Part shown: piece by piece, positions 1-64,000 of the stretch
How the letters are laid out: each line of letters begins with the position of its first letter
Position numbering within the stretch: the first letter of the stretch is position 1
Assembly: GCA_027355945.1 (NCBI GenBank)
Contig: DAIEHA010000001.1
Location: 3,390-67,389 of the forward strand
Source: Candidatus Parcubacteria bacterium
Lineage (GTDB): Bacteria; Patescibacteriota; Minisyncoccia; UBA6257; 2-01-FULL-56-20
Length of the DNA stretch: 64,000 nt
Direction of reading: 5' to 3'
Translations under genes and position numbers: made by a program
The notes under the pieces: model-generated
What the model saw: the letters and a program-made list of their open reading frames with translations, nothing else
Told to the model about the DNA's origin: nothing
The model's database searches: none

Positions 1-598
1 GCTCCTCGTACACGATCTCATCGTCCGAGATGGTCGTTTGCCCTTTGGGGTCCCAGTTGATCACGCGATGCCCGCGGTAGATGAGGCCGAGGTCATGGAG
101 TCGTGTGAAGGCGGTACGGACGGCGAAGCTGCGCGTCTCGTCGAGCGTGTAAGCCTCGCGGCTCCAGTCGAGGGATGCGCCCATGCGCTTGATCTGCTGC
201 ACGATGGTATCGTGGCTCGTCTGTGCATAGGATCGCACGCGGTGAAGAAGCTCCTCGCGTCCGAGGTCGTAGCGGGTCTTCTTCTCTTCTTTCAGGATAT
301 CCTTCTCCACGCGCGATTGCGTGGCGATCGCGGCATGGTCGGTGCCGGGGACCCAGAGGGTGCGCTTCCCGCGCATGCGGGCGTATCTGACCATGATGTC
401 CTCGATCGCAAGCATGGCAGCATGCCCCATGTGAAGGGTGCCCGTCACGTTCGGCGGGGGGAGTATGATGGAGAACGGTTCTGCGTCGGGATCGGTAACG
501 CCCTTCGCGATGCAGATATCGGGGTTGAAGTAGCCGGCTTCCTCCCAGCGGGCATAGATCCGGGATTCGACCTCCTGAATGTCGTAACGGGGTTCCAT
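1..598 (-). CDS. valS: Valyl-tRNA synthetase, N-terminal part (gene continues beyond window start)
   Basis: Reverse-strand translation from ATG at 598-596 reads MEPRYDIQEVESRIYARWEEAGYF...PPPNVTGTLHMGHA...GTDHAAIATQ, the class I HIGH-motif N-terminus typical of ValRS. The six-frame track omits it because it runs off the window edge. Confidence 0.85.
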   Translation of the reverse strand, partial: MEPRYDIQEVESRIYARWEEAGYFNPDICIAKGVTDPDAEPFSIILPPPNVTGTLHMGHAAMLAIEDIMVRYARMRGKRTLWVPGTDHAAIATQSRVEKDILKEEKKTRYDLGREELLHRVRSYAQTSHDTIVQQIKRMGASLDWSREAYTLDETRSFAVRTAFTRLHDLGLIYRGHRVINWDPKGQTTISDDEIVYEE

Positions 599-718
599 AT
601 GACCCGATTATAGAGGAAGGGGGCGTGATTTTCCATGGCATGCCGCACCGGACTCGCGAACACTGTCGTATAATGGGAAGAAAGGTCGAGCGAAGGATCA
701 ATCGAACACGAATACGAA

Positions 719-1084
719 ATGGAAGAAACCAAAAAGGAGGGATCGGGTATGGGGGGCGGAAAGACCTGCGCATGTCCTGAGGGGTGTGCGTGCAGCTGCG
801 GATGCAGCTGGCCGCACGGCCACCGCTGGTTCCGGGTCATCATCGGCCTCATCATTCTTGCGCTTGCGTTCTGGGTTGGCGTGAAGATCGGTGAATTGAA
901 GACGCTTGTCATGCGCGATGGATGGGGATACGGAAACTACTACGGGCATACAATGATGGGATATCCCGGCGGATATGGAGGGTATGGATACGGATATGAC
1001 GGTTCCGGATACGGAGGAAATGCCGTTCCGGCGCCTGCGCAGGGCGCAGGAACCTCGTCTCCGGCGACCCCTGCCACGCACTAG
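719..1084 (+). CDS. Small membrane protein with metallothionein-like Cys cluster and Gly/Tyr-rich tail (hypothetical)
   Basis: 121 aa ORF. It has a Cys cluster CACPEGCACSCGCSWPHGH, one hydrophobic helix VIIGLIILALAFWVGV, and a GYGGYGYGY C-terminus. A TATAAT-like box lies at 669-674 upstream. Confidence 0.5.
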   Translation: MEETKKEGSGMGGGKTCACPEGCACSCGCSWPHGHRWFRVIIGLIILALAFWVGVKIGELKTLVMRDGWGYGNYYGHTMMGYPGGYGGYGYGYDGSGYGGNAVPAPAQGAGTSSPATPATH

Positions 1085-1170
1085 CGTTGCAGAGGGGGCG
1101 CGGGACGGAAGAGGGATGCGGCGTCGGCAAGACGCCGCATTTCATTTATAATGAGGGACGACGCACGAAA

Positions 1171-2337
1171 ATGATCGAATTCAAGGTAGTGAAAAAATCG
1201 AAAAAGAGCGCCGCCCGCCTGGGCGTATTGCGCACGCCCCATGGCGAGGTCATGACGCCGGCAATCGTGCCGGTGGCGACGCTTGCGGCCATAAAAGCGC
1301 TCCGCACCGACGAGGTGGCAGCCACCGGTACGCAGATGCTCATTTCGAACACCTATCATCTCCATCTTCAGCCCGGAGAGGATGTCGTGAAGTCCGCGGG
1401 CGGCATCAACAAGTTCATGGGTTGGAACGGTCCCTCCATGACCGATTCGGGCGGGTTCCAGGTGTTCAGCCTGGGATGGGGGAAGGACCTCGGGGTAGGG
1501 AAGGTGACGAGCGCCAAAAAGGCCTCCGCGCATCATCCCGACAAGATCGAAAAAGCGATCGCAAAAGGGAATCAGCCGAGGCATGTCACGATCACGGAGG
1601 ACGGCGTGAAGTTCCGGTCGCCACTCACCGGCGACGAGATGTTCCTTGGTCCGGAGGAATCGATCGCGATCCAGGGAAAGATCGGCGCAGATATCATGTT
1701 CGCGTTCGACGAGTGCACGCCTCCGGGCGCCACAAGGGACTATATGGCCCGTTCGCTCGCGCGCACCCATCGGTGGGCGCTTCGCAGCCTTGCGGCGCGC
1801 CGCACGAAACAGGGATTGTATGGCATCGTGCAGGGATCGAACTATGAGGATCTGAGGAAGGAGAGCGCCCGTTTCATTGGTGCGATCGAGGGATTCGACG
1901 GGTTCGGCATCGGAGGCGATCTTGGCGAGTCGCGCGAAGGGACGAAACGCATCTTGAAATGGGTCGTACCGCACCTCGACGAACATCTGCCGCGGCATCT
2001 GCTCGGCATGGGGCACCTGGAGGATATCGAAAACATCATGACGGGGGGCGTTGATACGTTCGATTGCACGGTACCGACGCATTATGCCCGCCATGGTATC
2101 GCATTCACCTCCAAGGGGCGCGTCGATTTCACGAAGGCGCCGCTGCTGAAGAGCAAGGAACCGGTGGACCGGGCCTGCGGGTGTCCGGTCTGCACGGTAT
2201 ACCGCAGGAATTACGTGGCACATCTTTTCCGTGCGGGGGAGATATCGGGGGGTGCCATGCTCACGGTCCACAATCTCTGGTTCTTCAACGGTTACGTGGC
2301 GCGCCTACGGGAGCGCATAAAGAAAGGGTTGCTGTAG
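1171..2337 (+). CDS. tgt: Queuine tRNA-ribosyltransferase
   Basis: MIEFKVVKKSKKSAARLGVLRTPHGEVMTPAIVPVAT...LISNTYHLHLQPGED with zinc-site CxCxxC...H near the C-terminus. Start chosen at internal ATG 1171 (388 aa). Confidence 0.9.
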   Translation: MIEFKVVKKSKKSAARLGVLRTPHGEVMTPAIVPVATLAAIKALRTDEVAATGTQMLISNTYHLHLQPGEDVVKSAGGINKFMGWNGPSMTDSGGFQVFSLGWGKDLGVGKVTSAKKASAHHPDKIEKAIAKGNQPRHVTITEDGVKFRSPLTGDEMFLGPEESIAIQGKIGADIMFAFDECTPPGATRDYMARSLARTHRWALRSLAARRTKQGLYGIVQGSNYEDLRKESARFIGAIEGFDGFGIGGDLGESREGTKRILKWVVPHLDEHLPRHLLGMGHLEDIENIMTGGVDTFDCTVPTHYARHGIAFTSKGRVDFTKAPLLKSKEPVDRACGCPVCTVYRRNYVAHLFRAGEISGGAMLTVHNLWFFNGYVARLRERIKKGLL

Positions 2338-2416
2338 GTTCGTGCATATCCTTGGTTTGTTCACATTTCCCTTTTTAGGCACCATGCTATAATGGACGTT
2401 GTTAGTAAGAAGAAAG

Positions 2417-2455
2417 ACCGTTTTCCGGTGTGAGGCCGGAAAACGGTTTTTCATT
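2417..2455 (+). terminator. Rho-independent terminator downstream of tgt (first of two tandem hairpin+U-run elements)
   Basis: CCGTTTTCCGG (2418-2428) pairs with CCGGAAAACGG (2436-2446) and is followed by TTTTTCATTT. A second smaller hairpin, GCGTT...AACGC (2463-2479), is followed by TATTTTT. Confidence 0.7.
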
Positions 2456-2503
2456 TCGGGATGCGTTGCCGGGAAACGCTATTTTTCGTATAATAATGCC
2501 ACT

Positions 2504-5122
2504 ATGAATCGATTGCAGATCGTCTCGGAAAACGCACCGGCGGGAGATCAGCCGAAGGCCATCGGAGAGCTTGTCCAGGGACTGGAGCGCGGCTACCGCG
2601 ACCAGACCCTTCTTGGCGTCACGGGTTCGGGCAAGACGTTCACCGTTGCGAACGTGATCAAGGAGGTGCAGCGGCCGACGCTCGTCATCGCACATAACAA
2701 GACCCTCGCCGCACAGCTTTGCAACGAGTTCAGGGAGCTCTTTCCGAACAACTCGGTGAACTATTTCGTCTCGTATTACGATTATTACCAACCGGAGGCA
2801 TACATTCCCTCGAGCGACACCTATATCGACAAAGAGGCGCTCATCAACGACGAGATCGATAAGTTGCGTCATGCGGCGACGACCGCGCTCCTCACGCGCC
2901 GCGACGTGATCATCGTGGCATCCGTATCGTGCATCTACGGCCTCGGCGCGCCGGAGGTCTATGCCCAGAACATCTTCCACTTCAAGGTGGGCGATACGAT
3001 CGAACGGAAGGATTTCTCGCGGCGGCTCGTCGAGCTGCAGTTCTCGCGGACCAATGCCGATCTCAAAAGGGGAACGTACCGCCTGCGTGGGGAGAATTGG
3101 GAGATCATGCCGGCCGATCGCGAGGTGATCTACAATCTTGAGGTGAGCGGCGGCATCATCCGCACCATTTACGAGGTCGATCCCGTGGTCGGCTTCCGTC
3201 CCGGCAGGACGCCCGCGGTACCCGATGTGATCTTCGCGCCCGCCAAGCATTTCATCACGGAAGCGCCCGAGCGCGAGCGCGCGATCAAGGCGATCCAGAA
3301 AGAACTGAAGGAGCAATTGAAGAAGTTCGAGGAGGAGAAGAAGTTCCTGGAAGCGGAACGGATCGAGCGGCGCACCAAGTTCGATCTCGCGATGATGCGC
3401 GAGGTCGGATATTGCCATGGCATCGAGAACTACTCCCGGCATCTCTCGGGCCGCAAGGCCGGGGAACCGCCGGCCACGCTCCTCGATTATTTTCCGCACA
3501 AAGAGGATGGCACGCCGGATTTCCTTACCGTGATCGACGAATCGCATATGACGGTACCGCAACTCCAGGGGATGTTCAACGGCGATGCCGCGCGCAAGGA
3601 GACGCTCGTGGAATTCGGCTTCCGTTTGCCGTCCGCGAAGGATAATCGCCCGCTCCGCTTCGAGGAATTCCGGGAGCGCATCGGGCAGACCATTTATGTG
3701 TCCGCCACGCCGGGGCCGTATGAGGCAGAAAAGAGCGATCCTGCGCGCCACGGGGGCGTGGGGCAGATCGTGGAGCAGATCATCCGTCCGACCGGACTCG
3801 TGGATCCCAAAACGACCATCATTCCCGCCCGGGGCCAGGTGGAGGACCTCATTCCGCGTATCGAGGCGCGGGTGGCGAAGCACGACCGCGTGCTCGTGAC
3901 AACGCTCACGAAGCGCATGGCCGAAGACCTTTCGGCGTATCTCGAGGAGCGGAAGATAAAGGTGAACTATCTCCATAGCGATGTGAAGACGCTGGACCGC
4001 ATCAAGATCCTCACCGATCTCCGCCGCGGCAAGATCGAGGTGCTCGTCGGGGTGAACCTCCTGCGCGAAGGTCTCGACCTGCCCGAGGTGTCGCTCGTCG
4101 CCATTCTTGATGCCGACAAGGAGGGATTCCTGCGGAGTGAGGTGTCGCTCATCCAGACGATCGGCCGCGCGGCACGCAACGCCGAGGGGGAGGTGCTCAT
4201 CTACGCCGACCGCATCACGGGCTCCATCGAACGCGCGCTCAAGGAGACCGATCGCCGCCGTGCGATCCAGGTCGCATACAACAAAGAGCACGGCATCACG
4301 CCGCGCACCATCATAAAGAAGATCACTGACATCCTGCCGAACGTGGATGAGATCCTGAACATGGAGATGGCTCCGGTGCCGCGTTCGAAGACCGCGATCG
4401 AGAAGATGATCGCGCAGAAGGAACGCGAGATGCGCACGGCGGCGAAGGCGCTTGATTTCGAGCTTGCGGGAATCCTGCGTGACGAGATCAAGGAGCTCAG
4501 GAGGAAAGTATCGGAGAGCGGGATGGACGGCGCGCCGGCGCCGAAGCGCAAGGAGGAGGTGTCTGCGAAGAAGACGCCGTCTTCGCGCGCGAAGGGATAT
4601 GCTGCGATCCCTTTGCTCCTCATGGTCTTTTTCGGGGGCGCCGCGCTTCTTGGGGGTCTCTGGGCGCTCATGCCTCCCGTGTCCGTGCAGGCACCCGCCG
4701 CACCGGTATCGGGGATCCCGCCGGGAAATACTCCTTCAGGGACCGGTGCGTCCTCTTCGTCGGAACTGCCCTTCCGTGCGATCCCTTACGCGAATAGTTA
4801 TCCGGTGATCGGGCCGCGGGGCACCTTGGTCACCGTGCGTGCCCACGGCATCGTGCTCGCACCCACAAGCACCGTCGAGTTCGGGGGCCTTGCGGGGGCC
4901 GTCGTGGAATCGGTGGCGGGGGATGGGAGCAGATTGACATTCATCGTGCCTGGCATGCTCGGGCCGGTCTGCCGTGCGCACGAACCCTGTTCCATGTTCC
5001 GGAGGGTCGTCGTGAGCGGGACCTACGATGTGACGGTCGTGACGGACGGCATCGATGTGTCCGCGGGATCGTTCACGGTGACAGGGGCTGCAGCGACTCC
5101 TTCGGTGACGCCCATGCTCTGA
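2504..5122 (+). CDS. uvrB: Excinuclease ABC subunit B with ~206-aa in-frame C-terminal extension (TM helix + Ig/IPT-like domain)
   Basis: [46 protein letters not shown]...; helicase motifs and the UVR domain [27 protein letters not shown] end near 4503. The same frame stays open to 5122 through [24 protein letters not shown] and a beta-rich S/T/G domain. Confidence 0.85.
4427..4452. repeat. 26-nt stretch identical to 8752-8777 (UVR-domain coding segment shared by uvrB and uvrC)
   Basis: gagatgcgcacggcggcgaaggcgct appears in both genes and encodes EMRTAAKAL in both. Confidence 0.8.
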
Positions 5123-5251
5123 GTGTGAGGGCTGGATTATTCCTCCGGGAGGTCCTATACTTGCGGATACGCACCCCCTATGAGCGTTCCGCCCGGGGGC
5201 GTTTGGATACGATGCCTCCTTCAAATCATCCCCATCATTTTCATCATTCCC

Positions 5252-7813
5252 ATGCCGCAGCACGATAAGATCGTCATCAAAGGCGCCCGAGAGCACAATC
5301 TGAAAAATATCGATCTTGAGATCCCGAGGGATAAGATGGTCGTCTTCACCGGCCTTTCGGGTTCCGGAAAATCGTCGCTTGCGTTCGACACGATATTCGC
5401 CGAAGGGCAGCGGCGGTACATCGAATCGCTGTCCGCCTATGCGCGGCAGTTCCTCGGCCGTCTCGACAAGCCCGATGTGGACGACATCGAGGGACTTTCA
5501 CCCGCGATCTCGATCGATCAGAAATCGCATTCCGCGAACCCGCGTTCCACGGTGGCAACGATCACGGAGATCTACGATTATCTCCGCGTGCTCTTCGCGC
5601 GCGCAGGCACGCCGTTCTGCCCGACCTGCGGACGCGAGATCAAGAAGCTGACGAACGAGGAGATCGTGGATATCGCGATCGACATCGCGAAGGAGAATGC
5701 GGGGCCGAAGGGCGCGCACAAGAACCTTCTCGTCCTTGCGCCCGTCGTGCGGGGCAGGAAGGGGGAATATTACCAGATGCTCTACGATTTCCTGAACGCC
5801 GGGTTCAGCGAGGTGCGCATCGACGGCAAATATCATTCGCTCCGCGAACGCGTGGATCTCGGCCGCTATAAGACGCACGACATCGATCTCGTGATCGACC
5901 GCATTCCCGCGGGAATGGACTTCAAGGACAAAGATAACCGGCTCCGCCTCTCCGAGGCGATCGAGAGCGGCCTCAAGTACGGCAACGCGGTCGTCACGAT
6001 CATCACCGACAGGGAGGTGTCGCTCTCGGCGAAGTTCACATGTCCGCACGACGGGTTTTCCTTTCCGGAGATCGAACCGCGCCTTTTCTCGTTCAACAGT
6101 CCGTATGGTGCGTGTCCGGAATGCCATGGCCTCGGTACGAAGGACCTCTGGTCCGAGGAGCTTTGTACGGTGTGCGAGGGCAAGCGCCTGCGCGTGGAGG
6201 CGCTCAACGTCCTCGTCAAGGACAAGAACATCAATACGGTCGCCCAGCTTTCCATCGAGGACGCCCATGCGTTCTTTTCCTCGCTCGCATTCAAGGAGGC
6301 CTCGAAGAACGACGTCGCCGAGGCGCCGCTTCGCGAGATCAAAAGCCGCCTGAAGTTCATGATGGACGTAGGTCTCGAATATCTCACGCTCGATCGCAAG
6401 GCCGGCACGCTCTCCGGCGGCGAGGCGCAGCGCATACGGCTTGCATCGCAGATCGGTTCACGGCTCGTGGGCACGCTTTACATCCTCGATGAGCCCACAA
6501 TCGGCCTCCATCAGCGCGACAACGACAAGCTCATCCATACGCTCCTCGAACTCCGCGATCTCGGCAACACGATCATCGTCGTCGAACACGACGAGGATAC
6601 GATCCGGGCGTCCGATTATCTGGTGGACATCGGTCCGGGCGCGGGCGTGCACGGCGGCAATGTCGTGGCGGCCGGTCCTATCCCGCAGATCCTGAACGAT
6701 ACGAAGCAGCGATCGCTCACACTCGATTATCTTCGCGGCAAGCAGTTCATCGCCGTGCCGGACGAGCGGCGCAGCGTGGTGCTCGTGGACGATAAAAAGA
6801 AGGGGAGCGGCGCACAGGAAGCGATCAAGGTCCGTGGCGCGCATGCCAACAATCTGAAGGACGTCGACGTCGATATCCCGTTGCGCCGCTTCACGTGCGT
6901 CACTGGCGTGTCGGGCAGCGGCAAATCGTCGCTCGTGTATGACGTGCTCTACAAAGCGGTCGCCGACAAGCTGAATCATGCGAACTATAAGGTTGGCGGC
7001 TATAAGTCGCTCATGGGCCTCGAGTACATCAATCGCATCATCAACATCGACCAGTCGCCGATCGGCCGTACGCCGCGTTCCAATCCGGCGACGTATGTGG
7101 GCGCATGGACGCATATTCGCGATCTTTTCGCATCGACCGAGGATGCGCGCGTGCGCGGCTACAAACCCGGTCGTTTCAGCTTCAACGTGCCCGGCGGACG
7201 GTGCGAGAACTGCGAGGGCCATGGCACGATCGCGATAGAGATGCATTTCCTTCCCACGGTGTACGTATCGTGCGATATATGCAAAGGCAAACGCTTCGAC
7301 CGCGAGACGCTCGAAGTGGAGTATAAGGGCAAGAGCATCTACGACGTGCTCCAGATGACGATCGAAGAGGCGGCGAAGTTCTTCGGAGACATCCCATGGC
7401 TCGAGGATAAGCTCTCCATCCTCGAAGAGGTGGGGCTCGGATACCTGGAACTCGGCCAATCGGCGACGACGCTCTCCGGCGGCGAGGCGCAGCGCATCAA
7501 GCTTGCCGCCGAGCTTGGGAAGCGCGATACGCACCGCACGCTGTATCTTCTGGATGAACCCACCACGGGATTGCATTTTGCGGACATCGATCAGCTGCTC
7601 AAGGTGCTTCAGCGCCTCGTGGACCGCGGCAATACCGTTGTCGTCATCGAGCACAATCTCGACGTGATCAAGACCGCTGATTGGGTGATCGATCTCGGTC
7701 CCGAAGGCGGCGCCCGCGGAGGGACCATCGTCGCGACCGGGACCCCCGAGGAGATCGTTCGCAAGAAGGAGAGCTATACCGGACAATATCTCCGCAAGGT
7801 CCTCGAGAGATAA
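5252..7813 (+). CDS. uvrA: Excinuclease ABC subunit A
   Basis: [56 protein letters not shown]..., two ABC ATPase modules, zinc fingers [16 protein letters not shown], 853 aa. Confidence 0.92.
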
Positions 7814-7833
7814 CGGGGTGTTATACTGGAACC

Positions 7834-8115
7834 ATGGTACGCATCGCAGACGGGAAGATCTATCATTACGACCGGAAGATAGGATGGCTCGAGGGGCAGC
7901 ACGTCCATAACGAGGAGGACGGGAAGGTACTTGGATATTGGGAGAACGAAAGCGTCTATGGCGCAGGCGGGCACAGGATCGCATACATCCATGAGGATGA
8001 TTTTGTGTACGCAAGCGGCCGCGTGGCAGGATCGCTCGAGCACATCAACGAGCAGATCCACGGAGGTGCATCCATCCTCGCAAAGTGCGCGGTGAAAGTG
8101 CTGTTCGACCTGTGA
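7834..8115 (+). CDS. Hypothetical small protein between uvrA and uvrC
   Basis: 93 aa ORF MVRIADGKIYHYDRKIGWLEGQHVHNEEDGKVLGYWENESVYGAGGHRIAY..., beta-rich with repeated G/Y motifs; no family recognised. Confidence 0.4.
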   Translation: MVRIADGKIYHYDRKIGWLEGQHVHNEEDGKVLGYWENESVYGAGGHRIAYIHEDDFVYASGRVAGSLEHINEQIHGGASILAKCAVKVLFDL

Positions 8116-8124
8116 CAGACCCTT

Positions 8125-9384
8125 ATGGCAAAGACGGATATCGCTTATAAGAAATTCCCGGAGACGCCGGGCGTATACGTGATGAAGGATGCGGAGGGGA
8201 GTGTGCTGTACGTGGGGAAGGCGGCGAACCTTCGCCGGCGGGTCTCGAGCTACTTCGAGCGTCCCCATGACATCCGCATCCAGACGCTCGTGGGCCGGAT
8301 TGCGAAGATAGACATCCACCGGACCGATACCGCGCTCGAAGCGCTCATCCTGGAAGCGGAACTCATCAAAAAGCTCAGGCCGCCTTTCAATGTGCGCGAG
8401 AAGGATGACAAGAGCTTCCTTTACGTGGAGATCGAATCGCGCGAACGGTTCCCGCGGGTGATGCTCGTGCGCGGCAAGGACGCGGAGCGAGGGCGCCGGT
8501 ATGGGCCGTTCACGTCGGCTTCGTCGGCGCGGGAGGCGATGCGCATCTTGCGCCGCATCTTCCCGTGGAACGAGCATGCGCCGGATGCGGTCGGAAGGAT
8601 GGCGCGGCCGTGTTTCGATTACGAGGTCGGTCTGTGCCCGGGAACGTGCATCGGCGCGGTGACGCACGGCGACTATATGGCGCACACGGTGGCCCCCCTC
8701 AGGATGTTTTTCGAAGGCGGGAAGAAGCGCGTACTCGTGACGTTCGAAAAGGAGATGCGCACGGCGGCGAAGGCGCTCGATTTTGAAATGGCGGAAACGC
8801 TGCGTCGGCGGATCTTCGCGCTGAAGCACGTGCAGGACAGTACGCTGATCTCGGAATCGGAGGTGCTTCTTCCGGCGGCCGGCCCCGCCGCGGAGGCAGG
8901 TGCACGGCAAGCCCCGTACCGCATCGAGGGATATGATATATCGAACATTTCAGGGACCTCCTCCGTCGGTTCCATGGTGGTATTCGAGGGAGGGGAGCCG
9001 AACAAGGACGAATACCGCAAATTCAAAATCAGGAGCGTTTCCGGACCGAACGACGTGGGCATGCTTACCGAGGTTCTCGAGCGGCGGTTCGCGCCGACGC
9101 ACCGGGGGGTCGAGGCGGGGAAAGGAGGATGGCGGATGCCGGACCTCGTTCTGATCGATGGCGGTCTTGCGCAGGCGAATGCGGCGAAAAAGGTGCTCCT
9201 CCGGGCGGGATTGCGCATTCCGGTGCTTGGCATCGCAAAAGGGCCGGAACGGAAGCGTAACGACATCATCGGCGCGATGCCGAAAGGCGTTCGCAAAGAG
9301 ACGCTCGTGCGCGTGCGGGATGAAGCGCATAGGTTTGCGATCGGCTATCACAAAGCGCTTCGCCGCGTGCGGACATTCCAGTGA
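8125..9384 (+). CDS. uvrC: Excinuclease ABC subunit C, short form lacking C-terminal HhH domain
   Basis: GIY-YIG N-terminus (GVYVMKDAEGSVLYVGKAANLRRRVSSYF), UVR domain ([21 protein letters not shown]) and RNase-H-like endonuclease domain (YRIEGYDISNISG). It is 419 aa, against about 600 for canonical UvrC. Confidence 0.85.
   Translation: MAKTDIAYKKFPETPGVYVMKDAEGSVLYVGKAANLRRRVSSYFERPHDIRIQTLVGRIAKIDIHRTDTALEALILEAELIKKLRPPFNVREKDDKSFLYVEIESRERFPRVMLVRGKDAERGRRYGPFTSASSAREAMRILRRIFPWNEHAPDAVGRMARPCFDYEVGLCPGTCIGAVTHGDYMAHTVAPLRMFFEGGKKRVLVTFEKEMRTAAKALDFEMAETLRRRIFALKHVQDSTLISESEVLLPAAGPAAEAGARQAPYRIEGYDISNISGTSSVGSMVVFEGGEPNKDEYRKFKIRSVSGPNDVGMLTEVLERRFAPTHRGVEAGKGGWRMPDLVLIDGGLAQANAAKKVLLRAGLRIPVLGIAKGPERKRNDIIGAMPKGVRKETLVRVRDEAHRFAIGYHKALRRVRTFQ
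8752..8777. repeat. Second copy of 26-nt UVR-domain repeat (see 4427-4452)
   Basis: Identical 26-mer read directly from the sequence. Confidence 0.8.
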
Positions 9385-9463
9385 ATCGCATGGCGCGAGC
9401 ATAAAAAAAGCGCGCCACTCGGAAGAGCGGCGCGCCGGCCCGGGCCCAAAGAGCAGCAGGGTC

Positions 9464-10066
9464 TCAGTTGATGATGGTCACGGGGCCGTTCATGATGCTG
9501 CCGAGCCCGTTACCGTCGAAGCTCACGCGGATGAGGTAGCTGCCGGGAAGGACGTCCTTCATTGAGGGGCTGTTGCGCGAAAGGTATACCGAGCGCGCAT
9601 CCCATGTGTACGACATTTGATCGGGTCCTGTCTGTGAAAGGATGACGCCGACGAGCGTCTTCGTCGTGGCATTAATAAGATCGATCTGCCCCGTGACCTT
9701 CGCGGAATTGCTCCATGCGATGGTGTTCTGCTGCTTGATCACCCAGGTGGTGTTGGGCGCGGGAGAGATGAGGCTGATCGTGAGAGCCCCCGCCGGGATT
9801 TTCGCAGAGGTTCCCGCAGTGGTCTTTGCGGGCGAGGGGCTTCCCGAGGGAAGGGCGGAAGGGCCCGCGGGGACGGAGGCCGAGGAAGGCGATGAGGGAA
9901 GGGCGGAGGCTGATGCGTTCGCGGTGCCGCTCGCATTTTGAGGGGGCGCAACGGGCGCAAGGGCCTTGTTGGCCCGGAAGAGCAGGATGGCGAGGATGAC
10001 CACAGCGACCACGAGCACGGCGATCACCACGAGCACGGTACGGGGACGGTTTTGGATTATGTTCAT
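9464..10066 (-). CDS. Membrane-anchored secreted protein with Ser/Pro/Ala-rich linker (hypothetical)
   Basis: N-terminal TM segment RTVLVVIAVLVVAVVILAILLF, a low-complexity S/P/A linker, and a C-terminal beta-rich domain. Start is ambiguous between 10087 and 10066. Confidence 0.55.
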   Translation of the reverse strand: MNIIQNRPRTVLVVIAVLVVAVVILAILLFRANKALAPVAPPQNASGTANASASALPSSPSSASVPAGPSALPSGSPSPAKTTAGTSAKIPAGALTISLISPAPNTTWVIKQQNTIAWSNSAKVTGQIDLINATTKTLVGVILSQTGPDQMSYTWDARSVYLSRNSPSMKDVLPGSYLIRVSFDGNGLGSIMNGPVTIIN

Positions 10067-10096
10067 AAGAATATAGTAGCATATCAAGGAAGGGAT

Positions 10097-10702
10097 ATGG
10101 CAAGTTCAAAAGATATGACCAAAAAAGGGGGCGGCGAGAGGGCGCTCATCGCGGCGATGCTTGCGGCGGGGGCGGTGGGCGTCATGCCGACGGATACCAT
10201 CTATGGGATCGTCGGTTCGGCACTTGAAGAAAAGACGGTGGAGCGCATCTATCGCTTGAGGAGGCGCAATCGCAAAAAGCCGATGATCGTGCTCATTGCG
10301 GGGATGCATGACCTCCGCCGGTTCGGTATCGTTCCCTCGCCCCGTGCGGCGCGCGTCCTGCGCCGCGTCTGGCCCGGCAAGGTGAGCGTCGTACTCGCAT
10401 GCCCGCCGAGGAGATTTGCATATCTTCACCGTGGCACGGGAACGATCGCGTTTCGCGTGCCCGCATCCGCGCCGCTACGGGCGTTCCTTGCAAGGACGGG
10501 GCCGCTCGTCGCGCCGAGCGCGAACATCGAAGGGGAGGATCCCGCGCGGACGGTTGCGGAGGCGAAGCGGTATTTCGGGGATCGCGTGGAATTCTATGCC
10601 GCCGCAGGACGCGCCGCAGCGAAGCCCTCGACGCTCATCGCGGTCGCAAAGAACGGTGCGGTGACGATGCTGAGAAAAGGGGCGGGAGGGGCGGTTTTAT
10701 GA
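10097..10702 (+). CDS. tsaC: L-threonylcarbamoyladenylate synthase (TsaC/YrdC family)
   Basis: Sequence reads ...PTDTIYGIVGSALEEKTVERIYRLRRRNRKKPMIVLIA...APSANIEGEDPARTVAEA, which is typical YrdC/Sua5. Confidence 0.8.
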   Translation: MASSKDMTKKGGGERALIAAMLAAGAVGVMPTDTIYGIVGSALEEKTVERIYRLRRRNRKKPMIVLIAGMHDLRRFGIVPSPRAARVLRRVWPGKVSVVLACPPRRFAYLHRGTGTIAFRVPASAPLRAFLARTGPLVAPSANIEGEDPARTVAEAKRYFGDRVEFYAAAGRAAAKPSTLIAVAKNGAVTMLRKGAGGAVL

Positions 10703-10714
10703 TACTATTCATCT

Positions 10715-11713
10715 ATGAAACAAAAATACGATCTGGTGTGCATCGGCGACGTCGTGATGGATGCATTCATCACGCTCAAAGAGGCGAAAGTGGAATGGGA
10801 TAAGGCTCATGAGCACCCCCGTCTTTCCATGGAATTTGCGACGAAGATCCCGTACGAGTCGCTCATGATCGCCACAGGAGTGGGAAACGCATCGAATGTC
10901 GCGGTGGGCGCCGCGCGCCTCGGCATCAATACTGCGATGCTCACATCCGTCGGTGCCGATCATTACGGCGACCAGATCGCGGATATGTACCATAAGGAAG
11001 GGATCAGTACGGAATATGTGAAGGTGAACCGGGGCCTGCCCACGAACTATCATTTCGTGCTCACATACGAGGCGGAGCGCACCATCCTCATCAAGCATCA
11101 GAAATACGCATATACGGATCCCGCGCTACTCGATAAAAAGACCGATTGGGTCTATTTCTCGTCCATTGCGGAGCATACGCTCCCGTTCCATAAAAAAGTG
11201 GGCGAATATCTGAAGCACCATCCTGACGTGCGCATGGGCTTCAATCCCGGCACGTTCCAGCTCCGTTTCGGTGCGAAGGCGCTCGCCTCGATCTATCGTC
11301 ATACGTACGTGCTTTTCGTGAATCGCGAGGAGGCGGCTTTCATTCTGGGAACGAAGAACGAGGATATAGGATATCTTTTCAAAGGACTGCATAAGCTTGG
11401 TCCGAAGATCGTCGTCATCACCGACGGGCCGGACGGCGCATACGCGTCGGATGGCGTCACCCGCTGGTTCATGCCGCCGTATCCCGATGCGAAACCCCCC
11501 GTGTCGAGGACCGGCGCGGGCGATGCATTCTCGACCGGATTCCTTTGCGCCCTTATTTACGGACTTCCCGTGCACGAGGCGCTGCGCTGGGCACCGATCG
11601 AATCGATGCATGTCGTCCAGTTCTTCGGCGCGCAGACGGGGCTTCTCAAGAAGTCCGCACTCAATGCGTTCCTGAAAAAGGCCCCCAAACAATATCAGGC
11701 AAAGACGATATGA
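10715..11713 (+). CDS. PfkB-family carbohydrate kinase
   Basis: The N-terminus reads LVCIGDVVMDAF, with an anion hole near the C-terminus TGAGDAFSTGFL; this is the ribokinase-like fold. Confidence 0.8.
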   Translation: MKQKYDLVCIGDVVMDAFITLKEAKVEWDKAHEHPRLSMEFATKIPYESLMIATGVGNASNVAVGAARLGINTAMLTSVGADHYGDQIADMYHKEGISTEYVKVNRGLPTNYHFVLTYEAERTILIKHQKYAYTDPALLDKKTDWVYFSSIAEHTLPFHKKVGEYLKHHPDVRMGFNPGTFQLRFGAKALASIYRHTYVLFVNREEAAFILGTKNEDIGYLFKGLHKLGPKIVVITDGPDGAYASDGVTRWFMPPYPDAKPPVSRTGAGDAFSTGFLCALIYGLPVHEALRWAPIESMHVVQFFGAQTGLLKKSALNAFLKKAPKQYQAKTI

Positions 11714-12612
11714 GCGTGAAAACCCTTCGCGAGGTCCTGGCCGATGCCGACACGCGCCACGTGGCCGTGGGCCATTTCAACATCTCAGAGCTTGGCGCGC
11801 TCAAGGGGATCTTTGCCGCCGCGCGCGAGCTGCAACTACCCTTGCTCATCGGGGTGTCGGAAGGGGAACGGGAGTTCATCGGCGTACGCACCGTGGCAGC
11901 GATCATAAAGAGCATGCGCGAGGAGTACGGGTATCCCATCTTTCTCAATGCGGACCACACGCATTCGCTCGAGAAGGCGATCGAGGCCGCAAAGGCGGGA
12001 TTCGATGAGATCATCTTCGATAATTCGTCGTTGTCGCTCGAAGAGGATATCAGGAACACGAAAGAGGCCGTCGCCGCGATCCGTGCCATCGATCCCTCGA
12101 TCGTCATCGAAGGCGAGATCGGCTACATCGGGATGAACTCCGAGGTGATGGAAGTGGCGCCGGAGAACATCGCGCGTTCGACGCCGGAGGATGCCGCGCG
12201 GTTCGTCGCGGAGACAGGGGTGGACGTGCTTGCCCCGGCAGTGGGGAATATGCACGGCCTTTTGAAGACGATGGTGGCGGGCACGGCGCACAAGGAGCTT
12301 GATATCGCACGCATCGGAAAGATCAAAGAGGCGATCGCGGCGCTCCCTGCGAACGCGCAGGGCGGCGGCAGATGGATGACGCTCCATGGAGGTTCCGGGA
12401 CGGAGGATCGTGAGTTCACCGAGGCCGCGCGCGCGGGCATGACGATCATCCATGTGTCGAGCGAACTGAGGCTTGCATGGCGGCGGGGCGTGGAGCAGGG
12501 ACTGAAGGAGAGGCCGGATGAAATCGCGCCGTACAAGATCCTTCCGCCCGCGATCGAGGGGATCCAGGCGATCGTGGCGGACAGGCTCAAGCGCTTCAAC
12601 GGATTGGAATGA
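11710..12612 (+). CDS. fba: Class II fructose/tagatose-bisphosphate aldolase
   Basis: VAVGHFNISELGALKGIFAAARELQLPLLIGVSEGE...NADHTHS...MTLHGGSG. Its ATG overlaps the pfkB stop (ATGA). Confidence 0.8.
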   Translation: MSVKTLREVLADADTRHVAVGHFNISELGALKGIFAAARELQLPLLIGVSEGEREFIGVRTVAAIIKSMREEYGYPIFLNADHTHSLEKAIEAAKAGFDEIIFDNSSLSLEEDIRNTKEAVAAIRAIDPSIVIEGEIGYIGMNSEVMEVAPENIARSTPEDAARFVAETGVDVLAPAVGNMHGLLKTMVAGTAHKELDIARIGKIKEAIAALPANAQGGGRWMTLHGGSGTEDREFTEAARAGMTIIHVSSELRLAWRRGVEQGLKERPDEIAPYKILPPAIEGIQAIVADRLKRFNGLE

Positions 12613-12713
12613 GTGGCGGCGCTTCTCTGAGGAGCGGCGATTGACTGCGTTCCTGCGCGGAGGTATCACTAAGGAAGAACCCGATCCCTCCCGGGATCGG
12701 AAGGAGTTTCGCG

Positions 12714-13301
12714 ATGGCAGCTTTCACGCTCGAAGAGCCTTTCCCCGTTCCGGGCCACATGGATCCGGAGCAGATCGACGGGATGCGGGTGACGGATGGC
12801 ATGTGGCGGGAGGACCGCAACTACCATTGTCGCCAGTGCAATTCACCGGCATATCTCAACCCCTATACGAACGCGGTCTGGGGATGCAGAAAGTGCGTCT
12901 TCACCACGCGTTCCGTGTTCGTGTATTTCAAACCGTCGCTCCCTCCCGAGGATCTCGTGATGCGCTTCATGTGCTTCGCACAGAAAAGAGGGGTACGGAG
13001 CTTCCCCGTGTTCGCCGATCGCGCCTGGCAGGAATTCATGAGGGACGTTCGCGGAACGCTCGGCAGCCTTCTTCCTGGATCCACGGAGATCGAGATGGAG
13101 GAGGACGGCGGAGGTCCGCGGATGAAGGATTGCGAACGGATCGCGTTCCAGTTGCGGTTTTCCGCGGAGATCGCACCCCTTGAAAAAGGAATGCACATGC
13201 GGAAAGCCCCGTGGGCGAAAGACCTTGCCCATGAGTTCCCCGAACTCGCGGGGCGCATGTTTGCGCTTGCGGAAGCCACGCCAGGCCTTCTCAGGCGATA
13301 G
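12714..13301 (+). CDS. Hypothetical protein with zinc-ribbon (CxxC-N17-CxxC)
   Basis: 195 aa ORF with a strong SD (AAGGAG, 7 nt before the ATG). It contains HCRQCNSPAYLNPYTNAVWGCRKC; no family recognised. Confidence 0.55.
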   Translation: MAAFTLEEPFPVPGHMDPEQIDGMRVTDGMWREDRNYHCRQCNSPAYLNPYTNAVWGCRKCVFTTRSVFVYFKPSLPPEDLVMRFMCFAQKRGVRSFPVFADRAWQEFMRDVRGTLGSLLPGSTEIEMEEDGGGPRMKDCERIAFQLRFSAEIAPLEKGMHMRKAPWAKDLAHEFPELAGRMFALAEATPGLLRR

Positions 13302-13423
13302 GATGATACGAAGGGCGCTCACGCGCCGATCCCGTGCCCGCCTTTCCCCGGAGGAAAGGCGGCTTTTTACGACAAGGCGCTCCTGCCTTGTCTTTTTGTA
13401 CCTGTTTTGCTATACTCCTCCTC

Positions 13424-14089
13424 ATGGAAACGATTGTTTTGGCGGTAACGCCGCGGGATATCACCGGAAAGAAAGTGCGGTCTCTCCGCAAGGAGGGCAT
13501 GATCCCTGCGGAACTCTACGGACACGGCGTGAAGAACGTGCATCTTGTCGTCTCGGAAAAGGAGTTCGCAAAGACGTACAAGAAAGCGGGTTCGTCCACG
13601 ATGATCACGCTCGATCTCGGGAAGGAGAAGCGCCCCGCGATGATCCACAGCGTCCTTCGCGACAGCGTGCGGGACGACATCCTTCATATCGATTTCTACC
13701 AGGTACGCCTCGATGAGAAGATCAAAGCTCATGTGCCGCTTGAGTTCTCCGGCGAATCTCCGGCAGTGAAGGAGAAGAGCGCGATCATCAACCGCTCGCT
13801 CGCGGAGCTGGAGGTGGAGGCGTTCCCCCAGGATGTGCCGCACACGATCATCGTGGACCTTTCCGCGCTTATCGATATCGACCAGAGCATCTATGTGAAG
13901 GACATCATCCTTCCGAAGGGAGTGGTGACGGACCTCGATGGGGATACGGTGGTGGCGACGGCAACCGAGCCGATCTCCGAAGAGGAGCTCATCGCGCAGG
14001 CTGCGCCCGCCGATGTGTCTGGCGTGAAGGTGGAATCCGAAGAGAAGAAGGCGGAGCGCGAAGCCGAAAAGGCCGCCAAGGAGGAATAA
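13424..14089 (+). CDS. rplY: 50S ribosomal protein L25 (general stress protein Ctc form)
   Basis: METIVLAVTPRDITGKKVRSLRKEGMIPAELYGHG...DILHIDFYQV..., with an acidic C-terminal tail. A TGcTATACT extended -10 box lies 7 nt upstream of the ATG. Confidence 0.85.
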   Translation: METIVLAVTPRDITGKKVRSLRKEGMIPAELYGHGVKNVHLVVSEKEFAKTYKKAGSSTMITLDLGKEKRPAMIHSVLRDSVRDDILHIDFYQVRLDEKIKAHVPLEFSGESPAVKEKSAIINRSLAELEVEAFPQDVPHTIIVDLSALIDIDQSIYVKDIILPKGVVTDLDGDTVVATATEPISEEELIAQAAPADVSGVKVESEEKKAEREAEKAAKEE

Positions 14090-14120
14090 GCAGAGACGAA
14101 AAAAGAGACGATCGAAGAAG

Positions 14121-14146
14121 ATCCCCGCACCCGCGGGGATTTTTGC
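14121..14146 (+). terminator. Rho-independent terminator after rplY
   Basis: Stem ATCCCCGC (loop accc) GCGGGGAT followed by TTTTTG. Confidence 0.7.
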
Positions 14147-14308
14147 GTCCGAAGTTCCTCTTTTCGGGCATTTTCGTTATACTTAACGATAATGAGGCCG
14201 CCTTTAAAACCAAAGGTGCTTGGAGACGTGTCGTTCCCCAAAAGGGACGGGACGCAGTGGAGCGCATTCAGCTCCCTTCCGGGGAAGATCGATCTCGGCG
14301 CGAAGCCG

Positions 14309-15706
14309 ATGACGATCCGGATCCCACTCACCAAAATAGGGAAATGGACGATCCCCGCGCTTGCGGCGATATTCCTTGCGTTCGGTTCGGCAAGCGCGCC
14401 GACCGCGATCCTCACGAGGGCTGCGGGCGATAATGCATCCTCGACCGTCGCCGCGACGGGAGTCACGAGTACCGACCCTACCGCGGAGCGCACGGCGCTC
14501 GAGGCGCAGCTCCAGCAGCTGCAGGGGCAGATCGACCAATATCAGAGCCAGATCACGAGCTATGAGAGCCAGGGGAAGACGCTCTCGGGCCAGATATCCG
14601 TCCTCAACGCGAAAGTCGCGTCCCTCAATCTCCAGATCCAGGCGACCAATCTCACGATCCAGCAGCTCGATCAGCAGATCGCGGACACCCAGTCGCAGAT
14701 CACCGCGACGCAGGCGGATATTGCGAACAAACAGGCTGCGATCGGGGATCTTATGAAGAACCTTTATCAGACGGATCAGACGAGCCTTGTCGAGATATTC
14801 CTCGAACATCCGCGGCTTTCGGATTTCTGGAACGAGACGCAGGACATCACCCTTCTCCAGGACAATCTCCGCGTGGCGGTGCAGCAGATCACGGACCTGC
14901 AGAGCCAGCTTCAGAATCAGGAGCAGCAGTTCGTGGCATCAAAGAGCGACGCGGCCACCGCGCAGGCCTATGCGCAGGCGCAAGCGCAGGAGGTGTCGAC
15001 GACGAAATCGCAGAAGACGCAGCTTCTTACCGCAACAAAGGGCCAGGAATCGAAGTATCAGACGCTTCTCGCCCAAACGCAGGCGACGGCGGCGCAGATC
15101 AGGAGCCGCATCTTCCAACTGCTCGGCGGAGGCCAGCTCACGTTCGGCCAGGCATATCAGTTCGCGCAGGTTGCATCGAATGCGACGGGTATCGATCCCG
15201 CGTTCATTCTTGCCATCCTCGACCGCGAATCGGCCCTCGGCCAGAACGTGGGGCAGTGCAATTACAAGACCGCGATGAGCCCATCGCAGCAGCCCACATT
15301 CCTCCAGATAACCTCCGCGCTCAACATCGATCCCAATGCGATGATGGTGTCATGTCCGAATGCGGACGGCGTATACGGCGGCGCCATGGGTCCGGCGCAG
15401 TTCGAGCCTTCCACGTGGGAACTGTATGCGGGCGCCGTCTCTAAGATCACGAGCAACAATCCTCCGTCGCCGTGGAGCGATGCGGATGCGTTCGTGGCGA
15501 CCGGGCTCTATCTGAAGGATGCGATGACGGGATGCAGGACGACCTACGTGCGGACGATCGACCTCGAGCGGTGCACCGCCGCGAAGTACTACGCGGGATC
15601 CCGGTGGAGGGGATATCTCTGGACCTATGGCGAGGCGGTGGTCGAGCAGGCGCAGAGCTTCGATGCGGACATCCAAACGCTCACGACGGCGAACAACGGC
15701 TCGTAA
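14309..15706 (+). CDS. Secreted coiled-coil protein with C-terminal lytic-transglycosylase-like (MltB/SLT-like) domain
   Basis: Signal peptide MTIRIPLTKIGKWTIPALAAIFLAFGSASA; a long Q-rich heptad region; C-terminal GIDPAFILAILDRESALGQ...AMGPAQFEPSTWELYA resembling lytic transglycosylase motifs. Confidence 0.6.
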   Translation: MTIRIPLTKIGKWTIPALAAIFLAFGSASAPTAILTRAAGDNASSTVAATGVTSTDPTAERTALEAQLQQLQGQIDQYQSQITSYESQGKTLSGQISVLNAKVASLNLQIQATNLTIQQLDQQIADTQSQITATQADIANKQAAIGDLMKNLYQTDQTSLVEIFLEHPRLSDFWNETQDITLLQDNLRVAVQQITDLQSQLQNQEQQFVASKSDAATAQAYAQAQAQEVSTTKSQKTQLLTATKGQESKYQTLLAQTQATAAQIRSRIFQLLGGGQLTFGQAYQFAQVASNATGIDPAFILAILDRESALGQNVGQCNYKTAMSPSQQPTFLQITSALNIDPNAMMVSCPNADGVYGGAMGPAQFEPSTWELYAGAVSKITSNNPPSPWSDADAFVATGLYLKDAMTGCRTTYVRTIDLERCTAAKYYAGSRWRGYLWTYGEAVVEQAQSFDADIQTLTTANNGS

Positions 15707-15726
15707 CGAACGATAAAGGAAGAGGA

Positions 15727-17025
15727 ATGGCAACGGCATCCGCAATGAATGTGAGGAAGATCACGCTGAAGAACGGCTTGCGCGTACTTCTCGTACCGCG
15801 TCCTGCGATGCTCGCCGCCACGGTGCTCATCCTCGTGCGCGCCGGGTCCGAATATGAAACGAAGTCGCTAAACGGCATATCCCATTTCCTTGAACACATG
15901 ACATTCAAGGGAACGACGAAGAGGCCGCGTCCGGGGATGATCGCCCATGAGCTCGCGGCGCTCGGGGCCCAGTCGAACGCGTTCACCGATCAGGAATACA
16001 CGGGGTACTATGCGAAAGTGAGGGCCGAGAAGCTCCCGGAGATATTCGAGATCGTATCGGACCTTTATCTCGACCCCGTGTTCGATCCCGGGGAGATCGA
16101 CAAGGAACGGGGTGTGATCATCCAGGAGATCAATATGTATGAGGACGATCTTCCCGTGAAGGCGCAGGAGGTGCTTGGGCGGCTCGTCTACGGGGATCAG
16201 CCGGCAGGATGGGATGTGGGAGGCGATAGGAAGGTGATTGGGCGCCTCACGCGCGATGATTTCATGGGATATCGCGCGAAGCACTATATCGCTGCAGGGA
16301 CGGTGGTCGTGGTGGCGGGGAAATTCCCGGAGGCGGCGACGCGGCGCATGATCGAGGAGCGCTTCGGGGTGCTGCCGCGCGGCAGCGCGGTACGGAAGCC
16401 TCAGACGGTGGAACGGCAGTCGTCCCCAAGAGTGAAGCTTCATTTCCGCAAAACGGACCAGGCGCACCTCGCGATCGCATTCCGCGCGTTCGATATGTTC
16501 GACGAGCGGCGATATGCGCTCCGCGTGGCAGCCGATGTACTGGGAGGGGGAATGAGCTCGCGGCTCTTCATGCGCATCCGCGAGGAGATGGGTGCGGCAT
16601 ATTACGTCGGCGCCGGGACCGATCTTTCGCTCGATCACGGCACGTTCGGCATTTCTGCGGGAGTGGATCATGGAAAGATCGCCGAGGCGATGAAGGGCAT
16701 CTTCGCGGAATGCACCCGCCTGCGGGATGAGGAGGTTCCCGCGAAGGAGCTCAGGAAATCGAAGGACCATATCCTCGGCAATCTCATGCTGGGACTCGAG
16801 ACGTCCGACGATCTCGCAAGCTTCTATGGAAGTCAGGAGATTTTCGGGAGGAAGGTGCTTTCGCCGGAAGCGTATGTGGCGAAGATCAATCGCGTGACCG
16901 CTGCCGGTATCCGCGCTGCGGTGGGAGCGGTGTTCGCGGAGGATCGCCTGAACGTCGCGATCGTAGGACCCTACCGCGACCCGCGTGCATTCCTGAAGCT
17001 CATGAGGCTCGGCAGGAAGGCGTGA
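15727..17025 (+). CDS. M16-family zinc peptidase (pitrilysin-like)
   Basis: Inverted zinc motif HFLEHMTFKGT, with glutamate ligands about 75 residues downstream. Confidence 0.8.
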   Translation: MATASAMNVRKITLKNGLRVLLVPRPAMLAATVLILVRAGSEYETKSLNGISHFLEHMTFKGTTKRPRPGMIAHELAALGAQSNAFTDQEYTGYYAKVRAEKLPEIFEIVSDLYLDPVFDPGEIDKERGVIIQEINMYEDDLPVKAQEVLGRLVYGDQPAGWDVGGDRKVIGRLTRDDFMGYRAKHYIAAGTVVVVAGKFPEAATRRMIEERFGVLPRGSAVRKPQTVERQSSPRVKLHFRKTDQAHLAIAFRAFDMFDERRYALRVAADVLGGGMSSRLFMRIREEMGAAYYVGAGTDLSLDHGTFGISAGVDHGKIAEAMKGIFAECTRLRDEEVPAKELRKSKDHILGNLMLGLETSDDLASFYGSQEIFGRKVLSPEAYVAKINRVTAAGIRAAVGAVFAEDRLNVAIVGPYRDPRAFLKLMRLGRKA

Positions 17026-17053
17026 GCCGGATGTCCTTTATGCACGGAAGGCG

Positions 17054-17081
17054 TTGCATTTGCGGGCAAATCCTTTATCCT
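17054..17081 (+). promoter_or_regulatory. Putative sigma70 promoter of metG (TTGCAT-N16-TATCCT) with embedded palindrome ATTTGC-GG-GCAAAT
   Basis: The -35 box is at 17054-59 and the -10 at 17076-81; the ATG at 17090 is about 8 nt after the -10, suggesting a leaderless transcript. The inverted repeat spans 17058-17071. Confidence 0.45.
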
Positions 17082-17089
17082 AATGCCAT

Positions 17090-18535
17090 ATGGATTTCTA
17101 TATTACGACCCCCATCTATTATGTGAACGATAAGCCCCATATCGGGCACGCATATACCACGATCGTGGCTGATGCGCTCGCGCGCTGGCGCGGGGCGCAG
17201 GGCGAGCACGTGACCTTTTCGACGGGTATCGATGAGAATTCCCAGAAGACGGTGGATGCGGCGAAGAAGGCGGGAGAGGACGTCCGGGCCTATACGGACC
17301 GCATGGCGGAGGTATGGCAGGATGCGTGGACGAAACTCGGTATCGGAAACACCGAGTTCATCCGCACGACGGAGGATCGGCATCATGAGGTGGTGAAGGA
17401 GATATGGGGGCGCATCGATGCGTCGGGTGACCTCTATAAAGGCACATATGAGGGACTGTACTGCAAGGGGCATGAGGCGTTCATCAAGGAGAGCGATCTC
17501 GTGGACGGGCTTTGCCCGGAACACAGGACCGCGCCGGAGATTGTACGGGAGGAGAATTATTTCTTCAAGCTCTCCGAATATCAGGAGAGGCTTCTCAAGT
17601 TCTATGAGGCGCATGAGGATTTCGTGGTTCCTGCGCATCGTTTCCGCGAGGTGCGCGCGTTCGTGGAGCAGGGGCTTGAGGATGTCAGTTTCTCGCGCGA
17701 AGGGAAGGAGTGGGGGATCCCCGTTCCCAACGATCCTCATCAGGCGATCTATGTCTGGGCGGATGCGCTCGTGAACTATGTGACCGTGCGGGGGATCGAG
17801 GGATGGGAGGAGCATCCCGCCGATGTGCATACGGTGGGCAAGGACATCCTCCGCTTTCATGCGGTGATATGGCCCGCGATGCTCATGTCGGCAGGACTTC
17901 CTTTGCCGGGCCAGATCGCGGCGAACGGGTTCATCACGAACGGCGGCGTGAAGATGTCGAAATCGCTCGGCAACGGCGTCGATCCCCTCGATCTCGCCGT
18001 CCGGTACGGCGTGGATGCGCTCCGCTATTTCCTTCTGAGGGAGATCCAGTACGGAGAGGATGGCGATTATTCCGAGGAGAAGATGAGGGTGCGGTACAAT
18101 GCCGACCTTGCGAACGGGCTTGGGAACTTCGCTGCACGCGTGTTCGCGCTTGCGGAACGGGAATCGTCCGACGGCATACCCGGAATACGCGAGGGGATCC
18201 CCGAAGAGGCGTTCTCCCGGACGATCGCGGCGATGCGCCGCGGCGTGGATGAGAAGATGGCGCAGTTCCGCTTCGGCGACGCGCTCGCTGCGATATGGGA
18301 TGCCGTTTCGTTCGGCGATCGGTATGTGAATGAAAAGAAGATCTGGGAGATCAAGGACGATGCCGTCCGCAAAGAGGCGCTCCTCGGCCTCATCGTGCTT
18401 CTCGAGGGGATCGCCTCGACGCTCGCACCGTTCTTGCCGGAAACGTCGCGGCGGATCGCGGCGGCCGTATCGCGGGAAGAGGGGATCATCCACATAAAGA
18501 GGCCGGAAGCGCTTTTCCCGAGGATCTCGTCATGA
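17090..18535 (+). CDS. metG: Methionyl-tRNA synthetase (short form)
   Basis: TTPIYYVNDKPHIGHAYTTIVADALAR... and KMSKSLGNGVDP, the class I HIGH/KMSKS motifs; 481 aa. Confidence 0.92.
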   Translation: MDFYITTPIYYVNDKPHIGHAYTTIVADALARWRGAQGEHVTFSTGIDENSQKTVDAAKKAGEDVRAYTDRMAEVWQDAWTKLGIGNTEFIRTTEDRHHEVVKEIWGRIDASGDLYKGTYEGLYCKGHEAFIKESDLVDGLCPEHRTAPEIVREENYFFKLSEYQERLLKFYEAHEDFVVPAHRFREVRAFVEQGLEDVSFSREGKEWGIPVPNDPHQAIYVWADALVNYVTVRGIEGWEEHPADVHTVGKDILRFHAVIWPAMLMSAGLPLPGQIAANGFITNGGVKMSKSLGNGVDPLDLAVRYGVDALRYFLLREIQYGEDGDYSEEKMRVRYNADLANGLGNFAARVFALAERESSDGIPGIREGIPEEAFSRTIAAMRRGVDEKMAQFRFGDALAAIWDAVSFGDRYVNEKKIWEIKDDAVRKEALLGLIVLLEGIASTLAPFLPETSRRIAAAVSREEGIIHIKRPEALFPRISS

Positions 18536-19446
18536 AGGAGCAGGAGATCCCATTCATAGACGCCCATACCCACGTCCAGTTCTCGGCGTATGGCGCCCCG
18601 GGGGACCGGGATGCGGTATGCGCGCGCGCAAAGGATGCGGGGGTGCTCATGATCAATGCGGGGACCTGCCGCAGCACTTCGGCTGCCGCGGTGGCATTTG
18701 CGAACGCGCATGCGGCGGACGGCGTCTATGCCGCGATCGGGCTTCACCCCGTGCATACGGGACCGTCCTACCACGACGAGGACGAACTCGGCAGCCAGGA
18801 GGGCGGGAACGCGGAAGATGCACCCGCAGCGCGCGGCGAGGTGTTCGATTATGGATATTATAGAACGCTCGCGCTCGATCCCCGCACGGTCGCGATCGGG
18901 GAATGCGGCCTTGATTATTTCCATCTGAACGACGAAGAACCGCGCGAAATCCAGATCGCGCGGCAGAAGGATGCATTCGCGGCGCAGATGCGCCTTTCGA
19001 AGGAGTCGGGAAAGGCACTCATGATCCATTGTCGGGATGCGTTTTCCGATCTGCGCGCCATGCTGCATGCCGCAGGACCGGAAGGATATGTACCGGGAGT
19101 CGTGCATTTTTTCACGGGTACCGAGGATGATGCGCGCGATCTTCTTGCACTGGGATTTTCGTTCACGTTCGGCGGCGCGATCACGTTCCCTCCCCGCAAA
19201 GGGGCTTCCGAGGGGATGTATGACGGGAGGGTGAGATTCATCCCCGTGGACCGGATCATGTCAGAAACGGACGCGCCCTATGTGGCACCCGTTCCAGTCC
19301 GTGGAATGCGGAATGAACCGGCGTATATTCCTTTCATCGTCGCGAGGATCGCGGCGCTTAAAGGGATCTCCGCGGAGGCGATGAAGGCTGCGATCTGGGA
19401 AAATGCGCAGCGGGTCTTCGGTGTGAAGGCGCCACACGAAGCTTGA
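18532..19446 (+). CDS. tatD: TatD-family metal-dependent DNase/hydrolase
   Basis: FIDAHTHVQFSAY...IGECGLDYFH...ETDAPYV; conserved metG-tatD synteny with ATGA overlap. Confidence 0.8.
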   Translation: MKEQEIPFIDAHTHVQFSAYGAPGDRDAVCARAKDAGVLMINAGTCRSTSAAAVAFANAHAADGVYAAIGLHPVHTGPSYHDEDELGSQEGGNAEDAPAARGEVFDYGYYRTLALDPRTVAIGECGLDYFHLNDEEPREIQIARQKDAFAAQMRLSKESGKALMIHCRDAFSDLRAMLHAAGPEGYVPGVVHFFTGTEDDARDLLALGFSFTFGGAITFPPRKGASEGMYDGRVRFIPVDRIMSETDAPYVAPVPVRGMRNEPAYIPFIVARIAALKGISAEAMKAAIWENAQRVFGVKAPHEA

Positions 19447-19482
19447 TGATTTCTTGAGGAGCGGCGTGGTAATCTGCGCTCC

Positions 19483-20574
19483 GTGAGGTTCCGCGCCGCA
19501 TCAATCGCAACGATAGCGTTCCTTGCCGCTGTTGCGGTGCTTTTTGCGGTCGCGGCAGCAAGGGGAGGGGGAGTGGGAGCGGCAGTGTTTGGAGGGAGCG
19601 TGCCGAGGGGCGTACCATCCACGTCATCGTGCGATGCTGCGTGTGCGGTGTTCAGCGAGCCGGAAGCGGGCATCGCGCCGTTCATGGCGCTCGTGCGCGG
19701 TGCATCGAGTTCCCTCGATCTCGTGATGTATGAGCTTGAGGATCCTGCCGTCTTCGCCGCGCTTGCCGATGCCGCGCATCGCGGGGTCGCGGTGCGGGTC
19801 ATCCTGAACAGGAGGTTCTATTCGCCGCGAGGGGCATCGTTCGTGCGGGGGAATCCGAACGAAATGGCGTATGCGGCGCTCATGCGCGCGGATATCCCCG
19901 TGCGATGGGCGCCCCTCGGGTTCACGTATACGCATGAAAAGGCTATGGCGGTCGACGGGACGCGTCTTCTCGTCATGAGTTTCAACCTTGTTCCAAAGTA
20001 CTATCCCACCGGAAGGGATTTCGGGGTGATCGACGAGGACCCCGCAGACGTTGCAGCGATGGAAGCGGTGTTCGATGACGATTGGCACGGCGCGGCGGGA
20101 AAGAGCGGTGCCTCTGCGGCGCCAGGGGATGCGCTCGTATGGAGCCCCGGGTCGCGGGGCGCCCTCGTCGGCATGATCGCCACGGCATCGCGCACGCTCG
20201 AGGTGTATAACGAGGAAATGGCGGATGAGAAGGTGGCGGCCGCGCTCGCTGCAGCGGCGCGTCGCGGGGTCATGGTGCGGATCGTGATGACATGGGCTGC
20301 GGAATGGGTGCCGGCATGGCGCATGCTCGCCGCGGCAGGCGCGCAGGTCCGCACGTATCCCGCCGCTGCGAACGGCCGGTATATCCATGCGAAGATGATT
20401 GTGGCTGATGGCGTGCGGGCATTCGTGGGATCGGAGAACTTTTCGGCGACATCCCTCGAAGAGAACCGCGAACTCGGCGTGATGCTCGCGGTCCCACGCG
20501 GGATCGGGGTGCTCCGCGCGGCATTCGAAGGAGACTGGAATGCCGCGCAGCCGTTCACCCGAAGGGGCGGGTAA
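19483..20574 (+). CDS. Phospholipase D-superfamily protein with two HKD motifs and N-terminal signal anchor
   Basis: GTG start; hydrophobic N-terminus IATIAFLAAVAVLFAVAAA; HKD motifs THEKAMAVD and IHAKMIVADGVRAFVGSENFS. Confidence 0.7.
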   Translation: MRFRAASIATIAFLAAVAVLFAVAAARGGGVGAAVFGGSVPRGVPSTSSCDAACAVFSEPEAGIAPFMALVRGASSSLDLVMYELEDPAVFAALADAAHRGVAVRVILNRRFYSPRGASFVRGNPNEMAYAALMRADIPVRWAPLGFTYTHEKAMAVDGTRLLVMSFNLVPKYYPTGRDFGVIDEDPADVAAMEAVFDDDWHGAAGKSGASAAPGDALVWSPGSRGALVGMIATASRTLEVYNEEMADEKVAAALAAAARRGVMVRIVMTWAAEWVPAWRMLAAAGAQVRTYPAAANGRYIHAKMIVADGVRAFVGSENFSATSLEENRELGVMLAVPRGIGVLRAAFEGDWNAAQPFTRRGG

Positions 20575-20614
20575 TGTTGAGAAAACGGGGCATGCAGCGT
20601 AGAATGGGTCCTAT

Positions 20615-23119
20615 ATGGAACGCTATGATCCCGGGGAGATAGAAAGGAAATGGCAGGAGCGGTGGCGCGAGGAGAAGGTGTTCGCCGCGCGCGACGATTC
20701 GCCGAAACCGAAATATTACGCGCTCGTGGAATTCCCGTATCCTTCCGGGGACGGGCTTCACACGGGCCACGTGCGGAGTTATACGGCGATGGACATCATC
20801 GCGCGCAAGCGTCGCATGGAAGGATATAACGTCCTGTATCCGATAGGATGGGATGCATTCGGGCTTCCCACCGAGAATTACGCGATCAAGACGGGGACCC
20901 ATCCGAAGGTGGTGACGAAGAGGAATACTGATACGTTCAGGCGACAGCTGCAATCGCTCGGGTTCTCCTTTGACTGGGACCGGGAGGTGAACACCACCGA
21001 CCCCGGCTATTACCGCTGGACGCAATGGATCTTCCTGCAATTCTATAAGAAAGGGCTCGCCTACAAGGAGAAGATGCCCATCAACTGGTGCCCTTCGTGC
21101 AAGATAGGACTTGCGAACGAAGAGGTGGTTTCCGGAAAATGCGAGCGATGCGGTACGCCTGTCGAACGGCGGGAGAAGGAGCAATGGATGCTCGCGATCA
21201 CGAAGTATGCCGACCGTCTGCTTGCCGACCTGGATACCGTGGACTACCTCGAGAAGATAAAGACCCAGCAGATGAACTGGATCGGCAGATCGGAGGGTGC
21301 CGAGATCGATTTTGCCATCGCGGACGCGGAGGGCGGCGCGAAGCTCACCGTATTCACGACGCGTCCGGACACGCTCTTCGGTGCGACATACATGGTGATC
21401 GCGCCGGAGCACCCGCTCATGCATGCACTGAGCGGCCTCATTGAGAACCGTGCGGAGGTCGCGGCATATGTCAAAAAAGTTTCGGCGAACACCGAAGAGG
21501 AGCGTCTTGCGGAGGGAAAGGAGAAGACGGGCGTGGAATTGAAGGGGGTCATGGCGATCAATCCTGCGACAAAGGAGAAGATCCCCGTTTTCACGGCGGA
21601 CTATGTGCTCGCATCGTATGGTACGGGCGCCATCATGGCGGTGCCGGCGCACGACGAGCGCGATTTTGCGTTCGCGAAAAAGTTCGGCATGCCGATCCGG
21701 CAGGTCATTGCACCCCGTTCCGCAGACCCTCAAACGGCGCTGCGGCAGGAAGAAGGGTCTGCGAGGGGAAGCGGCGTGGAGATCCCCTATACGGGGGACG
21801 GCATTCTCATGGATTCAGGGCCATTCGATGGCATGGATTCGGAGGAGGCGAAAAAGGGGATCGTGAACGCGGTCGGCGGCCGTATGAAGACGCAGTTCCA
21901 TCTCCGTGACTGGGTCTTTTCACGCCAGCATTACTGGGGAGAGCCGATCCCGATCGTGTTCTGCGAAAAGGATGGCATGGTGCCGGTCCCGGAGGAAGAC
22001 CTGCCGGTGCGGCTTCCGGACATCGAAAAATACCAGCCGACGGACACAGGCGAGTCGCCGCTTGCGGCGATCGGCGATTGGGTGAACGTCGCCTGTCCGA
22101 AGTGCGGGGGTCCCGCGCGGCGCGAAACGGACACGATGCCGAACTGGGCGGGTTCGAGCTGGTATTTCCTCCGCTATATCGATCCGAGGAACGACGCGAT
22201 GTTCGCTGCGCCGGAGAAGCTCAAGCATTGGATGCAGGTGGATTGGTACAACGGGGGCATGGAGCATACGACGCTCCATCTCCTCTATTCCCGTTTTTGG
22301 AACAAGTTCCTGTACGATCTCGGCGTGGTGCCCGTGAGCGAGCCGTATATGAAGCGGACCTCGCAGGGCATGGTGCTCGGGAAGGGGGGCGATAAGATGT
22401 CGAAGTCCAAAGGCAACGTCGTGAATCCCGATTCGGTCGTGGCGGAGTTCGGGGCGGATACGCTTCGTGTGTACGAGATGTTCATGGGGCCGTTCGATCA
22501 AGCGATCCCGTGGGACGATAAGGCGATCCAAGGCGCCGCTCGGTTCCTTGAGCGTTTTTGGAGATATGCAGGCGATATGATAGGAGCGAGGGCGCAGGCA
22601 CAGGAGCACCGCGAAGGGGCTGCGGAAGGAAGGAAACGTTCATTGCTCCATCGTACGATCAAAAAAGTGGGAGATGATATCGAGGCGATGAAATTCAATA
22701 CGGCGATCTCGAGCCTGATGATCCTCCTTAACGAGCTCACCGATGCCGAAGGAAGGAGCGATGCGGTGGTGGCGCTCACCGATGCCGACCTCGTCGCGCT
22801 CGTGAAGATCCTCAATCCTTTTGCGCCGCATATGGCACAGGAGCTCTGGTCCCGCATGCCGGAGGGCCTTCATGCGGGCTATCTCGATTTCGCGGCATGG
22901 CCCACGTACGATCCGGCGCTCGCCGCGGAGGACGAGGTCACGCTCGTATTCCAGGTTGATGGCAGGGTGCGTGACACGGTCCGCGTGGCCCGGGGCATGG
23001 AGGAGGCTGCTGCGAAGGACCTGGCGCTTGCGAATGGAAAGGTGCGTGCAGCGCTCGCGGGAAGGGAGCCCACGCGAGTGATCTGGGTGAAGGACAAGCT
23101 CGTGAACGTCGTCGCGTGA
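20615..23119 (+). CDS. leuS: Leucyl-tRNA synthetase
   Basis: YALVEFPYPSGDGLHTGHVRSYTAMD...DKMSKSKGNVVNP; 834 aa. Confidence 0.93.
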   Translation: MERYDPGEIERKWQERWREEKVFAARDDSPKPKYYALVEFPYPSGDGLHTGHVRSYTAMDIIARKRRMEGYNVLYPIGWDAFGLPTENYAIKTGTHPKVVTKRNTDTFRRQLQSLGFSFDWDREVNTTDPGYYRWTQWIFLQFYKKGLAYKEKMPINWCPSCKIGLANEEVVSGKCERCGTPVERREKEQWMLAITKYADRLLADLDTVDYLEKIKTQQMNWIGRSEGAEIDFAIADAEGGAKLTVFTTRPDTLFGATYMVIAPEHPLMHALSGLIENRAEVAAYVKKVSANTEEERLAEGKEKTGVELKGVMAINPATKEKIPVFTADYVLASYGTGAIMAVPAHDERDFAFAKKFGMPIRQVIAPRSADPQTALRQEEGSARGSGVEIPYTGDGILMDSGPFDGMDSEEAKKGIVNAVGGRMKTQFHLRDWVFSRQHYWGEPIPIVFCEKDGMVPVPEEDLPVRLPDIEKYQPTDTGESPLAAIGDWVNVACPKCGGPARRETDTMPNWAGSSWYFLRYIDPRNDAMFAAPEKLKHWMQVDWYNGGMEHTTLHLLYSRFWNKFLYDLGVVPVSEPYMKRTSQGMVLGKGGDKMSKSKGNVVNPDSVVAEFGADTLRVYEMFMGPFDQAIPWDDKAIQGAARFLERFWRYAGDMIGARAQAQEHREGAAEGRKRSLLHRTIKKVGDDIEAMKFNTAISSLMILLNELTDAEGRSDAVVALTDADLVALVKILNPFAPHMAQELWSRMPEGLHAGYLDFAAWPTYDPALAAEDEVTLVFQVDGRVRDTVRVARGMEEAAAKDLALANGKVRAALAGREPTRVIWVKDKLVNVVA

Positions 23120-23152
23120 TGGCGCATCTGGTATCATGAATACAATACCCCT

Positions 23153-24112
23153 ATGTACGCGAAGATCGTGATCATCGTGCTTGTCGTGATGGCGCTCGGA
23201 GCCGGACTCTTCCTGTACCACGGACTCACGTCCGGGGGCATACGGGTCCCCTCGTTCTCATTCCCGAGCTCGTCGCAATTCAGCCTGATCCCGTCGCGGA
23301 CGGGGCCGGTGCTTCCCGCGATCCCGGCGGGGACGACCACGATCTCGAGCGGGGGAACGTATATCTCGGGAACTCCCGGGTCGGGCGGGGGGGCGCAGAG
23401 CCTCATTGTGAATACGAGCACGATCCCCGCGTCCGAGATCCCGGCGGGATGGACCGCGTCGAACCTCTCGCCGTATTTCCACGAGATACGTCTGGGAGGG
23501 GTATCTGCGGGAAGCTATTATTACTACGGGACCATTTCGCTTTACGCCTATTTCCCGTATCAGGCGACCGGAACGATCGACATCACGGGATGGCAGATCA
23601 AGACGCGGGGGAGCGGGGAGTACATCCCCCAGGCGATCGCCGTATACGATCCCTCGGGGCTCACGGCGCCGTCCGATATCCGCGTCGCGAACGGAGATAC
23701 GGTATATCTCTATTCATCCTCGGCGCCGTTCAATCTCCGCCTCAATGAATGCATCGGCTATGTCGCGAATATGGCGAATTTCCGTCCTGCGCTCCCCGCG
23801 AATTGTCCGCAGGTGGATGAATCAAGGATCGTGAATTTCACGGGGGGGTGCCAGGCGTATCTTCAGTCGTTCGCAGGCTGTTCGCAGCCTACGTTGCCCA
23901 ACCCCCTTGTGCCGCCCACCGATTACGCCTGCCAGGATTTCATCCGCAATAATTTCAACTATAAGTCGTGCTTCGAAGCGCATATCGCCGACCCCAACTT
24001 CTTGAGCAATCAGGTATGGGTATGGACGGGAAGCAATGTGGTGAACCAGTATCACGACACCGTGGACCTGCTCGATAGGAACGGCCTCCTTGTGGACCAG
24101 TATTCATATTAG
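23153..24112 (+). CDS. Secreted/membrane-anchored hypothetical protein with Cys-rich C-terminal region
   Basis: N-terminal TM segment IVIIVLVVMALGAGLFLY, an S/T/G-rich segment, then 8 Cys (NECIGY...NCPQVD...GGCQAYLQSFAGCSQP...YACQDF...KSCFEAH). Confidence 0.5.
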   Translation: MYAKIVIIVLVVMALGAGLFLYHGLTSGGIRVPSFSFPSSSQFSLIPSRTGPVLPAIPAGTTTISSGGTYISGTPGSGGGAQSLIVNTSTIPASEIPAGWTASNLSPYFHEIRLGGVSAGSYYYYGTISLYAYFPYQATGTIDITGWQIKTRGSGEYIPQAIAVYDPSGLTAPSDIRVANGDTVYLYSSSAPFNLRLNECIGYVANMANFRPALPANCPQVDESRIVNFTGGCQAYLQSFAGCSQPTLPNPLVPPTDYACQDFIRNNFNYKSCFEAHIADPNFLSNQVWVWTGSNVVNQYHDTVDLLDRNGLLVDQYSY

Positions 24113-24195
24113 GATGATCGAACGGCGCCGCCGAGGGGCCGTTCCGCGGACGACATGCGCCATCCCGCGTCCCGCAGTGACGGGTTCCGCATCCG

Positions 24196-25275
24196 CTACT
24201 TCCGTTCGGTGAGGAGGAGTTTTACGGGGATCTGCGTCCCTTTTCTCAGGATGACGAGATGCACCTCGTCGCCGACGTTCATGGTCTCGAGATAATCCTG
24301 GATAGGATGGTCACGGTCGAGCTTCGCGCCGTTCATCTCAAGGACGATATCCATCTCCCGTATGCCTGCCTTTTCCGCGGGACTCCCCGCCACTACCGCG
24401 GGATCATGGGGCCCTTCGGAAAGCACGAGTGCGCCGTAATCCATGGGAAGCCTCATTTTTGCCTTGAGGTCCTTGTCCACCATGACGTAGCGCACGCCGA
24501 GAAGCGGCCGCCGGATGCGGCCCCAGCGCTTCAGGTCGGCAAGATCGCGCCGGGCGGCGTTCACGGGGATGGCGAATCCTATGGACTGAGCGCCGGAAAC
24601 GATGGCGGCATTCACGCCGACCACGCGTCCGTTGCGGTCGAGGATGGGCCCTCCTGAATTGCCGGGATTGATCGCGGCATCGGTCTGGATGAGGCCGCGC
24701 ATTTCCTGCGGGGGCGCTTCGGGATCCGCCTGCGCGGTGATCGCGCGCGAGAGGCCCGAGACGATGCCCACGGAGACCGTGTTCCTGAAGATGCCGAGTG
24801 CGTTGCCTATCGCGATAAGGGATTGCCCGAGCTCGAGGCGCGATGCATCGCCGAGCGGAAGACAGGGGAGCCGGTTCGCGGGGATTTTGAGGATGGCCAC
24901 ATCGTTGATGGGGTCGCGGCTCAGGATCTCCGCAGTGAAGGTGCGGCCGTCGGAAAGGATCACGGTATATTCCGCATCAGGCTCGTTCACGACGTGCTTG
25001 TTCGTCATCACAAGGCCACCGGGATCCACGATGAAGCCGGAACCGCCTCCCACCTGTACCATGCCATGGGCATCGGCCATGTCGTCGGGGAGCATGATCC
25101 TGGATGCGGCTCCCGGCGCGGGTCCTCTGGTAGGATGCGCGGGATGGCCGGGGAGCCCGGAATAATATTCCTTCGGGATATCCTTTTCGATATCCTTCAG
25201 ATGTTTTGATATTGCGATCGAAACCACGGCGGGCATCGCATGCCGCACTATTTTTATGACGCGTGCATCCTCCAT
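24196..25275 (-). CDS. HtrA/DegP-family serine protease with PDZ domain
   Basis: ...VMTNKHVV..., GNSGGPILDRNGRVVGVNAAIV, then a C-terminal PDZ domain. The ATG lies 4 nt after the upstream methyltransferase stop. Confidence 0.85.
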   Translation of the reverse strand: MEDARVIKIVRHAMPAVVSIAISKHLKDIEKDIPKEYYSGLPGHPAHPTRGPAPGAASRIMLPDDMADAHGMVQVGGGSGFIVDPGGLVMTNKHVVNEPDAEYTVILSDGRTFTAEILSRDPINDVAILKIPANRLPCLPLGDASRLELGQSLIAIGNALGIFRNTVSVGIVSGLSRAITAQADPEAPPQEMRGLIQTDAAINPGNSGGPILDRNGRVVGVNAAIVSGAQSIGFAIPVNAARRDLADLKRWGRIRRPLLGVRYVMVDKDLKAKMRLPMDYGALVLSEGPHDPAVVAGSPAEKAGIREMDIVLEMNGAKLDRDHPIQDYLETMNVGDEVHLVILRKGTQIPVKLLLTERK

Positions 25276-25279
25276 AGGA

Positions 25280-26215
25280 TCATTTTACCACGAAGCGCGC
25301 ATAGATTCCCGAAGGAACGGCGCGTCCGGTGCCCTGCTCTTCGATATGAAGCTCGCCATACTCGCCGTGTACCTTTTTTGCGATACCGGGGAACGATCCT
25401 TCGACGACCTGGAGGAGCGAGAGAGGGGCATAGCCTGCGGCGTAGCCATTGAGGAGGAGGAAGGCGCCCGTCCGCGATGAGGAGAGGAGCGTCGCGCAGA
25501 CATCGAGGATCTTGGGAAGATGCTCTTCGATGCGGAATACCTCGCCTTTTGCCCCGCGTCCGAATGCGGGCGGGTCGAGGATGATGCCATCGTATACCGC
25601 ACCCCTGCGCACCTCGCGCTCGGCGAACTTCAGTGCGTCGTCGGTGATCCAGCGGATGCCCCCTTCGCGTTCGTCGCCGCGGTCGATCCCGGATGCCCGC
25701 GCATTCTCATGGGCCCAGGTGTTGCTCTGTTTCGATGCGTCGCAGTGGGTGACGTCCGCGCCGTATGCGGCGGCGGCCATGCTCGCGATGCCGGTATATC
25801 CGAAAAGATTGAGGATGCGGGGGGCTCCTTTTTGCTGGCTGCGGAGCACGCGCGTGCGCTCCGCGATCCATTCCCAGTTCACCGCTTGTTCGGGGAAGAT
25901 CCCGGTGTGTTTGAAGGAGGTGAGCCGCGCCGTGAAACGCAGACCGTTCCATGACATCTCCCAGGAATCCGGCATGGAGGCGTTCCGCGTGCGCCAGCCG
26001 CCGCCCCTGCCCTTCGGTCCGCCTTCGCCGCCCTCGCCGAAACGGAACTCGGCATCGGCACGCTTCCATTCTGCGGGACGCGACGGCCGCCATAATGCCT
26101 GTGTTTCGGGCCGTATGAGAACGTAGCTCCCATACCGTTCGAGCTTGCGGTTATCGCCGGAATCGATGAGTTCGTAATCAGGCCATCCGTGTACCGGAAG
26201 ATCGAGGCGTTCCAT
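25280..26215 (-). CDS. Class I SAM-dependent RNA methyltransferase (RlmI/RlmK-like)
   Basis: ILNLFGYTGIASMAAAAYGADVTHCDASKQ...ILDPPAFGRG, the Rossmann MTase motifs. Confidence 0.65.
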   Translation of the reverse strand: MERLDLPVHGWPDYELIDSGDNRKLERYGSYVLIRPETQALWRPSRPAEWKRADAEFRFGEGGEGGPKGRGGGWRTRNASMPDSWEMSWNGLRFTARLTSFKHTGIFPEQAVNWEWIAERTRVLRSQQKGAPRILNLFGYTGIASMAAAAYGADVTHCDASKQSNTWAHENARASGIDRGDEREGGIRWITDDALKFAEREVRRGAVYDGIILDPPAFGRGAKGEVFRIEEHLPKILDVCATLLSSSRTGAFLLLNGYAAGYAPLSLLQVVEGSFPGIAKKVHGEYGELHIEEQGTGRAVPSGIYARFVVK

Positions 26216-26242
26216 GGGAGGGAGGGGATCGTTGGATTTCTG

Positions 26243-27178
26243 TTATTCGCGGCCGGATGCATCGCCTGCTGCCGGAGGGTGTGCGACGCTCCATTGATAG
26301 AGGACGACGGCGGCGCTCACGGATGCATTGAGGGATTCGGCTCTTGGGTCCATGGGTATGCGGAGGCGCACATCGCAGCGGGCGAGCGTCTTTTCGCGGA
26401 TACCCTCGCCTTCGTTGCCGACGATGACGAGCGCGGGACTGCGGAACGGCTCATCCATGACATTCATATCGCCGTGCATCACGAGGCCATAGACCGTGAA
26501 TCCCTCGCTTTTCAGTGCGTCCACCGCCTGGTTCACATTGCCGATCGCGACGAGCGGTACACGGAAGGCCATGCCGGCGGATGTCTTCACGACAGTGCCC
26601 GTGATCGGCGCCTGGTTGTGCGAGGGGATGAGCACCCCTGCCGCGCCGAACGCGGCGGCCGAGCGGATGACCGCACCGACGTTATGGGGGTCGGTGAGTT
26701 CATCGAGAAGGACCACCAGCGTATCCGCGCCTACCGCGTGGCGCCCGCCGTCGGTGAGCGATTCGAGGAAACGGTCGAAGGATGTCATAAGCGACCCCGT
26801 GTGGAGGATCGCGATCGCACCCTGATGCGCGGTGTCGCGGCCGACCATCTGTCCTGCATCGCCGGACCGGAGTGCGCCGGCTTCGATCCCGTGGTGTTTG
26901 ACGAGCGCACGAAGCTCGGCATCGTCCATGTCGGGGATGAGGAATACGCGCCGGACGGCTTGAGGCGCATACGCAAGCGCCTCCCGGAGCGCATGCTTGC
27001 CGTAGATATACACCTTCTCCCCGTTCCCGTTCGATCGCGGCGCGGCGACCGGCATGTGCATCGAGGGTCTTCTGCCGGTCCTGCTGCCGCTTCCGCGGGC
27101 GTGCGAACTCCGCCTTCCCTGGCGGTTGGGTCGTTTGCTCGGATGATGATGGGAACCGTGCCGCTCGCGCCGTCTCAT
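26243..27178 (-). CDS. rlmB: 23S rRNA 2'-O-methyltransferase, SpoU/TrmH family (RlmB-like) with Arg-rich N-terminus
   Basis: The sequence contains LDELTDPHNVGAVIRSAAAFGAAGV..., VIVGNEGEGI and ...SLNASVSAAVVLYQ. Start taken at ATG 27178 (alternative 27061); the ORF upstream of 27178 looks non-coding. Confidence 0.75.
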   Translation of the reverse strand: MRRRERHGSHHHPSKRPNRQGRRSSHARGSGSRTGRRPSMHMPVAAPRSNGNGEKVYIYGKHALREALAYAPQAVRRVFLIPDMDDAELRALVKHHGIEAGALRSGDAGQMVGRDTAHQGAIAILHTGSLMTSFDRFLESLTDGGRHAVGADTLVVLLDELTDPHNVGAVIRSAAAFGAAGVLIPSHNQAPITGTVVKTSAGMAFRVPLVAIGNVNQAVDALKSEGFTVYGLVMHGDMNVMDEPFRSPALVIVGNEGEGIREKTLARCDVRLRIPMDPRAESLNASVSAAVVLYQWSVAHPPAAGDASGRE

Positions 27179-27345
27179 AATGCCCTTATTCTGCGCCAAA
27201 ACCGCCGTTATCGCAAATCGCGGCGGCCTTCGAGCGCCCGGGTACGACAGGAAGAATCCACAGGAGATCCACAGCGGGCCGCGGAGAGGTATGCTATAGT
27301 GGAACCACGCAGCGGCGGGTTGTCCCCGAAAAGTGGGGACAACGC

Positions 27346-27654
27346 TTGCGGCACCGAACCACAGCGATGCATACGACGACAAAGCTCACTCCCGTCATGC
27401 GGAAGGAGGTCTATCGAAAATGGAAAAAGAGCGGCACGTCGCTCCGGGACCTGGGGCGCGAATATCACGTGGATAAGAAGGTGATCCAGCGCATCATCAC
27501 CCGCGGGAGTGCAGGCGATTTTTCGGTGCATACAAGCGTGAATACGCGCTATCTTCCGAAGACGCGCGCCAAGTCCGCCGGGAAGGCCGCGCGGAAGACG
27601 CCGGCAACGGGGAGGCGTACGCCGGTACGAAAAGTGAACGCACGAAGATCATGA
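27346..27654 (+). CDS. Small basic HTH-like protein (hypothetical regulator)
   Basis: ...MRKEVYRKWKKSGTSLRDLGREYHVDKKVIQRII followed by a K/R-rich tail. Start ambiguous (TTG 27346, ATG 27367 or 27397). The stop overlaps the start of the next gene (ATGA). Confidence 0.45.
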   Translation: MRHRTTAMHTTTKLTPVMRKEVYRKWKKSGTSLRDLGREYHVDKKVIQRIITRGSAGDFSVHTSVNTRYLPKTRAKSAGKAARKTPATGRRTPVRKVNARRS

Positions 27655-28754
27655 ACCACCGCCATCGCACATCCGCTCTCATCGTCATAGGCGCCGCAGC
27701 CCTCGCCATCGTTCTTTTCGCTGCAAGCGGCACGACGCACGCTGGAACGCTGTACGGCATCTCGGACACCCTTTCGACATCCGCCCCGGGACAGTCCGCG
27801 AACCATACGATCACGTTCACGACGAACAGTGCGATCCCCCAGAACGACACCATTGCGATCGTATTCGATCCCGTGACGAACGCGTTCGGGGGTATCGGTG
27901 CCATCACGTTGGGGGACATCCAGTTCACCGGCGCCACCCTTGTTTCCGCATGTGCGGGAAGCGGGAACGATGTGACGTTCGCCACAAGCACCACGCCGGG
28001 GAGCGAGGGCGTCATATTCACGGTCTGCCCATCGAACACCGTCGCCTCGGGTACGAAGACGATCGCGATCAACAACAATCGCATCGTCAATCCGACGACC
28101 ACCCAGTCCTATGCGATCGACATAAAAGGCACCATGCCCGATTCGGGGGAGACGAGGGTTGCCATCATTCCCGCGGTCACCGTCCAGGCCGCCGTGGCAA
28201 CGAACTTTTCCTTCAGCATCCTCGGCATTGCGACGGGTACGGCGATCAATGGCGTGACGACGACGGGGGCTTCGGCAAGCACGAGTATGGCATTCGGATT
28301 GCTCTCGCCGAACGTGCCCAAGGTCCTAGGGCAGGAGCTTTCGGTGTCCACGAACGCCGCGAACGGATTTGCGGTGACCGTACACGAGGATCAGGACCTT
28401 ACGAGCGGCAGCGGTGCGACGATCCATCTTTTCGACAATGGCGATGCGACATCCACCCCCATCCCATGGGTTGCGCCCTCGGCGATCGCCGCGGAGCCCG
28501 CCACCTACGGCCATATCGGCGTGACGACCGATGACAGCCTGCTGAGCGGCGGCGCATACGCGGGAGCGAAGTTCGTGGGCGCGTTCAATCCTACCTCCAC
28601 GCTCACGGTGTTCTCGAACACGGGTCCTGGCGACGGGACCACGCAGAATGTCGGCAAGGCGGATGTTGCATATCAGATAGAGATATCGGGATTGCAGGCT
28701 GCCGCCACCGACTATTCCAACAATCTCATCTACGTGGCGACCCCCGTGTTCTGA
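27651..28754 (+). CDS. Secreted Thr/Ser/Gly-rich surface protein (hypothetical)
   Basis: Signal peptide MNHRHRTSALIVIGAAALAIVLFAASGTTHA; 367 aa of T/S/G/A/N-rich beta-type sequence. Confidence 0.55.
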   Translation: MNHRHRTSALIVIGAAALAIVLFAASGTTHAGTLYGISDTLSTSAPGQSANHTITFTTNSAIPQNDTIAIVFDPVTNAFGGIGAITLGDIQFTGATLVSACAGSGNDVTFATSTTPGSEGVIFTVCPSNTVASGTKTIAINNNRIVNPTTTQSYAIDIKGTMPDSGETRVAIIPAVTVQAAVATNFSFSILGIATGTAINGVTTTGASASTSMAFGLLSPNVPKVLGQELSVSTNAANGFAVTVHEDQDLTSGSGATIHLFDNGDATSTPIPWVAPSAIAAEPATYGHIGVTTDDSLLSGGAYAGAKFVGAFNPTSTLTVFSNTGPGDGTTQNVGKADVAYQIEISGLQAAATDYSNNLIYVATPVF

Positions 28755-28820
28755 TCATCGTTCCAGGTCCGGATCGAAAACCGCCGCCCTTATAAAGGCG
28801 GCGGTGGGTATGAAGATGCC

Positions 28821-28907
28821 ATATACAAAGCGGAAGGGGAGAGATTCGAACTCTCGAGGCCCTTGCGAGCCTGCCGCATTTCGAGTGCGGTGCCTTCGAC
28901 CACTCAG
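28821..28907 (-). tRNA. tRNA-Ser (anticodon CGA), long variable arm, no encoded CCA
   Basis: Reverse strand GGAAGGGTGGCTGAGTGGTCGAAGGCACCGCACTCGAAATGCGGCAGGCTCGCAAGGGCCTCGAGAGTTCGAATCTCTCCCCTTCCG. Anticodon loop CUCGAAA, 7-bp acceptor stem, T-loop TTCGAAT. Confidence 0.85.
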
Positions 28908-28987
28908 CCACCCTTCCGCTTTGTATACGTACGATCCTCTGCGCGATACCCTAATGAGATTAAACGAACCATCCGGGAAATTCAAGA

Positions 28988-29023
28988 ACGGAAAGAAAAG
29001 CGCGCCACAGGGGAGTGGCGCGC
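28988..29023 (-). terminator. Rho-independent terminator for minus-strand gene 29055-29444
   Basis: Perfect stem GCGCGCCAC (loop agggga) GTGGCGCGC, followed on the minus strand by a CTTTTCTTTCC run. Confidence 0.65.
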
Positions 29024-29054
29024 GGTGGGAAAAGGGTAATCCGACGGGTTCCGA

Positions 29055-29444
29055 TCAATGGATATGAGGGGACCCATGGGAAAGGAGCAAGATGTACTTT
29101 TCCGAAGCGCCTCCGCATGCGAGGCATTTCACGCATGTCGTCGCATGTTGCCGGACGACGGCATAGTCGTTGCGGACCTCTGCTGGGGACGGTAGGAAGG
29201 CATTGAACGGATCGGATGCGGCGTGCGTCCGTTCCGCGATGATGAGCTTCCTAAGGGCGGAGAAACTTAGTGTTCCGGCGTAGAACGCACGAACCTTCTC
29301 GAGAAGATTCGCGTCGGCCGTGCATACGAAGGATGATGCGGGTGTCGCAATCGTGCCAGTGGGGGTTTTCATCCTGGGAAAATTGAAGGGAACGAGCATC
29401 CCTTCCCGGACAGCGTAGCGGATATCTGTCATCTTGATCATCAT
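29055..29444 (-). CDS. Hypothetical protein
   Basis: 129 aa ORF with its own downstream terminator; contains CVKCLACGG; no family recognised. Confidence 0.4.
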   Translation of the reverse strand: MMIKMTDIRYAVREGMLVPFNFPRMKTPTGTIATPASSFVCTADANLLEKVRAFYAGTLSFSALRKLIIAERTHAASDPFNAFLPSPAEVRNDYAVVRQHATTCVKCLACGGASEKYILLLSHGSPHIH

Positions 29445-29542
29445 TTTTACCCTGATGGTTGGAATGGCCCGTCGGCCTCGGGAGGCCTGCAGGCGGCTAA
29501 TGAATAGAATACAACATTTTATGAAAAATGCAAAGGTCGCGG

Positions 29543-29614
29543 TGCCCTCGGGAAGAATCGAACTCCCATTTTGCCCTTAGGACGGGCCAGTTCTATCCAT
29601 TGAACTACGAGGGC
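29543..29614 (-). tRNA. tRNA-Arg (anticodon CCT), no encoded CCA
   Basis: Reverse strand GCCCTCGTAGTTCAATGGATAGAACTGGCCCGTCCTAAGGGCAAAATGGGAGTTCGATTCTTCCCGAGGGCA. Cloverleaf with anticodon loop GUCCUAA. Confidence 0.8.
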
Positions 29615-29663
29615 TTTGCCTCTATACTATAGACGGCGCGGAAAGGTATGGCAATCGCGATCC

Positions 29664-29734
29664 GGGCTCATAGTAAAATGGTATTACGCCTCCATGGCAT
29701 GGAGGAGGTCGGGGTTCGATTCCCCGTGGGTCCA
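29664..29734 (+). tRNA. tRNA-Ala (anticodon GGC) with G3:U70 identity pair, no encoded CCA
   Basis: GGGCTCATAGTAAAATGGTATTACGCCTCCATGGCATGGAGGAGGTCGGGGTTCGATTCCCCGTGGGTCCA; anticodon loop AUGGCAU. Confidence 0.85.
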
Positions 29735-29738
29735 CACG

Positions 29739-29825
29739 GGTGGGGTGGCCGAGCGGTTTAAGGCGGCAGTCTTGAAAACTGCTGTACTCGAAAGGGTACC
29801 GTGAGTTCGAATCTCACCCCCACCG
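29739..29825 (+). tRNA. tRNA-Ser (anticodon TGA), long variable arm, no encoded CCA
   Basis: GGTGGGGTGGCCGAGCGGTTTAAGGCGGCAGTCTTGAAAACTGCTGTACTCGAAAGGGTACCGTGAGTTCGAATCTCACCCCCACCG; anticodon loop CUUGAAA. Confidence 0.85.
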
Positions 29826-29918
29826 CAGCAGCGGACAGTACTGCAAGATTTGCATGAAAAGCAGAAAGTGGCTTATGTTCCCGCTCCAGTGCATAGCGCG
29901 GCTTGATGGGCCGCACGA

Positions 29919-30680
29919 TCAAAACCCGAAGAGCAATTTAATCGCAAGGACCCCTCCGATGAATATGAACAGCCATTTGATGAACTTATTCCCTTTGCCT
30001 TTCGCGTATTTTGAACCGATATGCGCGCCCGCCACCGATCCCGCTGCTGCAAGGATCATCATCGGCACGTCATAATATCCTCGCAGGATGAACAGTATTG
30101 CCGCAAAGAGCGCCCACGAGAAGGAAACGAGATAGTAGTGGGCGAGGCCGTCGATGAAATCGAAGCCATTGGTATAGAAGGTGAGTGTGGTGAACAAGAT
30201 GCCATTTCCCGATCCAAATACCGTCTCATAGAATCCGAGGATGAGGGCGAACGGGTACGCGATAGCTTGCCGGGCGCGAGAATACGTATGCCGCTCGCGC
30301 AAACCGAGGTTCTTCTTGAGATACGTATAGGTGACGAGCGCCAGGATGATGATGCCCACGAAGACAGCAAGGGTCCTTTGATCGATGCTCGTCACAAGGA
30401 CGACGCCGAGGTAGGTTCCTATGAGCCCTATGATCGAAAATATGCCGACGAGTTCCCAGCGGACGGTTCTGCCTTTCAGATAATTCCTTGCTGCGGGCAA
30501 TACCCACGCAACGGAATTGACGGAGGAGATCGCCGCGACGAGCGGATACGGGATCCCCATAGAAAGAAGCGCGGGGAAGACGATGATCCCTGCGCCGCCG
30601 CCGGACATCGAGCTCAAAAGCGCTGCAATAAATGCGATGGCGCAAATGAGAAGATCCCTCATAGGCTTATTATAATCCAT
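29919..30680 (-). CDS. TauE/SafE-family (DUF81) membrane transporter
   Basis: Polytopic membrane protein with Gly-rich repeated halves (MSGGGAGIIVFP..., GFYETVFGSGNGILF). Start taken at MDYNKPMRDLL (ATG 30680). Confidence 0.7.
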   Translation of the reverse strand: MDYNKPMRDLLICAIAFIAALLSSMSGGGAGIIVFPALLSMGIPYPLVAAISSVNSVAWVLPAARNYLKGRTVRWELVGIFSIIGLIGTYLGVVLVTSIDQRTLAVFVGIIILALVTYTYLKKNLGLRERHTYSRARQAIAYPFALILGFYETVFGSGNGILFTTLTFYTNGFDFIDGLAHYYLVSFSWALFAAILFILRGYYDVPMMILAAAGSVAGAHIGSKYAKGKGNKFIKWLFIFIGGVLAIKLLFGF

Positions 30681-30839
30681 CTCCACAAAAAACCTTCGAC
30701 CGCGATGCGGCGTCCTATCCGGGGTGAAAAGGGATATTCGTTGCATGCAATGGATCATGACGTCCCGCAGGAAGCCCCCGCGTTTGCATAAGCCTCGTGT
30801 TTTGGGTATATTTTTCTGGACGGTGATATGCCGTGCGGC

Positions 30840-30912
30840 GCCACCTTAGCTCAGCTGGTAGAGCAGTGCTTTCGTAAAGCAAAGGTCCCCGGTTCGAATC
30901 CGGGAGGTGGCT
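30840..30912 (+). tRNA. tRNA-Thr (anticodon CGT), no encoded CCA
   Basis: GCCACCTTAGCTCAGCTGGTAGAGCAGTGCTTTCGTAAAGCAAAGGTCCCCGGTTCGAATCCGGGAGGTGGCT; anticodon loop UUCGUAA. Confidence 0.85.
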
Positions 30913-30942
30913 CAAAGAAAGGGAAAAGGGTACGATATCCGT

Positions 30943-31371
30943 ATGGGACAAGAATCATTTCCTGATGACGGCAAGAAGGAAGGGCAGGAAGATCCGCAGG
31001 GGTCCTTCGACTTCGAGGCCGCGGGCGAACCCCTGATAAACGAGCCGAAGGTCATCTTCCGCGCGCTCTGCTCGTATCCCGATGGACGCTATGAGAATGA
31101 GGATCTTCGCGAGGGAGAGGGGGGATTGTTCTATAATGAGGCGGGCGACGCATTCGAAAAGGAGGAGCAGGGAGGGAAGAGGGTGGCGTATAAACTGAAC
31201 GCCACGGCGGAGTTCCTCGCCATGCAGAAAAAGGTCCGCGAGGCGAACCCCTCCCTTCATCCCGAGCTCATCGATGAGTATGCGCGCATGCGGCTGCGGG
31301 ACCAGCGTCGCAAGGAGCGTCTCGAAAAGGAGGCAGAGGAACGGCGGGCGGCAAAAAAAAGGAAAAAATAA
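30943..31371 (+). CDS. Hypothetical acidic/charged protein
   Basis: ORF MGQESFPDDGKKEGQEDPQGSFDFEAAGEPL...RRKERLEKEAEERRAAKKRKK, disordered-looking. The upstream ATG at 30907 is rejected because it overlaps the tRNA-Thr gene. Confidence 0.4.
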   Translation: MGQESFPDDGKKEGQEDPQGSFDFEAAGEPLINEPKVIFRALCSYPDGRYENEDLREGEGGLFYNEAGDAFEKEEQGGKRVAYKLNATAEFLAMQKKVREANPSLHPELIDEYARMRLRDQRRKERLEKEAEERRAAKKRKK

Positions 31372-31392
31372 CGATTCAACGGTACGACACAT

Positions 31393-32455
31393 ATGGACTA
31401 TAAAGACGAATTGAAAGAACTGGTTTCCGAAGCCCGCCGACTTGGCGGGCGGCTTTGACGTGGATGCCAAAAGAGCGAGGCTGAAAGAACTTACGGACGC
31501 CATGGCGGCGCCTGGATTTTGGAGCGATCGCGCAAAGGCGGATGAGGCGATCAGGGAGCTTGGAGGGCTTCAGGACGTCGTGGAGCGGTATGGGGATATC
31601 GAGGAGGGGATCCTCGGGCTCGAGATGGCGTCCGGAGGAGGCGGTACGGTGGACGAGAACGCGTTCCATGATCTGAAGCGCCGGTTCAGGGCCTTCGAGC
31701 TCACGCAGCTGTTCACGGGACGGTACGATGCCCAGGCCGCGGTGATCTCCGTCTATCCTGGGGCGGGCGGTGCGGATGCCGAGGATTGGGCGCGGATGCT
31801 CGGGGCGATGTATGAAGGATATGCGGCGCGGCGCGGATGGAAGGTCCGCGAGGTGGATGACAGCATCCGATCGCGGACGATCGAGATCCGTGGCGATCAT
31901 GCGTACGGCTATTTGAAGAATGAATCGGGGGTGCATCGCCTCGTACGGATCTCGCCGTTCAATGCGAAACACTCGCGCGAGACATCCTTCGCGCTCGTCG
32001 AGGTGATGCCCGACCTTCCGGCGCTCGAGGAATCGAAGCTCGCCATTCCAGAAGGGGACCTCAAGTTCGAATTTTCCCGTGCCGGCGGTCCGGGCGGGCA
32101 GAACGTGAACAAGGTGGAGACCGCGGTGCGCGTGACGCATGTGCCGACGGGGATGACCGTATCGGCGCGTACCGAGCGGTCCCAGGCGCAGAACCGGGAA
32201 TATGCCGTAAAGCTCCTCAAGGCGAAACTCTTCCAGCTCATGGAGAAGGAGAAGGTCGAGGAGGTGGGCGCGCTGCGTACCAAGGTGAAGCCGGAGTGGG
32301 GGAACCAGATACGCTCCTATGTGCTGAACCCCTATCAGATGGTGAAGGATCACCGTACAGATGCGGAGACCTCCCGCGTGGACGGGGTGCTCGAGGGCGA
32401 TATCGATATGTTCATCGAAGCGATGCTTGAAAAGGCGGCGGAGTCCCTCAAGTAG
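31393..32455 (+). CDS. prfB: Peptide chain release factor 2 with programmed +1 ribosomal frameshift (join 31393..31455, 31457..32455)
   Basis: Frame 0 reads ATG...MDYKDELKELVSEARRLGGRL then in-frame TGA inside CTT TGA C (31453-31459). The +1 frame continues DVDAKRARLKELTD...SPFNAKHSRETSFALVEV...GGPGGQNVNKVETAVR (GGQ motif). Confidence 0.88.
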
Positions 32456-32479
32456 CGACCCGTTCCTGTAAATGGTAGA

Positions 32480-33793
32480 ATGAACCTACTTATGAAACCC
32501 ATGACAAAAATGCGCAAGGTGCTGCAGATGGGGCTCGTCATCATACTGGGGCTCGTGCTTGTGGGAAGCGGGTTCTGGCTCGGCTGGAGTTCGGGAAGGA
32601 AATACCCCGAGAACATCGTCGTGACCGATGCGGCGAACATCGCAGGCCCCACGGGAACCCCGTCCGCGGCGGATTTCAGCGTGTTCTGGCAGGCATGGCA
32701 GGACCTCGATCAATACTATTTGAACAATCCAAGCTCGACCGATCAGCAGAAGATGTACGGAGCGATCCAGGGTCTTCTCGCCTCGACGGGCGATCCCTAC
32801 ACCGAATTCTTCAATCCCAAGGACAACGCGCAGTTCCAGCAGGACATCACGGGCAATTTCGGGGGGATCGGTGCGGAACTTGGCACGAGCGCATCGGGCA
32901 CCATCGTCGTCATCTCACCCCTCGCGGGCACACCGGCCGCCAAGGCGGGACTCAAGCCTCAGGACCAGATCGTTGCGGTGAACGGGAGTTCGACTGTGGG
33001 AATGAACGTGGATGATGTCGTGAATATCGTGCGCGGCCCGGTGGGGTCCACGGTGACGCTGTCCATCCTGCGTGCCGGATGGAGCGCGCCGAAGGATTTC
33101 AGCATCGTGCGTGCGAACATCAACGTGCCAACCGTGGAGTTCTCCATGAAAGGTGCGGTTGCGGTGATCACGCTCAATGAGTTCACACAGGACGCCGATT
33201 CGCTTTTCTATCAGGCGCTTCAGAAAGCGGTGGCGCATAATGCACAGGGGATCGTATTGGACCTCCGGGGCGATCCGGGCGGGTATCTCGAGGTTGCGGT
33301 GGATCTCGCAGGATACTTCCTGAAACCCGGTTCCCAGGTGGTGAAAGAGGTGGGACGCGCGGTCCCGACGCAGAATTTCACCGCTCAGGGCAATGGCGCT
33401 CTTGCGGGGATGCCGATGGCGATCCTCATTGATGGAGGTACCGCGAGCGCGGCCGAGATCCTTTCGGGCGCCCTTCACGACGATCGGAACGTGCCCCTCG
33501 TGGGAGAGAGGAGTTTTGGCAAGGGGACCGTGCAACAGCTTTTCAACCTTTCCGACGGGTCTGCGCTCAAGATCACGGTGGCACATTGGGTGCTTCCGAA
33601 CGGACACATCCTCGATCACGACGGTCTCGTGCCGGATTACGCCGTACCCATCACGGATGCACAGGTGGCGAGCGGGCAGGATCCTCAGATGGCGAAGGCC
33701 CTCGAGATAATCCAAGATGAGATCGCGGGAACCCCGCTTCCTCCGAAGACCCAGACTGCCGCTGCCGGTGCGGCGAGCACTACTGCGCAATAA
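32480..33793 (+). CDS. S41-family C-terminal processing peptidase (CtpA/Prc-like) with PDZ domain
   Basis: N-terminal TM; PDZ ([17 protein letters not shown]); catalytic region [10 protein letters not shown]...[12 protein letters not shown]. Confidence 0.85.
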
Positions 33794-33851
33794 AACGGGC
33801 CTCGGGGAGGTAATAAGATACGGAAGCCATCACAATAATTTTTTACGAACC

Positions 33852-34301
33852 ATGAAGGTAATCTTTCTGCAGGATGTACGGGGGGTGGGGCGGAAGAATG
33901 ACACAAAGGATGTGAGCGACGGGTATGCGCGCAATTTCCTCCTTCCGAACAAGCTTGCGGAGCCTGCGACGCCGGCGGCGCTCAAGCATTTAGAGGAGAC
34001 GAAGGCGGCGCATGACGCCGCGGATGCCGTGCTCATGAAGGAGCTTGCGGAGGCGAAGCGGGGGATCGAGGCGGTCATCCTCGAGTTTCCCCTGAAGGCG
34101 GACAAATCGGGCACGCCGTTCTCTTCCGTGAACAAGGATACGCTTTTGAAGGCCCTTCGCGACCACAGACTTGTGACGACGGAACGGGTGGGGATCGAAT
34201 TGAAATATCCCATCAAGGAGTTCGGGGACCATGTCGTTCCCATCGATCTCAAGAAGGGGGTTACGGCAGAGCTCAAGATCCGCGTGGTGAAAGAGGAATA
34301 A
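33852..34301 (+). CDS. rplI: 50S ribosomal protein L9
   Basis: [40 protein letters not shown]... Confidence 0.9.
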
Positions 34302-34357
34302 GAAAACAGGAGGCGCAGCCGTATGGGGCATAGCCCGATGGCGCGCGCACTTGCATT

Positions 34358-34417
34358 GAAAAAACCGCCTTCTTCCTTCAGGGGTTCATACCCTGGAACG
34401 GGAAGAGGGCGGTTTTC
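34358..34417. terminator. Bidirectional rho-independent terminator between convergent rplI and rpmA
   Basis: Long imperfect hairpin AACCGCCTTCTTCC...(CAGGG ttcata CCCTG)...GGGAAGAGGGCGGTT, flanked by AAAAAA on the left and TTTTCTT on the right. Confidence 0.65.
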
Positions 34418-34693
34418 TTATGCGACCACTGCGACCACCGTCGCCTGCTTGCGGGAACCGTCGAAACGGGTCTTCATCTTGCTCGAGAATTTCACGGTGC
34501 CGTTCTTGCCGGCGAAAAGCGTGTCGTCATCGGCCCGGATCACATTCTCACCGGGGACGTACTTGGTGCCGCGCTGGCGGATGATGATCTGTCCGACGGA
34601 GACCTTCTGGCCATCCTGGAGTTTGACGCCGAGCCGCTTCGAGATCGAATCGCGCCCGAGCTTTGTGGAACCTATAGCTTTGGTATGTGCCAT
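34418..34693 (-). CDS. rpmA: 50S ribosomal protein L27
   Basis: [31 protein letters not shown]...[10 protein letters not shown]. Confidence 0.9.
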
Positions 34694-34722
34694 GGGAGGA
34701 ATTTTATGCTATAGTGCGCATA

Positions 34723-35442
34723 ATGTCAACCGTCAATACGCTCATATTCGATATCGAAACGGTGGGGGAGGACTTCGATGCACTCGATAGTGAGACGAAA
34801 AAGAACCTCACGCATTGGATCAGAAGGGATTCTGACACGGAGGAGGAATACAAACTCGCGCTCGAGGATATGAAGAAAGGATTGGGGTTCTCGCCGCTGA
34901 CGGGGCAGATCATCGCGATCGGAGCGCTCGACTGCCATAAGAACGAGGGCGCGGTCTATTATCAGGCGCCCGGACAGAGGAATCCCGAGCACAAGGAGGA
35001 GGGCATCACGTTCAAGCAGATGACGGAGGCGGATATGATCCGGAAGTTCTGGGAGCTCGCGGCGCGATACCAGGTGTTCGTCACATTCAATGGACGCGCA
35101 TTCGATGTGCCGTTCCTCATGGTCCGTTCCGCGGTGAACGGCGTGCGTCCCGTGAAGGACCTTATGCGTGGACGGTATCTCTACCAGAACAGTCCAGAAG
35201 CGCTCCATGTCGACCTTGCCGAACAGTTCTCCTTCTACGGGGCCGTGCGCCGGAAGGGAAGCCTTCATCTCTGGAGCCGTGCGTTCGGCATTCCGAGTCC
35301 CAAGTCCGGTGGCGTGACCGGCGACGACGTGGGGCCCCTCTTCAGGAAGGGGCGATTCCTCGAGATCGCGAAATATAACATGGGGGACATCCGTGCGACC
35401 CGTGAGCTGTATCTGAAGTGGGAACAGTATTTTCAATTCTAA
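34723..35442 (+). CDS. RNase H-like 3'-5' exonuclease-fold protein (PolB-exonuclease/YprB-like)
   Basis: LIFDIETVGEDFDAL...VTFNGRAFDVPFL...KYNMGDIRATRELY; DEDD-like acidic residues in an RNase-H-like layout. Confidence 0.6.
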   Translation: MSTVNTLIFDIETVGEDFDALDSETKKNLTHWIRRDSDTEEEYKLALEDMKKGLGFSPLTGQIIAIGALDCHKNEGAVYYQAPGQRNPEHKEEGITFKQMTEADMIRKFWELAARYQVFVTFNGRAFDVPFLMVRSAVNGVRPVKDLMRGRYLYQNSPEALHVDLAEQFSFYGAVRRKGSLHLWSRAFGIPSPKSGGVTGDDVGPLFRKGRFLEIAKYNMGDIRATRELYLKWEQYFQF

Positions 35443-35800
35443 AAAAGGCGATCTTCGCAGGGCATGCGGCGGCGTGCATCCCCGGCGGGCACGTCCGGAG
35501 CGCATCTTCAGGGGATCTTTAGCGTCCGGTGGTATCTTCAGGAGATGGATATGCGGAGGCTTGCCGTGTTCGGCACATTCGTGTTTGTTGCGGTATCGTT
35601 CGGGTATGCCGCAGGCCATTTTATGGCGCTCGATGATGGCCGGGCGAAGGTTGTCATCGAAGCGTGCTCGGAGGTAGCTTCCTCGTCGATCCTCCGCGGC
35701 GGGACGCCCATAAGGAAAGGGATTTGAGGCGTCCGATAAGGAAGGAGATCTCGATGCAACAAAAAAGACCGCTGCAGCGGTCTTTTTTGCGAAGAGGCGT

Positions 35801-36691
35801 TTATGCCGGTTTCTTCATTCCCTGGTCCACCGAAGCTGCCGGAGGCATCTTTGGTGCGGCTGCGTTCATCACCTGTCCCTGGGCTTGCGCCTGGGTCTGG
35901 GGCTGAACCGATGCCGGCTTCGAGGAGGGGGCGGCGCCGGAGGATTTTACCACCGGAGCTTTAGCTTCCTTTTCGGGCCAGAAGAGGATCGCGAGGATCG
36001 CGATCACGAGCACAATGATGGCGAGCACGGGCCAGTTGGACTTCGTGAATGACCAGAAGGAGGATGCCTGTGCGGTCGCTGCGGCGGGGTTCGCCGTGTT
36101 CACCGCTGCGGTCACGGCAGCTCCTGCCGGGGCCGATGACGTCGCCTGGGCCGTGACCGTCGGGGCAGAGGCATTGCTGCCGGTGCCTGCCGTCGGAGCC
36201 GCGGTCTGGGACGGCGTCAGCGGCGAGGTGATCGCAACCGACGCATTGGCCTGCTCATCCTGGGCGATCTGGACTGTGATCGCGGAAACGGTGTCCTTCA
36301 TGGTGCCGAGCGTCGACGCGACCGCCGAGAGTTGCGCCTGGTCCATGGTGGGGTTTGCCGCGATCGCCGTGTTGAGCTCCGAAAGCATGGTCCCGAGCTG
36401 GGTGAGCACGCCATCGAAGTAGGCGATCTGACTTTCCGTAAGTCCCGTCGTCACCGTCACCGCCGCCGCCTGTGAGGGCTGCGAGGTGGCAGGTATGCTT
36501 TCAGCGATCTGGGTATCGCCCTGCGGGATCATGCCGGCGCGCATCTCGAGATTCACGAGCGTCGCGTGTGCGACATCAAGCTGCTGCTTGAGTGCCGCAG
36601 TATCGGCAGTCTGCGCATGGACGGTTCCCGTCTGCAGGCCGAAGCCCGCAAACATGACCGCCAATACCGCAAAGAAAATAGTCTTTTTCAT
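35801..36691 (-). CDS. Secreted low-complexity protein with C-terminal TM anchor (hypothetical)
   Basis: Signal peptide MKKTIFFAVLAVMFAGFGLQTGTVHA, an A/T/S/Q-rich body, and TM helix VLAIIVLVIAILAILFW near the C-terminus. Confidence 0.5.
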   Translation of the reverse strand: MKKTIFFAVLAVMFAGFGLQTGTVHAQTADTAALKQQLDVAHATLVNLEMRAGMIPQGDTQIAESIPATSQPSQAAAVTVTTGLTESQIAYFDGVLTQLGTMLSELNTAIAANPTMDQAQLSAVASTLGTMKDTVSAITVQIAQDEQANASVAITSPLTPSQTAAPTAGTGSNASAPTVTAQATSSAPAGAAVTAAVNTANPAAATAQASSFWSFTKSNWPVLAIIVLVIAILAILFWPEKEAKAPVVKSSGAAPSSKPASVQPQTQAQAQGQVMNAAAPKMPPAASVDQGMKKPA

Positions 36692-36992
36692 AAATGTGAA
36701 TGTTTTTTTGCAATACTGACGACCTTTCTTGTCGCCTTCGTTCCATATTCAGTTATAAAGGTGCGCAAGCGTCTTTTTGTGTCCGCCTGAAAAATTGAGC
36801 CCACCGATACGGTGGGTATGGTTCTTCGGCTATTATATGCCGAGGAGGGGGTAGGAATGCAAGAGGATTGCGTAGACGCCTTATATTTGCTATAATTTCC
36901 CAATCAGGCCGAAACCCCATCCCGCCCGAACACGGGATTTCTCTTTGTTTGGGGAGAAGGGTCCCGGACTGCACGAAACAACACGATTTTCC

Positions 36993-38825
36993 ATGGATAT
37001 CCGCAACATCGCCATCATTGCTCACGTCGACCACGGCAAGACGACCCTCGTCGATGCCTTATTGAAGCAGTCCGTGAGTTTCAAGATGAAGACCGGCGCC
37101 ACGGCGGATCTCATCATGGATTCCAACGAGCTTGAACGGGAGCGTGGTATCACCATCTTTTCGAAGAACGCCTCGGTGATATACAAAGATACGAAGATCA
37201 ACATCGTGGACACCCCGGGCCACGCCGATTTCGGCGGTGAGGTCGAGCGCATCATGCGCATGGTGGACGGCGTCCTTCTCCTCGTGGATGCGAAAGAGGG
37301 GCCCATGCCGCAGACGAAGTTCGTGCTGCGCAAGGCGATCCAGGCGGGCCACAAAGTGGTCGTCGTGGTGAACAAGATCGATAAGCCGGACGCTCGGCCC
37401 GAGTGGGCGCTCGATGCCACCTACGACCTCTTCTTCGAACTCGACGCCACCGAGGAGCAGATCGAGTTCCCGATCATCTATGCATCGGGAGTGCAGGGGA
37501 AGGCCGGCATGACGAACGCACTCGAGGAGATGAAGGATATCGAGCCGGTGTTCGAAGCGATCGTGAAGCATCTTCCGCCTCCGCAGAAACCGACGGAGGA
37601 CATGGAGAACGTCCTTCAAATGCTCACCGTGAACCTCGCGAATGATAACTACAAAGGGAAGATCGCCATCGGTCGCATCTATTCCGGTACGCTCAAGAAG
37701 GCGATGAACGTCGCCCACATCACCCGGAAGGGCGAGGTGAAAAAGGCATCGATCGCATCGGTCATGGTGTTCGACGGCCTTGGCCGCGTGGATGTGGAAT
37801 CGGCGGGAGCGGGAGAGATCGTCGCGATCGCGGGCATCCCCGACATCTCGATCGGCGAGACGATCGCGGACGTGGAGCGTCCGATCGCCCTGCCCACGAT
37901 CCATATCGACGAGCCTACCATCAAGATGACGTTCAGCGTGAACACCTCGCCGTTTCGCGGCAAGGAGGGCAAGTTCACGACCTCGCGCCAGATCAGCGAC
38001 CGGCTCAACAAGGAATTGGAGACCGACGTTGCGCTCGCGGTGACGACCATGGATACGACCGATCGCTGGACGGTCGCCGGTCGTGGCGAGCTGCACCTCG
38101 CTATTTTGATAGAGAAGATGCGCCGCGAAGGGTTTGAGCTCGAGGTTTCGAAGCCTCAGGTTATCTATAAAGAAGAGGGCGGTAAGAAGACCGAACCCGT
38201 CGAGCTCGTGTCCGTCGAGGTGCCCGAACAGTATTCCGGCACGGTGATCGAAATGCTCGGAAAGCGGCTCGGCATCATGCGCAATATGCGCGTGGACGAC
38301 AAGGGCAATGCCTTCATGGAGTTCGAGACGCCGACGCGCGGCCTCATCGGTATCCGCAATCGGTTCCTCACGGCGACGAAAGGCACCGGCATCATGAACA
38401 GCATCTTCCTCGGGTATCAGCCGTACCGAGGCGACATCACCGCCATTCCGCATGGTTCGATCGTGGCAACCCAGCAGGGCGTTTCGAATAACTACGGGCT
38501 TGTGACCGCGCAGGGGCGCGGCAAGCTCTTTATCAGCGCTGGCGTGCCGGTGTACGAGGGCATGGTCGTGGGCGAGAATGCGAAGGAGGGCGATATCCTG
38601 GTCCATGTGGCGCGCGAGAAGCAGCTTACGAACTTCCGCGCAAAGAACGAGGGCCTCGCCGATTTCCTGGAGGTGCCCGTCACGATGTCGCTCGAAGACG
38701 CACTCGATTACATCGATGACGAAGAGCTCGTCGAGATCACCCCGCAGAACATCCGCATCCGTAAGAAATATCTTACCGAGAACGACCGCAAGAAGGCAGG
38801 CCGTTCCGCGGCTTCGGCGGAATAA
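36993..38825 (+). CDS. typA: Translational GTPase TypA/BipA
   Basis: MDIRNIAIIAHVDHGKTTLVDALLKQS...DTPGHADFGGEVER...NKIDKPDARP; 610 aa. Confidence 0.92.
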   Translation: MDIRNIAIIAHVDHGKTTLVDALLKQSVSFKMKTGATADLIMDSNELERERGITIFSKNASVIYKDTKINIVDTPGHADFGGEVERIMRMVDGVLLLVDAKEGPMPQTKFVLRKAIQAGHKVVVVVNKIDKPDARPEWALDATYDLFFELDATEEQIEFPIIYASGVQGKAGMTNALEEMKDIEPVFEAIVKHLPPPQKPTEDMENVLQMLTVNLANDNYKGKIAIGRIYSGTLKKAMNVAHITRKGEVKKASIASVMVFDGLGRVDVESAGAGEIVAIAGIPDISIGETIADVERPIALPTIHIDEPTIKMTFSVNTSPFRGKEGKFTTSRQISDRLNKELETDVALAVTTMDTTDRWTVAGRGELHLAILIEKMRREGFELEVSKPQVIYKEEGGKKTEPVELVSVEVPEQYSGTVIEMLGKRLGIMRNMRVDDKGNAFMEFETPTRGLIGIRNRFLTATKGTGIMNSIFLGYQPYRGDITAIPHGSIVATQQGVSNNYGLVTAQGRGKLFISAGVPVYEGMVVGENAKEGDILVHVAREKQLTNFRAKNEGLADFLEVPVTMSLEDALDYIDDEELVEITPQNIRIRKKYLTENDRKKAGRSAASAE

Positions 38826-38870
38826 AGGGTGCGGGGGATAGGGGATGCGCGGAGGCGGAAAGGGGTCTGC

Positions 38871-38907
38871 AAAAAAAGCCGTACGGCAGCAAGCGCTGCG
38901 GTACGGC
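38871..38907 (-). terminator. Rho-independent terminator for minus-strand gene 38918-39310
   Basis: GCCGTACGGCAGC (loop aagc) GCTGCGGTACGGC, near-perfect 12-bp stem, followed on the minus strand by TTTTTTT. Confidence 0.65.
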
Positions 38908-38917
38908 CGATCTTATC

Positions 38918-39310
38918 CTAGCGATCTTTCAGCGTGAGCCCGCTTTGGGCGAACATCCGTTCGATCGCCTTCAGGGTCTCGCGTCCTGCATTCCTCCTGC
39001 TCAGAATGCTCTTCCTCGACATGGTCCGAAGAAAGTCGTGCATGGTCGGGATGCCCTTGGAGAGCATCCGTATCTTCGTGAGGACGAACCGGGCGGTGAT
39101 GCCGGCTTCATGCATGCGCTCCGGAGTGAAATAATCCTCGGGCTTCATATGGAAGAGCCGGGGATTTTCGTTCCCCGGATGCACGATGAGGATGCATTCG
39201 ATGAACTCGCCCGGTGCGAGCAGGTTCTTCCGTTTCGCACGTGATTCCGTGAGATGGGCCCAGCTTTCCTCTTCAGTGCGGAGGAAGGTGGTCAGTTCGG
39301 ACGACGGCAT
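38918..39310 (-). CDS. Hypothetical protein, possible HTH in C-terminal half
   Basis: 130 aa ORF; ...MHDFLRTMSRKSILSRRNAGRETLKAIERMFAQSGLTLKDR resembles a sigma region-4-like HTH (weak). Confidence 0.4.
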   Translation of the reverse strand: MPSSELTTFLRTEEESWAHLTESRAKRKNLLAPGEFIECILIVHPGNENPRLFHMKPEDYFTPERMHEAGITARFVLTKIRMLSKGIPTMHDFLRTMSRKSILSRRNAGRETLKAIERMFAQSGLTLKDR

Positions 39311-39498
39311 TGCCGAACCTCCTGTGCGCGGTTGCGCTGACCATATAATAAAAGAAAAATATGAATAGTCAATTATTGTGCGGTTGCGCGCGATGCGCGA
39401 CGTACGGAATCGCTTGCGGATGAAGGATGCCCCGTGAGAGAATGGGTGTATGGAGAAGGGTGGGAAAAAGGAGGTCGCGCCATGGAGCGGGGCATTCT

Positions 39499-39915
39499 AT
39501 GATGCCGAGTATCGGAAAAATTACCGAAAACATGAGATCCGACGATGAATTGAGGGAGAGGGATCCGCAGCTCTATCGGGTTGCGCGGCAGGGCGCAACG
39601 GAGGCGCCGTTCACGGGAAGGTACGTGGATGAGCATGCGGACGGGGCATATAGATGCGCGGTATGCGGGACGGAGCTTTTTTCGTCCGCCACGAAGTTCG
39701 ATTCCGGGACCGGCTGGCCAAGCTTCACCGAACCTGCGAACTCGGGGAATGTGGAGCTCAGGAATGACGAAAGTCTCGGCATGCGCCGCACCGAGGTCGT
39801 ATGCAGGAATTGCGGCGCACATCTCGGCCACGTCTTCGATGACGGTCCTGCCGATAAGGGCGGCAAGCGCTACTGCATCAACTCGGTATGCCTCGATCTC
39901 GAAAAGGAGGGGTGA
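39499..39915 (+). CDS. msrB: Peptide-methionine (R)-S-oxide reductase
   Basis: [17 protein letters not shown]...[11 protein letters not shown]...GWPSF...[16 protein letters not shown]; start uncertain between 39499 and 39532. Confidence 0.85.
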
Positions 39916-39934
39916 GGCGCCGCAGTACGATCGC

Positions 39935-41392
39935 TCAGAGCGATCCGAGGTCGAGCGTATGGTCGACCCTGATCTGCCGCACGAACTCCTCCATGTGGCT
40001 CACGAGGACCATTGCGCCTTCGTAGCGATCGAGCGCTGCGGCGATGATCGGAAGATGGCGGAAGTTGATATGATTCGTCGGCTCGTCGAGGATGAGGAGG
40101 CCGGGCGCCTCAAGCGAGAGTTTCGCGAACGCAACGAGGCCTTTCTGCCCTTCGGAAAGCGTACCGATCGTTGCGCGCAGCACTTCGGCATCGAGGAGGA
40201 ATCCTGCGGCATGGGAGCGGAGTTTCTCCTCATCGCCTTCGCGCATGGCGTCGGCAAGGGTATGCCAGACGGTGTCATTGAAATCGAGCGTTGAGAAATC
40301 CTGGCGGTAATACCCGATCTTCGTGCCGGGTTCTATCGTCACGCCTTTGGTGTTTCCCGAAGCGAGAGCCTCGAGGAAGGTCGTTTTACCGATGCCATTG
40401 GGGCCTTCGAGACGGAGCCGTTCGCCCCTTTTGAGCGCGAGAGGATGGGGGAGCTTCTTCTGGGCCGCCTTATGGCGCGTCACGACGGAGACGGACCCTA
40501 TCTCGATGATCTTTCCGGAGAGGCCTTGCTGGCAGGGGATGGCGAAATTGCGGATCGTACGATCCTCGCGGCGCTCCTCGGGAATGTCCTCTTCGAGCTC
40601 GTCGATCCTCTCCCACATCTTGCGTGCGACATCGCGCATATGGCCGCCCTTCTGTGCAAAGAAGTTCGCTTGATCTTTGCGATGCTGGATGTCCTTCTCG
40701 ATGCGCACCTTCTTCATGCGTTCGCGTTCGAGCCGTGCGGAGATCTCCTTTACGACGTCGAAATAGTTCCCGACGTATTGCTCGATCTTCTTCGTGAACA
40801 CATCGAGGTAGAGCACTCCCTGCGTGAACGCGTTGAGGAAATCCGCATCGTGGGAAATGACGATGCATGTTTTTTGAGAATCCTTGAGGAACTGGGTGAG
40901 GTGCGCGATGCCTTCTTTGTCGAGGTTGTTGGTCGGCTCGTCGAGAAGCAGGAGATCGGGGTCCTGGATGAGCGCTTGGGCAAGGAGAAGGCGCGCCTGC
41001 TGGCCTCCCGAGAATGAGCGGAGGATGCGATCGAGGGGCGCCGAGAGGTTCACCACGTCAAGGACCTTCTTGATGCGCGGCTCGATGTCATATATCTTCT
41101 TCCCCGCGAACGCGCGCTCGAAGAACTCGAGCACCGTGCGGTCGAGGAGATCCCGGGGAATGACCTGCTTCGCGATGGCCATCGTCATGCCGTTCCCGAG
41201 CGTGATATCGCCTTCCTCGGGATGGATCTCCTGCATGATGAGGCGGAAGATGGTCGTCTTTCCTGCGCCGTTCTGCCCCATGAGCGTCACTTTCATTCCG
41301 CGTCGCAGCGAAAACACGGCCTCCTCGAGGATCTTCCTCTTCCCGTATTCAAAAGTGACTTCGTTGAATCTGAGGATGATTTCGTTCGCCAT
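39935..41392 (-). CDS. ABC-F family ATPase (two tandem ABC domains, no TMD)
   Basis: Two Walker A motifs (GQNGAGKTT, GPNGIGKTT) and two signature motifs (FSGGQQARL, LSEGQKGLV) separated by a charged linker. Confidence 0.85.
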   Translation of the reverse strand: MANEIILRFNEVTFEYGKRKILEEAVFSLRRGMKVTLMGQNGAGKTTIFRLIMQEIHPEEGDITLGNGMTMAIAKQVIPRDLLDRTVLEFFERAFAGKKIYDIEPRIKKVLDVVNLSAPLDRILRSFSGGQQARLLLAQALIQDPDLLLLDEPTNNLDKEGIAHLTQFLKDSQKTCIVISHDADFLNAFTQGVLYLDVFTKKIEQYVGNYFDVVKEISARLERERMKKVRIEKDIQHRKDQANFFAQKGGHMRDVARKMWERIDELEEDIPEERREDRTIRNFAIPCQQGLSGKIIEIGSVSVVTRHKAAQKKLPHPLALKRGERLRLEGPNGIGKTTFLEALASGNTKGVTIEPGTKIGYYRQDFSTLDFNDTVWHTLADAMREGDEEKLRSHAAGFLLDAEVLRATIGTLSEGQKGLVAFAKLSLEAPGLLILDEPTNHINFRHLPIIAAALDRYEGAMVLVSHMEEFVRQIRVDHTLDLGSL

Positions 41393-41476
41393 GGGATCGC
41401 TTAAAAAAGAATACGCGCGTCGGGCGCGTTCCTTGTGCGTATGATACCAGAATAACGGCGATTGGTAAACAGGGGC

Positions 41477-42481
41477 CTAGCGTTTCGAGGCGCGGACGGT
41501 CCCGCCGTCCTTCCGGGGTCCGTTCTCGATGACGTTCAGGATGCGCTTCATGGCATCCATGCTTGCGTCATCGAGGATCGAGATGGCGATCGCGCTGCGG
41601 TCGATCCGCCTCAATGCGGCAAGCTTCTTTTTGAGCGCCGCGGGCTCGACCGCATCGGCCTTCGTGAGGAAGAGGCGTTCGGGCTTTTTGAGAAGCGTGC
41701 GGTTATAAGCGCCGAGCTCCTTGCGGATCGTCTTATAATCGCCCGCGGGCGATTCCGATTCCGCGGAGATGAAGTGGAAGAGGATGCGGGTGCGCTCGAT
41801 GTGCCTCAGGAACTTTATGCCGAGGCCCTTCCCCGAGGACGACCCTTCGATAAGGCCGGGAATGTCCGCGAGGATGAGCCCGTAATACACTCCGAGGTGC
41901 GGCTCGAGCGTCGTGAAGGAATAGTTCGCAACCTTGCTCCCGGCATTCGTGAGTTCGTTGAGGAGGCTCGATTTTCCGACGTTCGGCAGTCCGACGAATC
42001 CTATGTCGGCGATGAATTTGAGTTCGAGGCGGAATTCGAAGGATTCCCCGGGAAGGCCTGGTTGGAATTGCGTGGGCGAGGTGTTGCGGGAGGAGCGGAA
42101 GAGGAAATTCCCTTTTCCTCCATTGCCTCCTTTTGCGAGGAGCACGCGGGCGTCCGCTCCCGTGCGATCGATCTCGATATCGTTGCCGGTCGAAAGGTTA
42201 TGGGCCACCGTGCCGACGGGAACTTTGAGAATGAGGTCCTTGCCGTCCCGTCCGTCGCGGAACTGGCCTCGCCCTTCCATGCCATCCTCTGCGGGAAACT
42301 CCTTTTTATAGCGGAACTGTCCGAGCGCGGAAAGATCGGAAACCCCTTCGGCGTAGACGCTGCCACCCTTTCCGCCGCTCCCTCCCGCAGGGCCGAGCGA
42401 CATCAGATTCTTATTGAATGAGACCGCGCCTTTGCCGCCCTTGCCGGCAGATATGCGGATGGTTACGTCGTCGATGAGCAT
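41477..42481 (-). CDS. obg: GTPase Obg/CgtA
   Basis: MLIDDVTIRISAGKGGKGAVSF... a Gly-rich Obg fold, then GFVGLPNVGKSSLLN...DIPGLIEGSS. Confidence 0.88.
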   Translation of the reverse strand: MLIDDVTIRISAGKGGKGAVSFNKNLMSLGPAGGSGGKGGSVYAEGVSDLSALGQFRYKKEFPAEDGMEGRGQFRDGRDGKDLILKVPVGTVAHNLSTGNDIEIDRTGADARVLLAKGGNGGKGNFLFRSSRNTSPTQFQPGLPGESFEFRLELKFIADIGFVGLPNVGKSSLLNELTNAGSKVANYSFTTLEPHLGVYYGLILADIPGLIEGSSSGKGLGIKFLRHIERTRILFHFISAESESPAGDYKTIRKELGAYNRTLLKKPERLFLTKADAVEPAALKKKLAALRRIDRSAIAISILDDASMDAMKRILNVIENGPRKDGGTVRASKR

Positions 42482-42518
42482 AGGATGGGAGAGTGTCGGA
42501 AGAGTGGGAAAGTGATCC

Positions 42519-43226
42519 TTACATTTCCGCTTCGGGTTTGCCGGATTCGATGAGTGCGATGGTCTTTTCCGCAACCTGTTCCGGCGTGTCGATCTCCATT
42601 TCCGCCGCATGCGGGCGGGTGTTGAAATCGATTTTCTCGCCGAGGGCGTTCTTCCCGAAGTTCGTGGCGGTCATTTTCGGATGGATGAGCGACACGATGA
42701 TATTGTCGTGCTCGAGTTCTGCGCGCGCGGTGAGCGAGAGGGCGTTCAGCGCGTATTTCGTCGAAGCGTAGGCGCCGAGCATGGGGAAATAATTTTTCGA
42801 TACGCGGGAACTCACATTGATGATCGTGCCACCTCCCTGTGCGCGCATCTTCGGAATGACGAGCTGCATCGCGAAAAGGGGGCCGAACACGTTGAGGTTC
42901 ATGACGTGGCGGTACTGGTCGATGTCCACCGTTTCAATGGGGCCATAAAGCCCCTGCCCTGCGTTGTTCACGAGGATATCGATGCGGCCGTGGATCTCGA
43001 GCGTACGGTCGATGAGGTTCTGGATCTGGTTCTCGTCGGCCATATCGGTGCGCACGGCGACCGATCCGTTGCCGAGCGCATGGGCGAGTGCGGAAAGCTT
43101 CTCTTCGTTCCGCGCCGCAAGCACGACCTTCGCGCCCTTTGCAGCAAGCTGTTCCGCGATGGCTTTGCCGATACCTTCGGAGGCTCCGGTGACGATCGCC
43201 ACTTTATCTTTGATATTCATAGACAT
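42519..43226 (-). CDS. Short-chain dehydrogenase/reductase (SDR)
   Basis: VAIVTGASEGIGKAIA...NNAG...YASTKYAL; the TGxxxGxG, NNAG and YxxxK motifs. Confidence 0.85.
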   Translation of the reverse strand: MSMNIKDKVAIVTGASEGIGKAIAEQLAAKGAKVVLAARNEEKLSALAHALGNGSVAVRTDMADENQIQNLIDRTLEIHGRIDILVNNAGQGLYGPIETVDIDQYRHVMNLNVFGPLFAMQLVIPKMRAQGGGTIINVSSRVSKNYFPMLGAYASTKYALNALSLTARAELEHDNIIVSLIHPKMTATNFGKNALGEKIDFNTRPHAAEMEIDTPEQVAEKTIALIESGKPEAEM

Positions 43227-43238
43227 AGGTACAGTATA

Positions 43239-44309
43239 CTACACCGTTGCGGGATCAGAAATTTCCTCGTCGGAGGGATGTTCGGCATCGGTTCCTTCGA
43301 GCATGGCGAAGAGCTTCTCCTGGATGATCTGGGCCTCCGCCGTCCTGCGAAGCGATTGCTCCTCGCGTTCGGGGTGGCGGAGCTTCAGCCGCGCAATGCC
43401 GATCTGGACCTCCCGTTCCGAGGGATCGAGAGCCTCTTTATCCTTGATGGTGCGGATGACGAGGCTCGTTTTGATATCCTCTTCGATGAGCTCGCGCTCC
43501 TCCTTCTCGAGGTCCTCGGCGGTCTTTTTCATCTGTTTCAGATATTCCTCGAGCGAAAGGCCCGCGTCCGCGATCCTCCGATCGCGTTCCTCGATGAAGC
43601 CCTCGAATTCCTGCCTCACAAGCATCTCGGGGACCTTCACTTTCGCTTTCGCAACGATCGCCTTGATCATCGCGTCGCGCGTGCGGTCTTTCGCGATCAT
43701 CTCCTTTTCCCGGGAAAGGTTCTTTGCGATCTCGGCGCGGAATGCGGCCACGTTCTCGAAGGGTCCGAGCTTCTTCACATCGTCATCCGTGAGCGGGGGA
43801 AGTACGTCTCCCTCCTTTGCGGGCGCACCGATGCCGGTCATCTCGCGGATCCTTCCCACAGCCTCGTCGATCTCCTCCTCTTTCACCGAGGCATCTTCCT
43901 TTCGGGAAGCGACCTCTGTCGCGATCTTCTTGTAATCGGGAAGGGAGACCTCCGGTGCGAGCGCATAGCGGATCTTGAATTCGAGGGGCGCCTTCGGAGC
44001 GATCGCGACCACGGTGAGCTCGGGCCGTCCGAGGACGTCGAGCTTCTCATCGTCTGCGATGGCCTGCATGGCATCGCGGAGCGCTTCGTCCGCTGCACCT
44101 TCGAGCAGCCGCACCTCGCCCACGTGTTCGCGCACGAGATGCTGCGGAACTTTGCCTTTGCGGAATCCCGGGAGCGCAAGCTCCTCCGCATAGTGCAAAA
44201 GCTCCTCGATCATGTATTCCTCGAGCGCGTCGGGGGTGATATCGGCTTTGAATTCTACCTCGCCATGCTTTTCCGAGAGTTTTTTAAGATTGGAATATAG
44301 TGTCGCCAT
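43239..44309 (-). CDS. tig: Trigger factor (short form, 356 aa)
   Basis: N-terminal ribosome-binding signature ...ELALPGFRKGKVPQHLV...; no obvious PPIase domain. Confidence 0.7.
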   Translation of the reverse strand: MATLYSNLKKLSEKHGEVEFKADITPDALEEYMIEELLHYAEELALPGFRKGKVPQHLVREHVGEVRLLEGAADEALRDAMQAIADDEKLDVLGRPELTVVAIAPKAPLEFKIRYALAPEVSLPDYKKIATEVASRKEDASVKEEEIDEAVGRIREMTGIGAPAKEGDVLPPLTDDDVKKLGPFENVAAFRAEIAKNLSREKEMIAKDRTRDAMIKAIVAKAKVKVPEMLVRQEFEGFIEERDRRIADAGLSLEEYLKQMKKTAEDLEKEERELIEEDIKTSLVIRTIKDKEALDPSEREVQIGIARLKLRHPEREEQSLRRTAEAQIIQEKLFAMLEGTDAEHPSDEEISDPATV

Positions 44310-44363
44310 GGGTGTTGATTATACCTCGGCGCGCGGAAATAAAAAAGCGCCCGCCGCGAAGGG

Positions 44364-44963
44364 TCACGGCGAGGGCGCAAACGATCTATGGGGGTGCAAA
44401 CTGTCGAGAAGTATCAGGGAATAAGGGATCACGGAGGTTTCGACGTCGCCGATGAGCGTCTTCCTTTCCGGGCCGTAAAGGACTTTCACGTGCAGCCGTT
44501 CCCCCGAAAGCACGCGAGGGAGCCAGAAGGGATCGCCCGCCATAAGGTCCTCGTGCGGCGGGGCCTCCCTGAACCAGGTCGGTTCGGCGACCTCGCATGG
44601 TGCGGGGACCGGGATGCCGGCCCATTTCCATGCGAAATAGATCCATACCCTGCCTTGGACGAACAGGTGTTCGGTTTCCTGCGTCGTGGAATCAATGACC
44701 GCCACGAGGGTGAGGCTCAGCGGGGAGGCGACGAGGCCGAGCTCTTCTTTGAGCTCCCGGGATGCGATCCTGCGCGGGGTTTCCTTCGGATCCCCGATCC
44801 CTCCGGGGCCGTTCCACTTTCCGACGCCGATCTTTCTGAGCTTTTTTATGAAAAGCCATTCCGGACGTCCGTCATCGCATTTCCTTACGGGAAAGACGAC
44901 GGCCATATCAGGCAACCATTCCTCTCTCATCGTTCCTCCTTCCTTTTTCCGGGTCCGCCGCAA
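44364..44963 (-). CDS. NUDIX hydrolase
   Basis: Nudix box GGIGDPKETPRRIASRELKEELGL; start may be the internal ATG at 44930. Confidence 0.75.
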   Translation of the reverse strand: MRRTRKKEGGTMREEWLPDMAVVFPVRKCDDGRPEWLFIKKLRKIGVGKWNGPGGIGDPKETPRRIASRELKEELGLVASPLSLTLVAVIDSTTQETEHLFVQGRVWIYFAWKWAGIPVPAPCEVAEPTWFREAPPHEDLMAGDPFWLPRVLSGERLHVKVLYGPERKTLIGDVETSVIPYSLILLDSLHPHRSFAPSP

Positions 44964-45025
44964 TGCGGCATTCCGCTCCCTTCACTATTTCCCAATGGGG
45001 GAGAAAATGCAAACGGGCAGGACCG

Positions 45026-45598
45026 CTATCGGACCTCCTGCGCGCCTTCGCCGAGAAGCATGAGTGCGATGATGAGCGCGAACGCCGTGAGCGACATCGT
45101 GGGGATCGTCACATAGCCGAAGCGGACGAAATACACGAATGAGCAGCTGGGGCCGGTGGCGGAACAGGGGATGAGCGAATTGCCGCCGAATTGCAGATAG
45201 ACGTTATAGGCGGCGATGGGGAATCCGATGGCGGAAATGACGAGGCCCGCTTTCCTCATGAAATTGTCGAACGCGCGACGGCGTTCCGACTTTCTCGCGA
45301 TGAGACCGACCGCGAGTATCACGGCGAGGGTGTAAAGAAGTCCGCGCTGGATCCAGCACAGTTCGCAAGGGGCGAACCCCGCGACCTCCGAGAAGAACAG
45401 GCTCCCGATGACGGAAGCGGCGCCGATGGCGAAGGAGAACGGGATCGCGAACCGTCCGAGCCATGATGCAGCCTTTTTGCCCCAGCCACGGTCCTGGAGG
45501 GGGGTGAGAAGGAGGACGAAGAGGAAGAGTATGAATACGTCTGCGGCGATCGTGAGCACCGAAGAGAAATCGATTGCGAACGGTACGAGCGATGTCAT
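45026..45598 (-). CDS. dsbB: Disulfide bond formation protein B-like (DsbB/BdbC family)
   Basis: Four TM segments with Cys pairs (APCELCWIQR ... CSATGPSC). Confidence 0.7.
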   Translation of the reverse strand: MTSLVPFAIDFSSVLTIAADVFILFLFVLLLTPLQDRGWGKKAASWLGRFAIPFSFAIGAASVIGSLFFSEVAGFAPCELCWIQRGLLYTLAVILAVGLIARKSERRRAFDNFMRKAGLVISAIGFPIAAYNVYLQFGGNSLIPCSATGPSCSFVYFVRFGYVTIPTMSLTAFALIIALMLLGEGAQEVR

Positions 45599-45610
45599 GG
45601 AACGATTATA

Positions 45611-46069
45611 TCATGTCGAGGTCGGCATGGGACAGCTGGTCTTTGCGGCGAGCGTGGAGGGGTTCTGTACGCCGACGAGGCGCGAGCCGTCCGAAAACAC
45701 CCACGTGGGATAGTGCGTGACGCCGGCGCTCTTGCAGGAGGCGTTCTCGCTCCTGTCGGGGAGCGCGCATTCGTGGTAGGGGAGATAGGGTGCGCCCGTG
45801 CCGAATTTCGTCTTTTGCTGGGCGCAGTCGGGGCACCAGAATGCGCCATAGAACGTGGCTCCGGAACGTGCGATGCATCGTGCAAGGGCATCGTAGAGAT
45901 GGGGCGGCGGAGGAAGTTCGGCTGCATAGATGACGGCGCCGAGGAATGCGGAAATGACGAAAAGGATGCCGATGATGATATAGTTCCTGCGGATATCCCG
46001 GCGTATCTTTGCGATTTCTTCGGAGGTCTTCGGGAGAGAGGTCTCTTCGGGGGTATGTTCCGTGGCCAT
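45611..46069 (-). CDS. Membrane-anchored thioredoxin-like oxidoreductase (VKOR-associated Trx-type domain, DsbA-like role)
   Basis: N-terminal TM, then ATFYGAFWCPDCAQQKTKFG...YHEC...C...VTHYPTWVFSDG, matching the Trx-like domain usually fused to VKOR. Confidence 0.65.
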   Translation of the reverse strand: MATEHTPEETSLPKTSEEIAKIRRDIRRNYIIIGILFVISAFLGAVIYAAELPPPPHLYDALARCIARSGATFYGAFWCPDCAQQKTKFGTGAPYLPYHECALPDRSENASCKSAGVTHYPTWVFSDGSRLVGVQNPSTLAAKTSCPMPTST

Positions 46070-46260
46070 GTGATTAGTCTACTTGCTTGAGATATACTTC
46101 ACAATATGGAGAGGATCGGGAGGCTTTCCCGGGGGCGGGCATTCCGGGACGAAACAATAGTGAGGGTGGCGTCGTATTACCAACATAAGGATACCCTCGA
46201 AAGAACACGGTCGGTATGATTGTAGTAGACGTGTAGCGGTGCAGGGTATCGTATACCTCT

Positions 46261-46827
46261 ATGGACACACGCGATGAGCGCCGGGATGAGGAAGTGGCGG
46301 CAGACGTGCAAAAAGGGAACGCAGACTCCTTCAGGGTTCTTGTCGATCGCTATGAGCAGAAAATGGTGCGGTATGCGCGCCGCTTCCTCTTTGCGGGCGA
46401 TGAGGCGAAGGACCTCGTGCAAGAGGTGTTCATCAAGGCATACGTGAATATCCGGAGCTTCGACGCCGATCGTCGATTTTCGCCCTGGCTTTACCGCATC
46501 GCGCATAACGAATTCGTGAACGCACTCAAGAAGAAAAAGAAGGAGAGGATGAATATTTCCATATTCGATCTTGATGTCCTCTTTCCTTCGCTTACGCTCA
46601 CTGCACGGGAGACCGCTGACAGCGGTTTCACCAGGCATGAAATGAAGAAGATGCTCGAGGGATCACTCGAGAAGATCCCTGAAAAATACCGCGAACCGCT
46701 CGTGCTGTATTATTTTGACGATATGGATTACAAAGAAATCGCCGATGTGCTCCGTGTTCCGGTGTCGACCGTCGGCGTACGGCTTCAACGAGGGAAAACC
46801 ATGCTGCGAAAGCTCATACCGCAATGA
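46261..46827 (+). CDS. ECF-type sigma-70 family RNA polymerase sigma factor
   Basis: Region 2 (FSPWLYRIAHNEFVNALKK) and region 4 (YREPLVLYYFDDMDYKEIADVLRVPVSTVGVRLQRGK). Confidence 0.85.
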   Translation: MDTRDERRDEEVAADVQKGNADSFRVLVDRYEQKMVRYARRFLFAGDEAKDLVQEVFIKAYVNIRSFDADRRFSPWLYRIAHNEFVNALKKKKKERMNISIFDLDVLFPSLTLTARETADSGFTRHEMKKMLEGSLEKIPEKYREPLVLYYFDDMDYKEIADVLRVPVSTVGVRLQRGKTMLRKLIPQ

Positions 46828-47609
46828 ACGGATCACACGAACCACACGAACCAAAGGAACTCATGCAATCCGCACAATCCGCACATCAGGAGCCGCGTGC
46901 CGAGGGCGTAAGCGGCGATCCGGGCAACAGGGTCCTCGAAGCGATAAAAGAGCGCGAACTTCGCATGCGGCCGCGGCAGTATTTCGTGCTGCGGGCGATC
47001 CTCGTGGCCCTTGGGGCATCCCTCCTCTTCCTGCTGCTTCTGTATGTGGCGAGTTTCGTCATCTATGCGCTCCACATGGATGGATTATGGTTTGCGCCGG
47101 AATACGGCATTTCCGGATGGCTACTGTTCTTCTCCGGGCTTCCCTGGGGATTGCTCCTTCTTTCCCTTGCGATCCTGCTCCTTCTCGCGGTGATCCTGAG
47201 GAATTATGAATTCGTCTATCATCAGCCGCTCTTCTATCCTTTGTTCGCGTTCGTGGTGCTCATCGCGATCGGAGGATTTTTCCTGGGGACGACCGCGCTC
47301 CATCCCGATCTTTCCCGTTTTGCGGCAAGGAACGCGCCGGTGCTCGAGAATTTCTATGAATACGAGACCGCGTTCCCCTCGAGCGTCCATCGGGGCGTGA
47401 TCGTGTCCTTGGGCAATGGGACGTTCATCATCGCGGATGGTTTCGGCGTAACATCGAGCATCGTGGGAGGACCCGTACAGGGATTCCAAGTGGGCGATGT
47501 GGTGCTCGTGTTCGGCATGCGCCGGGACGACGGCGTGATCAAGGCGTTTGGCGTGCAGCAGATGGGCATGGCGACCTCAACGATCGTGCCTACGGGGACG
47601 ATGCAGTGA
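46824..47609 (+). CDS. Putative anti-sigma factor / membrane protein co-transcribed with ECF sigma
   Basis: Start overlaps the sigma-factor stop (ATGA). Cytoplasmic N-terminus, 4 predicted TM helices, and a C-terminal extracytoplasmic domain. Confidence 0.5.
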   Translation: MNGSHEPHEPKELMQSAQSAHQEPRAEGVSGDPGNRVLEAIKERELRMRPRQYFVLRAILVALGASLLFLLLLYVASFVIYALHMDGLWFAPEYGISGWLLFFSGLPWGLLLLSLAILLLLAVILRNYEFVYHQPLFYPLFAFVVLIAIGGFFLGTTALHPDLSRFAARNAPVLENFYEYETAFPSSVHRGVIVSLGNGTFIIADGFGVTSSIVGGPVQGFQVGDVVLVFGMRRDDGVIKAFGVQQMGMATSTIVPTGTMQ

Positions 47610-47736
47610 AAGAAACATTGCGCCGGTATGTAGTAATGGATGTCCGGCGCCATGGAGCCGGACCCCATAAGGGGGAAAGGTCGCAAATCAAAAATGAGAA
47701 AGAACAATATGGTTTATTTTAGGGGGAGCGGCGGAT

Positions 47737-47795
47737 ACCGCGCGCGTTTCCGGGAGACAGGGGAGACCCGGAACGCATAGAGACGGACGCGCGGT
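47737..47795. other. Y-shaped nested hairpin element within 470-nt non-coding region (candidate structured RNA / riboswitch-like)
   Basis: ACCGCGCG (47737-44) pairs with CGCGCGGT (47788-95), enclosing CCGGG (47750-54)...CCCGG (47767-71). Further hairpins lie at 47642-47663 (GTCCGGC/GCCGGAC) and 47950-47985 (AAACCCTCCCTCG/CGAGCGGAGGGTTT). Confidence 0.25.
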
Positions 47796-48012
47796 CGCGT
47801 GATGCTCATCGGGCTGCCCCGGTCCATCGGACGCAGGGAATAAGGGGAATTCCTTGCAGAGAGAAAGACCAAATACGGGCAGGAGCACGCGAACGCCGTT
47901 CCTCCTCCGCACTATATAACAACCGACATAATCATCTCATACTCATAGTAAACCCTCCCTCGTCTTCGACCCGAGCGGAGGGTTTGCTATATGCAGGAGA
48001 ATGGCGGGGCCA

Positions 48013-48041
48013 TTGACCCATGTTCCGATCGCCGTTACATT
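48013..48041 (+). promoter_or_regulatory. Putative sigma70 promoter TTGACC-N17-TACATT for small gene 48082-48354
   Basis: -35 box at 48013-18, -10 at 48036-41, SD AGGAGG at 48067-72, ATG at 48082. Confidence 0.5.
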
Positions 48042-48081
48042 AAAATGCAGCCGCATCGTCGTTTGAAGGAGGAAGATTCCA

Positions 48082-48354
48082 ATGGCCGCAGCCGTAGTGC
48101 GCACCGCGGGGATTTCCGGATGTGCATGGCTCAAGGAGATCGCAGACGAAGAATTGTACTGCCTTCTCACGGGGACCTTTTCAAAGGAAAAGGCCGCCGT
48201 ACTCGTCCATGCCGTAAGCGGGTTTCCCGGATGCGTTTCATGCGCGGAACGCATCGCATTCGCCATGAGGATGGGAGAACGGTATTTCACCCTGGAGGAA
48301 CGGATGGGATTTCGTGTTGCCGCGCTCGGAAAGATAGCGGGGTATGGGATATGA
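48082..48354 (+). CDS. Small 4-Cys hypothetical protein
   Basis: 90 aa ORF with a strong SD, its own promoter and its own terminator. Cysteines at CAWLKE...YCLL...PGCVSCAER. Confidence 0.55.
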   Translation: MAAAVVRTAGISGCAWLKEIADEELYCLLTGTFSKEKAAVLVHAVSGFPGCVSCAERIAFAMRMGERYFTLEERMGFRVAALGKIAGYGI

Positions 48355-48363
48355 GACTATCGT

Positions 48364-48396
48364 GCACGCAGCCGGTCCCGGCAGCGTGCTTTTTTT
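48364..48396 (+). terminator. Rho-independent terminator
   Basis: GCACGCAGCCGG tc CCGGCAGCGTGC followed by TTTTTTT. Confidence 0.75.
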
Positions 48397-48415
48397 ATCG
48401 TCTTCATCCCGGACG

Positions 48416-49021
48416 CTATGAGCGCCGTTCAAGGGATGCGCCGAGGGTCTCATCATCGGAGAACTCTATCTCCCCGCCGGTGGGAAGACCTCGTCCGAGC
48501 CGGCTTATGCGCTTTGCGAGAGGGGTGAGCTCTTTCATGAGAAGCGATGCCTGGAAATCCCCGAGCGATGTGGGATTGAATGCGAGGATTATCTCGTCCG
48601 CCTGTCCTCCGAGGTCCTCCTTCACGGATCTCGCGAGTGCCGCAAGACGCGTTCTCTGCCATGGCTCGAGGAATCCCGTCTTGGGGACCTGGCCGATGAT
48701 GAAATAGCGGCCGGTATATTTTTTCGTGTTCTCGAGCGACAGAAGGTCCGTTTCCTTTTCGACGGCCATGATGGTCTTTGCGTTCCGCGCCGGATTGGCG
48801 CAGATATCGCAGAGATCGCCCTCGTTCTGATGGATGAAATAGCAGCGCGTGCAGACCTTCATCTTCGCGAGCCCTTCGATGGCTCCGCCGAGGTTGCGCA
48901 GACGATCCGGACCTTCGTTGATGAGATGGAACGCCAGACGTATCGCCTGGCGTGGTCCGATCGAGGGGAGTTCGGAAAGTTCGTCGACCACTTTCTGTAT
49001 GGGATCGGGAAGCCTCATCAT
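48416..49021 (-). CDS. recR: Recombination protein RecR
   Basis: MMRLPDPIQKVVDELSELPSIGPRQAIRLAFHL..., a C4 zinc finger (CTRCYFIHQNEGDLCDIC), and a Toprim domain. Confidence 0.9.
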   Translation of the reverse strand: MMRLPDPIQKVVDELSELPSIGPRQAIRLAFHLINEGPDRLRNLGGAIEGLAKMKVCTRCYFIHQNEGDLCDICANPARNAKTIMAVEKETDLLSLENTKKYTGRYFIIGQVPKTGFLEPWQRTRLAALARSVKEDLGGQADEIILAFNPTSLGDFQASLLMKELTPLAKRISRLGRGLPTGGEIEFSDDETLGASLERRS

Positions 49022-49103
49022 ACACACAAGGATAGCCGATGGCACTTAAAGGGTAAAGGACGGTCCGTATGGGGATGTCCTTTCCGGGGGTCGAGCCGGA
49101 ACG

Positions 49104-50474
49104 CTACAGCGCGGGGAGTTCCTCGTAGCGCTTTTCGATCGTTCTGAATGTGGCGCGTTCGCCATCGAAGAAGAAATCCAGGTCCTTCAAGGGTCCGTTG
49201 CGGTGCTTCGCGACGCGGAGGTGCACGATATTGTCCGCTGTCGTTGCGGTATCGTTCGGATTGCGCTCGTCGCGGTAGATGAACATGACGACGTCGGCGT
49301 CCTGTTCGATGGACCCCGAATCGCGGAGGTCTGAGAGGCGAGGCACCTTATGATCGCGCTGTTCGAGTCCGCGGGAGAGCTGGGAGAGCGCGAGTACCGG
49401 CACTTTGAGCTCGCGGGCGAGCGCTTTGAGCCCCCGGGAGATCTCCGTGATCATGTTCACCATGTTGTCGCTCGAGATGCGCGGTTTGATGAGCTGGAGA
49501 TAATCCACCACAAGAAGGTCGAGTCCATGCTCCACCTGGAGGCGCCGCGCCATGGAGCGCATCTGGAGCACCGTGAGAGAGGGGCTGTCATCGATGTAGA
49601 TCGTGGATTCGGCGAGGCGATCGAGGGCGCTTTGGATCATGGCGAACTCCTGGTCGTTCGAGATGCGTCCTGTGAGGATGTTCCAAAGGGGGACCTGCGA
49701 CTCCGCGGCGATGATGCGGTCCTGGAGCTGCTCCCGTGACATTTCAAGGGAGAAGATGCCGACCGTATGGCCGGCCTTCGCGGCGTTGCGGGCGATATCG
49801 AGGGCAAGGGAGGTCTTACCGACGGAAGGGCGGGCGCCGAGGATGACGAGCTCCGATTGCTGGAGGCCCGAGAGCGTCTGATCGAGCTCCGGGAATCCCG
49901 TGGGAACGCCGCGGAGCTTGCCGCCGCCCTCATGGAGCTTTGCGATACGTTCGATGGCGGTCCCGAGATCGTCCTTGAGCGCCACGAAATTCTGGGGGAG
50001 CGATTTCTGCGATATGGAAAGTATCTTCTGCTCGACCTCGTCGAGTAGGTCTTCGACGTCGCCACCCTTCACGCGGAACACCTCTTCTGCGATCTCGGCG
50101 GATGCCCTCACAAGGTCGCGCATCACCTTCTTCTGTTTCACGATCTGCGCATAGTGCTGGACGTGGGACGCGGAGGAGACGCGGTTTGTGAGTTCCGCGA
50201 GATAGGTGGACCCTCCGACCTCCGCGAGCGCATCGCGCTCCTTCAAATAGGTGGTGAGGGAGAGCACATCGATGGGCTGTCGCTTTTCATAGAGTCCGAG
50301 GACGGCTTTATAGATCCTCTCGTGCTGGGGCGAATAGAAGTCTTCGGGCAGGAGCATGTCTGACACGCGGAAGATCGCGTTCTTGTCGATGAGCAATGCG
50401 CCGAGCACGGTGGCCTCCGCCTCGATGTTCTGGGGCGGAAGTTTTGCGATGGATTGTTTCGGAAGCGATGGCAT
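49104..50474 (-). CDS. dnaB: Replicative DNA helicase DnaB
   Basis: N-terminal domain PPQNIEAEATVLGALL; RecA-like core GARPSVGKTSLALDIA...; no intein. Confidence 0.92.
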   Translation of the reverse strand: MPSLPKQSIAKLPPQNIEAEATVLGALLIDKNAIFRVSDMLLPEDFYSPQHERIYKAVLGLYEKRQPIDVLSLTTYLKERDALAEVGGSTYLAELTNRVSSASHVQHYAQIVKQKKVMRDLVRASAEIAEEVFRVKGGDVEDLLDEVEQKILSISQKSLPQNFVALKDDLGTAIERIAKLHEGGGKLRGVPTGFPELDQTLSGLQQSELVILGARPSVGKTSLALDIARNAAKAGHTVGIFSLEMSREQLQDRIIAAESQVPLWNILTGRISNDQEFAMIQSALDRLAESTIYIDDSPSLTVLQMRSMARRLQVEHGLDLLVVDYLQLIKPRISSDNMVNMITEISRGLKALARELKVPVLALSQLSRGLEQRDHKVPRLSDLRDSGSIEQDADVVMFIYRDERNPNDTATTADNIVHLRVAKHRNGPLKDLDFFFDGERATFRTIEKRYEELPAL

Positions 50475-50528
50475 GATGTGTGGTGATATATTCTTCGTTT
50501 CTCGGCGCACGAGAGGGGGGCGTCCGGT

Positions 50529-51896
50529 TCAAAAGAACCTCTTCACGAGTACCGAGCCAGCCTCGGCATCCCGTATCTCATATCCTAGTCCTTCCAGCTC
50601 CTTTCTCAAGGCGTCGGACTGGATAAACTGTTTATTATCCCGGCATACCTTATATTCCTCGAATTTGGCGAGCACTTCTGCGGGTATTTCACGCGCAAGA
50701 GCGGTGGCGGACTCGATGGCGAAACCGAAAAGCCGGTCAAAAAAGCGGAAAAGCGCCAATCGCGCTCCCGGTGCAAGCGCATCTCCCTTCGTCGCCTCCA
50801 TGAAAAGGGAGAGGGCTTTCGGAGTGTTCAGATCGTCATCGAGCGCTTCGTCGATGCGCGCCATCCATCCCGGGTCCACGGTTCCGGGTTCTGTGTCGCG
50901 GATCTCGAGGAAGCGCGCGGAGATCGTTTCGAGTTCCTTTTTCGCCTGGGCGATGACGCGTTCCGAAAGATCGAATGGCGCGCGATAGTGATGTGAGAAC
51001 GCCATCCAGCGGAGGAGCGCCGCCGCACGGGGGCCTTCCTTCGCGAGAAAATCACGGATCGTGACGAAGTTGCCGGCACTCTTCGCCATCTTCCTCCCTT
51101 CGACGGTGAGCGCGCCCGCATGCATCCAGATCCGCACGAACGGTTTCATACCCGATGCGGATTCCTGCTGAGCAAGCTCCGCTTCATGGTGGGGGAATTT
51201 GAGATCGAGCCCCCCGCCATGGATCTCGTATTGCGGTCCGAAATAGTATTCACTGATCGCGGTGTCCTCGATATGCCATCCGGGCCGTCCTGCACCGAGG
51301 GAGGAGGGCCATGACGGTTCAGCATCGTTCCCTTCCGTGCGGAATTTCCAGAGGCAGAAATCCCCTTTGTTGCGTTTGTCCCGCGATTCGTCGATCCGCG
51401 ATACACCGTCCTCCGCCTGCGCCGCGGTGCGTCCGGAGAGCTTGCCATATTCAGGGTCTTTTGCGATATCGAAATACCAGCCATCGCCGGGGATCTCGTA
51501 CGCGAACCCTTTATCAATGAGGCGCTCCACCTGGGCGACGATCTGGGAGATGAACGCGGTCGCGGGCGCGTAGGTCGTCACTGCGTCGACGCCGAGCGCG
51601 CGCATGTCGTCGAGATACGCCTCCGTGAAGGTCGCCGCCACCTCTGCCGCAGACCGATGTTCGGCCGCCGCCTTTGCGATGATCTTATCGTCGACATCGG
51701 TGATGTTCTGGAGGTAGTGCACCTCGTACCCGCGGGCGCGGAGAAGCTTTGCGAAGAGATCGAAGAATACGTACGTGCGCGCATTGCCGAGATGAAGGTA
51801 GTCGTATACCGTGGGCCCGCATACGAAGAGGCGCAGGATGGGCTGGTCGGGTAGCGGCTCTTCCCGGCGGGAAAGGCTGTTATAAAGCGCGAGCAT
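50529..51896 (-). CDS. cysS: Cysteinyl-tRNA synthetase
   Basis: VCGPTVYDYLHLGNARTYVFFD (HIGH-type) and KMAKSAGNF (KMSKS). Confidence 0.92.
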   Translation of the reverse strand: MLALYNSLSRREEPLPDQPILRLFVCGPTVYDYLHLGNARTYVFFDLFAKLLRARGYEVHYLQNITDVDDKIIAKAAAEHRSAAEVAATFTEAYLDDMRALGVDAVTTYAPATAFISQIVAQVERLIDKGFAYEIPGDGWYFDIAKDPEYGKLSGRTAAQAEDGVSRIDESRDKRNKGDFCLWKFRTEGNDAEPSWPSSLGAGRPGWHIEDTAISEYYFGPQYEIHGGGLDLKFPHHEAELAQQESASGMKPFVRIWMHAGALTVEGRKMAKSAGNFVTIRDFLAKEGPRAAALLRWMAFSHHYRAPFDLSERVIAQAKKELETISARFLEIRDTEPGTVDPGWMARIDEALDDDLNTPKALSLFMEATKGDALAPGARLALFRFFDRLFGFAIESATALAREIPAEVLAKFEEYKVCRDNKQFIQSDALRKELEGLGYEIRDAEAGSVLVKRFF

Positions 51897-51941
51897 AAGG
51901 ACATTATACCCTCCACACCGTAAATCCCAAGCCGGCCCGCG

Positions 51942-52823
51942 TCAGAACCACCCTTTCCTTTTGAAATAGGTTGCAAGCGCGAGGATCCCCGCCACCATCG
52001 TGCCGGTGATGATCCAGAAACCGCCGGGAAGGTTGATGAGCGGCGTGTCCCTGGTGTTCATGCTGAAGATGGCGATGAAGAGCATGAACGGGAACGTGAG
52101 GAAGGACAGTGCGGTGAACGTTCTCATGACGGTGTTGATCTTGAGGTTCATGAGCTGGTTGTTCGTATCCTCGAAGTCGCGGATCGCCTCGCGATAGTCG
52201 TCGATCTGATTCACCACCTTAAGTTGATCGCCCATGAGGTCGTTCAGATAGACCTCAGCGCTCGGGCCCCACAGCTTCTTGCCTTTTACCACAAGGGAAC
52301 GGAGGATGGGTTCCTGCGAACGTACGATGATGCGGTATTCCGAGATGTCCCGTTTGAGATAGGTTATCTGCTGGAGCACCTCGCGCTCCTTGTCTTTGAA
52401 TATCTCACGGCCTACCGCCTCCACCTTCTCCCGGATATGGCGGAGCTGTCGTTCCTGGAAGAGGACGAGATTGCCGATGAGGCGGTACATGAGCGTGAGC
52501 GACGCGTCGTAGTTCGTGATGTCGAAGCCGTCCATGGCGTCATGGATGGATTCGTAATGCACGGTCACGACGGAGTCCTTGGTCACGATGAAATCGATCT
52601 CGGTGCGGACCGAAGCCTCATCATCCTTGTCGTAGAGCGGAAAATAATAGATGAAGAAGATGTAATCCTTGTATGTCTCGGCCCGCGCCCGCGCCGAAGG
52701 CTCTTTCAATTCCTCGAGGATCACGGGATGGATGCCGAACTCCGATCCGAGCCACGCAATATCCTTTTCGGTCGGACGTTTGATGTCGATCCAGCGGACC
52801 CCTTTGCCCTCCTTTATCTCCAT
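51942..52823 (-). CDS. corA: CorA-family divalent cation transporter
   Basis: Cytoplasmic domain plus two C-terminal TM helices with FSMNT (GMN-type motif variant). Confidence 0.8.
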   Translation of the reverse strand: MEIKEGKGVRWIDIKRPTEKDIAWLGSEFGIHPVILEELKEPSARARAETYKDYIFFIYYFPLYDKDDEASVRTEIDFIVTKDSVVTVHYESIHDAMDGFDITNYDASLTLMYRLIGNLVLFQERQLRHIREKVEAVGREIFKDKEREVLQQITYLKRDISEYRIIVRSQEPILRSLVVKGKKLWGPSAEVYLNDLMGDQLKVVNQIDDYREAIRDFEDTNNQLMNLKINTVMRTFTALSFLTFPFMLFIAIFSMNTRDTPLINLPGGFWIITGTMVAGILALATYFKRKGWF

Positions 52824-52947
52824 GGGTTCATTGTAGCATAATCATCATGGAGAAACGGGACGTAGGGGAGTAGGGAGCTTTGCAATTTCAAGTATACGTG
52901 GTATGGTATTTCATAGTAATTCTCCTGAGGGAAGGAAAAGAGGGGTT

Positions 52948-53424
52948 ATGACGATGTGCTGTGTCGAAACAGGAAAAGGGTGCACCCATGCGTGCGCTCT
53001 TCGCGCCGCCCACAACAAGAACGGCATCGAAACACCCGTAGTATTCAGGTTGTTGGATCCCCGCCCGATGCATCATCCCCAGTATGCCGCGGGAGTGCAT
53101 GATGGATATTTCAAAAACGTGGACTCAGGGAAGCTTGAGTGCAAAGCGTACCTGGAGGGTACGATGGCCGGCATGGAATTCTGGGATCGCATGATGTCCC
53201 TCTCGGAATCGGAGCGTAAGGCGCTCGTCATCGGCGTCCGTCGCATGCCCCGCCATGCATGGGAGCTCCTGCGCGGACCGCAGCCGAAGATGGAGAGCTT
53301 GTCCCTTGCGAGGTCCTATGCCGCAGGAATGAGGGCATGGGATTCCGAGGTCATTGCTCGGATCCTCGGCGATGCGGATTTCGTGGTACGGCTTGGCGCG
53401 GTCGCCATCCCCGCGCGCCATTGA
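52948..53424 (+). CDS. Hypothetical protein with Cys-rich N-terminus
   Basis: ORF MTMCCVETGKGCTHACALRAA..., with an SD-like AAGAGGGG upstream and a terminator downstream. Confidence 0.45.
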   Translation: MTMCCVETGKGCTHACALRAAHNKNGIETPVVFRLLDPRPMHHPQYAAGVHDGYFKNVDSGKLECKAYLEGTMAGMEFWDRMMSLSESERKALVIGVRRMPRHAWELLRGPQPKMESLSLARSYAAGMRAWDSEVIARILGDADFVVRLGAVAIPARH

Positions 53425-53478
53425 TCGTCCCTCGAATGATGCGGTACTCGGGGTCGAGTACGATATAGTTTCCCGATC

Positions 53479-53511
53479 GCGGCCAAGAACCCCACTTGGC
53501 CGCATTTTTTA
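53479..53511 (+). terminator. Rho-independent terminator upstream of hrcA promoter
   Basis: GCGGCCAAG (loop aacccca) CTTGGCCGC followed by ATTTTTTAT. Confidence 0.8.
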
Positions 53512-53538
53512 TGCCTCCGTCCCGAAGCGCCGGCATGC

Positions 53539-53578
53539 TTGGCAGTCGCTTGACTAGACTGCCAACGTACGTATAATG
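53539..53578 (+). promoter_or_regulatory. hrcA promoter (TTGACT-N17-TATAAT) overlapping CIRCE-like IR9-N9-IR9 operator TTGGCAGTC-N9-GACTGCCAA
   Basis: The inverted repeat spans 53539-53565 (perfect 9-bp arms, 9-nt spacer). The -35 is at 53550-55 and the -10 at 53573-78. The ATG at 53583 lies about 5 nt after the -10, so the transcript is probably leaderless. Confidence 0.65.
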
Positions 53579-53582
53579 AAAC

Positions 53583-54290
53583 ATGATGACGGGACGGACC
53601 GAACAGATCCTCGAAGCGGCGATCCAGGAGTTCATTGCGGCAGGAGAGCCGGTGAGCTCCGGATTGTTGTACCGGAAATACGAGTTCGGCATCAAGCCGG
53701 CGATGATACGCCTCGAGCTCGATGCGCTCGAGGACCAGGGATACCTTGAGCAGCCGCACCATTCCGCGGGCCGCGTGCCCACGGATGCCGGCTATGAGTT
53801 CTTCGCCGCGAAGCTCCTTGAGAGCGCCGCGCGAAGCGCGCGGGAACGCGCACGGGCGAGCGCCGCGCGCGCGGCATCCCTTCGCGAGCTTCTTGAGGAG
53901 CGCGCATGGTCCGATCTCATGGACGGACTTTCCGCGGAGCTGGGGCTTTTGAGCGTCATTGCCGACAATGCGCGCGAAGAGGTGTACAAAGCGGGACTTG
54001 AGGCGCTCGTGGACCGCCTCGATTGGCAGGACCGGGAGGGTATCCGTTCGGTGATACGGGATTTCGAAGAGGTGGATGCGCGCGTGCCGGCCGCGGCGCC
54101 GAATATCGGCGGAGGGTCGCATGTGTATATCGGACGCAAGAGCCCGATCACCCGGAGCGAGGAACTTTCGGTCGTGGGTGGGAATTATGATGCGGGCGAC
54201 GGGGTGATGGTCTCCATTTTTGCGATCGGGCCGAAGAGGATGGATTATGAAAAGGTCATACGCACACTGAAGGAACTTAACAATCTCTGA
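53583..54290 (+). CDS. hrcA: Heat-inducible transcription repressor HrcA (short, 235 aa)
   Basis: RTEQILEAAIQEFIAAGEPVSSGLLYRKY...IRLELDALEDQGYLEQPHHSAGRVPTDAGYEFF. It is first in the hrcA-grpE-dnaK-dnaJ order. Confidence 0.75.
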   Translation: MMTGRTEQILEAAIQEFIAAGEPVSSGLLYRKYEFGIKPAMIRLELDALEDQGYLEQPHHSAGRVPTDAGYEFFAAKLLESAARSARERARASAARAASLRELLEERAWSDLMDGLSAELGLLSVIADNAREEVYKAGLEALVDRLDWQDREGIRSVIRDFEEVDARVPAAAPNIGGGSHVYIGRKSPITRSEELSVVGGNYDAGDGVMVSIFAIGPKRMDYEKVIRTLKELNNL

Positions 54291-54298
54291 TAACCATT

Positions 54299-54835
54299 AT
54301 GAACACGGAGGCACCGAGGGACGAGGCAGCGATGCAGAAGGAGGACGCGGGTGCGCCTGCGGCACCGCAGGCGGGCGGGGACCTTGCGGCGAGGCTCGCC
54401 GAAGCGGAGGCGCGACGCGACGAATATCTTGCCGGATGGCAGCGGGCCAGGGCGGATTTCCTGAATTATAAGAAAGAGGAGCTCAGGCATCTTGAGGAGA
54501 TATCCCGATATGGCAATGCCGACATGATGAAAGAGCTCATCGGGATCATGGATAATTTCGATCTCGCACTCCGTACGCTCGAGAAGGAAGGTCCTGTCGA
54601 AAAGGGTATCTATATCATCCGTACGCAGATCGAGGATATCCTCAAGAAGCGCGGACTCGAAAGGGTGGCGATCGCGGTCGGCGACCCATTCGATCCGGCC
54701 ATCGCGGAAGCGCTCTCGGCCATCGAGGCGGACCAGCCGCCGGGAACGATCGTCGAGGAGATAGAGCCCGGGTATCGGTTGTATGAAAAAGTGTTGAGGC
54801 CGGCAAGGGTGATCGTATGCAAAGATCACGGCTGA
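54299..54835 (+). CDS. grpE: Nucleotide exchange factor GrpE
   Basis: ...YLAGWQRARADFLNYKKE...GDPFDPAIAEAL... Confidence 0.88.
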   Translation: MNTEAPRDEAAMQKEDAGAPAAPQAGGDLAARLAEAEARRDEYLAGWQRARADFLNYKKEELRHLEEISRYGNADMMKELIGIMDNFDLALRTLEKEGPVEKGIYIIRTQIEDILKKRGLERVAIAVGDPFDPAIAEALSAIEADQPPGTIVEEIEPGYRLYEKVLRPARVIVCKDHG

Positions 54836-54910
54836 GCGAGGGGAATCCCGTGGTCGCCGAGGAGGGAATATGAATAAAGGGACATCCAAACCAAAAACAA
54901 TAAAAAAACC

Positions 54911-56854
54911 ATGGCAAAAATAATCGGAATCGATCTTGGAACAACGAACTCCGCGGTTGCCGTCATGAAGAACGGTGAACTGCAGATTCTCGAGAATAGC
55001 GAGGGCAACCGCACGACGCCATCCATCGTCGCGCTTTCGAAGAGCGGCGAGCGGCTCGTCGGCCTTCTTGCAAAGCGGCAGTCGGTGACGAACCCGAAGA
55101 ACACCATCTTCTCCGTGAAACGGCTCATCGGCCGCAAGTGGAGCGATCCGGAGGTGCAGCGCGACAAAGCGTGGTTTCCCTATGACGTGCAAGAGGGTCC
55201 GAATGGAAGCGTGCAGGTGAAGATGGGCGATAAATGGTATTCGCCGGAGGAGGTCTCCGCGATGATACTTGCGAAGCTGAAGGCTGATGCAGAGGCGCGC
55301 CTCGGAGAGAAGGTGGACGAGGCCGTGATCACGGTCCCGGCGTATTTCGACGATTCGCAGCGGCAGGCGACCAAGAACGCCGGCGAGATCGCGGGTCTCA
55401 AGGTGGACCGCATCATCAATGAGCCTACCGCGGCCGCATTCGCGTACGGATTGAACACCGCGAAGAACCAGAAGATCGTCGTTTACGATTTCGGCGGCGG
55501 CACGTTCGACGTGTCGGTGCTCGAGATGGGCTACGATCCGGAGACGAAGGAACAGACGGTCGAGGTCCGCGCGACGGGTGGCGATACGCATCTCGGCGGC
55601 GACGATTTCGACAAGAAGATCCAGGAGTATCTCGTGGATGAATACAGGAAGCAGGAAGGGATCGATATCTCGAAGGACCCGCTCGCGCTCCAGCGGTTGA
55701 AGGAGGCGGCGGAGCGTGCGAAGCATGAGCTTTCGACCGCCATGGAAACGGAGATCAATCTTCCGTATATCACATCCGACGCGCAGGGGCCCAAACACTT
55801 CCAGATGAAGATGACGCGGGCGAAGCTCGAGTCGCTTGTGCAGGATTATCTCGATCTTTCCGTGAGGCTCACCCAGGAGACGGTGACCGAGCCCGCACCG
55901 AAGGGCGCGGGATTCAAGCTCTCCCAGATCGACGAGGTGATCCTCGTCGGCGGTCAGACGCGCATGCCGGCGATGCAGGCCGCGGTTGCGAAACTCTTCG
56001 GCAAGGAGCCTCACAAAGGCATCAATCCCGATGAGGTGGTGGCCCTCGGCGCCGGTATCCAAGGGGAGATCCTCGCAGCGAAGGCTGAGGGGCGCAAGAC
56101 GGAGGGCGAGGTGAAGGACATCCTCCTTCTCGACGTCACTCCGCTCTCGCTGTCGATCGAAACGCTCGGCGGCGTGGCGACGCCCATGATCCCGAAGAAC
56201 ACGACCGTGCCGACCGCGAAGACGCAGGTCTTCTCAACGGCCGCCGATAATCAGACGTCGGTCGAGGTGCATGTGCTCCAGGGCGAACGCCCCATGGCGG
56301 GGGATAACAAAACGCTCGCGCATTTCATCCTTGACGGTATCCCGCCCTCTCCTCGCGGCATCCCGCAGGTCGAAGTGACCTTCGATATCGATGCGAACGG
56401 CATTCTGAACGTATCCGCAAAGGACAAGGCGAGCGGCAAGACGCAGTCCGTGAAGATCGAGGCATCCACGAATCTTTCGAAGGACGAGGTGGAGCGCCTC
56501 AAGAAGGAGGCTGCGGAGCATGCGGCGGAGGATGAGAAGAAGAAGGAGCTCATCGAAGCGCGCAATCAGGCGGAGTCGCTCGTCTATCTTGCCGAGAAGT
56601 CGCTCCGCGATGCGGGCGACAAGGTTACGGAGGATATCAAGACTGGCATCACGGAAAAGATCGATGCACTCAAGAAGGTGAAGGACGGGGAGGACAAGGC
56701 GGCCATCGAGGCGGCGACCGCGGCGCTTTCGGAGGAGGTTCAAAAAATAGGTCAGGCAGCGTATAATACACAAAATGGACCTGAGGGAAGTGATCACGGG
56801 CAGCCGACCGACGGCAATAACGGCGGCGGAACACCTGATCAATCCGGAAACTGA
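54911..56854 (+). CDS. dnaK: Molecular chaperone DnaK (Hsp70)
   Basis: [19 protein letters not shown]...[13 protein letters not shown]...[19 protein letters not shown]... Confidence 0.95.
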
Positions 56855-57818
56855 TAGCGCGAAGCGGGACGCGATCCGGCAGGCAAGGGCCAAACTGCTT
56901 TCGCTCGATGTGCTCGCCGTCCTTGCGGCGGCGGCGTTCGGTTGGACGTATTACGGGTATCTCACCAAAGGATTCCCCGTATGGACGCTCCTCATCTCGC
57001 TTGCCGTATTTTCCACGCTTTCCGTGCTCGAGGTGTTCCTTGCGGAGCGCGCGGGCCGGGCATGGGCGGTGCTCTTCTTTGAATCATTCGGCGTTGTGGG
57101 GTTCTTCTGGCGCGTCGATGCAAGGGTCCTTTCCGTGATCTGGCTTGTCGTGCTCATATTCCTCGCGTGGGGATATTTTTCGGCGCGGCGCAGGCTTGCG
57201 AACAGCATCGAGATACCGTTCTTCGGCACCGCATCCGAGGATCTCGGCAAGCTGACGACGGGACTGCTGCTTTTCATGATCCTCGTCTATGCGCCACAGG
57301 CGGGCAACAATCCGCTCCTTGTCTCCCAAAAGGGCTTCGGATCGTTCTTCGACTGGGCGTCGAACGTGGCGAACGGATTCTACCCGGAGCTTTCCTTCAA
57401 CGGCACGTTCGGAAGTTTTTCGGAAAGCGTCGCACGGATGGAGCTCGCGAACAATCCCAACTTCCAAAATCTGAATCCCGACCAGAAGACCGCGGCGATC
57501 GTGGCGCAGACGACGCAATTCGAGAGGAATTTCCTCCAGAACGCCGCAACCTCCACCACCGCCGTCGCATCATCATCGCCCACGAGCGATGCTTTCTACA
57601 GCGTGCTCCAGGGCATGGCCAATGCATGGCAGAGCGAGGCGGGCGGGTGGTTCCTCGTCGGATGGATCGCGGTGATCTTCATCGCGCTGCGCAGCGTGGG
57701 CGTCATCTTCGTATGGATAGAGGAGTTCGTGGCGCTCGTGTTCTATGAATTGCTCCTTGCGACGGGATTCATGAAGATCCATGAGGAGGAGCATGTACGC
57801 GAAGTGATAGGGTTCTGA
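56775..57818 (+). CDS. Polytopic membrane protein encoded between dnaK and dnaJ (start uncertain; possibly GTG near 56910)
   Basis: The ORF overlaps the 3' 80 nt of dnaK if it starts at ATG 56775. It has multiple hydrophobic helices ([56 protein letters not shown]); no family recognised. Confidence 0.45.
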
Positions 57819-57843
57819 CGGACGTCATCTCATACGAAACATC

Positions 57844-58965
57844 ATGAAGGATTATTACCGGATATTGGGAGTGGCGAAGACCGCCTCCGAGGACGACATC
57901 AAAAAGGCATACCGCAAGCTTGCCCATCAATACCATCCCGACAAGGCGGGGGGCGATGAGACGAAGTTCAAAGAGATCAATGAGGCATACCAGGTGCTTT
58001 CGGACGGTGCGAAGCGGGCCCAGTATGACCGCTTCGGCACTGCGGAACCCGGGGCGGGGTTCGGAGGGTTCGGGGGCGCGCAGTGGAACGGTGCGAATGT
58101 GAACTGGGGCGGCATGGGATTCGACCCTTCGCAATTCGGGGATATGGGCGATTTCGGCGACATCTTTGAGACGATCTTCGAAGGCATGGGAGGAAGGCCG
58201 CGGAAGAAGACCTACGAGAAAGGTTCCGATCTCGAGGTGCGCGAGGAGATCACGCTCGAGGAGGCGTTCCGTGGCGTCGTAAAAACGCTCAGATTCAGGA
58301 CCTTCGCGGCGTGCGCGAAGTGCGGCGGCAAAGGGGCCGAACCGGGAAGCGGGTTCGAGAAATGCGCCATATGCGATGGTCAGGGACAGGTCCGGGAACA
58401 GCGTCGTACGTTCTTCGGGGCGTTCTCGCAGGTGCAGGTCTGCGCCAAGTGCCATGGTTCGGGAGAGGTGCCTCAGCGGCCGTGCGCGGCGTGCAAGGGC
58501 GCGGGACGCATCGAGGCGGATCGCGAGGCGAAGATCGAGATACTTCCGGGGATCGAGGATGGACAGCTCATCAAGGTGCAGGGGATGGGTGAGGCGGGCG
58601 AGCGCGGCACCGCGGCGGGGGATCTTTATGTGCGCGTGCGGGTGAAGCCCCATGCGATGTTCGTGCGACGGGGCGTGGACCTTATCGTGGCGAGGGAGCT
58701 TCCTCTCATCGATGCCATGCTTGGCAGGACGATCTCCGTTCCATCGATCTCGGGCGGCACGATCCCGGTGGAAATCCCCGCGCATTTCAATCTGAAAGAT
58801 CTCCTTCGCGTCCCGCACGAAGGCATGCCGCGGTTCGGTTCCTCGCGGATCGGCGCTCCTGCGTCGCATCGGGGGGATCTTCTCGTGAATTTCATCGTGA
58901 AGGCCCCGAAGAGGCCGGGCGCGAAAGCGAAGAAGCTTCTTGAAGAGCTCGAAAAGGAGCTGTAA
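57844..58965 (+). CDS. dnaJ: Molecular chaperone DnaJ
   Basis: J-domain ([32 protein letters not shown]), a G/F-rich region, and four CxxCxGxG zinc-finger repeats. Confidence 0.93.
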
Positions 58966-59020
58966 CCCCATAGGGGTTGTCTTGAGGTTTCCTTTACCCC
59001 TCGTGCGGTATGATGCCCCC

Positions 59021-59293
59021 ATGGAAATCCAACCGGCGAGGGGAGCGGTCGTGCGGAAGGGGTTTGGCGAGTTCGGCGGCGCGGCGGCGCGCGGTACGGG
59101 AGGTCCCGTGGAGGAGTTGAGGGAGATGCTCCGTTTCTATGAAGCGCTCTTCGAGGATCTTGGCTGTGAATTGAACGCGATCGCCGAGGTTCTTATGGCG
59201 ATGGACCTCAGGATGGACCTTCTTGAAGAGGAGGTCGATGCGATGCGCCACAGCGCAGGGATGCAGCGGCTGGGAAGCGTTCCGCCTGTTTGA
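59021..59293 (+). CDS. Hypothetical small protein
   Basis: 90 aa ORF MEIQPARGAVVRKGFGEFGG...EELREMLRFYEALFEDLG...; no family recognised. Confidence 0.3.
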   Translation: MEIQPARGAVVRKGFGEFGGAAARGTGGPVEELREMLRFYEALFEDLGCELNAIAEVLMAMDLRMDLLEEEVDAMRHSAGMQRLGSVPPV

Positions 59294-59305
59294 TACAATG
59301 ACCCT

Positions 59306-59788
59306 ATGCGAAAGAAGAATGATGCGCGCGGCGAGAGAGGGGTGACGATCTCCGAAGGCGTCCGTTCGGCGGATCCCGCGGAAGCGGCTGCGCTTTATAT
59401 CGAGCTTGGGTGGGGGACCTCGGCGCGCTATTCCTCGATGCGGATGAAAAAGGCGCTCGAGGGATGCGATGTGGTGATCTCCGCGCACAACAGCGCGGGA
59501 GAGCTGGTCGGCCTCCTTCGTGCGCTCACCGATTCCACGCTCGATACAAAAGTGCTCGATCTTGTGGTCGCGCCGGAGTATCAGCGACAGGGGATCGGGG
59601 TTCGGATGATGGATCGCCTTGCGCGGCATCCGCGGGTGCGTGGTACCACGGTCTATTTCGAGACGGAGAGGAGGAATTTCGGGTTTGCGGCGAAATGCGG
59701 ATACGCCCCGCGAAAGGGACTCACCGTCTTTAGTGCGAAGAACTCCGTCAGAAGCTCGAAGGGTGCACGTGGAAAAGGTTCCCGATGA
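59306..59788 (+). CDS. GNAT-family N-acetyltransferase
   Basis: ...LVGLLRALTDSTLDTKVLDLVVAPEYQRQGIGVRMMDRLARH, an acetyl-CoA binding motif (Q/RxxGxG/A). Confidence 0.7.
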   Translation: MRKKNDARGERGVTISEGVRSADPAEAAALYIELGWGTSARYSSMRMKKALEGCDVVISAHNSAGELVGLLRALTDSTLDTKVLDLVVAPEYQRQGIGVRMMDRLARHPRVRGTTVYFETERRNFGFAAKCGYAPRKGLTVFSAKNSVRSSKGARGKGSR

Positions 59789-60707
59789 AGGTTCCCCAGA
59801 CGAAGGTGGCGACGGCAGTGCCGACGAGGAGCGCCGCGGCCTCGCCGAACTCGCGCCAGAACTTCCGTTCGAAGACGACCGCGCCGTAGATCGTGAAGCC
59901 GGCGATGAGGAGCACGCCGAGCGAGGTGGAGATGGCGAAGGCGGTGATCATCGCGCGTATGAGGAAGTAGGGAAGCGCGAGAAGGATGACCGAGGTGAAG
60001 TAGGAGAATCCCGTGAGCATTCCCGATGCGATGGCGGATTTCTCCGTGTCCTGCTTCGCTTGGAGATATGCCGCGGACCCCATCGAGATCGCGGCGGCGA
60101 ATCCCACGATGACGCCCGCAACCCCTGCAATGAGGGTGGAGCCCGTCACGCCGAGGAATCCCGCATGGACGCCCGTGATCTCCACGATCGCGTCTGCGAG
60201 GCCGAGTACGATGAAGCCGATGTAGCTCACTCGCGCCTCTTTGATCTGGCTGATGAGGGCGCGTTCATGGGAGCGCTCATCTTCGATGATCTCAGAAAGT
60301 CTTCCTTGCGCGTCCGGGGGGAGCAGCGCGCGGATCGATTCATACTGTTCCGGTGCGCCGTGCTCATGCCCCTCGAGAAGTCTCGTGATAAAGGTCACGC
60401 CGAGGGCCGTGCGCAGGAATCGCATCCATGCGATGGTGGCATTCCGGGGACGGATCGCTTCCGCGGCGGCGGGATCGTCTTTTGCAAGGAGCGACCTCCA
60501 GAATTCATAATGGGACCGTTCCTGGGCGGAGAGCCGTTCGAGCGCTTCACGATTGCCTGCATCCTTCTGCCGGGCCGCGAGCGCCGCATACACGAGATGC
60601 TCGGTGAGCTCGTTCACGGCGTTCATGCGATAAAGCTCCCGCAGGGATGCGGGCGAAGATGCTTCCGTCGGCGCGTGGAGGTCTTGCATTTCCCTTACAG
60701 TATACAA
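59748..60707 (-). CDS. Membrane-bound ferritin-like / VIT1-CCC1 family iron-manganese transporter (MbfA-like)
   Basis: N-terminal rubrerythrin/ferritin-like domain (EHLVYAALAA...ERSHYEFWRSL...EDERSHERAL) fused to C-terminal VIT1 TM helices. Confidence 0.7.
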   Translation of the reverse strand: MYTVREMQDLHAPTEASSPASLRELYRMNAVNELTEHLVYAALAARQKDAGNREALERLSAQERSHYEFWRSLLAKDDPAAAEAIRPRNATIAWMRFLRTALGVTFITRLLEGHEHGAPEQYESIRALLPPDAQGRLSEIIEDERSHERALISQIKEARVSYIGFIVLGLADAIVEITGVHAGFLGVTGSTLIAGVAGVIVGFAAAISMGSAAYLQAKQDTEKSAIASGMLTGFSYFTSVILLALPYFLIRAMITAFAISTSLGVLLIAGFTIYGAVVFERKFWREFGEAAALLVGTAVATFVWGTFIGNLFHVHPSSF

Positions 60708-60752
60708 TATCGCCGCTGGAAAAAACCGGCTGCCTCAATTATCATAGTGGGA

Positions 60753-62654
60753 ATGACCCTCAACGAGGTGCGTAGGCGGTTTCTCGAGTTCTATAAGGCG
60801 CGCGGTCACGCGGTGATCCCGTCGGCGCGTCTCGTTCCTGAGAACGATCCCACGACCCTTTTCACGGGGAGCGGCATGCAGCCGCTCGTACCGTATCTTC
60901 TCGGTGCTGCCCATCCGCAGGGGCGGAGGATCGCCGATTCGCAGAAGGCGTTCCGCGCGGAGGATATCGACGAGGTGGGCGACAATCGCCACACCACGTT
61001 CTTCGAAATGCTGGGGAACTGGTCGCTCGGGGATTATTTCAAAGCGGAACAGCTTCCATGGTTCTTTGAGTTCCTGACGAGCGATGAGGCGCAGGGTGGG
61101 ATCGGACTCGACCCCGCACGTCTTTATGTGACCGTCTTTGCGGGCGACGAGGCGACCGGTATCCCCGCCGATGAGGAGTCGGCGGCGATCTGGAAGCGCG
61201 TGTTCGCGGAAAAAGGGATCGTGGCGGAATATGTCGCGCTCGGTTCAGAGAAGAACGGGAGCGCGCGCGGTATGCAGGGAGGAAGGATCTTCTCTTATGA
61301 TGTGAAGAAGAACTGGTGGAGCCGCGCCGGAGTTCCGGCGAACATGCCGGCAGGCGAACCGGGAGGCCCCGACTCCGAGGTGTTCTATGAGTTCACCTCG
61401 GTGCCGCACGATCCGGAATTCGGAGATCATTGCCATCCGAACTGCGATTGCGGGAGGTTCCTCGAGATCGGCAACAGCGTGTTCATGGAATACAAGAAGC
61501 GCGAGGATGGATCGTTCGAGAAGCTTGCCCAGCGCAACGTAGATTTCGGGGGCGGGCTTGAACGGTTCGCGGCCGCATCCATCGATGATAGCGACATGTT
61601 CGCGATAGATGTCTTTCGCGAGATGGCCGCGGTCCTTCCCGCGGGAGGTGATCGGCGGAAGGTACGCATCATTCTGGACCATCTCCGCGGTTCGGTGTTC
61701 CTCATCGGCGACGGCATCCTTCCCTCGAACAAGGGGCAGGGATACATGCTCCGCAAACTGCTCCGCCGCGCCGCACTTTTTTCCGATGCGCTGAAGCCGG
61801 AAGAGGGATGGCTCGAGAGGATGATCGGGACCGTGTGCATCTATTATAAAGAGCAGTATCCGGACCTTGATGCGCACCGGGAGGAGATCGTACACGCGAT
61901 CATCGAGGAATTCCGTAAATTTGGTGCGACCGTGAAGGAGGGGTTGAAGGAGTTCTCGCGAAGGGCCGAAGGGGGGACGGTGACGGGGAGGGACGCGTTC
62001 GATCTCTACCAAAGCTATGGATTCCCGTGGGAGCTCACCGAGGAGATCGCCGCGGAACGCGGCATTCCCGTGGACAGGAAGGAGTTCGAGGAGGAATTCA
62101 CGAAGCACAGGGATCTTTCCCGTACCGCATCCGCGGGCGTGTTCAAAGGTGGTCTTGCGGACGCATCCGCGGAGACCACGCGCCTTCATACGACCCATCA
62201 TCTTCTCCTGAGGGCGCTTCAGACGGTGCTCGGTTCCGGTGTGAAGCAGCGGGGGAGCAACATCACCGCCGAGCGCCTGCGTCTTGATTTCTCTTACGAC
62301 GGCGGAAGGCTGACGGACGAGGAGCGGCGCGAGGTGGAACGTATCGTGAACGAGAGGATACGCGAGGACCTTCCGGTGATTCGGAGCGAGATGCCTCGCG
62401 AGGAGGCGGAGAAGCTCGGCGCCGAACATGAATTCGGGCAGAAATATCCCGAGCGCGTATCCGTGTATTCGGTGGGACCCAAGGATGCGACGCCAGCCGA
62501 TCCGAAGTTCGCCGATGCGTTTTCGATAGAGTTCTGCGGCGGTCCTCATGTGGCCCGCACCGGGGAGATCGGGGGCGAGTTCAAGATCATGAAAGAGGAG
62601 GCGGTGAGCGCGGGGATCCGCCGCATCCGCGGCGTGATCGTGCCGCGCGCGTGA
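60753..62654 (+). CDS. alaS: Alanyl-tRNA synthetase, short form lacking C-Ala domain (634 aa)
   Basis: MTLNEVRRRFLEFYKARGHAVIPSARLVPENDPTTLFTGSGMQP...FFEMLGNWSLGDYFK (class II catalytic core), then editing domain HTTHHLL...CGGPH. Confidence 0.88.
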   Translation: MTLNEVRRRFLEFYKARGHAVIPSARLVPENDPTTLFTGSGMQPLVPYLLGAAHPQGRRIADSQKAFRAEDIDEVGDNRHTTFFEMLGNWSLGDYFKAEQLPWFFEFLTSDEAQGGIGLDPARLYVTVFAGDEATGIPADEESAAIWKRVFAEKGIVAEYVALGSEKNGSARGMQGGRIFSYDVKKNWWSRAGVPANMPAGEPGGPDSEVFYEFTSVPHDPEFGDHCHPNCDCGRFLEIGNSVFMEYKKREDGSFEKLAQRNVDFGGGLERFAAASIDDSDMFAIDVFREMAAVLPAGGDRRKVRIILDHLRGSVFLIGDGILPSNKGQGYMLRKLLRRAALFSDALKPEEGWLERMIGTVCIYYKEQYPDLDAHREEIVHAIIEEFRKFGATVKEGLKEFSRRAEGGTVTGRDAFDLYQSYGFPWELTEEIAAERGIPVDRKEFEEEFTKHRDLSRTASAGVFKGGLADASAETTRLHTTHHLLLRALQTVLGSGVKQRGSNITAERLRLDFSYDGGRLTDEERREVERIVNERIREDLPVIRSEMPREEAEKLGAEHEFGQKYPERVSVYSVGPKDATPADPKFADAFSIEFCGGPHVARTGEIGGEFKIMKEEAVSAGIRRIRGVIVPRA

Positions 62655-62676
62655 CGCGGTATGGTAAAATGAAAAC

Positions 62677-63900
62677 GTGAAGTTTTCCTCCTTCCTGCAT
62701 CCCAAAGAGCGATTCCTCGTCCTTGAGATCATGCCGTCCGGAGCGAACGGCCTATTTTTTTCCATCGACGATGAACACAATCTCGTGTTCGAGAAGTTCG
62801 TCCGCGGGATCGATCTTCGAAGGTTCTTTGCGCGTCCGTGGCGCCGCGCGGCGCAGCAGTCTTGGGAAGGGGAATATCTCTTCAAGGATCGCCGGCGGGT
62901 GATGGCGGTGGCCGATCCCTCGCGCGCGACGACGATCCCCATCCCGGTGGAGTTCGCGCGCGAACCCTCGGATGTAAAACTGCCGATCACGGTGCCTGAG
63001 CTCGAGAATCGCATCGCTCAGGAGACGGCGAAGATCTTCAACCGGTGCCGGACCGAGGCCGCCGCGCGCCTTGGCGTCCATGAACTTGATGCAGTGCTCG
63101 TGGGAGAGAAGGCGCGCGCATTCAAGGTGGACAGCGATACCGTAGCGGACCCCGCAGGACTTACGGGGAAGAAGGTGGCGCTTCTCCTCGAGCTCACCTT
63201 CACCGGGCGCGGGCTTTTTGAGGCGCTCAAGCCGTTCTTCAATGCGCCGGAGGACTTCTATTTCGCGGAATCCCCGCAGGCGCGCCTTTCATCGCTCGCA
63301 CGGGTGAGCAAAATACCTCTCAATATGATATTTCCCGGCGGCCATGCCGTCGTCGATGAGGCTCCGCGCGCATCGCTTTTCACGCTCAAGCCTGCGCACG
63401 GAAGGCATGCGCACCCCGTGCTCTTCCGGGAACCGTTCTCGTGGGAGTTTGCGCGGGTGTTCGAACGCATCGAGCGCGCGTTCGCCGTGGGTCCGGAGGT
63501 GGCGCGAGGATTGTATGCCGCCTATTGCGAAGGGGGATTCTCAGAAGCGGGAGGGAGGGCATTCAAGAAGACGATCGATCCGGCATTCGAAGAGCTTTTC
63601 GCCGAGATGGCGAAAAAGAGGATAAAAGGATCCGTATACATGGATGCGCCGTATGGACTTCCCTTCACGCTTCCGCACCGCGAAGGCGATGCCGTGTTCG
63701 AGGCGATGCCGCTCGGGGAAGCCCTTGAAATCGTGGGATTTGCGGAGGGGATGCAGGCGTTCGGAGGAAGGACGCGGGAGGTGCCCGATGCGAACGCCCT
63801 TTCGCGCCACCTGCTGCCGTTCATTGAGGCGTACTTCGATCGCAGCGGTACGGATCTCAATAGAAAGCTGCGCCGCCGCCTCCATTGGCTCGCATCCTGA
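62677..63900 (+). CDS. Hypothetical protein (possible actin-fold/PilM-FtsA-like N-terminus, weak)
   Basis: 407 aa ORF starting MKFSSFLHPKERFLVLEIMPSGANGLFFSIDDEHNLVFEKF; family not recognised. Confidence 0.4.
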   Translation: MKFSSFLHPKERFLVLEIMPSGANGLFFSIDDEHNLVFEKFVRGIDLRRFFARPWRRAAQQSWEGEYLFKDRRRVMAVADPSRATTIPIPVEFAREPSDVKLPITVPELENRIAQETAKIFNRCRTEAAARLGVHELDAVLVGEKARAFKVDSDTVADPAGLTGKKVALLLELTFTGRGLFEALKPFFNAPEDFYFAESPQARLSSLARVSKIPLNMIFPGGHAVVDEAPRASLFTLKPAHGRHAHPVLFREPFSWEFARVFERIERAFAVGPEVARGLYAAYCEGGFSEAGGRAFKKTIDPAFEELFAEMAKKRIKGSVYMDAPYGLPFTLPHREGDAVFEAMPLGEALEIVGFAEGMQAFGGRTREVPDANALSRHLLPFIEAYFDRSGTDLNRKLRRRLHWLAS

Positions 63901-63939
63901 GGTCCGGAAATGCCCTTGCGATATGATATACTTAAAGGC

Positions 63940-64000
63940 ATGAAAAAAATCGTACTCGAAAAAGGCGATGGCATTGCGGAGGTCATCGACCGGATGCTTG
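63940..64000 (+). CDS. Start of ORF (MKKIVLEKGDGIAEVIDRML...), truncated by window end
   Basis: ATG at 63940 with an open frame running to the window end; too short to classify. Confidence 0.2.
   Translation, partial: MKKIVLEKGDGIAEVIDRML

Follow-up and report, generated by a model that had tools for sequence, protein, structure and literature searches.

UvrB is among the most uniform of bacterial proteins: it is soluble and cytoplasmic, and it is recruited to lesions from solution. In the window (the whole stretch of 64,000 nucleotides analysed here) the uvrB reading frame nevertheless does not stop after the UVR domain but runs on into what resembles a membrane-anchored surface protein. 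The question raised by this locus is whether the two parts form a genuine, inherited fusion or owe their continuity to a lost stop codon or an assembly error, and what the fused gene produces.

The fused reading frame

On the + strand the open reading frame is unbroken from 2399 to 5122. The likely start codon is ATG 2504 (MNRLQIV...), giving a protein of 872 aa. It is favoured over the alternative TTG 2399 because a promoter-like sequence (TTGCCG-17-TATAAT, 2466..2494, + strand; a consensus match only, at 10 of 12 positions in a consensus scan) lies just 5' of it and because it agrees with the gene call in other assemblies. The initial annotation had described the in-frame continuation beyond the UVR domain correctly, but it placed the start of the extension at 4504 and its length at about 206 codons. 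Codon 667 ends with position 4504, and a translation that sets out from this base runs into a stop; the extension has its first base at 4505 and comprises 205 further codons (4505-5119), followed by TGA at 5120-5122. From the base composition (about 65% GC) the probability of a stop-free run of about 205 codons arising by chance was estimated at about 0.005. Since an exhaustive HMMER search also matched the extension to free-standing proteins with E values down to 1.9e-33, it is coding sequence and not an accidental open frame. It is confirmed that uvrB has merged with a neighbouring small gene for a membrane-anchored IPT/TIG surface protein.

The UvrB core and the uvr gene cluster

According to NCBIfam and Pfam, aa 1-667 (2504..4504, + strand) constitute a complete UvrB core with helicase domains, UvrA-interaction domain, UvrB motif and UVR domain. 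The equivalog model NF003673 scored 981.1 bits (cutoff 743), aligning aa 4-667 with profile positions 2-652 of 653, and TIGR00631 gave an end-to-end UvrB match of 961 bits (cutoff 750). All five Pfam families of the core (ResIII, UvrB_inter, Helicase_C, UvrB and UVR) exceeded their gathering scores; UVR covers aa 633-667 and ends at window position 4504. Between the core and its orthologue from a second lineage (locus L003), dS is 0.67 and dN/dS 0.07, which argues for a functional core. In its end-to-end equivalog matches, its full Pfam set, its uvrA and uvrC neighbours and the strong purifying selection the protein is like the canonical UvrB of NF003673 and TIGR00631. The difference lies at the C-terminus: canonical UvrB is soluble and stops with the UVR domain or a little beyond it, whereas the fused protein continues for 205 residues, through a transmembrane (TM) helix, into a domain of Ig-like fold that is predicted to be extracytoplasmic.

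The partner genes uvrA and uvrC are present on the same strand as uvrB. The next gene is uvrA (5252..7813, UvrA_inter in the gene call; 96.5% identity to the UvrA of L003), and uvrC is located at 8125..9384 (GIY-YIG, UvrC_M and UvrC_RNaseH_dom in the gene call). The interval between them holds a gene for a protein of 93 aa (7834..8115, + strand), whose Pfam match to Bflower_2 (E = 7.9e-5) is below the gathering score and which is kept at the same position in L003, L004, L012 and L014. A second, canonical uvrB may be present elsewhere in the genome, of which 64 kb are in view. Within the window neither a second copy of the IPT module nor any Rfam element besides tRNAs was found.

Linker, membrane helix and stalk

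The extension starts with a basic linker (aa 668-698, 4505..4597, + strand), which evolves fast and takes the place of what in relatives is the end of uvrB with its stop codon, a spacer and the start codon of the neighbouring gene. It shares 32% identity with the linker of L003, which is 22 codons longer and rich in Ala, Lys and Pro. The TM helix reported by the initial annotation was recovered at aa 700-723 as the most hydrophobic segment of the protein, with a maximal 19-residue Kyte-Doolittle mean of 2.17 (next best 1.58). As delimited by hydropathy, the helix of the AlphaFold model (model residues 6-27) and alignment with the N-terminal signal-anchors of free-standing homologues, it spans aa 699-723 (4598..4672, + strand), and its dN/dS between the window and L003 is 0.20 (Fisher p = 0.005). 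Lys and Arg are found four times in the 15 residues before the helix and not at all in the 15 residues after it. A single hydrophobic helix with the positive charges on the presumptive cytoplasmic side is what is expected of a single-pass protein, and hydropathy and flanking charges fit an N-in/C-out topology. Most likely the product is a bitopic N-in/C-out protein that is predicted to hold UvrB at the membrane.

Beyond the helix follows a stalk rich in Pro, Ser, Thr and Gly (aa 724-759, 4673..4780, + strand), which is predicted to be disordered (model pLDDT 56-66) and corresponds in the alignment to the S/T/P-rich linkers, variable in sequence, of the TM-IPT family.

Two proteolytic sites around the helix were considered and rejected. 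Cleavage by prepilin peptidase at RAKG|Y would free UvrB, but there is no Glu at +5 and no match to N_methyl (PF07963). Within the family [KR]G[FILMYV] occurs in 23 of 53 members (absent from 30), and none of the 53 has Glu at +5. Signal peptidase I might cut after VQA; this enzyme is blocked by Pro directly after the cleavage site, and +1 is Pro in both lineages. The site would also lie across the membrane from UvrB.

The IPT/TIG domain

Residues 760-861, approximately (4781..5086, + strand), are predicted to fold into an IPT/TIG-type Ig-like beta-sandwich of about 100 aa, for which AlphaFold gave pLDDT values of 88-97. The top Foldseek matches in the PDB were the IPT domain of MET, the IPT/TIG domains of EBF1 and EBF3, the plexin IPT domain, the TIG domain of CAMTA1 and domain D of CGTase, with a probability of 1.00 but modest E values of about 1e-3; the TM-score to the EBF1 domain was 0.67 (target-normalised). 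No Pfam or NCBIfam model, Pfam TIG included, matched aa 668-872 at E <= 1. The proposed assignment to the TIG/IPT family thus fails for the sequence of the extension itself and stands through its homologues and the predicted fold. The extension matches IPT/TIG homologues with E values from 1e-33 to 1e-10, and 27 of 53 aligned homologues match PF01833 at E <= 0.01 (best 4.1e-10). A multi-repeat homologue, P0122, does so over four repeats with E = 1.5e-38. The residues invariant in the family (G, G, P, C, C) are all kept in the fused proteins and include the Cys pair, Cys823 (4970-4972) and Cys829 (4988-4990). On the basis of homologues and modelled fold the domain is assigned to the IPT/TIG family. 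In a PDB sequence search domain D of CGTase (E about 0.02) was consistent with an IPT/E-set domain. The top hits of that search, TAL effectors (domain profile, E = 2.5e-6), were discarded as a sum of individually insignificant repeat matches.

The domain is placed outside the cytoplasm by features of its family: N-terminal signal-anchors, a lipobox in P0301 and a peptidoglycan-binding domain in P0122. Its dN/dS between the window and L003 is 0.41 (Fisher p = 0.001), which in this one fused pair is far above the 0.07 of the core. The protein ends with a short tail (aa 862-872 and the stop codon, 5087..5122, + strand), whose final ...PML is common to L003. Basic linker, TM helix and a beta domain of extracytoplasmic IPT/Ig-like type, as initially described, have each been borne out.

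Free-standing relatives and the origin of the fusion

The free-standing homologues are proteins of 145-200 aa, to which the extension aligns from their residue 4 on. The gene of the best match, P0121 (E = 1.9e-33), is located 30 nt downstream of uvrB. The homologue of L008 lies 48 nt 3' of uvrB and 5' of uvrA, and the order uvrB, small TM-IPT gene, uvrA was also found in L010 and L012. In L014 and L009 the TM-IPT gene is again next to uvrA. Three genes separate it from uvrB in L014; in L009 the 370 nt that precede the IPT gene contain no uvrB, so this locus is uninformative on adjacency to uvrB. Free-standing proteins such as P0121 and P0282 (an 'IPT/TIG domain-containing protein' at NCBI) share with the extension the basic N-terminus, the TM helix, the stalk, the Cys-x5-Cys domain and the position between uvrB and uvrA. 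Unlike the extension they are encoded by genes of their own, with an ATG and 145-200 codons, whereas the fused TM helix is preceded by 698 residues.

At the position of the linker relatives have a uvrB end of the form ...GE.II..AL.KK..*, then a spacer of 30-48 nt and the ATG of the small gene. In the closest unfused relative (L006) the TM-IPT gene is in the frame of uvrB, behind a TGA and a stop-free spacer of 30 nt, so that a single substitution would be enough for fusion. Both fused lineages lack the uvrB stop, the spacer and the neighbour's ATG; the ancestral ATG site now reads TCT TCG in the window and CCC GCA in L003. For the fused pair we infer common descent. Their UvrA proteins are 96.5% identical to each other and 93-94.5% identical to those of unfused relatives, and an ABC-transporter gene of L004 and L006 is missing in both. 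Comparison of the UvrB cores, with 93.3% identity within the pair versus 92.4-94.4% to L004 and L006, does not by itself resolve them as sisters. Another close relative (L004/L005) has no small gene but has kept uvrB, uvrA and the 93-aa gene.

A word-indexed protein search with the 205-aa extension returned no match although the database contains the fused orthologue, a limit of sensitivity rather than a sign of orphan status. A search for related loci with the single extension protein found none in genome contigs or metagenome contigs; with alignment A1 as query it found none in genome contigs and only L008 and L009 in metagenomes.

Artefact or inherited fusion

Because the source data are metagenome-assembled, the fusion might stem from an error in assembly, binning or sequencing, be it an overlooked stop codon, an indel or a chimeric join. 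Some strain mixing does take place in these assemblies: in P0330 (774 aa) the two lineages seem to be mixed, since its core shares 95.4% identity with P0001 and 96.6% with P0002, and its extension is that of P0002 (100% identity). Across the junction, however, separate assemblies of different samples are in base-for-base agreement. The identical 872-aa protein is encoded on three contigs in the collection. Of the two shown, from ENA assemblies ERZ27236853 and ERZ27236847, one agrees with the window throughout 10,122 nt and the other has a single mismatch in 6,064 nt. The second lineage, at a dS of 0.67 and with a different linker length, is likewise in frame: the orthologue P0002 (894 aa, GCA_027325345.1) has the same gene order, the junction ...AKGYAAIPL..., the TM helix and the domain, and P0331 and P0330 are near-identical variants of P0002 with an unchanged C-terminus. 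Across the junction the genes follow the order native to relatives, and neither the ancestral uvrB tail nor the start of the small gene is encoded in any other frame of the linker. We regard an artefact as very improbable.

Of the two possibilities raised initially, a genuine lineage-specific fusion is the one supported by the diverged in-frame orthologue and the further assemblies. The other was half right, in that a stop codon has indeed been lost between uvrB and a small surface-protein gene, but not through an assembly error. The initial annotation would also have taken relatives with separate genes as a mark of an artefact. This reasoning is invalid: what such relatives (L006, L008, L010 and L012) reveal is the source of the fusion. 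From the TM helix to the C-terminal end dN is smaller than dS between the window and L003 (Fisher p = 1.7e-7). The fusion is retained over a dS of about 0.67, with both halves under purifying selection. Among the 120 closest UvrB clusters it is found in two lineages only, so its retention could be partly a historical accident.

One chain or two, and a role for the fusion

The explanation that we consider probable combines an inherited gene fusion with a single membrane-tethered chain, most likely as a tolerated merger. In related Paceibacterota the cluster consists, in this order, of uvrB, a signal-anchored IPT/TIG gene, uvrA, the 93-aa gene and uvrC. The common ancestor of the window and L003 organisms lost the uvrB stop codon, the spacer of 30-50 nt and the ATG of the small gene, and deletions and turnover in the linker followed. 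A single polypeptide would then be translated and inserted N-in/C-out, and a flexible Lys-rich tether, 31 residues long (about 50 in the orthologue), would keep a complete UvrB on the cytoplasmic side of the membrane. Loading by UvrA and recruitment of UvrC would remain feasible there, because much of the DNA of an ultra-small cell would be near the membrane, and the IPT domain may keep its former extracytoplasmic role. In all likelihood two operon neighbours merged and the merger was tolerated, with a neutral or slightly beneficial effect; a novel mechanism of repair is the less likely view.

The principle of DNA access from the membrane has a parallel in the regulators ToxR and CadC, bitopic N-in/C-out proteins whose tethered cytoplasmic domain reaches chromosomal DNA while the outer domain senses. 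The parallel, an analogy only, extends to the predicted topology and to tethered access to DNA. ToxR and CadC are transcription regulators with no kinship in sequence or fold, and there is no sign that the IPT domain regulates UvrB.

It might be argued that the fused DNA yields two proteins, either by an internal start in the linker for the TM-IPT part or by a protease cut that frees soluble UvrB. In-frame start codons, each with a Shine-Dalgarno-like purine tract 5-10 nt upstream, are present in the linker: ATG 4523 (M674, GGAGAG-4 nt-ATG) and GTG 4559 (V686, AAGGAGGAG-GTG) in the window and a GTG at V673 in L003. Owing to the purine-rich codons of Lys, Arg and Glu, however, each of the two orthologous genes has about 12 such combinations of a Shine-Dalgarno-like tract and a start codon; those in the linker do not exceed this background, and their positions are not homologous between the two lineages. 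A scan of the linker revealed no promoter-like or terminator-like site. Moreover, ribosomes on uvrB would read on past an internal start, so that the full-length tethered product would still be made. As for proteolysis, no other part of the protein evolves as fast or is as poorly ordered as the linker, as expected of a protease-accessible spacer, and basic tails of 20-70 aa after the UVR domain occur on the UvrB of relatives, which would make a linker remnant normal for the clade. Against this, no known cleavage motif is present, the possible VQA site being followed by Pro on the far side of the membrane. Two separate products are thus possible but rather unlikely.

A different reading regards the fusion as adaptive, the TM-IPT protein being an accessory of UvrABC, for example a membrane anchor, and the fusion a 'Rosetta-stone' record of the partnership. 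The small gene keeps its place within the uvr cluster even between lineages that share only 82-84% identity in UvrB and only 35-40% in the IPT protein, it stays next to uvrA in L014 despite the three genes that separate it from uvrB, and the fusion is kept under purifying selection. The linker of L003 is an Ala/Lys/Pro-rich tract resembling histone H1, a type of sequence with known DNA binding. But the cytoplasmic part of the free-standing proteins (M..RKG) has 3-6 residues, too few to bind UvrB, and the close relative L004/L005 does without the small gene. Since the compared genomes are closely related, the common gene order may simply be inherited. An adaptive partnership is improbable in our view. 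We rate as equally improbable the further proposal that nucleotide excision repair is membrane-organised in this CPR group, with the TM-IPT protein as a dedicated Uvr partner and the fusion as its fixed form.

No membrane-anchored UvrB was found in the literature. In Escherichia coli UvrB searches by three-dimensional diffusion and UvrA is not recruited to the membrane (PMC5007444), so tethering might be costly. Lin, Kovalsky and Grossman reported in 1997 (as cited in PMC5007444) that the Uvr proteins of E. coli associate with the inner membrane in a UV-dependent manner. In the form in which it is cited there, this is the only earlier suggestion of excision repair at the membrane that we found. 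It differs from the present case in that it concerned fractionation of soluble proteins with no covalent anchor, and the association was not seen by single-molecule imaging (PMC5007444).

Implications

At this locus a known enzyme has a new domain architecture, seen in two lineages: a UvrB that is predicted to be permanently membrane-bound, with an Ig-like domain on the outside, of which we found no description in the literature. As a practical limit, its carriers are two uncultivated lineages. The comparison with unfused relatives shows a route by which fusions arise, from in-frame operon neighbours separated by one stop codon, and it warns against labelling every odd fusion in a metagenome-assembled genome an artefact. 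Were repair in this group truly membrane-organised, this would be the first membrane-anchored UvrB, possibly coupling events at the envelope or cell surface to repair. If the product is one chain, a helicase tethered to the membrane can support complete excision repair, which would speak to the small distance between DNA and membrane in ultra-small CPR cells.

Structure of the fused uvrB gene

A single unbroken open reading frame on the + strand extends from TTG 2399 to TGA 5120-5122. The likely start of the fused uvrB is ATG 2504 (MNRLQIV...), which was also chosen by gene callers in other assemblies and is preceded by a promoter-like sequence (TTGCCG-17-TATAAT, 2466-2494). Counted from this codon the protein comprises 872 residues. 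Over aa 4-667 it matched the NCBIfam UvrB equivalogs along the full length of the profile (981 bits; cutoff 743), and Pfam matches to ResIII, UvrB_inter, Helicase_C, UvrB and UVR were found in this core; every testable property of a UvrB was present in the N-terminal 667 residues. The UVR domain ends with aa 667 at position 4504. As the initial annotation had noticed, the UvrB frame continues past this domain, namely for 205 further codons (4505-5119). The start proposed for the extension, 4504, still belongs to codon 667 as its last base, which puts it one base out of frame; the in-frame continuation itself holds from 4505.

The extension consists of a basic linker (aa 668-698), a hydrophobic transmembrane (TM) stretch (aa 699-723), a Pro/Ser/Thr/Gly-rich stretch and, at the C-terminus, about 100 residues in which beta-formers abound. 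The TM stretch showed the highest 19-residue Kyte-Doolittle mean of the whole protein (2.17; runner-up 1.58). Four Lys/Arg residues are found in the 15 residues preceding it and none in the following 15. The earlier description of a basic linker, a TM helix and a beta domain was thus borne out, by hydropathy for the helix and by fold and homologues for the beta domain.

Family and fold of the extension

A Pfam and NCBIfam scan of the extension gave no match. When 1.8 billion representatives were searched exhaustively with HMMER, 160 relatives were recovered, the best of which was P0121, a free-standing protein of 197 aa (E = 1.9e-33). Because residue 4 of P0121 pairs with residue 29 of the extension, the TM helix of the latter is the counterpart of the signal-anchor with which a small free-standing protein begins. 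The majority of the relatives have 145-200 aa and share one plan: behind a short, basic N-terminus (often M..RKGF) come a single TM helix, a stalk rich in S/T/P and a domain of about 100 aa with an invariant Cys-x5-Cys pair. Others are multi-repeat proteins, one with four TIG repeats and a peptidoglycan-binding domain. Pfam PF01833 (IPT/TIG) was matched by 27 of the 53 aligned family members (E <= 0.01), and some are labelled 'IPT/TIG domain-containing protein [Candidatus Paceibacterota]' by NCBI. In an AlphaFold model built on the family alignment the TM segment was helical and the beta-sandwich confident (pLDDT 88-97). The closest solved structures found by Foldseek were the IPT domains of MET and plexin, IPT/TIG domains of EBF1, EBF3 and CAMTA1, and domain D of cyclodextrin glucanotransferase (probability 1.00, E ~1e-3; TM-score 0.67 against EBF1 IPT). 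By transitive homology and predicted fold, not by a direct Pfam match, the C-terminal domain thus belongs to the IPT/TIG superfamily. The label 'Ig/IPT-like' was correct with respect to homologues and fold, though Pfam run on this protein by itself would not have confirmed it. The signal-anchors, one lipobox-bearing member and the conserved Cys pair indicate an extracytoplasmic IPT domain.

In the family alignment (A3) 23 of 53 members begin M-x(2-5)-[KR]-G-[FILM]-[AST]-P-[IL], and the helix that comes next ends in GGVFYY. This recurrent signal-anchor motif looks pilin-like but lacks Glu+5; in P0301, another member, a lipoprotein lipobox takes its place. A prepilin-peptidase-type cut at RAKG/Y was rejected, there being no Glu at +5, no N_methyl match and the motif in only these 23 members.

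Independent assemblies and a second fused lineage

An assembly error, which had been put forward as an alternative, can be dismissed on the evidence of agreeing separate assemblies and of a second in-frame lineage under purifying selection. The identical 872-aa protein is encoded on three contigs of the collection, two of which come from separate ENA assemblies; one of these two was identical to the window DNA over 10,122 nt, and the other differed from it in one base in 6,064. The second lineage (locus L003, GCA_027325345.1) encodes P0002, a fusion of 894 aa that aligns over its full length. Its gene order is that of the window: HSP20, PrsW, tRNA synthetase, small gene, TGT, uvrB-fusion, uvrA, 93-aa gene, uvrC. 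Between the two lineages dN/dS was 0.07 for the UvrB core (dS 0.67), 0.20 for the TM helix, 0.41 for the beta domain (78% amino-acid identity) and 0.33 for the linker, which shows 32% identity and has 22 additional codons in P0002. Despite an almost complete turnover of the linker, the reading frame was kept. A significant deficit of non-synonymous changes was seen over the region that begins with the TM helix and extends to the C-terminus (Fisher p = 1.7e-7).

P0331 and P0330, near-identical variants of P0002, share its C-terminus. P0330 (774 aa, on an 8.2-kb ENA contig) has an extension 100% identical to that of P0002 and a UvrB core intermediate between the fused lineages (95.4% to the window protein, 96.6% to P0002). 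The protein may come from a third strain or a recombinant; otherwise the contig is a chimera of co-occurring populations. The P0002 linker (L003 about 8020-8150) is an Ala/Lys/Pro repeat, AKAAAKAASAKAAAKDPAKTPAVKAAKAKPAKTKPAKAK, similar to the histone-H1-like tails found in some nucleoid proteins of bacteria. The window linker is basic without repeats.

Origin of the fusion

In relatives the TM-IPT module is a separate gene within the uvr cluster. In L006/L007 uvrB ends ...GESIIAAALEKKGRRKST-TGA, and 30 nt further on P0121 starts with ATG ACG GGA AGA AAA GGA TTT, followed by an ABC transporter and uvrA. In L008 uvrB ends ...GERIVAEALKRRKVGK-TGA, 48 nt before a 202-aa TM-IPT gene and then uvrA. 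The order uvrB, 35-36-nt spacer, TM-IPT gene, uvrA is found in L010 and L012/L013; in L014 and L009 the TM-IPT gene lies directly upstream of uvrA or of an ABC transporter that precedes uvrA, and L004/L005 have no TM-IPT gene. L006 is the unfused relative whose IPT protein is closest to the extension (58-61% identity in the domain, 54% over the full HMMER match). Since its uvrB and TM-IPT gene share a frame, with no stop in that frame within the spacer, one substitution in the TGA would yield exactly such a fusion. The layout of the unfused relatives confirms the suggestion of a lost stop codon, merging uvrB with a small surface-protein gene, as the evolutionary origin.

At the position of the ancestral ATG the codons are TCT TCG in the window and CCC GCA in L003, and the uvrB tail motif GE.II..AL, conserved in relatives, is missing from both fused lineages; the TM-IPT module can therefore no longer be started at its former site. 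Both lineages share the junction AKGYAAIPL and lack the ABC-transporter gene, and their UvrA proteins are 96.5% identical, as against 93-94.5% to unfused relatives. These features point to one fusion event as the probable source of both; the UvrB core is so conserved that it could not reveal this by itself.

Unfused close relatives (P0003, P0004, P0005, P0006, L006 1786-1915, L008 540-704) carry a basic UvrB tail of 30-70 residues after the UVR domain. Its end shows the motif [RS]-[ST]-G-[ED]-x-I-[IV]-x-[AE]-A-L-x-[KR]-[KR]-[KG], e.g. RTGERIIAEALKRRKVR, which more distant UvrBs such as P0012 lack as do the two fused lineages. The motif may form a short helix, amphipathic or basic, that binds DNA, membrane or a partner.

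Other genes of the region

Between uvrA and uvrC the uvr cluster of this clade contains another small gene that does not belong to NER (91-93 aa; window 7834-8115, + strand). It was present in the window and in four related loci spanning that stretch (L003 11401-11682, L004 12676-12957, L012 8156-8431, L014 8211-8489) with 43-90% identity, and its matches to the Pfam beta-flower families were weak and below threshold (Bflower_2, E = 7.9e-5; Bflower, E = 1.2e-3). Upstream of TGT, a 121-aa ORF (719-1084, + strand) is rich in Cys at its N-terminus, CACPEGCACSCGC, and in Gly and Tyr in its tail, GYGGYGYGYDGSGYGG, and has a single hydrophobic helix. It had no Pfam match; a 111-121-aa gene was called at its position in L001, L003 and L004. 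Five tRNA genes (Ser-CGA, Arg-CCT, Ala-GGC, Ser-TGA, Thr-CGT) occupy 2.1 kb on both strands (28830-30913), and an Rfam scan of the whole window found no family at threshold besides tRNA.

Product and possible role

A membrane-anchored UvrB will seem odd to a specialist. The gene is one ORF in which UvrB is complete and constrained, the TM helix and IPT domain are constrained and the charges are positive-inside. The ORF would be translated as a single chain whose TM segment inserts with its N-terminus inside, the IPT domain being exported like its free-standing relatives. Such a protein would keep UvrB tethered to the cytoplasmic side of the membrane through a flexible, basic segment, which has 31 residues here (some 11 nm at full extension) and about 50, histone-H1-like, in L003. 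The TM-IPT part may instead be made separately by internal initiation within the linker, where ATG 4523 and GTG 4559 are preceded by SD-like tracts; however, such tracts with start codons number about 12 per gene, and the linker sites are not positionally conserved in L003. The linker may also be cut by proteolysis.

For a single tethered chain, C-terminal addition alone should be no threat to the interaction with UvrC, since basic tails of 20-70 residues beyond the UVR domain are tolerated in relatives. Cells of this phylum are reported to be very small, so that much of their DNA would lie near the membrane, which makes a UvrB on a tether plausible. The nearest analogues by mode of action, though not by relationship, are ToxR- and CadC-type proteins, which work through cytoplasmic DNA-binding domains while anchored in the membrane. 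E. coli UvrB is recruited from solution (PMC5007444). A full-text literature search found no report of a UvrB bearing a transmembrane extension; the sole earlier link between Uvr proteins and the membrane that we found, as far as the account in PMC5007444 goes, is a fractionation study of 1997 that later imaging did not reproduce.

The suspected genuine lineage-specific fusion is real, and its novelty is the combination, which gives a well-known enzyme a domain architecture that is new. Among the 120 closest UvrB clusters, two uncultivated Paceibacterota lineages carry it. The conserved gene order and the fusion, the whole basis for such a view, might suggest that the TM-IPT protein truly cooperates with the Uvr system as a partner and that these cells organise repair at the membrane, which we consider improbable. 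The simplest reading is a tolerated fusion of neighbouring genes, and we favour a merger of two operon neighbours each of which would keep its old job.

Follow-up and report, generated by a model that had tools for sequence, protein, structure and literature searches.

Genomic context of the locus

The region 47610-48081 lies in the window, the whole 64-kb stretch of DNA that was analysed, directly behind an operon of two overlapping genes. The features of the locus are as follows.

46151..46179, + strand: ECF-type promoter-like motif ahead of the sigma gene, copy 1, GAAACAATAGTGAGGGTGGCGTCGTATTA, located by a regex scan
46199..46227, + strand: ECF-type promoter-like motif ahead of the sigma gene, copy 2, GAAAGAACACGGTCGGTATGATTGTAGTA, the same motif as that of the RNA
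46261..46827, + strand: gene for an ECF (group IV) sigma factor of 188 aa, with Pfam Sigma70_r2 and r4_2
46824..47609, + strand: gene for a multi-pass membrane protein of 261 aa, a putative anti-sigma, whose start overlaps the sigma stop
47608..47635, + strand: promoter-like motif of the RNA gene, GAAAGAAACATTGCGCCGGTATGTAGTA, with a -35-like TGAAAG and a -10-like TGTAGTA
47641..47993, + strand: predicted RNA of ~350 nt, with ends estimated from promoter motif and terminal hairpin

The 188-aa sigma factor scores 106.9 bits against the NCBIfam model TIGR02937 (sigma70-ECF, cut-off 42.9) and its best named NCBIfam match is SigW (E 2e-42). Since the 145 bits of this match stay under the equivalog cut-off of 209 bits, the protein is SigW-like and is not called SigW. 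The 261-aa membrane protein (46824..47609) is a candidate anti-sigma. This label, already used in the earlier note, draws on the position of the gene, its overlap with the ECF sigma gene and the transmembrane character of the product, which has no family match. Fifteen homologues of the membrane protein were found, and the eight with retrieved contigs all show the same sigma-X-RNA arrangement. The stop codon of the gene (TGA) overlaps the promoter-like motif of the RNA.

Coding content and searches for known elements

The region 47610-48081 folds more stably than its shuffles on the + strand (z = -3.3) and on the - strand (z = -3.6), with 0/100 shuffles as good. The predicted transcript, 47641-47993, has a minimum free energy of -141.9 kcal/mol (z = -5.4 against shuffles). 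The three hairpin structures described in the earlier note are all present where it had placed them. Its statement that no ORF exceeds 60 aa does not strictly hold: inside the region, the - strand carries a 74-aa GTG ORF (47688-47912), and the edges are overlapped by three longer ones. The ORFs of the intergenic region have no Pfam match and none is conserved. Among the 37 family members described below, neither an ORF nor a frame is conserved across the invariant block AAAGGYC, and 14 of them have no ATG ORF there. Depending on the member, the block falls in one frame or another or outside any ORF, and its conservation is thus at the nucleotide level. A small protein or leaderless peptide was also considered, and some short forms do share similar 20-aa peptides (MSSKGHK..., MSGKGRK...); it was rejected because other members stop after 3-4 codons, lack an ATG, or have a different frame across the invariant block. 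By these sequence comparisons, the region has no protein-coding function.

Rfam 15 at gathering thresholds gives nothing in the interval (5 tRNAs are found elsewhere in the window), and relaxing the search to E <= 10 on 47400-48500 returns no family either. The same search on 10 homologous loci yields just sub-threshold miRNA-hairpin noise. The weak resemblance to RNase P, tmRNA and SRP that had been noticed by eye is not real: neither these RNAs nor 6S have an Rfam match, and ARAGORN finds no tRNA or tmRNA in 47000-48600. Compared by eye, AAAGGUCGC is unlike the CR-I sequence of RNase P, and the 5' and 3' ends do not pair. A second long hairpin that follows the terminal hairpin P3 in other lineages was tried as an SRP-like RNA and has no Rfam match. 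A repeat, mobile or phage element was rejected on the basis of the single copy and the lack of a match in viral contigs. For a degraded pseudogene, a possibility raised in the earlier note, a local blastx against the six-frame ORFs of the fetched loci gives, among the matches listed, only ORFs derived from the intergenic regions of L001-L005/L021. A pseudogene of the DEAD-box helicase or of another gene is likewise rejected, as a helicase tblastn finds no remnant in the interval and there are no Pfam matches.

A family of RNA elements in CPR bacteria

Pattern scans combined with synteny collected 37 distinct relatives, each placed directly downstream of the same ECF sigma/membrane-protein operon in CPR (Parcubacteria/Paceibacterota) genomes and metagenomes. 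The true genome matches are all CPR MAGs. The region or blocks of it are recovered by blastn in every syntenic locus. Homology to 47641..47993 is full-length in L003 (85%) and L006 (70%) and block-wise in every other locus, and this block-wise conservation is higher than that of the flanking genes. The element is single-copy in the 64-kb window and has one copy per locus. With a covariance model derived from 7 short forms, every true locus gives one significant match (E <= 0.001), and 6 chance-hit loci give no such match.

The family spans 120-360 nt, with long forms of 310-360 nt and minimal forms of about 125-140 nt. Each relative has four parts: a promoter-like motif, the AAAGGYC block, a variable central domain and a near-invariant terminal hairpin. 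The large central domain is dispensable, since it is absent from the minimal forms.

The helices of the family covary. Across 35 distinct sequences, 97.4% of the cells are paired compared with 33-52% in slid controls, a percentage that is inflated by the model-fitted alignment. The same sequences contain 8 pairs with two-sided changes, against 2.2 +/- 1.0 in shuffles (0/500). With 16 G·U cells versus 3 A·C cells, the pairing favours the + strand. In the long forms (RNAalifold, 8 sequences), two-sided changes occur in 13/38 pairs. The sequences come mostly from a few related peat and soil metagenomes, and the number of independent events is therefore smaller than the sequence count.

Structural elements of the RNA

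The elements of the RNA in the window are listed from 5' to 3'.

47642..47663, + strand: P1, optional 5' hairpin GTCCGGC-GCCATGGA-GCCGGAC, the first hairpin of the earlier note
47676..47684, + strand: invariant single-stranded block AAAGGTCGC, family consensus AAAGGYC, in every member
47721..47731, + strand: 5' strand of the long-range helix that closes the central domain, AGGGGGAGCGG (RNAalifold, 8 long forms)
47737..47795, + strand: Y-shaped element, an insertion in the central domain and the second structure of the earlier note
47814..47821, + strand: 5' strand of an internal helix, CTGCCCCG, pairing with CGGGCAG; also in the MFE fold
47833..47857, + strand: hairpin GCAGGGAAT-AAGGGGAA-TTCCTTGC, with a conserved AAGGGGAA loop
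47876..47882, + strand: 3' strand of the internal helix, CGGGCAG
47896..47906, + strand: 3' strand of the long-range helix, CCGTTCCTCCT, pairing with 47721-47731
47934..47948, + strand: conserved block ATCTCATACTCATAG, identical in 8/8 long forms
47945..47990, + strand: P3, terminal hairpin ATAGTAAACCCTCC-CTCG-TCTTCGACC-CGAG-C-GGAGGGTTTGCTAT, the third hairpin of the earlier note

The three hairpins had been given equal weight, and this changes with the family at hand: the third one is the family hallmark, the first is optional and the second is an insertion of one sub-lineage. A CCGG...CCGG hairpin occupies the P1 position in 19 of 36 members and carries no covariation signal because its stem is palindromic. 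The Y-shaped element consists of an outer stem, ACCGCGCG/CGCGCGGT (47737-47744/47788-47795), and an inner hairpin, TTCCGGG-AGACAGGGGAGA-CCCGGAA, with the loop AGGGGA. It is confined to the sub-lineage of the window, L003 and L006; the alignment has gaps here for the remaining five long forms. All three sequences retain the inner hairpin; the outer stem, read by eye, covaries with L006 (CGTCA/TGACG) and is not retained in L003. As an insertion in three sequences whose outer stem is missing in one of them, the Y-shaped element was rejected as a conserved core.

The compensatory changes of the long-range helix 47721-47731/47896-47906 include C-G to U-A. Equivalents of the internal helix are CUGCGG/CCGCAG in L009, L059, L062 and L067, and CUGUGA/UCACGG in L014, with two compensatory changes. 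The AAGGGGAA loop is invariant in 8/8 long forms and is carried by a stem that covaries (GGGAAU/AUUCC, GGAGG/CCUCC, GGGG/CCCC). The block at 47934-47948 has the counterpart ATCATGCATAAATAG in other sub-families, invariant in the short forms, and its CAUA pairs with a conserved UAUG 5' of the central domain.

Two further pairings were considered. A 5' stem enclosing AAAGGUC (GAU/AUC versus GGU/ACC; GCGA/UCGC versus AUGA/UCAU) is suggestive in single-sequence folds and is not claimed, its register being inconsistent. A pseudoknot of AAAGGUCG with CGACC of the P3 loop could form 4-5 bp in the majority of members. L007 and L017 (GGCC) disrupt this pairing with no compensatory change, and the loop itself shows no variation.

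P3 is a stable hairpin of ~18 bp, with its loop at 47963-47971, followed by a U-rich tail whose U tract, UUUGCUAUAU, is short and interrupted. Part of it was flagged as terminator-like by the scan. The hairpin AAACCCTCCCTCG...CGAGCGGAGGGTTT, as first described, widens to 24-nt arms (47935-47958/47977-48000). Nucleotide identity of P3 is 88-97% in loci where the neighbouring protein is just 45-59% identical. In 35 distinct sequences the inner stem and the loop UUCGACC do not vary; covariation is seen in the outer stem (ATAG/CTAT, ACCG/CGGT, AGCAA/TTGCT). P3 resembles intrinsic bidirectional terminators in its GC-rich stem, the A-tract 5' and U-tract 3' of it, and its frequent placement between convergent genes. 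It differs from them in the invariance of loop and inner stem across distant lineages and in the short, interrupted U tract. Compared with a plain terminator, P3 is also preceded by ~300 nt of additional conserved, covarying RNA and by a promoter motif. P3 is probably a terminator and stability element; given its U tract, unlike that of the textbook terminator at 48364-48396 of the same genome, termination at this hairpin is not assured.

The promoter-like motif

At the RNA the family motif reads TGAAA(G/T)AAA-N14-(G/T)GTAnTA, has a fixed geometry and overlaps the upstream stop codon. It is found in all 37 distinct members, spanning 28 nt in 36 of them and 29 nt in one, with the consensus agTGAAAgAAAg-N-ggTGTAgTAAt. 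In each of the 21 distinct loci with enough sequence on the upstream side, a copy of the motif directly precedes the sigma ORF, 1.2-1.6 kb ahead of the RNA promoter; its consensus is tGAAA(T/G)AAAtc-N-tGTAnTA. In the window, copy 1 (46151..46179) reads GAAAC...CGTA, as do the sigma-W-class promoters of Bacillus subtilis (PMC5758882), and it also occurs in L003, L015, L017, L038 and L068.

The motif is rare elsewhere. Besides the RNA site and the two sigma-upstream sites, the 64-kb window holds two loose matches (-43265 and -16628). A search of 303 kb on both strands gave few further matches: a handful that recur at one position within the coding region of the sigma and membrane-protein genes, one conserved site ahead of an SDR gene and 2 isolated matches.

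The autoregulatory promoter class of Bacillus subtilis sigma-W is tgaAAC ... CGTA (PMC5758882). The motif described here shares with this class a -35-like TGAAA(C/G/T), a -10-like (C/T/G)GTA and ECF-like spacing (PMC5758882), as well as the position ahead of the operon of the sigma gene itself, a hallmark of autoregulation. It departs from the class in the -35 of the RNA promoter, which is GAAAG/GAAAT and not the canonical ECF GAAAC, and in the -10, which is extended to TGTAgTAAt. By comparison of the motifs, the RNA gene appears to have a promoter cognate to the neighbouring ECF sigma factor. Because this is the same stress-type promoter as that of the sigma/anti-sigma operon, the RNA is probably regulatory and switched on by the stress sigma.

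Proposed function of the RNA

The region is best read, with moderate confidence, as the gene for a + strand non-coding RNA of ~350 nt that belongs to a previously uncatalogued CPR/Patescibacteria family and that would act in trans as an ECF-sigma-dependent regulator. A stress signal would inactivate the putative anti-sigma membrane protein (46824-47609) and the SigW-like ECF sigma factor (46261-46827) would be set free. Subsequently, the freed sigma would transcribe its own operon from the TGAAA(G/C)...(T/C)GTAnTA promoters at 46151 and 46199, and would use the matching promoter at 47608-47635 for the RNA gene. The transcript would end at the very stable P3 (47945-47990), where read-through from the operon would also end. 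The RNA may then act in trans as the post-transcriptional arm of the sigma regulon, through the exposed conserved segments AAAGGUCGC and AUCUCAUACUCAUAG, the UUCGACC loop and the AAGGGGAA loops.

Potential targets were searched among the translation-initiation regions of the window, and just 8-9-mers, at chance level, match the conserved unpaired blocks. A feedback pairing with the leader of the sigma mRNA was rejected: the RNAduplex duplexes are long and non-specific, and a 9-bp match in the window is uncompensated in L006.

Alternative readings

Two alternatives place the element in the transcript of a neighbouring gene. As a riboswitch or cis-regulatory 5' leader, it would control the co-oriented gene that follows, which encodes a 90-aa Cys protein here and a DEAD-box helicase elsewhere. 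Many lineages do have a co-oriented gene, and a second hairpin, present in the main group, competes with the 3' arm of P3 in the manner of a terminator/antiterminator. However, this gene is, depending on the lineage, the 90-aa ORF, an unrelated ORF of 118-123 aa or the helicase with a promoter of its own, and in several lineages (L006, L007, L012, L017, L038, L044) it is missing and a convergent recR directly follows. Conserved sigma-70-like promoters lie between P3 and the start codon of both the 90-aa ORF and the helicase gene. The site ahead of the small gene in the window, reported earlier at 48013-48041, was recovered by the scan (TTGACC-17-TACATT) and is also kept in L003, the 89% relative. 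No riboswitch of Rfam matches. With a downstream gene that varies and is often a convergent recR, a riboswitch or leader is not supported, and we consider this reading very improbable; of the earlier proposal of a structured ncRNA or riboswitch, it is the former that stands, supported by covarying helices, a promoter-like motif and the non-coding character. As was also argued earlier, the region stands apart from the Cys-protein gene. The element could instead belong to the sigma/anti-sigma operon upstream and act in cis as its 3' untranslated region, in which P3 serves as a (bidirectional) terminator and protects the 3' end, the upstream structures modulate mRNA stability, and the motif is incidental or a minor internal promoter. 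Its constant place directly 3' of the operon with no intervening terminator, the location of P3 between convergent genes in L006, L007, L012 and L017, and the terminator-like part of P3 all fit. On the other hand, a near-fixed 28-nt motif (36/37) that matches the one at the sigma gene is hard to call incidental; terminators normally drift, whereas the loop and inner stem of P3 are invariant even where the neighbouring protein is 35-45% identical; and the AAAGGYC block and covarying internal helices are not needed for termination. This cis-acting role is regarded as improbable, less so than that of a leader.

Another alternative leaves the gene, its promoter and its ends unchanged and replaces base-pairing by protein binding or tertiary folding. 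The RNA would then serve as decoy or scaffold, with an RNA-binding protein, the frequently adjacent DEAD-box helicase or part of the sigma/anti-sigma module as its partner. It finds arguments in the central domain, which is complex and covaries: ~200 nt of this kind with invariant loops are uncommon in an sRNA that acts by simple base-pairing. Invariance is seen in three loops (AAGGGGAA, AGGGGA and, within P3, the T-loop-like UUCGA), and the constancy of the P3 loop and inner stem in 35 distinct sequences exceeds the needs of a terminator. The lack of convincing target complementarity in the translation-initiation regions of the window and in the sigma leader, and the helicase as the next gene in many lineages, point the same way. 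However, the analysis yielded no candidate partner protein, the minimal forms (about 125-140 nt) do without the large domain and the AAGGGGAA loop, and the helicase is missing at this position in the lineage of the window and was not found in the 64 kb. A CPR-specific modular RNA that binds a protein or RNA polymerase, as a partner of the sigma/anti-sigma module or of the helicase, is held to be unlikely, although it is the strongest competitor of the trans-acting regulator. The absence of any function would mean chance hairpins in a GC-rich spacer or the remnant of a degraded gene. Both strands of the whole intergenic region fold about equally well and mechanical ORFs exist in it, which speaks for this reading. 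It is contradicted by the block-wise conservation above that of the flanking genes and by the helix covariation; the element is single-copy, and a gene remnant gains no support from the local blastx, the helicase tblastn or Pfam. It has hardly any credibility.

Comparison with known systems

RybB, MicA and MicL of Escherichia coli/Salmonella are ECF/sigma-E-dependent trans-acting sRNAs. FoxJ of Fusobacterium nucleatum is another (PMC11005410). The CPR RNA resembles the four in being a non-coding RNA gene behind an ECF promoter of the envelope-stress type, with a stable terminal hairpin and no ORF, and in its presumed role as the post-transcriptional arm of a regulon. It differs in having no sequence or Rfam relationship to them, in being physically joined to the 3' end of the sigma/anti-sigma operon in every member, and in its build: 120-360 nt with a modular covarying domain and invariant loops in place of a short 5' seed. 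With MicL it also shares a promoter at or inside the end of the upstream coding sequence.

MicL and DapZ represent the type I 3'-UTR sRNAs, which have an internal promoter of their own. Like these, the CPR RNA has a predicted promoter that overlaps the end of the upstream ORF and a putative terminator in common with the operon, so that primary and read-through-derived transcripts are both possible. Its body, in contrast, lies wholly downstream of the stop codon.

OLE, ROOL, GOLLD and raiA are large structured bacterial non-coding RNAs of unknown function, all of them Rfam families. The long forms (310-360 nt) resemble them in their several covarying helices, invariant loops and restriction to a lineage. 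They differ in the missing Rfam match and in a big domain that is dispensable (minimal ~125 nt), and a specific promoter class and gene linkage are evident for the CPR RNA.

CPR bacteria (Patescibacteria) are a large, mostly uncultured branch of the Bacteria with tiny genomes and very few recognisable regulators. No regulatory RNA (sRNA) described for them was found in the literature searched. The locus offers a testable module of three parts, an ECF sigma, a membrane-bound candidate anti-sigma and a promoter-matched RNA, and is conserved in many lineages of Parcubacteria/Paceibacterota. Should the RNA regulate by base-pairing, the rule of an envelope-stress sigma plus an sRNA would reach a very distant phylum; should it be structured and bind protein instead, it would be a new class of functional RNA, one tied to sigma-factor signalling in ultra-small bacteria. 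The sigma factor's probable promoter consensus is defined as well and could allow its regulon to be read out from MAGs alone. The site upstream of the SDR gene is a further match to this consensus.

Conservation and coding potential of the intergenic interval

Comparative sequence analysis makes it highly probable that a conserved, structured RNA gene with its own ECF-type promoter is located downstream of the sigma/membrane-protein operon (predicted transcript 47641-47993, + strand). The genes and the interval are arranged as follows:

46261-46827, + strand: ECF sigma gene, its end overlapped by the membrane-protein gene
46824-47609, + strand: membrane-protein gene (putative anti-sigma factor, 261 aa)
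47610-48081: interval with the RNA gene, between the membrane-protein gene and the 90-aa ORF
48082-48354, + strand: 90-aa Cys-containing ORF, the downstream gene in the window and in the related locus L003

The three structures described in the earlier note are all present where it placed them. Folding of the interval is more stable than that of its dinucleotide shuffles, with z = -3.3 (+ strand) and -3.6 (- strand), and the z-score reaches -5.4 for the predicted transcript. The Rfam search proposed in that note gives no match in the interval, either at the gathering thresholds of Rfam 15 or at E <= 10 (47400-48500). Elsewhere in the window only five tRNAs are matched, which form a cluster on both strands (28831-30912). 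Ten homologous loci give only sub-threshold miRNA-hairpin noise, and ARAGORN detects no tRNA or tmRNA; the weak likeness to RNase P, tmRNA and SRP is therefore dismissed. The statement that no ORF exceeds 60 aa is slightly inexact, given a 74-aa GTG ORF on the - strand. The ORFs of the interval have no Pfam match, and the AAAGGYC block of the RNA is not spanned by any conserved ORF or reading frame. A gene remnant was also considered and rejected, since translated searches against the ORFs of the retrieved loci and with the helicase, together with Pfam, matched nothing but this DNA in close relatives.

The contigs of the membrane-protein homologues were retrieved and compared by blastn. L003 (85%) and L006 (70%) retain the entire interval, and every syntenic locus shares, at 88-97% identity, a block of ~45-80 nt around the terminal hairpin P3, even where the neighbouring protein is only 45-59% identical. 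A hairpin-core pattern scan of 185,579 species-representative genomes yields 14 true matches, all in MAGs titled as CPR or unclassified and 12 with the sigma/membrane-protein genes directly upstream, together with 17 chance matches in GC-rich coding DNA. The metagenome collection adds 25 matches and the viral contigs scanned none. After de-duplication the family comprises 37 distinct members, many of whose sequences come from related samples. P3 occurs once in the window, and the constant neighbour of the RNA is the operon, not recR.

Architecture and covariation

The estimated RNA lengths range from ~122 to ~361 nt (median 173). From 5' to 3', the features are:

47642-47663, + strand: P1, CCGG...CCGG, optional 5' hairpin (19/36 members; hairpin 1 of the earlier note)
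47676-47684, + strand: invariant AAAGGYC block
3' of the AAAGGYC block, + strand: A-rich stretch with UAUG at its end
between UAUG and the AUCUCAUACUCAUAG/AUCAUGCAUAAAUAG block, + strand: variable central domain
47721-47731 with 47896-47906, + strand: long-range helix of the long forms
47737-47795, + strand: Y-shaped element, an insertion
47814-47821 with 47876-47882, + strand: internal helix of the long forms
47833-47857, + strand: long-form hairpin with invariant AAGGGGAA loop
47934-47948, + strand: conserved block, AUCUCAUACUCAUAG or AUCAUGCAUAAAUAG
47945-47990, + strand: P3, terminal hairpin with invariant loop UUCGACC and U-rich tail (hairpin 3 of the earlier note)

Thus, one of the three hairpins first noticed is the conserved P3, whereas hairpin 1 is optional and the Y-shaped element is confined to the window, L003 and L006. 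The inner hairpin of this insertion is retained, with an AGGGGA loop; the outer stem is not retained in L003. The central domain of the minimal forms consists of just one hairpin, CCGCC-NNNG-GGCGG, which covaries (variants UCGCC/GGCGA and UUGCC/GGCAA). The eight long forms, including that of the window, share three conserved central-domain elements.

RNAalifold predicts 38 pairs in the long forms, with two-sided changes in 13. A covariance model built from seven minimal forms finds a single significant match (E <= 0.001) in each true locus and no such match in six chance-hit loci. The resulting alignment has 35 distinct rows; 97.4% of its cells pair, an optimistic value since the alignment was fitted to the model, versus 33-52% when the partners are slid by 1-3 columns. 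Two-sided changes affect eight pairs, against 2.2 +/- 1.0 in shuffles (0/500). The direction is the same in the slid controls and in the MAFFT/RNAalifold analysis, which is independent of the model. The excess of G·U over A·C cells (16 versus 3) favours the + strand. Conservation in relatives, covarying helices and the lack of a conserved ORF or frame bear out the proposal of a structured non-coding RNA.

The sigma/membrane-protein operon and the promoter motif

The sigma factor contains Sigma70_r2 and r4_2 domains and passes the sigma70-ECF NCBIfam model; its best named match, SigW, is under the equivalog cut-off. The membrane protein matches no family or known domain, and 5.8 billion clusters contain just 15 homologues of it; its role as anti-sigma factor is therefore inferred from position and topology. 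It lacks the zinc-binding HxxxCxxC motif and, if an anti-sigma factor, would belong to an undescribed class. All eight homologues with contigs retrieved share the sigma/membrane-protein/RNA arrangement. Further along, recR and dnaB lie on the - strand. Identical or related contigs belong to MAGs whose titles name Candidatus Parcubacteria, Paceibacterota or Minisyncoccia, or to peat and soil metagenomes.

Every member opens with GAAA(G/T)AAA-N14-(G/T)GTAnTA (span 28 nt in 36/37, 29 nt in one), and the stop codon of the membrane-protein gene begins with the T that precedes GAAA. The same motif lies on the same strand just 5' of the sigma ORF in all 21 distinct loci reaching that far. The further sites in the window are:

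46151-46179, + strand: promoter-like motif upstream of the sigma gene, GAAAC...CGTATTA variant, canonical ECF form
46199-46227, + strand: promoter-like motif upstream of the sigma gene, GAAAG...TGTA form as at the RNA gene
43237-43265, - strand: extra ECF-type motif GAAATTTCTGATCCCGCAACGGTGTAGTA, then tactgtacctATG, where the trigger-factor gene ends and just 5' of the SDR/adh_short gene

The two sigma-upstream motifs stand in tandem; certain lineages have just one. Both strands of 303 kb of sequence contain few other matches: a handful that share a recurring position within the sigma/membrane-protein coding region, the site before the SDR gene (kept in L003, - strand, 433) and two isolated ones. 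The SDR-upstream motif may mark another regulon member. Autoregulation is typical of ECF sigma operons. The motif is read as the cognate promoter of this sigma factor, since it also precedes the sigma ORF, is rare elsewhere, resembles the B. subtilis sigW class (tgaAAC with a CGTA -10 element; PMC5758882) and differs from the sigma-70-type sites before the 90-aa ORF and before the helicase genes of other loci.

In L067, short direct and inverted repeats (GGGATTT.../...AAATCCC, TTATTTGGGATTT) lie ~150-330 nt 5' of the RNA as oriented, upstream of its promoter and in place of the usual membrane-protein gene end; the -35-like element is degenerate (TAATAAAG).

Downstream genes

The earlier note had also considered a riboswitch, while assigning the downstream gene a separate promoter. 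The latter is recovered as a sigma-70-type site (TTGACC-17-TACATT) before the 90-aa ORF; both are kept in L003, the ORF at 75% identity and with no Pfam or NCBIfam match. A leader is rejected because the co-oriented downstream gene changes between lineages. Unrelated ORFs of 118-123 aa follow in L009 and L014, and unrelated-looking ones of 118-125 aa occupy this position in other lineages. In six loci (L006, L007, L012, L017, L038, L044) no co-oriented gene exists and convergent recR directly follows P3. In many lineages the next co-oriented gene, with its own promoter, encodes a DEAD-box RNA helicase, of which no copy was detected within the 64-kb window:

L026 2446-3885; L039 3704-5107; L050 6335-7759; L015 4913-6286; others: DEAD-box helicase
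48364-48396: textbook intrinsic terminator GCACGCAGCCGG-TCC-CGGCAGCGTGC then T7, between the 90-aa ORF and convergent recR

A conserved promoter-like TTATGGTTAGCGCA(C/T)ATG stands directly at the helicase start codon, which suggests that the mRNA leader is very short or absent. The terminator, missing from the consensus-scan list, shows that this genome uses canonical terminators; the U tract of P3 is weak by comparison.

Proposed mechanism

The best-supported model, taken whole and including action in trans, is an ECF-sigma-dependent regulatory RNA, which we regard as probable on sequence grounds. Once freed from the membrane protein, the sigma factor would switch on the RNA promoter as well as those of the operon. 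The transcript would be terminated and stabilised by P3, which would also stop read-through from the operon, as no terminator separates the stop codon from the RNA. The RNA would then act in trans; no convincing target was found among the translation-initiation regions of the window or in the sigma mRNA leader. Seed-type sRNAs do not usually have invariant loops or a complex optional domain of this sort, and it is a minority possibility, rather unlikely, that the RNA instead binds protein and represents a new functional class of structured RNA.

RybB, MicA and MicL are sigma-E-dependent sRNAs, and the regulatory RNA would work likewise; as with MicL, the end of the upstream ORF and the promoter overlap. 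FoxJ (PMC11005410) is a further parallel. No Rfam family shares sequence or model with the RNA, and no regulatory RNA in CPR bacteria was found described in the literature searched. It is therefore filed as a new family within a known kind, the ECF-sigma-dependent regulatory RNAs.

In the short-form lineages P3 is followed directly by another long hairpin of 70-120 nt, which is absent from the window:

L047 7306-7423; L074 645-730; also L039, L046, L050, L056, L065, L072: second hairpin after P3

It matches no Rfam family. The 3' arm of P3 (GGGTTGCTGTTTAT ... ATAAACAGCAACCC) is used by both hairpins, which are therefore mutually exclusive, and the interior of the second occurs in two conserved versions.
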